Part shown: positions 1 through 64,000 of the stretch, piece by piece
Numbering within the stretch: position 1 is the first letter of the stretch
How the letters are laid out: the number at the start of each line of letters is the position of its first letter
DNA from: Salpingoeca rosetta
Taxonomy: Eukaryota > Protista > Choanoflagellata
Reading direction: 5' to 3'
Length of the DNA stretch: 64,000 nt
NCBI GenBank assembly: GCA_033442325.1
Contig: JAWQFM010000016.1
Span: 1,221,679-1,285,678 of the forward strand
Program-made: the position numbers and the translations under genes
The notes under the pieces: generated by a model
Databases searched by the model: none
Told to the model about the DNA's origin: nothing
The model's input: the letters and a program-made list of their open reading frames with translations, nothing else

Positions 1-15
1 CGCCGTGCGTGCACA

Positions 16-9694
<9,679 letters not shown>

Positions 9695-11259
9695 GGTGAT
9701 GTGCTGTGATGTGATGTGATTTGGTGTATGTGCTGCAGTGCCAGCAACTCCCAAATCACTCAAGCAAGCGGCCACGCGCTTCCTGTAAATTATGACACGG
9801 CACAGGCAACAATAAGGTGTCAACACAGCAGTGCACGGACACCCAGAGCGGGCTCGCTTTGCATGGCTCCAGCATCAACACCAACACCAACACAATACAC
9901 ATACGCAGCCGCCCTACAATTGGCAGCGTTTTGGTTCCTGCACATATCATATCACATCACGCCTCACTCACGTGGTGTGTCTGTCCTTGTGGTTCGATAC
10001 GGCTCACCCAGGTGCGTGACGCAGGCAAAATGGGCTGGTCTCGTCCCCCGTTTCACGGGCCAGGTGCTGTTGTTGCCGCTGCAGGAAGCAAGAACCTTGG
10101 CTGACTCAGACAAGAAGAGGCTGCAGCACTCACTCGTGTCCGTGCGTATGTGTCACCTTTTTTGTGCGCAGCTTGGCTGCTGAAGCAACACAACTGACAG
10201 GAGATGCTGCGTGTGGCTGAGCTGTCTGCCGTGATGTGATGACGGTGTTCGCAAGCTTGCTTTTCTTCCTGCCTTACTTTTCGGTCTGCTTGCGAGTGCG
10301 TTCCTCCTCCCCAACACGCAGGCGCTTGCTGTGCACGCTGTGATGTGACGACGACGACGATAGCTGCTCTTGCTTACGTTGGGTGGTTGGCTTGCGTGTG
10401 TGTGTGGAAGGTGTGTGTGAGCGTGTGCACGTCGTGCGTTGTGGGCGGTGGGTGGTTTTCGTTCCTCCCCGTTGTCGCCTTCGGGGCTTCGTCGTCGCGA
10501 ACGAATTTCAACCAAAAATTTCGATGTTCTTTGGAAGATATTCACAATACGCGGCAGCGATGGCGCGAAGGCTGGGCAGAGGAAAGGTGGGGCAAAGGAA
10601 GGTGTGCTTGTTTGCTTGTGTGATGTGATTTGACTTCGGAGAAACCGAGAAAGGGAGAGCGTCGTGGATGAGTCTCTCTGTCTCTCGCCATCTCTGTCTC
10701 TGTGTATGGACTGTGCTTCTGGTTTTTTGTTGTTGTCAGGTTGTTGTGGGAAACAAGGAGGAGGCAGCAAGGCCTCCCTTGAGTCCCTTTGCCTCTCATT
10801 CATTGCTGGCGTGAATCAACGTGTTGTGCACATGCACACGCAGAAAGAACACTGGAAGACTGGAAGGCTGGAAGGCTGGAAGGCTGGAAGAATGGCACAA
10901 AGGGAGAGAGTAGTGGTGTGGCTGTTGAAAAAAGGCAGCAAGCTGGGAACATGGCCGCTTGCTTGCGGTGAGAAAGAAAGGGAGTAACATAATGTAACGC
11001 AAGCATGGTTAGGTGAACGGAGGAAAGGAAGCTAAGTGAAGTGATGTGACGTGTGAAATGACTATGAGGAAACAAACCGAGCACAGTGAAACGGAGACGG
11101 AAGTCGCACCTGCAACACAAGGTGTGAGGCGGCTTTGACCAAGCTTGGTGCTGAAGGCGTGCAAAGGACAGGATCAATGCGAAGGCGAGAACGCCCGAGA
11201 TCGCATCCATACACACTCACACAGCACACACACACAGCACACACACACACACACACACA

Positions 11260-11304
<45 letters not shown>

Positions 11305-11388
11305 TCACACAGGGCGCTCATGCAAATACACAGAGCGCGCGCACACACACACGAACAAGTTAACACAAGACATGCGCACGTGAAAGAG

Positions 11389-15683
<4,295 letters not shown>

Positions 15684-15844
15684 CCCTGCTGCTGCTTGCT
15701 GGTGCTGACGGCAGAAGGTAAGAGGAGAGAGGACAGTCAAAGTGGCTTCTTGTGGATTTTGTTTTGTTTGTGTTTTTGTGCGAGGGCAAGAAAGTTGTTC
15801 GTGTTTCGCCCAGAACGTTGTGCTTGTGTTTGTCTATTGCTGTT

Positions 15845-15845
<1 letters not shown>

Positions 15846-15921
<76 letters not shown>
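15846..15921 (+). repeat. (TTG)n microsatellite, intergenic/UTR
   Basis: Perfect TTG run. Confidence 0.9.
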
Positions 15922-16505
15922 CATGCGAGCAAGCAGAGGCCCACTTGATCCCTTTGTCTCCACAGCTTGGTTGGTTGTTTGCTTGCAAGCAAGAAGCAAG
16001 AAGCATTTGCACACACAGCATGTACATGTGCATAATTTACAATGAGGAAACACGCCGCCCAAACGGCAGAAAGCGAAGATGCACAGCCACAAAGCAAAGC
16101 AGCAGCGTCATGACAGACACGACGCAACCGTGTCCAAAAAGAACAAACAACAGCGCCGGCAACGGCCAAGAGAACACTCAAACAAACAGGTCAGCAAACA
16201 AACAGGTCAGCAAGCAGCAAGTCAGCAAGCAACGGAATCACAAAGCATACACCGACCCCTGCCATGCATTCTATTACGCATCATCCATGTGCACACACAT
16301 GCTTGGACATTCCACACGCAAAGTCGCCGTGAACAACAACACCACCACCACCACCATCATCACCACCAGTATCATCATAACTATGAACACTACCCCCGCC
16401 ACCTCCCTCACTCACTCCTGCACCAACCCACAGCCGCCGCCCCCCCCCCCAAAAAAAAATACCGCACACGCGACTACTGTACACGACGAAGCAGCGCGGC
16501 AACTC

Positions 16506-20681
<4,176 letters not shown>

Positions 20682-21017
20682 GCTGTTTGTTGTTGTCGTT
20701 CTGTGTGTTTGCTTGGTTATTGGGTGTGCTGTGTTGTGTACACAAAGTGAAGGAATGAGCAGCGCGTCTGGCGTGACAAAGAGTGCCTGGCAACTGCAGA
20801 TGGGCGGAAGGGCAGCGGGAGGACCCAAAAAGTCTTCTTTCTTTGGCAAGAAAGAAGAGAAAGAAAGCTGTGGGAAGGAAGGAGGGTGCGATATTGGTTG
20901 TGTTGTTGTTGTTGTTGTTGGGTCGGGTCGGGCAAAAACACTGGCGGTGGCGTTGTTACGGAAAACAACACCATGAAATGATCATTCTCTGACAAGACTG
21001 AATTCAGTCGAGTGAAG

Positions 21018-21723
21018 ATGCGAGGCGGCGTTGTGTTTGTGTTTGTGGCGCTGCTGCTGCTGTTGTGTGGTGTGGTGGTGCCAGGTGTGCTGTGGCACCA
21101 TGCTGGTGCTGGTGCTGGTGCTGGTGCTGGTGGTTTGATGGGGTGCCATGCGCTGGAATACGATGACTCGGTCATTGCAGACATGGACAAGCTCGCCGCA
21201 GACCTGAAGGTCAGAGAGAGTGTGTGTGGGGGGGGTGTGGGTGGGTGGGTGTGCCTGTGTGTGGTCGTGTGTGCCTGTCTGCGTGTGTGCCTGTCTGTGT
21301 GTGTGTGTGTGTGTGTGTGTTCGCTTGCTGGCTCGCTTGCTGGCTCGCTTGCTGGCTCGCTTGCTGGCTCGCTTGCTGGCTCGCTTGCTGGCTCGCTTGC
21401 TTGTTTGCTTTGCGCTGGTTGTTTTTGTACTGTACTTGGTTTATCACCAACGCGCTGTGTTTGCTTGGCATTCCATGTTCCTCACCCCATGCCCCAACAC
21501 ACACACACACATACATGTACCACATGTTTTCATCCAACAACAGGAGCAGGACGACACGCATGGACACCATGTGCGCCACTTTGAGAAGAAACACCAACAC
21601 ATCATGGCTTCTGCTGCCAAGCTACGCAAGCGCATGGCAAAGATGCAGCAGGAGCGCGAGGAGATGTTCATGAACGCTGCAGAGAAGGTCAAGCGACTGC
21701 GGAAACGAAGGGAAGACCTGTAA
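21018..21723 (+). CDS. Small (123 aa) secretory-pathway helical protein ending in REDL; 2 exons (21018-21209, 21544-21723)
   Basis: Hydrophobic N-terminus MRGGVVFVFVALLLLLCGVVV; phase-0 GT..AG intron; exon 2 EQDDTHGHHVRHFEKKHQHIMASAAKLRKRMAKMQQEREEMFMNAAEKVKRLRKRREDL*. Confidence 0.75.
21323..21400 (+). repeat. 12-bp tandem repeat (GCTTGCTGGCTC) x ~6, intronic
   Basis: Direct tandem copies visible in the intron of the REDL gene. Confidence 0.85.
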
Positions 21724-22466
21724 GACTCCAGTGACCCGACAGTTACTATTCGTGCCGCCACACTCTGCGTCATCCAAGTGCACGACTTCCACAAGCGCGT
21801 CACGCTGTACTCCATTACATAAGTGACATTCTCACACTCCACTTAGTTCTTGAACCCCGTATTATTGTACCTCTTTCTCTTGAACAACAGTTTGTTTGAA
21901 TGGTGGTGACCTTCATACTTGAACCACTGTTACCCTTTTCCACACTTTCACAACAAAGCTCCTGTTCCACTCTCTTGCCCTTCCCCTTCCCTTGCTGTTG
22001 CTGCCGATAACCGCAAACCACGACGGATAAACACATGCACGTACAGTTGATGGACTTGTGTATGAGAGTGTGAGTTGGGGGCGGGTGGGAAGAAAAGGCA
22101 GGGCTGGTGGTTGTGCGCCCAAGAAAGGGAACCAGAATGCACGTGAACCGGCAAGCACCAGAACGAAAACGAGTGCACCAGGGCACTGCGTACGTGCACA
22201 TGCCTTGTAACATTTGCGTGTGTGATCGGAGGGCGAACAGGGTTGTGTGGGGATTGTGGAGGGTTTGTGCTACGGAGAAAGAGGGAGTGGAGAGCACTGA
22301 ATGCAAGAACATGCGTGCGGCCAACACGGGGGGGGGGCAGCACGCTTGTTTGCCAGTGTGACAAGAACGGCGGTGGCTTGAACGAAACACGACACAAACA
22401 GAGGTCAGCGTTGAGGCATTTCGTCGCCAAGATGCGGTGCGCCCCTGCCGCTGCTGGTCGATGACT

Positions 22467-23989
22467 TCACTCGTCGTTCTCGGCCTCGCCAATGAGGCCC
22501 ATGAGAAGGTCGCGGTAGTGGCCGCTCGTCTCCTTCTTGATGGTGCGCGCAAGAGACTTGCCATGCACGCTAGGGTACACCTCCTTGATCTGCTCCATGT
22601 CAACCTGTTACGACGTTCGCCCAAGCGTGGCGCACATGGTGGATGATGAGCATCAACGGGCCAGGCACGTGCGCGTGCATGTGGAAGGATCAAATGCACG
22701 CATCGCTCGCATATGCTTGGGAAACGCCTGCACATACACACCTCTGAGCGGGAGACGATGATGCGCATGAGGGCGAGGTCGTCGGTGCCCAGGCCGTGGC
22801 ACGCCTTGTAGATGCGCGTGGCAAAGTAGCGCGCGGGGTTGCGGGCGCACGACACAATCGCAATCATGCCTGAGCATCACATCACATCACAGCACATCAC
22901 ATCACATACAGCGGTTGACACCGAGGCAGAAGGGGGCCGGGGGTTGAATCAAATGAAATGAATACAACCTGGCGGGACTGACACATTGAAAAACTGACAT
23001 CCACGCGCACACATGAACACATCCACGCATAAACACGCACAAACACGCGCACACATAACACATGATCACACAAAACACATGTGCACGCATGCAGCAAGAC
23101 GCACCGCGAGCAAGGTCCTTCGAGAGACGGCGCTTGAGGGTGTGCGTGATGTCTTTGCCAGACACCTCCAGATATGCGTTGCACGTGGCGCGGATCTGGG
23201 CAGGGCTGCGCAGCGCAAGCACCTGCACCACCACATCGCGGATGGACGGAAGCATACAAGGTGAACATTCCGTGACGCAAGAAACGGTACGGGAGGGGTT
23301 GGGAGTGGTGTGGACGTGGAAACACTGCTGTTGCTGTTCTGTGTCAAGCAACATCACGCAAGTTGCGAACATCTCAACAATACATGGGTGTGCGTGGCAC
23401 TGGTGCGCACAGCCCACCTGGTTGAGTGATGACTCATCGGTGAACCATCCCTTGGTGCTCTTGTGCAGCAGCTTGGCTTCCTTCCTGCGGCGGGCCGTGT
23501 CACAAGCAGAGGGATCAAGTGCAGGGGAGTAGCAGTAGGCAGTGTGTGTGTGTGTGTGTGATGAGGGATTGATATCGGCATGCACACATCATGCACGTGT
23601 GTGCACACACACACACACACGCACAACACACACAGACAATAGCAGCGCTGTGACGACTGACATTGCGAGCTCCTCGTCGACTTCATCAGAGATGTTGCGT
23701 CCACCTTGCAGCAGCGACACGAGAAGGCGCTTGTAGTTGCCGCCCGTCTCGCTGATCACAACCTTCTCAAGGTCCTTGCCATAGCGGCTGTCACACGCGC
23801 ATGGGTGATGGGGAGCTCGTTAGGATGGCGGTGGCAAACATGCACGTGCTGATCTTTCAAGATTGACGGCGACTGCACGCAAACGCACGAGCAAGTGGGC
23901 ATTGGACACCACTACACCATGCACATGTGCAAGCCGCGATGGCTGCCGATTACATGCGCATATGTGCACGTGTGCGTGTGTGTGTCTGC

Positions 23990-24033
<44 letters not shown>

Positions 24034-25952
24034 TGTGTGTCTGCATTGTGTGGTGTGCCATACCGCTTGTAGGCCTCCTTGACGGCAGCAATTTCCTCGT
24101 TGTTGCGGGTGCAGATGATCTCAATCAGCGTGCTGTCCGTTGTGCCCATGCCGGCAACAGCCTGTGACAGTGCAACGCGCAGACAGGAGAGAAAGAACAG
24201 TGTTGGAGAAGGCAATGAGAGGGGTTGCTGTCAGCACACAAACAAACAAACAAACAAACAAACAAACAAACAAACAAACAAACAAAACAAACAATCTCAT
24301 CAAATCACACCTTGTGGATTGACCAGGCGTCGAATTCGGCGGGGCTCTTCATCATGCACTGCACGAGATCGCCCGTCTTCCCGCCAACTTCAGACTTGAG
24401 CGACTTGAGCAGATCCTGGTGCGGCAGTGACATGGTGGTGATGTTGCGGTGTCGATGGTGTTATGTTGTTGTGGTGATGGTCACGTTTGTGTCAGGTGAA
24501 ATGCGAGAAGCAACCCGTGCACATGCGTACGTGTAGCAGTGATAGAAACACAGGACACAAAGTTCAGATGCCTCAGTGGCATTGTGTCGAGGATACACTC
24601 TACTGTGCCGTACCTTTCCGTACATGGTCTTGTACGTGGTGATGAGGGAGCGACGCTGCTCGTTGTTCCCCTTCAGCATCACCTCCACCACCTTGTCTTT
24701 GTCGCAGCCAAACCCGCGCATGGCCTGCAAATTGCGCGGGGGGGGGGAAGGAGTGAGGAAGAGGGGAATAGGGGAAGAGGGAAGAGGGGAAAGCAACGAC
24801 ACGCGTGTGTTTGTATGCATTATGTGGTTGAGCAATTAGGGACAGTCATCAGCCATTTGTGACAACATTCGCGGTCCACACACAAACAACAAAGGCAGCA
24901 ACAATCATGAATCTCATCATCATCATCACCACCACCACCACGAAGAGTCGCTATCACCACCACCACCATCAAGTCCGCACCTTCTTGAGGATGCGGCAGT
25001 TCTCCTCTGCGTCGTAGTCTTCAGCGGCGTGCACGGTGCCGGATGTTGGTGGGAGTGCAACTTCGGGCTCAACCATCGCCTCGCGCACATTCTCAGGCTC
25101 CTCATCCTCGTCCTCCTGATATGACAGGTTGCAGGTGAAGACGGAAGGGGGGGGGGGCATGGGTTGAGAGGGAAGGGCAGGAAGGGAAGGGAAACATGAT
25201 GTGGGTGTGAATGTGTGAATGTGTGTTTGTTGTGTGTTTGTATTCATGTGTGTGATTGTGTGTGATTGTGCGAGTTTGCATGTGCGTGCGTTCGAAAATG
25301 AAAGGAGACGCACAGATCACAAACATATTATGCGCGTGCAAAATGAGAGTGTGCACGTGGTTGGATGACGTTGCACATGTATGAACAAGCAAGCGCTGAG
25401 GGAAGCAGGTGGCAGTGTCGCGTACACCCACGCGTGCAACAAGCGCCCCGCTGATAGCAGCCCATGGGTGTTTCACGTACCGAGTCGGAGTCAGAACCAG
25501 AACCAGAGCCTTCTTCTTCCTCTTCTTCCTCTTCCTCCTCTTCTTCCTCCTCCTCCTCCTCCTCACTCTCGTCTTCTTCACTCTCGTCTTCCTCTTCGTC
25601 GTCGTCCTCAACAGCTTCGATCATCGCCGCAAGCTGCTCTTCCATCTCCTGTCAAGTGCAAGTGCACGCGCACATCACGAACGCGTATGAGAAGGGGCGA
25701 GAGGGTTGAAGCAGTTTATGTGTGTGTTTGAATGTGCGTGTTGAATGTATGTGTTTGAATGTGTTTGAATGTGTGTGTGTGTGTGTGTGTGAATGTGTGT
25801 GTCCGAATGTGTGCGCGTGTGTGTTTGAACATGTGTCTGTGTTTGGAGACATACATATGTTTGTTACACGTGACACCGTACCTCGCGCATGCGTTCCTGC
25901 TCCTCCTGCATCCGCTGGCGCTCTTCCTCCATTGCAGCGCGAGCCTAACGCG

Positions 25953-26019
<67 letters not shown>

Positions 26020-29000
26020 GCGCGCGTGCACACCCATGCATTTGGCTCGTCAGTACTGCGAGGAATAGGAACCAATGTTATAAACAACGCAAGTCCGATG
26101 AGAATGCACACTACCACCACCACCACCACCACCACCTGTTGTCACTGCATGTACCGCTGCAGCCATGAGCACGTGCTCACCTCCTCCATTTCCTCGCGCA
26201 TGCGTTCGACCTCCTCTTCCATCTCGGCGCGCGCGTCATCGTCAAGCCGCTCCGCTTCCTCCTCCTTCTCCGCAACTGCAGCAGATATGCGTGACCGTGG
26301 CGTGTGAATGATGGGGCGTACGCAGGTGAGAGCGTGCACATGTGTGGCGAGTAGCGTGTGTATGTGTAAGCGTGTGTGTGACATGTGAGCTTGTGACATC
26401 AACTGGGTGATTGAGTGTGGAAGATTCAAGCGACAAAGCACCCATGCACATGAGATGCACGGGTCACCTTCGTCGTCGTCAATTTCGTCATCAGAGTCCT
26501 CCATCTCAAGAATGGAGTCAATCACTGCCACGAAATTGCACAACAGCGAGAAAGTGTGAGCACGGCCATACAACTGTGGACTGATGTATATGCGTGCGTG
26601 CGTGCGTGTGTGTGTGTGTGTGTGTGTGTGTACGCGTGCGAGTGTGTTTTGATTGTGATGTGTTGGCACCTTCAGGCGTCGGCTCCTCCTGAAGGCGAGA
26701 TGCGACTGCAAGCATCACACAACCAACACAACATAGGATGGCGTCAGGATGAGTCATCGTGTGCGGGCATGCGTGCACGTACATATGAATGCCGCACACG
26801 ACACAAATAGAGCAAAGCGCTTGCCTTCACACATCCACATGCATGCACTCGTCCCAACCCACTCCCCGGCCCAAGTGAAACATCCCACCCGCTCCCATTG
26901 CACGATATCGCACATTCATCGAGCGCGTTTTCGGCGTCATCATCCACGTCCTCCTCCTGCAGTTGCAGTGATCGGCGGTTGGCAGTGGTAATGGTGATGG
27001 TGGTGGTGGTGGTGGTGGTGGTGGTGAGATGGGGTTGCAAGCGACAACTGATGATAGTGGTAATGGTGATGGTGGTGGTGGTGGTGGTGGTGGTGGTGGT
27101 GAGATGGGGTTGCAAGCGACAACTGATGATAGTGGTGGTGGTGGTGGTGGTGGTGGTGGTGGTGGTGGTGGTGGTGAGATGGGGCTGCAAACGACAACTG
27201 ATGATAATGGTGCATGGCTGTGTATCTCTCACTCCACAGTGTCCGTCAGCAAAGCACCAGTTGCACACAAGGGCCAGCACGTCTACACTGACCATGACAC
27301 GGCGCTTGTGCATGCGATAACGCTTCTGCTGCAGTTTCTGCTGCGCGGCCGCCTGCAGGAAGAGAGGAAACATCGCCTGCATCGCCGCGCTCATGGCAAG
27401 CATTTGCTCCCTGACGTACACACGTGTGTGCGTATGTGCGTGTGAATGCGTGGTGGTTTGCGTGATTGAATGTGTTATTGGTTGTTGCTGAAAGGTGAGC
27501 AACCACTGCGTCCATCATGATCATCACCACCACCTGTGTGCCTTTACAAACCATCATCGCCCTCCCTCTCCACGTTATCGACATCATGTGCACCACGAAC
27601 AAATGTGCGCTTACATGCGATCGTCAGCGCTCATGCCAAGAAGATCGTTGAACTCCGGCGGGGCGGACCGCACCACCTCATCCGCGCTCGGCTCCGGCGA
27701 CCCTGCAGTGGTGGCGGTGGTGGCATGAGTGGTGGTGATAGTAGTGGTGGTGGTGGTGGTGGTGGTGGTGGTGGTGGTGGTGGTGGTGGTGATAGTAGTA
27801 GTAGTAGTAGTGGTGGTGGTGGTGGTGGTGGTGGTGGTGATAGTAGTAGTAGTAGTAGTGGTGGTGGTGGTGGTGGTGGTGGTGGTGGTGGTGGCGGTGG
27901 CGTGAGTTTGGGAGAATAATGAAGGGTGCGGAAGGGACGGCATGGCATGATGTGTCTCGATTGAGCGACTCCATACAGGGGAGTTGTGCTCTCCCATTCG
28001 CAATCCCCATACCACAACACGTCCGGTACCTACGCACATACACACATGCACACACACACACACGCATGCACACACACACACACATACGCATGCACACATA
28101 CGTACACACACATATATACACGCGCACCGAAGTCGTCATCGTCATCGTCTTCGTCCTCCCCATCCATGATGGCCTGCAGACGAGGTGGCAGCTCCTCCTG
28201 TCACGGTGGTGGTGGTGTTGGTGATGGTGGTGGTGGTGTTGGTGATGATGGTGGTGTTGGTGATGATGGTGGTGTTGGTGATGATGGTGGTAATAGTGTT
28301 GGCGCACGAGAACAAGTTCTTGCACACGTGCTACGAACGACACACATGCATGCACACAATGCACACAACACACGCACAAAGTGCACGCACTTCGACGTGC
28401 AGAGCAAACTTGGTGGCGAAGCGAGAATCCTACACGGGTGATGTGATACGCTTGTGTTCATGAGTACACCCGTTCGAGCAACACTCATGCAGGTAAAGTA
28501 TGCTTCCTCTTCACAACCACCAACCGCCACAGGCATCGCAAGCACACAAGCACACAAGCACACAAGCACACGCGCGCACACACACACGCACGCACACACA
28601 CACGCACAAACAAACAAACAAACAAACAAACAAACAAACAAACAAACAAACAAACAAACAAACAAACAAACAAACAAACAAACAAACAAACAAACAAACA
28701 AACAAACAAACAAAACAAACAAACAAACAAACAAACACACACACACACACACAAACAAAACACACCTTCTCCACGGCGCGAACGTTGCCCTTGCTCTGGC
28801 CGAGTGCAAAGGCGCCGCTGGCGTCCAGGATGAGAAAGGACCCGTCGTCCTGCTGCTCAACAGACACGGGGCATCCCGTTGGAGATGCAGTCACCATCGT
28901 GCCTGCAGGCAATCGGTCGAAGTGGGGCGGGGAGGGGGATGGGATTCAAAGAGCAAGGAAGGGTGTTCGTGAGGCCATGCAATTGTGTGCTCGTGTGATC

Positions 29001-31529
29001 GTGTGTTCAGCATGTGTGCATGAGTGCGTGCGTGCACACGCAATGCGTGCATCAGACAGGCAACATCAAGTGTGTTAACAGGCTGCTGACGACTGCAATG
29101 ATGCTGAACATGCGGTGTCATGTAATCGCACCTGCAAAGAAGAGGTACGACTTGTTCTTGATGCTGCACATTCAACACATGAGCACGATGAAGGGGACGT
29201 GGTGAGAACATTCAAACACGTGTGACATAACTTCATCCTCTTGCACAACGCAGTAAATTGCAATTACGCGCACGCTGCACACGCGAGCGTGCTTGCAAAA
29301 AGCATTTGGCATGAGCCTTGTGGGTGCGTGTGCGCTTGACCTCGAACCTCTTCAGGAACATCTGGTCGCCCTTCATCTCCACAACAATGTAGGGCTGCAG
29401 CCCAGCACCGCCTGACACCAGCGTGATTGCAGCAAGCGGGTGGGCACGGTTGTGAATAGTGATGATGACGATGACATGATTGCAACTTGTGATCGAGGTT
29501 GTCATTGTGAATGGTGATGATGGTTGCTGTGATGCATGGTGTACATGCGTGCACGCACCTCGGCAGTCGACCTTCTTCTTCTTCAGGAAACGCAGGAAGT
29601 GCTTGTGGCCCTGTCATATGCAGCACACACACACACACACACACACAACGCACGCGTACGTTATGGCAGATGGGCACACAGAAGCAAGGATACAGGTGAG
29701 CTCACAAATCCGCACGAGGCGATAGCACAAGCGCGCATACACGCACACACATACACATACACGTACACACACACACGTACACACACGTACACACACACGC
29801 ACACACACACGTACACACACACGTACACACACACACGTACACACACGTACACACACACAGCAGCAGAAGGAGGAGGAGTGACAAAGGCGGGAGCGCGGCA
29901 CGATGGCATGCTGGCCGCACCACGGGCGCTGCGCGGAAGACGACGCCGTCATCGAGCTCGACCTCCGGGATGTTGGTCACGGGCACACGGCCAGACTGAA
30001 GGCACAGCACATGCAAACACAGCAAATGTGAATGCACGCAGGCACAGCACACGCAGACATGGGCATGTGTACATGTGGCAATGAGGGGGTGAGGGATGGC
30101 GTAGAAACGTGGTGGGGACGCCAAGACAAAGCATGCAATGGAGAGTGTGTATGGGGACGAGGGGGTTTTGCACACTTCGCTCGACAAACAACACTCAACA
30201 AACAACACTGTACCTTGGTGTACGGCATGAACTTGCAGGCCGCAATGGGACGGCTCTGTGAGCGCAACGCATCACACACAGGTGCATTGCAAGCGGTCCG
30301 TGTGTGAGAGGGAAGGAAATTCAAACCTGCAGCCAAGTTCAGCGCGACACAACCACAACAGGAGCAATGACAGAGTTGATGGCAGGAGGGACAACTCACG
30401 GCACGGAGCATGATGGCCTTTCGACCAACGGCGCAGAGGTAGCGCCGGCCACCAGGGTTGGTGAAGGCAACATAGCCTGAGCACAGCCCGTTTCAGGTGA
30501 ACAGAAGATGAGTAAGGGTCAAGGAGCGTGAGTAGCGGTGAGGGTGAGCGCCAGTGGTCGTGAGCGAAGGTGAACGGTCGTGGGCAACGCTGAGAGCCAA
30601 GGTGGATGGAGATGATAGGTGCTGGGTCATCAGCACATCGCAGGATGCCGTCTCTCGCAACATTGTCGCATCATATCACTGGCATGAGCATGGCCTCCCT
30701 CCCCCCAACACGGATCACACACCGTTGCCGGCATCCACCATCTTGAGCTGGCGCTCGCAGTCGACGCGGGGCCGGCCGCCACGCACACCGACCATCACGC
30801 CAGCAAATTCACTGTGGCACGAACACAGCGACACGAGCAAGAAGCAAGTAGGTGAGAACCAGTGCAGCACTTGTGAGTGTGTGCTTGTGAGTGTGTGTGT
30901 GTGTGTGTCAAACAGAATACTTTGACATTTGAACATCGTGGCATATGAACACCTTGGCATATGCACCCTTTGAACGCTGAGCACATTGCGCGCACTGTGG
31001 CCACGCTACTGCACGTACGACAGGCGGGCTCAGCGTACCCACAATCTAACCCTTCCCAGGAGAACCTCAAGCACACTGTCACACCACACCTCACCGCCAA
31101 CGGAAAGCACGAAAGACGCAACAAATACCACACACGCACTTGATGAGGTTGATGCCTTCGTCTGGTTCGCCGGAGACGGAGAACCAGACCAGCTTTCCTT
31201 TGCCGCCTTTCACGTCAACTTTTCCCTGGCGGTTCACACGCAGAGCCTTCTTGGAGGTCTGCAAAAGAAGAAGGGTAGGCAAAAAAAAAACCACGCAAGG
31301 CCAGGCAGACCACACCAATCGTCATGTAAACAAAACGGCAACCCACGCCCACCTCTGCCTGCTCCAGTTCCTTTCGTTGTTTGCACGACCCTACACCACT
31401 CGTCCCACACGTTTGAGAACCAAAACAAACCCGTAACAAACCCACCCCACAGCACGCCGCACCACAGCACACCTTGCATACGAAGCGAAGGCTCTCCTCG
31501 AGGTTGCACAACTCCTGAAGCGTGGGCAT
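22467..31529 (-). CDS. Annexin with a very long N-terminus: two fascin-like beta-trefoil units + acidic/coiled-coil linker + 4-repeat annexin core (~29 exons)
   Basis: Annexin core (22467-25115): [66 protein letters not shown]...[17 protein letters not shown]. Upstream exons join in compatible phase, without a stop, back to ATG 31529 ([19 protein letters not shown]). Annexin identity is certain; the fusion rests on manual splicing. Confidence 0.8.
26987..27204 (+). repeat. Three-copy composite minisatellite: (GGT)n + GAGATGGGG(T/C)TGCAA(G/A)CGACAACTGATGATA, intronic
   Basis: Three near-identical units of about 70 bp with variable GGT tract length. Confidence 0.85.
28607..28735 (+). repeat. 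(AAAC)n tetranucleotide microsatellite, intronic
   Basis: Long AAAC run; similar runs at ~19275-19323 and ~24239-24292. Confidence 0.9.
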
Positions 31530-31833
31530 CTTGACAAACGGCGCTCAATCGAAACAGATACAGGGAAAGGAAGGTGGATGGATATGGGGGCGGGTGGAGA
31601 AGGACAGCAGCGATCGGTTCACAAAGCACACAACGACTTTCTTCAAGCAAGCAAGCAGTGGCAAACACAAAACCAAAACAACAAAGTGGCTTGAAAATTG
31701 GTGTATATTTTCAGTGGCTTTTCAGCAACACCACACAACTGGCTTGAACAGCAGCGGTGGTGTTGTCCTCGCTGCTTCGGACACCTTGCACAAACGCATC
31801 ACCCACCCAGCCTCCTGCAGTCCCACAGTCAGG

Positions 31834-34280
<2,447 letters not shown>

Positions 34281-34528
34281 TCATCATGGTGCGCGAGGGG
34301 GGACGGCTGTGGTGGTGCAGTGGTTGGTTGAGACAAGCGTGCACGCGTGCGTGTGTTCAATAACATGACAACGTAGTGCCAGTAGTTGCAGCATGAGTAA
34401 ACGAACACCATCACGTCATGTCAAGTCATCACATCACACAAGTCAACGCGTCATCATCGTCAATCAGCATCAAAGACACAGCAACCATAAAGGACACCCA
34501 TTTCCACAAACACACTGCGCACCACACC

Positions 34529-35121
34529 ATGCGAGCGCTTACACTGGAAGGGGCGCATGCGTTGGCTGTGCTGCTGCTGCCGCTGGTGGTGTGCGGCAAT
34601 GGCCTAATCGTCTCGCTGCTCGCCGTCATCGCTGTTGCTCTCATCGGCATGGCCATCCGCTTCTACCTGCTCACAGGTTAGGTGTGTGTGTCTGTGTCTG
34701 TGTCTGTGTGTGCCTGTGTGTACCTGTGTGTGTAAGTGAGTGTGTGTGTGTGTGTACCTGTGTGTGTGTATGTGTGTGCCTGTGTCTGTGTCTGTGTCTG
34801 TGTCTGTGTCTGTGTCTGTGTGTGTGTGTGTATGTGTGTGTGTGTGCCTGTGTGTACCTGTGTGTGTGTGCCTGTGTCTGTGCCTGTGTCTGTGCCTGTA
34901 TCTGTCTCTCTAGCTGCCTGTCTGCATGTCTGCCTCTCTATCTGTCTGAGTGCACGCCTCAACCCTTGTGTCACCACCGCAGTTGGAGGGCGCAGAAAGC
35001 CCAAGCTGCAGGGCATCACGTATTCGCACTACGTGGAGCGGGTCAGATGGGCCATGCAGCGTGTGGGCATGGACTTTGAGGAGGAGCAAGCCGCTGGCAT
35101 CCTCGGCATCCTCCTACTCGT

Positions 35122-35180
<59 letters not shown>

Positions 35181-35240
35181 GTGTGTGTGTGTGTGTCTGT
35201 CTGTCTGTGCCTGTCCGTCTGTCTGTCTGTCTGTCCGTCC

Positions 35241-35310
<70 letters not shown>

Positions 35311-35798
35311 GCACGTGTACGTGTACGTGTCCCATTGCCTTTCGCAATGGCTGTTTCTATCCTCCGTTGCACGCACATGGCTGACGCTCACCGCATGCTG
35401 GCGTGCTTCACTGCAGGGTCGCACAGTGCCACGGCTCATCATCCCTGCACAGCGAACATCAATCGGAGACTCCACAGCCATCCTCAAGTACATCTGGGCC
35501 ACATATCAAGGGTACGCGGCTTGCTGACGATCTGACCTGTTCCTGTCTGCCTCTGCCCGAAACGTTGCAGTCACCCACTCAACCCATTCAACCCACTCAA
35601 CCCACTCCACTCACAGCACGAAGGAGGAAGACAAGGCTGACTTCCTCAAGGTCACACCCGAGATTGAAGAGCTCAGCAAGAAGATCGACAGAGCTTTCGG
35701 CCTCCACTCCCGCCGATGGGTACGGGCGTGTGTGTGTGTGTGTCTGTGTCTGTGTCTGTGTCTGTGTCTGTGTCTGTGTGTGTCTGTGTGTGTGTGTG

Positions 35799-35865
<67 letters not shown>

Positions 35866-36179
35866 GTCGCTCTGCCTCTACTCGTCTGTCTGCCTCTGCG
35901 CTCTGTCGACATCTCTTTCTGCATCACCTTGGGTTGCATTCCTCATCCTGCCCCTCGCGCCCATCTCGTGCTGCTGCCCTTAGCTCTACTACCACACCTT
36001 GAAGGTGCCTGCCATTGGCAAGTTCGTCTGGGGCATGCGCGAGACGCGCAACGTGCCGGCATGGCAGCGTCTCGTCGTGCGATACGGCTACCAGCCACTC
36101 AGGTGCAGCTCCGTGTGCGTTCGTGCGTGTGTCTGTGTCTGTGTCTGTGTCTGTGTGTGCGTGTGTGTGTGTGTGTGTT

Positions 36180-36216
<37 letters not shown>

Positions 36217-37231
36217 ATGCGTCTGGGGAGAACGAAAGCAAGAGAGCCAAGCTTCAATGTTGGGTGACATGTTGCTGTCGTTGGCCAACCATGTCATGTT
36301 CGTACGCTACACATTGTGTGTGTGTGCAGGTATGTGCTGACCAAAATGCTTGGAGTGAGCAGGAGCAACGCCCGCAAGTCCTTGGCGATTGTCAAGGTAT
36401 GAAACGCAACATCGGGTGTGTTGCGTGCACCCTCACTCACCCACGCACACCCACGCACGTACACGCACTCACACACGCACTCTAACACGCACTCGCACAC
36501 ACACACACTCTCTCTCACTCTCTCACCCACCCACTCACCCACACGCACACACACACACACACACTGTCAGGAGCTTTACGACGAGCTGGATGCGCTCTTT
36601 GCTGACGGGCGGCCGTACATATGTGGCGATCACTTTACCATCGCTGACATCACCCTCGCCAGCCTCGGCGCACTCACAACACTGCCCGAAGGATACACAG
36701 GTGTGGGCGCAAGGCGTGGCGCGTGGCTTGGTTCGGCATTTGTTGTTGCATGTGTACTTTGACTTCTTTTCGTCACTGCCACCGTCACTGCCTCACCACC
36801 ACTGCCACTGCCACTTGCTTGTCTCCCTCCGTCTCCTTGCAGGCGGCGCTGCCGAGCACGCGCTGCTGTCGATTGATGACATGAAAGCGATGGGCGTTGA
36901 TCTCGCCTTTGTGGAGGAGATTCAGTCCTTCCGCCAGCGGCCAACCGGACGCCACATCCTGCGCATGTATGCGCAAGAACGCTCTCACGTGATGCAATCA
37001 TCATCGGCAGCATCGTCAACGTCGGAACCAGTGTCAGCATCAGCATCAGCACCAACACAACAGCTGCCCTCATCATCTACAACATCAACATCGACGACAT
37101 CAGAGCATGATCTTCATGGGAAGAACACAAGCACTGATGCAGCCAAGAGCGAACAACATACGCCGGCACCCAATACACAGACAGACAGCAGCGATGGTGA
37201 AGGCAGTCGAGACGCCAAAAAGGACCTGTAG
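34529..37231 (+). CDS. Glutathione S-transferase-like protein with N-terminal hydrophobic anchor and C-terminal KKDL; 8 exons
   Basis: GST-N motifs ITYSHYVERVRWAM, GRTVPRL (cis-Pro), IGDSTAILKYI; GST-C motifs LFADGRPYICGDHFTIADITLASL and FRQRPTGRHILRMYAQER; exon 1 is hydrophobic (ALAVLLLPLVVCGNGLIVSLLAVIAVALIGMAI). Confidence 0.85.
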
Positions 37232-37870
37232 CTGCGTGCGTGTGTATGTGTATGTGTGTGTGTGCGTGCGTGTGTGTGTGCGTGAGGTTGATTACACCCG
37301 TTGTTTCTTCACCCTACCCCCGCCATGTGTGTTGATCTTTTCTGCCTCCTGCGTTATCTGTGAATGGCAACTTGGGCTCTGCACTGCGTTTTACTTCTTC
37401 TCAATCCTAACCACTGCACAGGGAACGAGTTCACTGCTCGCTTGCTTTTTTCCCTGGCCATAAATACAAACGACAACAACAACACCCATCATGAAATGTT
37501 CTCAACACACGCAACACAAACACACACACACACACATAAGCAGAGTCAACCGCACACACACACACACATGCACACATTCTCTCTTAAGCAAGTGAAACCC
37601 AACACAAAAGGGTGAATATGAACAGAAAGGAAGCTTCTATGACAGTTGTATGCACACACATATGAAATTGATGAGTCTAACTGCTTACGCACGGTGAGCT
37701 GTGAGCCACACCCTGCCGCCACCGCCATCCCTACATCCCCCTCCATAGATCACCATCACTATCAATCGTCATCACCATGAACATTCATCACCATCACTAT
37801 CAATCGTCATCACCATGAACATTCATCACCATCCACCGTCCCCGCCATCCATCATCACTGCAGCGTCACG

Positions 37871-39322
37871 TCACTGCCGCTTGATCTGCTCGTAGTCGGG
37901 CAGGTCACGAATCACCAGCGTGCCGTTGTCGTCGACAGAGACAATTGCGTGTCCTTCCAGCGCGTCCCAGGCATCCTGGTGGTGGTTGTTGCAGCCATGG
38001 CGAGTGTTGATGGCAGGTGTTCGTCATAACATGTTTCGAACATCATGCACGTCGTCGTTCGCGCAAGTGTACATGAGCACACACACACACACGCACGCAC
38101 AAGCACACGCACACACACGCACACACACGCACACGCACACACACACACGCACACACACACACGCACACGCACACACGCACACACACACACGCACACGCAC
38201 ACAGAGAAACGGTAGTTGCCCACCTGTGCCTCCTTGACTGTCATGTTTCGGCGGAAGACAGCATCCACATCAATGCCTTCAGTCGTGTCAAGGCGCAACC
38301 GCGAAAGAATCACCATCACCTGCACGCCCCACTGCTTGCTCTCGTATCCAATGCCATCCAGCAGCTTGTAGTTGTCTTTGTGTTCAGATGCAAGCGGACC
38401 ACAGGCGGCCATCACCTGAACAGCCAACGCACGTCGTGGTGTGTGTGCGTGTGTGCGATTGAGTCCTTGTAATTGCTTTCCAGCCAATGTGCGTGAGCGT
38501 GTGGAGGACTTGTGTGTTCGCGAGTGTGAGGGTGGGACCAAGTTTTCTGTGCAACACGGCCATAGCTGCAAGTGCAGTCAATGACAAGAAAGGACGCACC
38601 GATTTCGACACATGCTTGACGTGTGCAATGACATCATCCGCTTGTTCCGCCAGCGTGTTGATTGTCATCTGCATGCACAAACACGTAACACAGATGGCAA
38701 TGTCAATGTGAGTGATAGGAAGAGACAACAGCACCGACAATATCGTGGAGTGGCAACCAACATGATCGCCAAAACACACACACGCTCACTCACACTCACA
38801 CACGCGTCTCGCCCACAACTGCCACCACCATCACCACCGTCACCATTACCACCACCATCACACGATGGTCGCACCTCTTTTAAGCCGCAGATGAGTTTCT
38901 GGGCGGCAATGAACCAGCGGGCCATCGCACGGTGCACATCAGACACCTGCACCCAGAAAATCAGGGGTTGGTTTCATCGTCAGTCGTGCAGAGGCAGCCG
39001 CCCTCAGTTGAGTGGGAGGCGGGGTGCGGACACGCCCGACGACACAGCAGTAGTATTGAACAAGCGTGCTTCGTTGCCAACTTCCACCAACTGTCACCCA
39101 CTATCACCAACTGTCACCAACAATGACCAACACACAACGTCAAGATGCAAACAAAAACAAGAGCACACGTTGGTGTGCGCACCTCGTCGACTAAGCGGTT
39201 GCACTGTGCCATGGTGTCCATGGATATGGCCAGCACCCAATCGCTCGCTTGCGAAAGAATCGGTTTGATTACGTAAGGGCGCGACACGTGCTCCCGCGCC
39301 GCATCCACTTTCAAACGCCTGC

Positions 39323-39417
<95 letters not shown>

Positions 39418-41197
39418 GTGTGTTGGACAACTCAGGCATCACAGCGTGCAACTCCTCACCCACCATCACCAAAGGCACCACCACCATCACCAAAGGCACC
39501 ACCACGACCACGACCACCACCATCACTTGCGTGCATGTGTGCATCCCCGACTCACCAGATACTGATGACCGCCGTCAACTTCTTCAGTTTCTCGTCGTCA
39601 CTCGACTTGTCCGAACGCAGCATCACCAGCCTGGTTGGTGGATGGATGGTTGAAGCGTGCATGCGCATGAATGATCGTTGAGAGTCCACACGCGGCGACA
39701 CTACACATGAGTCGGCCTGATCTACTCCCAAACAGTACACTGCATTGGCATCTCCACACCTTCACGCACACGCACACGCACACGCACACGCGCACGCACA
39801 CGCACACGAACACGCACACGCACACGCACACGCGCACGCACACGCACACACAGATGCCGTACATGCGCTCTGCTTCGTTGCGAAGAAACGCCAATGCATT
39901 CACAAACGCGCTGTTGACGCCAATCCTCTCCTCAACCTGTTGGTGCAAACGGAATTCATGGCGTGAGGACACGCATGGGCACGCATGAACAATGACACCG
40001 CCAGCTTCTGCTGATGGCTGTGTAAACAACGCACGCCTCCCTCCCAAACATCAGACCACCGTCAACAGCAACAGCTATGTCAACTGTCAACCACCATCGT
40101 CAACTGTCATCATCATCACTAACTGAGACAACGAGTGCGGCGACGTCTTCGTTGATGGTCTTGAGCTTGTGCCCGTGTTTCGTTTCAAGCGGTGGGAAGC
40201 ACTTGTTGAGGATTTGAACAACGCGTATACACGTGTCCATGGCACTGTCTACTTGCTTGTCACGTTGCTGGGTTGTTGTACAGTGGGTGAGTGAGTGAGT
40301 GAGTGAGTGAGTGAGTGAGTGAGAGTATGTGTGAGTGAGTGAGTGAGTAAGTGAGTGAATGTGTGAGTGAGTGTGTGAGTGAGTGAGTGAGTGAGTGAGT
40401 GAGTGTGAGTGAGTGAGTGTGTGTCAAAGCGGGAGGGCGATGATGCGCACCAACGTTGACGTTCACACGTGCAACGCTGCAGGTGTTGCTATACAGCATC
40501 GTCACCAACATCGTCAACAATAGTGGCATTGTGATGAACATGATGACACCACAACCCAGTGCTCACCTGCAAATCTGAGAGCCGAATCCCGATGAAACTG
40601 TCCAGAACATCAGACAGCGCCCTGCACACACAGGCACACACACATGACCACAATGTCAGCGTGATCGTTTCAGTCATGGCTGTCATATCACATGACACAT
40701 TCACAGCGGGCACGCACTTCATGCCAATGTTTGCGCTCACCGTTCCCAATGCTCGAGCGTGGAAATGGCGCGCGCAATAACTTTGCCTGCAGGCAAAATG
40801 GAAACACACACACACACGCACACACGCACACAAACACAAACACACGCACAAAACGCAAGAAAGCACATCCCCGCACACGCATTACACACGTGAGTGAATG
40901 AATCGAACAGTAAACAAGCCCCTAACACCAGAGAACATGAGCAATGATGACAACGCAACATACTCGCAATTCGAAAGCACCAGATAGCTGAAACATCCAA
41001 GCAAGAAGGACAGCAGTGACTGCGATGACGTCAGCGTACTCTTGGGCATGCGATCCAGCGCCGTTGCCTCAAGGCCGTGTGTGATTGCATCAAGGCCTTC
41101 CTCCAATTCCTGCCAAATTGCACAAAGGCGCAACACGAGTTGACAGCGCACGCGTGGTGGCGTGTCATGGTTGTGAGCAACAACCTCAAGCCAAAGT

Positions 41198-41229
<32 letters not shown>

Positions 41230-44165
41230 GTACAGCAAGCGCACAAATACAAACACGGTGCGGTATTCAAGTGCCATCCCAATTGCATAGTCATCTGCGC
41301 ATGACAACACCTTGACGACGGCGAGGAGCGAAGTGTCATCTTGCTGCAACTTTCGATACAGCATCGACATCTGTGTACATACGCGCACGGGCACACATGC
41401 ACAGCGTTGATGGAGGGCATGTATCGAGTGAGGGATACTGGGAGTCAACATGTCATGTGCATCACATGGCAGGCATCCAATATGCACGTCGTTCTCGTTG
41501 CTGCCAACACCGCCACCACAAACAGCCGTCGTGGCCGCACGAGCCACAATCACGGCATGACTCCCAAACACATTCCCATCACCCACAATCCCATTCCCCT
41601 CACCCTCTTCCTCTCCCTCTCGCCTCCCCTCCAAGCCCTTTTTATTTTCTCGGCCCACCTCGCGTTTCCACATGGTTTCCGCCTGCTTGAGATTGCGCAC
41701 AGCCCTTGTGCTATCGTCTTTGAGGCGCAGCGTAAACTTGAGCCCGAGCGAATTCCACGTCGACTGGTGCAACTGTAGTTGGTGATCATGGTGGTGGTTG
41801 TGGTGGTGGCGTGAAGTGTTGTGGTGGTGGTGTGACGTGAAGTGTTGTGGTGAGAAAGAAACCTCGAGCCCACCCCCCTTTCCAACCCCGTACCCTGTGC
41901 ACAACAACAACAACAGCCACCACCCACCCACCCCCCTTTTTTTCCATCGCAATCAGCATGCGGATGATCAGTGAACGCACCCTGAGTTTCTGCAGCAGCG
42001 TCAGGTCTTTGCTGTCCGCCATCGTGGACGCCATGTCAAATGCAGCCTGCACACACACACACACATACACACACATACACACACACATGCATACGCACAC
42101 ACACACACATACACACACACATACCAAGATGAGCTGGGAGACAAGGATTGTGACGCTCACACAAGCGTCACTCAATACAATGCTTCCCTTTCCACCTTAG
42201 ATTACCATACACCCCTTCATCATCACCCCTTCGTCATCACCTTGCACCAGGCATCCCGTTCCTCTGCAAGCTTGTCCGCTTTGCTCGCTAGCCGCACCCG
42301 CTGCAGCTCATACAGATCTAAACGGCCAAACGACACACACCATGGTGACGTGCACAAACCACATTCACGTGCGTGTGTGTGTGTGTGCGTGTGTAAGTGC
42401 GCGTGTGAGTAAGAGTGTGCGAGTGCGCGTTTGAGTAATGTGCTGTTTCACAAACACAAAGTAGCGCCAGATGTGAGACAGACGCACAAGCGCGCGCAAC
42501 CATGTGCATACGGCCACGGCCGCACCTTTGAGTTCGTGTGCAACGTCTTGCGGCGTTTGGATGTAGTCCTCAGGATGATCGACCTGACACAATGGATGGT
42601 GGACACATAGACACGCACACGCGTGGAAACCAAGAGAACCACACCGTCAAGGTCATTGCATCCGGTCGTTCTCAAACACGCAGGAACCCAAACGTGCAAA
42701 CGTACGCGCATGCACACACGCATGTACACGTACGTACGTGCGTACCAACACACACACACACATATACAGAGAGAGCGAGACACACACACACACACGCACC
42801 TGCGTTGCCTGGAAGTGTTTGCTGGCAATGTCTTTGACGACATCACGAGATACAGCCAATCCGGCAACAGCAGCGTTGACCTGATGCGCCACGATGATCA
42901 TGGTGAGCGTCATGACGATGACAGTGATGGTGATGATGACGAAGATATATGATGAATGTGACCAGGAGGTGCTGCACGGGCACGTGTGTGAATACTTGGC
43001 TCCTAGACACACACACACAACACATACACACACATACAAGCACACACAACACACACACATACAAGCACACACAACACATACACACACATACAAGCACACA
43101 CAACACACAAGCACCTTCTGTTGAAACGTTTGTAGGGTGGCACTGATGTGATCGTTGATTTTGCTGAGCGTCTCAATCTCTTGCTTCAGCATTTCAGTCT
43201 GGCCATGACGAACGGGAAGAGAACACCAATATCAAGCCGACACAGTTAAGCGCCATCAATCACAAGACAACAGGCAGCCAGCTCACATGCACATACAGAG
43301 CCACATTGCACTCAGACACAGAGACACAATACCTACAGCACACAGGAACGGAGACATACAGCACACACCATATCACATGCACACATCATGTCAAATCACA
43401 TGCATACAACACATCACACACAGTTGGCATTACGTACGGCGAGCGGGAGACGTTTGAAGATTGCGCTGTAACGCTGCTGCACGCGTGTCAGGTAGTGTGC
43501 ATTGGACGAATCCTTGGTCACAATCTGCACACAGGGTCAGCACAGCTACGTGAGCGCGTGCACACTGTATTTGGGCGATGGGTACGGGATTGTCCATCCA
43601 CATGAAGAACAACACGCCATCACACACACAACACAAACACACACGCACACGCACACAACACAAACACACAAACACACGCGCACACAAACACACAAACACA
43701 CACTCTCACATACAACACACACCTGCTTGACAATCTCACGAAGGCAGGCATCCAGGAGCTTTGCCTCCGTGTGTACGGACGTCAGCTCGTCATCCACGCT
43801 CTCGGACTTCTGCTCATGCCGCCCGCCGTCTTGCAGCAGCACATCTCGAAGCAAGTCTGTGCTGCCCATGAACTCGCGCGCAAACGGTGCTGTGCTTGAG
43901 CGGTACTGAAAGGAGGAGCCTCGTGCGGCATCAAATGCTGCTGCGTCGTCGCCCGCGCTGACAATGCTGGCAGCGTCGCCGGCGTCGCTGTCTGCGTCGC
44001 CGCTCTGCGACAAGTTGGCGCCGTCATCGTCGGCGCCGTTGTTGCTGCTGACGCTCGCTTCAGCATCAGCTCCGCTCCCGCGTATTCTCGACAGCTGTCG
44101 CTGTCGCTGCTGTAGGAGTTGTTGTTGCTGTGATTGCTTGGCCCAAGCAAGGCGCTGGTCCTGCG

Positions 44166-44196
<31 letters not shown>

Positions 44197-44382
44197 TTGC
44201 CGCGATGGTGGAAACGGTCGTTGTGGTGATCCCGTCTGCTGTGGTTGCTGCTGGGACGGCTTTCTTGGCGGCTGTCGCCGACGTCTGGACATGACCAGCT
44301 CATCTGGCACCACATGGCTCCTGCTCCTCAGTGCTTCGCCAGTAGGCGGCCGCAGCGGAGGCAGCTCCGTCGGGTGCGACAT
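37871..44382 (-). CDS. AXDND1: Axonemal dynein light chain domain-containing protein 1-like (AXDND1), multi-exon
   Basis: [18 protein letters not shown]|[19 protein letters not shown] resembles the Ax_dynein_light domain. [26 protein letters not shown]|[22 protein letters not shown]|[13 protein letters not shown] aligns by eye with recalled vertebrate AXDND1 ([29 protein letters not shown]...). Last exon ends [10 protein letters not shown]. Confidence 0.7.
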
Positions 44383-44805
44383 GTCAAGCAGCCAACCCGC
44401 GCCAAACGATGCCAGCCAGCTGACAATGGAAGAGGATGCAAGGTGACAACGAACGCTTCGCTGTCCCTGGCTTTGCTTTCCTTTTGCTCTCGCCTTCTCT
44501 GTGTGTCCTCAAGATCCGTGCTGGCGACCACACATGCACACACGCACACACGCACGCACACGCACACACGCACACGCACACGCACGCGAAGAAGAAGTAA
44601 CAGGCACCACAAGTGCGAAGCTGAGGTGTGCGGGTGTGTGGAAGGAGTGCGGCTGTTTGATGCTGCTGCGAATTCGTTGTTCTTGTTGCCAAGAATTCAG
44701 AAATATGGCCATATCTTTTAGGGGTTTTCCGTAACCACCGCTGCCAGGACGAGCAAGCAAGCAAGACAAGCAAGGCAAACAAGACAAGACCAGGAAACGG
44801 CAGCC
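44383..44805. promoter_or_regulatory. Putative bidirectional promoter between AXDND1 and ARMC9 with RFX X-box-like half-sites
   Basis: 423 bp between divergent ATGs; GTTGCCAAG (44685-44693), GGTGACAAC (44442-44450), palindrome ATATGGCCATAT (44703-44714). Confidence 0.55.
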
Positions 44806-52227
<7,422 letters not shown>

Positions 52228-52996
52228 TCGAATGCGCTGCGTATGGACAACTGTGTGCATTTTGAGGCGCTTTTGAACACGCTTCTTCATCAACTACCCG
52301 TGTCAGTTTGTGTCAATCACATCATTTTCATGCCACACAAAATTATTGAACAACACAGCAAACGTTGACACGAACTGACGTGAGTTTGAGAGTTTTAAAA
52401 TGCGCGAGCCAGGTCGCACGGCGGCCTTGCATTTCATGACACCGTGCAGAATGACATTGTTGCGTTATGAGTTCTTGCGTGCTGATTCCGAGAAACCAAT
52501 GGCTGTTTAAATGCATTGCATAAGCACACGCATTTGCATATCAAATGTAGACCACTCACTTCACCCGTACTAGCCAGTGAAGCATGCGCTGCCAGCTTTG
52601 TGAATTGATTCCACTGGGTCAAGTCCTTCAGTTCCCTTCTGAGGGACTTCAAGGAGGTGGCGTGTGCGCTGTAAGTATTGCAAGCCTTGCAAGGATTGCA
52701 GGGTTGTTTCCTGGAATCAGCGACCGCACAGCAGAGCAGAAGTGTACAGCCCGCCACTCATGGACTTTGTGCGCCTGTAAGTCACGTGGGCGCTGCCCAG
52801 CGTGAGGGCTCGTGGCCATCTTCCCACCATTGTGGACTTGCAGGTTCATTTCTTCGACCAACGTGAACACCACCGCGTCTCGAGGTACACAAGCGATCGT
52901 CAAGCAGGCCATATCAACCTCACAACACGTCACTCCTTCGCAAGACCCCCAAGACCCCAAGAACTCGCGCTATCAAGGCACCGCAGCAGCCCAAAG

Positions 52997-54067
52997 ATGT
53001 CAGCAATCCAGCCACAGACAACAGCCCAAAGCGTCGCTCCGAGTTTGGGGAGCGGAGCAAGCGACTTCTGGCCAGTATGGCTGCAGACAGCCCAAGACTC
53101 GCCCTGCAGCATCTTCGATCTCGCCAGCGAGCACCAGAAGCCTTGGCGATCCATCAACGCAGTCACCGCAGTGACAGGGGCTGCCGCAAGAACAGCCCGT
53201 CGGGCTCGCCGCAACTCGCTCAACAACGCGAGCAACAGCGTTGCCGACAACACCTGCTCATGGCCCGGGCACCCCGCCGCGACACGCGCTGACGACACAA
53301 AGAGCGCCGAGGCCGAGCAGGACGATCTGTGCGACGAAGACATCTTTCGCGCCGTGTACGGGCATGTGTTTCAGCTGCAATTCGCCAACCGCACACGCAG
53401 CGTGCCGGACCTCTTCCTCGCTTCCCAGGCAGCAAGCGAGGAGCACACAACGGAGACAGGCCGCGCCAGCAACGTCCAGCATCAGATGGATCTTCATGCG
53501 GACACAGCGTGGACATCAACAATGACGATGAGAGGCGCTCGGCGCCAGCGTCCCACAGCAGCAGTACCACCACCGCCATCATCGCCGATGCGCTCTGGCA
53601 AGTGGAGGCAACGCGCATCATTCGTGTGGCAGATGCTGTGCAGGCCGGTACAGTTGTTGCGGCTGCAGCCGCGCAACCGCGCCACGCAGGGGAGCGTGCC
53701 ACGTCGCAAGAGCGCCCCGTGCCTGAGCCATGCTCTGGCGGCACCGTCGCTTCTGTCACCAGCAGCACCAACGACAGCCGTGACAGCACAGATGTCCGCG
53801 CCAGGGTACTACTCGCAGGCGGAGATGGACTTGGCGCAGCGCCGCCGTGGCCAGCATTCCTGGGGCACAGACGTGCAGTACGCGTGTGTCCAGGATGACG
53901 AAGACGAGGATGGGAACAGCGTGTCGGACTTTGGGTACGGCGCTACTGCCGAGTACACGGAGGTGGACGCCACCTTCTCCGTCGCACTCTCACCCTCGTC
54001 CCCATCACCACCGGTCATCTGGCAGGGTGGTGACGAAGAGAGCGTGCTTGACTTTATGTCGATGTAG
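52997..54067 (+). CDS. Intronless hypothetical protein (~356 aa), no recognised domain
   Basis: Microsatellite-free, GC-rich open frame (track ORF 52802-54067); first ATG at 52997 (MSAIQPQTT); (GT)n repeats resume right after the stop. Confidence 0.6.
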   Translation: MSAIQPQTTAQSVAPSLGSGASDFWPVWLQTAQDSPCSIFDLASEHQKPWRSINAVTAVTGAAARTARRARRNSLNNASNSVADNTCSWPGHPAATRADDTKSAEAEQDDLCDEDIFRAVYGHVFQLQFANRTRSVPDLFLASQAASEEHTTETGRASNVQHQMDLHADTAWTSTMTMRGARRQRPTAAVPPPPSSPMRSGKWRQRASFVWQMLCRPVQLLRLQPRNRATQGSVPRRKSAPCLSHALAAPSLLSPAAPTTAVTAQMSAPGYYSQAEMDLAQRRRGQHSWGTDVQYACVQDDEDEDGNSVSDFGYGATAEYTEVDATFSVALSPSSPSPPVIWQGGDEESVLDFMSM

Positions 54068-54501
54068 GTGTAATGACGTGCAAATGTATGTGTGTGTGTG
54101 TGTGAGTGTGTGTGTATGTGTGTGTATGTGTGTGTATGAGAGAGAGAGAGAGAGTATGTGTGTGTGTGAGCAATGTTGAAGTGTTACATCTCTCCCCCCT
54201 CCCTGCAGCAGCCAAGCGAAGAACTGAAAGACAGCCTGCCAGTCAGTTGCGCTCTGCATCTGCTCCTCCTCCTTGTTCCGGGTTGATTTCTTGCTTCCAT
54301 GCTTCCATACTTCCATCTCAAGACCCCTCCTTGTTTTCGTTGCCTTGGCGCAAGTCGCTTTCAACGCCCCCAGTACACGAAGAGGAAGACACAGAGTTCA
54401 AGCAGAGGGTTGAAGGGTGTGGGGCGTGCAGCTAACAAATCACACATTCACACACAAAAAAGCAACAGTCACACAGAAAGCAACAGCGCTGCTGGCTGAC
54501 G

Positions 54502-55080
54502 ATGCTGTCAAGACGACAGGGCGACAAGGGCGGCGCAGTGCTGGTGGCTCGCCACCGCCGTGCACATCATGGTGGACGTGAGTGCTGCCCCTGTGTTGCC
54601 CCTGCGTTGCTTGGCAAGCACGCCAACGAGTAGCCGACGTTGATTGATGATGCATCCTGTTGCCCTGTTCCCTTCTCCTCATACCCACTCAATCGCGTCG
54701 CATGGTGCCGCATGTAACGATCAACACCACTCTCCCACTGCCAGGGCGCGGTGGGCTGGTGAGCATGGAGCAGTACCTGCGCGATGACATCCCATGCTGC
54801 AGCCCAGCTTGCAGCAGTGACACGTGTGCAGAGGCTCTGGCCCTCGCACCAAACGCTGTGCTGCTCCCTGAGAACGCCACGCACTACATGGTCCCCGACG
54901 ACGAGGTGAGCCTGCCGTCAGTGCCAGCTGCTTTACCTTTTTTCGTTTGCGCGCACTTGCGTGCTCACACGCACAGACACGCGCACACAGGCACACAGTG
55001 CCTGTCTCTCCCCAAACATACGCACACACACACACGCACACAGTGCCTGTCTCTCCCCAAACATACGCACACACACACAC

Positions 55081-55153
<73 letters not shown>

Positions 55154-56454
55154 CCTGCGCAGGTGGCGCGGAGGTTTCCTGCACTGCTGCAACATCCGGA
55201 TCTTACGGGCGTCATCTTGATGCAGGTGAGGGTCAGGGTAAGCACGAAGTGGTGAAGGTGCCCTTGATGTTCGTCCCAACACCACCATTCCACGTGAACC
55301 AAACGACTCACGACCCTGCATACCACTGACCCCATACCTCGTCTTTGCTCTTCAGACATGCCTGAGGATGGTGAAATCGGCGTGCTCTCGCAGACAGCAC
55401 ACACAGCTCGCCAAGCACTTCCGAGACAAACGCAGTCAATCCATCATCTTTCGCAACGAGGTATGCTCCCCCTGTACTTGACTCGATCGGCGTAAGTGTT
55501 ACCCAACACACACACACACGCACGCACACGCACCAGCTGACTGTTGTGGTTCTTCTCTGGATGCAGAACCACGCAGCAACGTGGCGGGAGAGACACGCAA
55601 ACGAATCAGCACACGCGCACGCCTTGCGGCTGGCAAGGGCGACAGCATCGTGGTACACCACCCACCTCAACAATAAGGTGCTGTATTGTGCTGGCGTGAC
55701 CTGTCCATAGGAGTGCCTTTCCTCGATCCCGCTTGCTTTCCTCCTCACACACGTATTCTCTGACTGTGTGCCTCCGTCACACGCACACACGCACACACAC
55801 ACACGCGCACACGCGCACACACACGCACGCACTCACAAACGCACGCCATACTCTTGCCTCACCTTCCTCCACCTCTGCTGGTCTCCTCCACAGGTGCGTG
55901 TGGTCATCGTGACGTACACACACGGCACAGCAGCACAAGGACAAGAAGATGTGCGTGTTGGTGGCACTAGCGACGACCATGATGGCCGTGTGCATGTGCT
56001 TGATCTTCGTGCATACATCGAGCAATTCCACAGCAACAGCCCAACGCTACTTGACGACTTTGCAGCAATGGAGGCTGAGTTGTCTGTCGACGATGACAGT
56101 TGTGACGGCCAACGCACACCGCAGATTGGTGCTGGTGTCGGTGGTGGCGCACGTGCGAATGAGCTGGGGTTCACAGAGTATCTCAGCACCAGCGCCATTA
56201 TTGCCGGCATTAACACTGGCGAGTTTGTCCGCGGCCGCATCCACGTCTTCAAGTGCGTGCAGATGTGTGTGTGTGCGTGTGTGTGCGTGTGTGTGTGTGC
56301 GTGTGTGTGCGTGTGTGTGTGGAGGCTGCTGATCTGTGTGGTTTGGTGGTGTTGTCGGTGATGTTGTTACTTCAGCGACATGTGTGCAAACTGAGCAGCA
56401 CATGTGAGTCTTCACCTGCTCACGTCCGGCTTGTGTACCCGTCACTCGCCGCCT

Positions 56455-56546
<92 letters not shown>

Positions 56547-59159
56547 CATTACGTCAGGTCCTCGTTGTTCCGTTTGACTCGCGTCTTCCGTTTATTCGCG
56601 TGGCGACAACATCCCCGGCGGCACTTGAGGTGATGCAATAACGGCATACATGGCGATGACGCAACTTTGTTGTTTCTGACAATGACGGCAAACAACATGT
56701 GACTCACATCACATCACATCACATCACACTTCACGCACGCACGTCCACTCCTAATCGATCAAACCACCGGCTCCCGTTCATCATGCGTGTGCGCGTGCGT
56801 GTTGGGTTATCAGAACAAGCGTCTTGTCGTGCGCATTGACTCGTGGCCGGTTGCGTCTCGCTTCCCAAATGGACACATCACGGAGATTTTGGGAAACGCA
56901 GGTCGGCCCGTGCTGTTGTGACTGTTTGTGTGGCGATACCTGTGGTGTGGTGGCTGTGGCAGCAGTGCTTACACATGTGCGCACACTTTCGCGCGCGCGT
57001 GCGAGTGTGTGCATGCGTGTGCGCATCATTCTGAGGTGAGTGATGGTTCACAGTCATTTGAGGGGTGGGGCTTTGTGCTTTCTACAGGCGACGTCGCTAC
57101 AGAGACGAAGTGTCTGCTGATTGAGAACACAATTTCCGTCCCGCCCTTCTCCACGGCACAGGTGCATCATGCGGCAATATGCTTTGTCGCACACACACAC
57201 ACACGCACACACACACAGGCAACGCACACACACACACACACAATACGCACACACACACACACACAGACAGGCAACGCACATACACGCGTATGCAGACACA
57301 CACGCACACACTCACAACCACACTGCAACCACCACACGTGCCCACCACTCACTCCACTATTGCAGCTGCGTGAGATGCCTGTGAACACGCGTGAACGTCC
57401 GTGGAGGATGGCCGATGACGAAATCAGGCGCCGTCGTGACATTCGCCACTCCCATCTCGTGTTCAGGTGGCGCCTCCTGCCTGATACGTGTTGTGTGTGT
57501 GTGTGTGTATGTGTGGCGCGTGTTGTGCGTGCGTGTGTGCGTGTGTGCGTGAGTGCGTGAGAGAGAGAGAGTATGTGTGTGTGCATGTGTGTGCATGTGT
57601 GTGGGGGTGATGTGTGGTGTGAATGTGTGAAACGTTGCTGCCTGTCTGTCGTCGTGCTTTGGTGCGCACCACCATCGCCTTTCTTGTGATTGTTTCCCCC
57701 CTTTAAAAACCAAGAGCGCTTCAAGCCACCAGCCTGCTGCCGGCACCCCTTTCCACTCACACCCGCGCCAACCTGCCCACTGCCCCTTTGTCACGACCGC
57801 AGCATCGATCCCCTCGGATGCGAGGATGTGGACGATGCACTTGGCGTGCGTCGTCTCGACAACGGAAACATTGAGCTCTCCGTCCACATTGCAGACGTGT
57901 CGTACTTTGTGACCCCAAACACATTCACAGATGCAGAGGCTCGTGCACGTGGCACCACAGGTGACAGCTTGCGTGAACATGTGTGCGTGTGTGAGTGCGT
58001 GAGCATGCGTGGTGTCAGTGTAATTGCATTGCATTCACTCGCGACATGCACCACCACCTCACCACCACCACCACCATCACCTGCCTGTCGTGCAGTTTAT
58101 CTTGTGAATGGTCGCCACGACATGTTGCCGGTCGTCCTCAGCGCTGACCTCTGCTCGCTCCTCGCCGACCAGGACAGGTACACTGGGCGTTGTCGTTTTG
58201 CTCTCTCTCTCTCTCTGTGTTGATGTGTTGACGTGTGTGAAGTGTTGTGTGCATGCTTGTGACTGTGTAGTGCGTTTGTGTTTGCATCTCTGTGCAAACA
58301 TGGGCATGCGCTTGCGTTTTTCGTTTCGCAACTGCGGCCTTGCTTGAATTCAAGCTCACCCACGCACCCACGCACACATGCACGTGTCTTGTTCACCCCT
58401 GCACGCACGTGTGTCTTGTTCATCTCTGTCGCTTCATCCGTGTGCCATCTACCGGTGCCAGGTATGCCATGTCTGTGTTCTGGGAGCTCGACAGCGAGCG
58501 CAACGTCGTGTCGACGTGGTTTGGCCGCACCGTCATCCGCTCCTCGTATCAGGTGATGACGCAGACGTACGGGGCGGAGGGAGGCCGTTGTGTGTCGTGT
58601 TGTTGCTCAGGGTTGTGTTGCGTGGGTGGCTGGGGAAAGGGGATGCTTGGGTGATGGTGTGGGCAGGTTCTTGCGCAATCACAATCTCAATCACAATCAC
58701 AACCCAAATCACAACCCAAATCACACAATCACAACCCAAAATCACAACCACAACCACAGTCACAACCCAAATCACAGCCACAACCACAATCACAACCCAA
58801 ACTACAATTACACAGACACACAACACACGCGCACACACGCGTTCCAGCATCTTTCACGAGCAAAATTGTGAACATGTTCTCACGCGCCGCTGTGCACAAC
58901 CGTTGTGCGGTGTTGCCTCAATCTACTGTTTGCTGTCACTGTTGACAGCTGCATTATGAACTGGCACAGGCGATCTTTGATGGACTTCCGGACCAAAACG
59001 CCATTGAGCAGTTGCCAAAGCTGGCAAAAATGTCGTCACATGACGCCACAAAGCGGTGAGCGATACACGCAACACTCTATGGTCGTGCCCTGGCTTGCTG
59101 CTGTTGTTCGTTCACGTGAGGTTTATTGTGTGCAAACCAAACCCTCACCTGTCACACAC

Positions 59160-59213
<54 letters not shown>

Positions 59214-59331
59214 CAGGCTTGCGCGGCTTCGCGACGCCATCTCGCTGCTGATCACGACTGCGCGGGCGTTGAAGGCGAAGAGAGCTGACGCGGGCGGACT
59301 TGAGCTGGAGAGCGATGAGGTGCGATTCAAG
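54502..59331 (+). CDS. DIS3L: DIS3-like exonuclease 1 (PIN, CSD, RNB), incomplete in this assembly: most of CSD1, the RNB C-terminal half and S1 are absent
   Basis: [15 protein letters not shown]; THYMVPD; [12 protein letters not shown]; SIIFRNE; [15 protein letters not shown]; [17 protein letters not shown]; [11 protein letters not shown]...[12 protein letters not shown]|[14 protein letters not shown] (RNB catalytic Asp cluster); [14 protein letters not shown]; [13 protein letters not shown]. The EMPVNT...SHLVFSID and LSADLCSL segments match recalled DIS3L rather than DIS3. Confidence 0.85.
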
Positions 59332-59554
59332 GTGTCCACATCGGACCCGGCCGCCGTCCAGTTCCACAGACACAAAAACACACACACACACACACACACG
59401 CACACATACACGCACACACACACACACAAAGACACGCTCGCACGCCCAGATTGTTGAAGTTGCACGCGTTCGCCACTGAAGATACCTTCTACTGCTTCCC
59501 GCGTCTCCATCAACCCTTCCTCACACAACACACACACAACACACACACACACAC

Positions 59555-59613
<59 letters not shown>

Positions 59614-60158
59614 ACATACACACACATCAACACACAAAGACACGCTCGCACGCCCATGTGCCACCACTGTTCATGGCGTACCGTGAGCAGCTGCTTGTTG
59701 TGCGTCATGTTGAGTGTGTGGGCGTGTGGGCGTGCGTGCGTGGGGTTGAGGTTGGTTGTTTGCTGTGTTGTCCTCCTCCAAACAGCAAGCTGGATGAAGT
59801 TTTGGCGATTTGCAATGATACCCGTGAATAGCCAAGCCATGGATGAATGACGAATATCATTAGCCAACAATCCGCAAGGCACAGCTCCTCTCCGCTGCTG
59901 TGCTGTGTGTTTGTGTGTCTTTTGTTTTTTGCGTTGGCGACGGCGGGACTGACAAGAAGGGCGCGCGAATAAACGCCACAACCACAAACCACTGCTCTGC
60001 TGCTGTGCAAGCTCGTACTCGCGAACACTGTCTGGCATCCGCTATCACGCCTGCTGATACCCCTTCCACTTCAAGACAAGAGAAGGCAACGAAAGGAAGG
60101 CAGAAGAAGGTGAGCGTTGTTGCTGTTGCGACTGTCCTTCTTCTCGTCCACATTCCAC

Positions 60159-60191
<33 letters not shown>

Positions 60192-61209
60192 CAGCACACA
60201 CAACACAAAGACGACAGTGTTTCAATCGTGGTCATACGGACCAGCAGACCCAACCCTCTCAAACGCTGCACACATTCCACCGCACAGACCCACACCTACA
60301 CATGAGCACACACGAGCACACGCACACACATACACACACACACACACGATTCCCAAAGCACAGTGTGCATGCATGCATCGTTTCATCCCCCTCTTCGTTG
60401 CCTGTCTGCGCGCACACACACACACGCACACACATGCACATACACGGTGCACTGCCAATCATGCCGCAAGTCAGCAGCTTGCTCGCTTCCTCCTCCTCCT
60501 CACTTGTTGCGAGAAACTCACCACCTGCCTGCTCCAACCAAACCGCGCACACACAATTCCTTCTCCATTTCCCCGCCCCCACCACACCGTGCACACAATA
60601 TCCATCCCACTCCTGGTTGGGTGCTACCAACACACCTCCCTCAACCGCGCCTTGATCCATCGATCCACCGATCCATTTGGTTGGTCGGTTTGCTGTGGTG
60701 GGTTGGTTGGTGTGCGGCATTGCTCCCTCTGTGTGCTTCACAACCAACCACCCTTATCGCTCCCTCACTTGCTTTCTGCACACCTTGCGTCGTGGCGTGC
60801 CACGTCGCCTGCCTGCCGTCCATTTCTCTCCTCCCTGTCCATCTCTCCCCTCCTTTGCGTGCCTCTGTGTGCCTCTGTGTGCTTCTGGCTTTGTGCTGTT
60901 GCTCGTGCGCCACGCAATTGTCTCCTCGACCACCACCATCACCACCACCACCACCACCACCACCGTCAATACCGCCATCACCTCCTCGTGATTCTCACTT
61001 TCGCCGCTCACTTTCCATCATCGCCTCTTACTTCTCACAACCGTCATCGTCTCCTCGGCTTCCTTCCTCTCCACAACCAACCCGGCTGTCGTGGGACCAT
61101 GTTTGCGCCACCCCAGCAGGCCCGTCCAAACCGGAGCGTCCGCAGCAACACCACACGCGCACACACTGCCGTGAGCACTGCCAGCAACGTCACAGCCAAC
61201 TCCATCACC

Positions 61210-61744
61210 ATGCCGTTTGAGGTTGCCGTCTCCGATGTCCACAGCTTTCCTGGCATTGGCTGGGACACACGTCCTCGCTACTCCTCCCGCACCCTCGTGG
61301 TGAGTGCGTGTTGAGTGTGTGAGTGCATGTGTTTGTGTGTTTGTGTGTTTGAGCGTGTTTGTGTGTGTGAGTGTGAGTGTATGTGTATGTGGGGTATGTG
61401 CGTATGCGGTGTGTGCGTGCGTGTGTGTGTGTGTGTGCGCGTGCTTTGCGTGGTCGTTTGCCGTCCGCTTTCTGACCTGTCTGGCGCCACTCCTGTCTGG
61501 CTTCACCGATGCTCATCAGGGCCATTGGGATGAGGAGCGCAACAACTCGAGCATCATTGGCGGCCTTCCCGATCGCACAGGTGCGCGCATGGTGGATGAG
61601 ACAAAGGACAAAGGGTTGCGGCTGCTGGTGTCGGTGGTGCTCGCAGTCACTGTTGCGTTGTGTCGCCTTGATGTGGATTCCCTCGTGCCGACGCGACCAA
61701 CGCCTGAAACACCCTGAACCGCAACCGCTCACCTCCTCCAACAC

Positions 61745-61794
<50 letters not shown>

Positions 61795-62982
61795 TCGCAT
61801 GCAGGGGAGACGTGGGCCAGCACGACGCAGTTGTCGTACTCGCAGCCGCTGTCCTCGGCATCGCTGCGCTCCACAGCATCGGCGTCCCGTGCTGAGAACA
61901 GAACCATGTCCCTCACAAACCGCCACAAGCTCGAGAGCGTGCACAGCACCATCACCCTCAACCGCTCCGCGCCGCCGTCTGTCTTCCGTCCAAACGCCAG
62001 CGCACCGGCCACCCTTGGGCGCGCAAGCAAGGTGCGCACACGTGTGTGTGCTTATGCTTGTGCTTGTGCTTGTGCTTGTGCTCGTGTCGTGAACGCGTGC
62101 ATGCATTTGTCTGTTGTGGAGTAGATGTGCGCGCGTGTGTGTGTCTTATTTTGCACGCGTTTGTTTGTTTCTATCGCGCGCATGTACGTCAACCATATCC
62201 TGCCATCCTGCCATCCTGCCATCCTGCCATCCTGCCATCCGTAACCCCCGCCACTGCCCGTTATCACGACGTGTGTTCTGCTGCCACTCCTCAGATCCCA
62301 TCGTTGACGGGCTCGCGCGTGTACAACCGCTTCACGGGCCGCTGGGAGCCCGAGCCCATCGACGTGGCGCCAGCACGTGAGTTGCTCATGCTGTGTATCG
62401 CATGACATGTGGGCTCTATTTGCACTGTTGCGTGTGTGTGTGCATGTGCATGTGTGTGTGTGTGTGGCGAGTGTACTGTGTTTGCTCATTTATCTTGCAA
62501 CCTCACTCACAACCAAATCATACACACACACGCACACACACACGCACACAAACACCCTTACGCGCGCGTATAGCGGTGAAGACGACGCGGCTGCGCGATT
62601 CGCTGCGCAAGAAGTGGGCGGCAGAGACGGCGGCAGAGCGCGCATCGGCATACACCTCAACCACGCGCGAGGCATACAAGCTCCCGCCCATCCAGCCTTC
62701 AACCTCATCGGTATGTTTGATGCATCTGTGCGTGTGTTTGCATGAGCGTGTGTGTGTGTGCATGTGTGTGTGTGTTTGTGTCATGATGCGCGCGCCTTTG
62801 AGGTCTTCCAACCTCACCAATCTCACTGTTATCACACACGCACACACATACTCTCACTCACTCACTCACCACCTCTCTCCTCTCCTCTCCTCTCCTTTTC
62901 ACCTCAGTTCAAGCGGACTGCCACCTTCACCTCCACCACCATCCCCAACGTGCTCACGCGTGACCACCGCGTTCACAAGTGA
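61210..62982 (+). CDS. CFAP107: Cilia- and flagella-associated protein 107-like (C1orf158) microtubule inner protein; alternative start at 61099
   Basis: PGIGWDTRPRYSSRTLV|GHWDEER matches the recalled W...KYSTKVLTGNWMEER motif; RVYNRFTGRWEPEPID matches RTWN....WLPEKSD; YTSTTREAYKLPP is near the C-terminus. Six GT-AG exons end RDHRVHK*. Confidence 0.72.
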
Positions 62983-64000
62983 CACGGCACGGCGTCTTTT
63001 CTTTGACACGCGTCGTGCTATGCTCTCTCTCTCTCTCTCGATCTTTCCCCTCCCATCTACTTCATCCATTCCATCCCCGGCGCTCACTGGAAGTTCTTCG
63101 TCTCTTGGATGTCTTCTCGTTGTCTTTGGCCCAGTGCCAGTCTGCATTTCTTTCACAAACACGCGAACGCGCATACACTCGTGTGAGCTCATGTGCGCGT
63201 GTGCAACGTGTGGGCGCTTCGTGCTGCCTTCTGTCCTAATCATCCAATCTTGTTACTGCTGTATGTGTGAGTGCATGTGTGTGTGTCTGTATGTCTATGA
63301 TTTATTGTGGTTTTACATTGCGTCGCCCGCCCTCTTCTCCCCGTCACATTGTCTGCCTGCCTGCCCGTTTTTGCTTCTCTGCATGCATCACATCACGCAT
63401 GAATGCGTATCTTGGTTTGCCTTGCTGGTCTTGCTTTACCCCACCCCCTCTTGCCTTCTTTCTCCTCTTCGCTTCTCGTGGTATCTGTCATCTCGCCTCG
63501 CCTGCTTGTCTCGTTCGTCTCTTGTTTGGCCCATGGTGTGGTTGTAGGCATGCTGCTGGTTCAGTTGTTGCTTCGTCATGGCTTCTTTCTTGGTGTGTGG
63601 ATGCGTGCGCACTGTAGTGTGGTGTTGTCGTCTTGTATCTGTGCGTGTGTGTGCTTGTGTTCATGTGTGTGTGTGTTTGTTTATGTGCGTGTGTTTGTTT
63701 ACGTGCGCGTGTGTGCTTGTGTTCATGTGCGTGTTTGCGTTCGTGTTCATGTGCATGTGCGAGTTCGTGTTTGTGTGCGCATCCACCCCTTCTCTCTTTC
63801 TCTCTCTTCGTGTCAGGGATCGTAAGCCGTCATCATCATACACCATCTCAACTTCAACACAGAACACAAACACAGCACAGCAGAGCGGTTTGGAAGCGAG
63901 GTGGAGGAAGGGAGAGTTGATCGTCAACGCGAAAAAGAAGGATTCATCAAGGACGAAAAGGAAGACAGGCACAACGCATGCACAAGACACCCACCCACCC

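What the first reader, a model, noticed from the sequence alone, without database searches (positions are those of the whole stretch)
22467..31529. Fascin-like beta-trefoil x2 - acidic coiled coil - annexin fusion: candidate Ca2+-regulated actin-membrane linker
Seen: manual splicing gives one uninterrupted frame over ~29 GT-AG exons. The N-terminus has an internal duplication ([26 protein letters not shown] versus [26 protein letters not shown]) and fascin-type strands ([16 protein letters not shown]; [15 protein letters not shown]; [15 protein letters not shown]...TKFALH), consistent with two 3-fold beta-trefoils. An E/R-rich helix and poly-E/D tracts follow, then a complete annexin core. Established: fascin-type trefoils bind or bundle F-actin, annexins bind anionic membranes via Ca2+, and the choanoflagellate collar is made of actin-bundle microvilli. 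Inference: an architecture I do not know from animal annexins that could tether actin bundles to membrane or act in wound repair. One donor (GTTCGA, ~29347) is weak, and the trefoils could instead be lectin-like.
Basis: partly seen in the sequence, partly recalled or inferred. Interest (0 to 1): 0.82.

Follow-up and report, generated by a model that had tools for sequence, protein, structure and literature searches.

The report
Annexin with fascin-like trefoil head
A Salpingoeca rosetta gene encodes, on one messenger RNA, a calcium-dependent membrane-binding annexin with a long front end that looks like two fascin-type beta-trefoil domains plus a very acidic spacer; this build is not described for annexins in the papers searched, and whether it links actin to membranes is untested.

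Summary
On the minus strand, 29 GT-AG exons (31529 to 22467) splice into one open frame of 848 residues.

Stranded RNA-seq reads and transcript contigs from three other studies confirm every junction from exon 10 to exon 23. That spans trefoil half 2, the acidic linker and annexin repeat 1. Assembly breaks only inside the poly-GAG stretch of exon 20, so "two separate transcripts" is effectively refuted.

The C-terminus is a true four-repeat annexin. Repeats 1, 2 and 4 keep their type II Ca2+ sites; repeat 3 has lost its site.

The spliced N-terminal domain has no reference, so it could not be folded or scanned whole. Profiles I built from 102 fascins match residues about 164-259 across a whole trefoil (hhalign P 2e-5, about 10 SD above shuffles). 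The first half is only marginal (P 0.018) and rests partly on a weak internal duplication.

It is not a fascin-family member. A coiled coil is not shown. Actin binding is inference only.

Verdict: a real, expressed new variant of annexin. The function is open and the interest moderate.

The parts
22467..31529 (-). Whole coding region: 29 exons, 848 codons plus stop
   Evidence: Spliced model. GC3 is 0.67-0.80 in the exons against 0.52 in the introns.
29972..31529 (-). N-terminal domain, first half (aa 1-136; exons 1-6 in part); basic, pI 10.0; candidate beta-trefoil 1
   Evidence: hhalign against the fascin-trefoil profile gives P 0.018, and 3 of 300 shuffles score as high. It aligns to the second half at 27% over 89 aa, E 0.002. 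Exon pieces give no Pfam hit. Support is weak.
28391..29971 (-). N-terminal domain, second half (aa 137-261; exons 6 in part to 11); fascin-type beta-trefoil-like
   Evidence: The custom trefoil HMM scores 17.1 bits, with aa 164-259 on HMM positions 23-123 of 131; the best of 2000 shuffles is 9.7. hhalign scores 32.0, P 2e-5, over 93 columns; shuffles give 10.9 +/- 2.1. Ten non-trefoil controls score 2.5 bits or less. Exons 7-10 are conserved in a relative.
29342..29347 (-). Weak donor GTTCGA of intron 8
   Evidence: The relative has GTGCGC at the same codon position, followed by a 32-nt exon 9 of the same length.
25032..28197 (-). Acidic linker (aa 262-535; exons 12-21 in part): 114 D+E against 22 K+R, pI 4.05, 19 Met
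   Evidence: Composition. All of its exon junctions are confirmed by RNA reads and contigs.
27293..27410 (-). Exon 14: Met/Ala-rich helix-like stretch ending in a basic cluster ([14 protein letters not shown]-like)
   Evidence: Read from the sequence. Junctions are confirmed. The motif reading is inference only.
25604..26275 (-). E/R/M-rich helix-like segment (aa about 399-466; exons 18, 19 and the start of 20)
   Evidence: Read from the sequence. Heptad periodicity is not significant (p 0.08), so a coiled coil is not shown.
25481..25603 (-). Poly-E/D and GS/DS tract at the 3' end of exon 20; transcript assemblies break here
   Evidence: Contigs of about 1.55 kb and 1.51 kb end here. The reads tool masks 25478-25573 as a repeat. 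Reads enter from both sides.
22467..25031 (-). Annexin core with four repeats (aa 536-848; exons 21 in part to 29)
   Evidence: Pfam PF00191 lies above cut-off on exons 22, 24, 28 and 29 and on exon 27. PDB annexins A6, A7, XII, A4 and A5 match at E down to 1e-25.
24311..25031 (-). Annexin repeat 1: AB loop G-F-G-C with Glu in the K-S-E position
   Evidence: Alignment of the four repeats. The site is probably intact; Thr is replaced by Cys.
23718..24361 (-). Annexin repeat 2: canonical G-M-G-T with Glu (I-S-E)
22856..23690 (-). Annexin repeat 3: degenerate loop (G-W-F-T), and Arg where the acidic ligand should be
   Evidence: The type II Ca2+ site is lost.
22488..22855 (-). Annexin repeat 4: canonical G-L-G-T with Glu (K-K-E)

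Best explanation
What it is. One expressed S. rosetta gene makes a protein of about 95 kDa with three parts. (1) A basic N-terminal head of about 260 residues (net charge +16, pI 9.7). It is an internal duplication, and at least the second copy is a fascin-type beta-trefoil. (2) An extremely acidic linker of about 270 residues (net -92), Met-rich and partly helical. (3) A standard four-repeat annexin core.

Shown. The single transcript, the annexin identity, and the trefoil-like profile match of the second half.

Inferred mechanism. When Ca2+ rises, the annexin core docks on acidic phospholipids through the intact type II sites of repeats 1, 2 and 4. The trefoil head takes the place of the variable, partner-binding N-terminus that all annexins have, and recruits a second partner to that membrane. 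F-actin is the leading candidate for that partner, at roughly 30%, because the nearest profile is fascin and because fascin and hisactophilin trefoils bind actin. An acidic lipid, a glycan, RNA or another protein are about as likely taken together.

The polyanionic linker probably masks the basic head and/or the annexin face at rest, and may also buffer Ca2+.
For: Gene model and frame.

One transcript. Read joints or loose ends confirm every junction from exon 10 to exon 23 in a stranded raw RNA-seq run. The same junctions appear in contigs from three other studies. Contig lengths (about 1547-1614 nt upstream of the exon 20 repeat, about 1506-1516 nt downstream of it) fit exons 1-20 plus a 5'UTR and exons 20-29 plus a 3'UTR. 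Per-exon depth, as I estimated it from the binned depths, shows no step between the two sides, and no cluster of molecule starts or ends is reported.

Annexin.

Trefoil. HMM of single fascin trefoils: 17.1 bits, aa 164-259 on HMM 23-123 of 131, 0 of 2000 shuffles as high. hhalign: P 2e-5, with a shuffle null of 10.9 +/- 2.1 against 32.0 observed. Controls that carry the same QQDDG-type hairpin motif score 2.5 bits or less. A bulb-lectin-type repeat profile fits only 33 columns.

Duplication. Charges and pI. Conservation of exons 7-10 in a relative.
Against: No structure model could be made. The spliced protein has no reference, so AlphaFold, the Pfam whole-domain scan and the word search could not take it.

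The first half is only marginally trefoil-like.

Pfam Fascin and FRG1 scans of the genome do not touch this locus, and the exon pieces hit no Pfam family.

Pairwise similarity to the organism's own fascin is not significant.

No full-length orthologue was found, so conservation of the fusion is unknown. In one metagenomic relative, the orthologous annexin segment lies about 490 nt downstream of an unrelated JPT/HN1-like gene, with no recognisable exon 21 or 22 in between.

Nothing here tests actin, lipid or Ca2+ binding, or autoinhibition.
Confidence: 0.55

Rival explanations
1. The head binds or bundles F-actin as fascin does, so the protein is a Ca2+-switched actin-to-membrane tether, for example at the base of the collar microvilli or in wound repair.
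For: The best profile match of the second half is to fascin trefoils. The head is strongly basic, as actin-binding surfaces often are. Established knowledge: fascin and hisactophilin trefoils bind actin. The same genome has a gelsolin match 2.7 kb upstream of another annexin on the same strand. That hints at a theme of annexins joined to actin-binding modules.
Against: There are only two trefoils, whereas fascin's actin sites are built from four. The domain is not a fascin-family member by Pfam. Fascin's actin-binding residues could not be mapped. The organism already has two true fascins. There is no binding or localisation data.
Confidence: 0.25
2. The head is a trefoil-type ligand-binding module with no link to actin. 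It could be lectin-like, bind phosphoinositides or RNA, or be a protein adaptor. On this reading the protein bridges two membranes, or a membrane and a non-cytoskeletal partner.
For: Beta-trefoils are functionally very diverse (established knowledge). The head is basic enough to bind anionic lipids or nucleic acids. The similarity to fascin is only at profile level. The exon 10 hairpin also resembles bulb-lectin strands.
Against: There is no signal peptide, so a classical extracellular lectin role is unlikely. The bulb-lectin-type repeat profile fits only a short motif. Ricin-type QxW motifs are not seen in the sequence. None of this was tested.
Confidence: 0.3
3. The N-terminal 260 residues are not beta-trefoils at all but some other all-beta or novel fold. 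On this reading the profile match reflects a shared strand pattern.
For: No structure model exists. There are no Pfam, PDB-sequence or Atlas hits for the exon pieces. The first half is only marginal.
Against: The match of the second half covers 93 of about 130 trefoil columns and lies about 10 SD above shuffles. Proteins that carry the same hairpin motif do not score. The two halves are duplicates of about 125 residues, which is the size of a trefoil.
Confidence: 0.2
4. There are two genes or transcripts, an upstream trefoil/acidic protein and a downstream annexin, and the single frame is an artefact of manual splicing.
For: Transcript assemblies break inside exon 20. The tool masks 25478-25573, so no read was laid across about 40-95 nt of poly-GAG.
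Against: The break lies inside one uninterrupted exon. Reads enter it from both sides. Depth is similar on both sides. No cluster of molecule ends is reported. Junctions 20/21 and 19/20 are both confirmed.
Confidence: 0.03

Closest known systems
Annexins with long N-terminal heads (vertebrate A7/synexin and A11, Dictyostelium annexin C1, A6 as a double core)
   Same: A four-repeat Ca2+/phospholipid-binding core at the C-terminus. The variable N-terminus is the part that confers partner specificity. The exon pieces match solved A6, A7, XII, A4 and A5.
   Different: Those heads are short or are low-complexity Gly/Tyr/Pro regions. Here the head is a folded, duplicated, trefoil-like domain of about 260 residues, followed by a linker of about 270 residues with net charge -92. 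No paper in the held library describes a trefoil-annexin.
Fascin (four tandem beta-trefoils; Pfam PF06268)
   Same: The second half aligns to a generic fascin-trefoil profile over nearly the whole trefoil.
   Different: There are at most two trefoils, not four. No Pfam Fascin match lies at this locus, while the genome's two true fascins score 30-59 bits. Pairwise similarity is not significant. Actin bundling needs sites that are built between fascin's four trefoils (established knowledge).
Hisactophilin (Dictyostelium single beta-trefoil actin-membrane linker)
   Same: In concept, a trefoil that joins actin to the inner face of the membrane under ionic control. This comparison is from my own knowledge and was not tested here.
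   Different: Hisactophilin anchors by a myristoyl group and switches with pH through its histidines. This protein would anchor through an annexin core and switch with Ca2+. It has no Gly2 for myristoylation.
Annexin A2 as an actin-membrane organiser
   Same: An annexin proposed to link F-actin to PIP2-rich membrane (PMC3634455, abstract seen).
   Different: A2 is thought to contact actin through its core/C-terminus and through S100A10, not through a dedicated N-terminal domain.

Membership tests
Annexin (PF00191) | Four tandem annexin repeats of about 70 residues | tested here: met
   Pfam hits lie above the 25-bit cut-off on exons 22 (R1), 24 (R2), 28 and 29 (R4) and on exon 27 (R3) in the six-frame scan. 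The four repeats align to each other.
Annexin (PF00191) | Type II Ca2+ site: a G-x-G-T loop plus an acidic residue about 38 positions on | tested here: met
   R2 (GMGT...E) and R4 (GLGT...E) are canonical. R1 is GFGC...E. R3 has lost its site (GWFT, with Arg at the acidic position). Three of four sites are plausible. Actual binding was not tested.
Annexin (PF00191) | Ca2+-dependent binding to acidic phospholipids | not testable with these tools
   Needs a liposome assay.
Fascin (PF06268) | Match to the family model above its cut-off | tested here: not met
   The exon pieces give no Pfam hit at E up to 10. The six-frame Pfam Fascin scan of the genome finds only the loci on contigs C13 and C27. 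My full-length fascin HMM gives 7.9 bits. The whole spliced domain could not be given to Pfam.
Fascin (PF06268) | Four tandem beta-trefoils | tested here: not met
   The domain is about 260 residues, which is two units of about 125.
Fascin (PF06268) | F-actin binding and bundling | not testable with these tools
   Needs co-sedimentation or bundling assays.
Beta-trefoil fold (fascin/FRG1-type superfamily) | Profile similarity across a whole trefoil of about 125 residues | tested here: met
   Second half: hhalign P 2e-5 over 93 columns, about 10 SD above 300 shuffles; HMM 17.1 bits against a maximum of 9.7 in 2000 shuffles; controls 2.5 bits or less.
Beta-trefoil fold (fascin/FRG1-type superfamily) | The same for the first half | tested here: inconclusive
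   hhalign P 0.018, with 3 of 300 shuffles as high. It aligns to the second half at E 0.002.
Beta-trefoil fold (fascin/FRG1-type superfamily) | Twelve-stranded barrel with three-fold pseudo-symmetry in three dimensions | not tested
   The spliced sequence has no reference, so structure prediction and fold search were left out.
Coiled coil | Significant heptad periodicity of hydrophobic residues | tested here: inconclusive
   For aa 410-466 the best a/d occupancy is 0.44 against a shuffle mean of 0.33, p 0.08. For aa 399-470, p is 0.34.

The most novel reading that the evidence does not exclude
A choanoflagellate-lineage invention: a Ca2+-switched tether in which a fascin-type double trefoil holds F-actin and an annexin core holds the membrane, kept off at rest by its own polyanionic linker. 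It could be one of a small set of annexins in S. rosetta joined to actin-binding modules, alongside the apparent gelsolin-annexin locus on genome contig C6. Such a set could act at the collar microvilli or in cortex repair.
Probability: 0.18. Interest if true: 0.7.

Novelty: new variant of a known kind. Interest (0 to 1): 0.45.

Why it matters
Annexins are defined by a constant core and a variable head that decides what they connect to. A folded, duplicated, trefoil-like head joined by an extreme polyanionic spacer is a build not reported in the annexin papers I could search.

It occurs in the closest living relatives of animals, whose feeding collar is an actin-microvillar structure. If the head binds actin, the protein would be a simple one-polypeptide model of Ca2+-controlled attachment of the cortex to the membrane. 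It would also be an example of the domain shuffling of cytoskeletal modules that preceded animals.

S. rosetta can be genetically manipulated, so the idea is testable. If the head binds something else, the protein is still a clean case for studying how annexin heads evolve. As it stands this is a well-supported architecture with an open function.

Tried and rejected
1. Pfam on ten exon pieces. Nothing on the N-terminal exons.

2. The one big representative search, with exon 10. No full-length protein came back. The only true relative was P0006, a 98-aa genomic reading frame at 53% identity. The other six hits are repeat proteins that share a short QQDDG-F-hairpin motif (SprB repeats, B_lectin and the like). 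I rejected them as homologues.

3. PDB sequence search with exons 10 and 2. Only bulb-lectin motif matches at E 0.6-1, or nothing.

4. ESM Atlas with exon 10. No usable hit.

5. Six-frame Pfam scans of the genome with Fascin, B_lectin and FRG1. None touches this locus.

6. Pairwise blastp and phmmer against S. rosetta fascin. Not significant.

7. Metagenome scan with an exon 10 alignment. 185 pattern matches, none a relative.

8. A workaround for the word search's length window. I aligned exon pieces to a long non-coding reading frame from the window (alignment A1) to reach proteins of about 850 aa. MAFFT scattered the pieces and the search returned nothing. This result carries no information.

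9. The last word search, with a 228-aa open frame that holds exons 26 and 27. It found one 186-aa relative, P0128, at 84% identity. Its contigs do not show the upstream part of the gene.

11. The heptad test for a coiled coil was not significant.

12. Steps left out because the spliced protein has no reference and long letters must not be typed: a whole-domain Pfam scan, AlphaFold plus fold search, a word search with the full protein, and a look-up of the annotated protein.

Full report
ORGANISM AND LOCUS

The window is contig C16:1221679-1285678 of a 55.4-Mb, 68-contig assembly. A reading frame elsewhere in this assembly is 100% identical to the protein that public databases name 'fascin 2A [Salpingoeca rosetta]'. 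The window therefore comes from the choanoflagellate S. rosetta.

GENE MODEL

The gene lies on the minus strand. I anchored on the open segments of the three minus-strand frames. I then required a GT donor, an AG acceptor and frame continuity at each junction. This gives 29 exons of 32-168 nt and 28 introns of 137-425 nt (median 218). The CDS is 2547 nt and encodes 848 residues, about 95 kDa, with a single terminal stop.

Five junctions have an alternative site 3 nt away that would add or remove one residue. Reads chose the longer form at exon 11/12. The donor of intron 8 is indeed GTTCGA.

Third-position GC is 0.67-0.80 in each exon group, including exons 1-6, against 0.52 in the introns. The ATG at 31529 is the first after an in-frame stop five codons upstream.

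ONE TRANSCRIPT OR TWO?

Twenty runs hold part of the stretch. About 15 of them hold 0.12-0.20 of the sampled words, close to the 0.16 that I calculate for exons alone.

The accepted call covered 24600-28605.

In a stranded raw RNA-seq run, reads lie on exons only, and the first mates lie almost entirely on the plus strand. That fits a minus-strand RNA in the usual stranded libraries. Joints or loose ends reproduce every predicted junction:
- 10/11: reads at 28431 continue into 28768 and beyond.
- 11/12 and 12/13: loose ends match 28168-28197 and 28129 onward. Exon 12 itself was masked as repeat.
- 13/14, 14/15, 15/16, 16/17, 17/18 and 19/20: seen as read joints.
- 18/19: seen in the contig pieces, not as a read joint.
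- 20/21: reads at 25116 continue into 25481 and beyond.
- 22/23: reads at 24613 continue into exon 23.
- 21/22: seen in the contig pieces.

Contigs from three other studies show the same joints. Each run has one contig of about 1.55-1.61 kb. It starts in exon 20 and runs 910-988 nt past exon 13. Exons 1-12 need 853 nt, so 57-135 nt are left for a 5'UTR. Each run also has a second contig of about 1.51 kb that runs from the 3' end of exon 20 to the 3'UTR.

The only gap is the poly-GAG tract inside exon 20, which the tool masks (25478-25573). Reads enter it from both sides. Depth per exon base, as I estimated it from the binned depths, varies between about 15 and 56 with no step between the head side and the annexin side. 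No cluster of molecule starts or ends is reported.

I take the single transcript as shown for exons 10-23 and as very likely for the whole gene.

COMPARATIVE SUPPORT FOR THE HEAD EXONS

The exhaustive representative search with exon 10 returned one true relative, a 98-aa genomic reading frame (P0006, 53% identity). It lies on two contigs of about 1.5 kb assembled from public sequencing runs.

Those contigs carry orthologues of exons 7, 8, 9 and 10 with the same intron positions and phases. Exon 9 is 32 nt in both. The donor after exon 8 is a strong GTGCGC at the very position of S. rosetta's weak GTTCGA. The weak donor is therefore not a reason to doubt the model.

THE ANNEXIN CORE

Pfam Annexin matches exons 22, 24, 28 and 29 above the curated cut-off. 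The six-frame genome scan adds exon 27, so all four repeats are hit. Exon pieces match solved annexins A6, A7, XII, A4 and A5 at E down to 1e-25.

Aligning the four repeats to each other shows the type II Ca2+-site signature in three of them:
- Repeat 1: GFGC plus Glu.
- Repeat 2: GMGT plus Glu.
- Repeat 4: GLGT plus Glu.
- Repeat 3: lost (GWFT, with Arg at the acidic position).

That annexins bind acidic phospholipids through such sites is established knowledge. It was not tested here. This is one of about seven annexin loci in the genome. Exon 10 of the head has no paralogue.

THE LINKER

Residues 262-535 hold 114 Asp+Glu against 22 Lys+Arg (net -92, pI 4.05) and 19 Met. The linker includes:
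- a Met/Ala-rich stretch ending in a basic cluster (exon 14);
- an E/R/M-rich segment that looks helical (aa about 399-466);
- a poly-Glu run of about 17-20 residues followed by GS/DS repeats.

A simple heptad test does not reach significance (p 0.08 for aa 410-466, p 0.34 for aa 399-470). 'Coiled coil' therefore remains a guess.

THE HEAD

Residues 1-261 are basic (net +16, pI 9.7). The two halves align to each other at 27% over 89 residues (E 0.002 in a two-sequence comparison).

The spliced protein exists under no reference, so it could not be given to Pfam, to the structure predictor or to the word search. The exon pieces alone hit nothing in Pfam, the PDB or the Atlas beyond a short bulb-lectin-like hairpin.

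The genome has two true fascin genes, one of them with an intron-free reading frame. With that one I collected 120 fascins and aligned 102 of them. From these I built a full-length fascin HMM. I also built a 'generic trefoil' HMM from 204 single trefoils.

Full-length HMM. It scores the head 7.9 bits, against a maximum of 4.6 in 2000 shuffles.

Generic trefoil HMM. It scores 17.1 bits. One domain aligns residues 164-259 to positions 23-123 of 131, with an independent E-value of 0.0028 in a set of 2002 sequences. The best shuffle scores 9.7.

hhalign results:
- Second half: score 32.0, P 2e-5, 93 columns. 300 shuffles give 10.9 +/- 2.1, maximum 18.4.
- First half: score 17.0, P 0.018, 48 columns. 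3 of 300 shuffles reach it.

Controls. Ten non-trefoil proteins score 2.5 bits or less. They include the repeat proteins that share the QQDDG hairpin motif and this protein's own linker and annexin core. The relative's exon 10 reading frame scores 5.9 bits at the matching HMM positions. A profile of bulb-lectin-type repeats fits the second half over only 33 columns (P 0.0013).

Reading. The second half is very probably a fascin-type beta-trefoil. The first half is probably its diverged duplicate. The domain is not a member of the fascin family as Pfam defines it, and it has two units, not four.

CONSERVATION OF THE FUSION

This stays open. The word search sees only proteins of 0.55-1.75 times the query length, and no stop-free reference from this gene exceeds 259 residues. 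Proteins of about 850 residues were therefore out of reach. A workaround with a long non-coding reading frame from the window gave nothing.

The last search found a 186-aa relative at 84% identity to residues 589-763. It lies on two metagenomic contigs. There introns 23-26 are absent and intron 27 is kept. Upstream, a JPT/HN1-like gene ends about 490 nt before the annexin segment, with no recognisable exon 21 or 22. This could be a different gene structure, a partial copy or a mis-assembly. It neither shows nor excludes the head in that organism.

HOW IT MOST LIKELY WORKS

Shown: one polypeptide joins a basic trefoil-like head, a polyanionic spacer and an annexin core.

From established knowledge of annexins: the core docks on acidic membranes when Ca2+ rises, and the N-terminal region determines partners.

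Inference: the head brings a second ligand to that membrane. F-actin is the leading single candidate, at about 25-30%, on the strength of the fascin-type profile and the precedents of fascin and hisactophilin. Trefoils also bind sugars, lipids, RNA and proteins, and two trefoils cannot reproduce fascin's four-trefoil bundling geometry.

The contrast between +16 and -92 makes intramolecular masking of the head (or of the annexin's membrane face) at rest attractive. Low-affinity Ca2+ buffering by the linker is also possible. Both ideas are untested.

It hints that joining actin-binding modules to annexins may recur in this genome.

NOVELTY AND VERDICT

Four full-text searches found no paper on S. 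rosetta or Monosiga annexin architectures or on a trefoil-annexin. The library is incomplete, and the gene is presumably present in the public annotation.

I class it as a new variant of a known kind. It is a bona fide annexin with an undescribed folded head. The decisive missing computation is a structure prediction of residues 1-262. The decisive experiments are listed in the field for decisive next steps.

Noticed in passing
G000:C6:1512075-1512272 and C6:1515005-1515994 (own genome, not this window): A Pfam Gelsolin match lies 2.7 kb upstream of two Annexin matches on the same strand. I did not check whether they are one gene.
   Followed up: partly
G000:C13:1343560-1344615 (L004:1435-2925) and G000:C27:76638-78418: The genome has two true four-trefoil fascin genes. 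The one on C13 is a single open frame of 497 aa, identical to the public 'fascin 2A [Salpingoeca rosetta]'.
   Followed up: yes
L011:1-2222 and L012:1-1040 (ENA metagenome contigs): A relative's orthologue of residues 589-804 (84% identity) lacks introns 23-26 but keeps intron 27. In L011 a complete JPT/HN1-like small gene (repeated SSRVLAPPGG motif) ends about 490 nt upstream on the same strand. No exon 21 or 22 is recognisable there.
   Followed up: partly
window 27293-27410 (-), exon 14: A Met/Ala-rich helix-like stretch ends in [12 protein letters not shown]. This is an IQ-like or basic cluster that could be a calmodulin-, lipid- or importin-binding site. Exon 13 holds an EFNDLLGM motif. 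Both readings are from the sequence only.
   Followed up: no
window 28606-28714, 24235-24285, 27740-27900, 26985-27190, 25945-26020, 29720-29860: The introns of this gene are packed with microsatellites. These include (CAAA)n in introns 10 and 23, (GGT)n blocks with (AGT)n in intron 12, a unit of about 60 nt repeated three times with (GGT)n in intron 14, and (CA)n or (CACACGTA)n elsewhere. They stopped the first read-laying request.
   Followed up: no
window 31835-31890 (+): A divergently oriented neighbour gene starts about 300 nt from this gene's ATG. Its product begins MASIKEGFLVKEGRKYK, which looks like the start of a PH domain. The two genes probably share a promoter region.
   Followed up: no
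window 24738-24906, 25136-25269, 27414-27547, 28486-28605: One contig run (X5, and partly X12 and X4) has low-depth contigs inside introns, with loose ends that lead to unrelated sequence. They may be unspliced RNA, DNA carry-over or repeats from elsewhere. A little antisense signal is seen over 25538-26341 in the stranded run.
   Followed up: no
window 28835-28870 (-), exon 10: The strand-turn-strand motif [13 protein letters not shown] draws many false hits in large searches. These are archaeal and bacterial SVQQTDDGGF repeat proteins and bulb-lectin MQDDGNFVIY repeats, and their scores add up over many repeats.
   Followed up: yes
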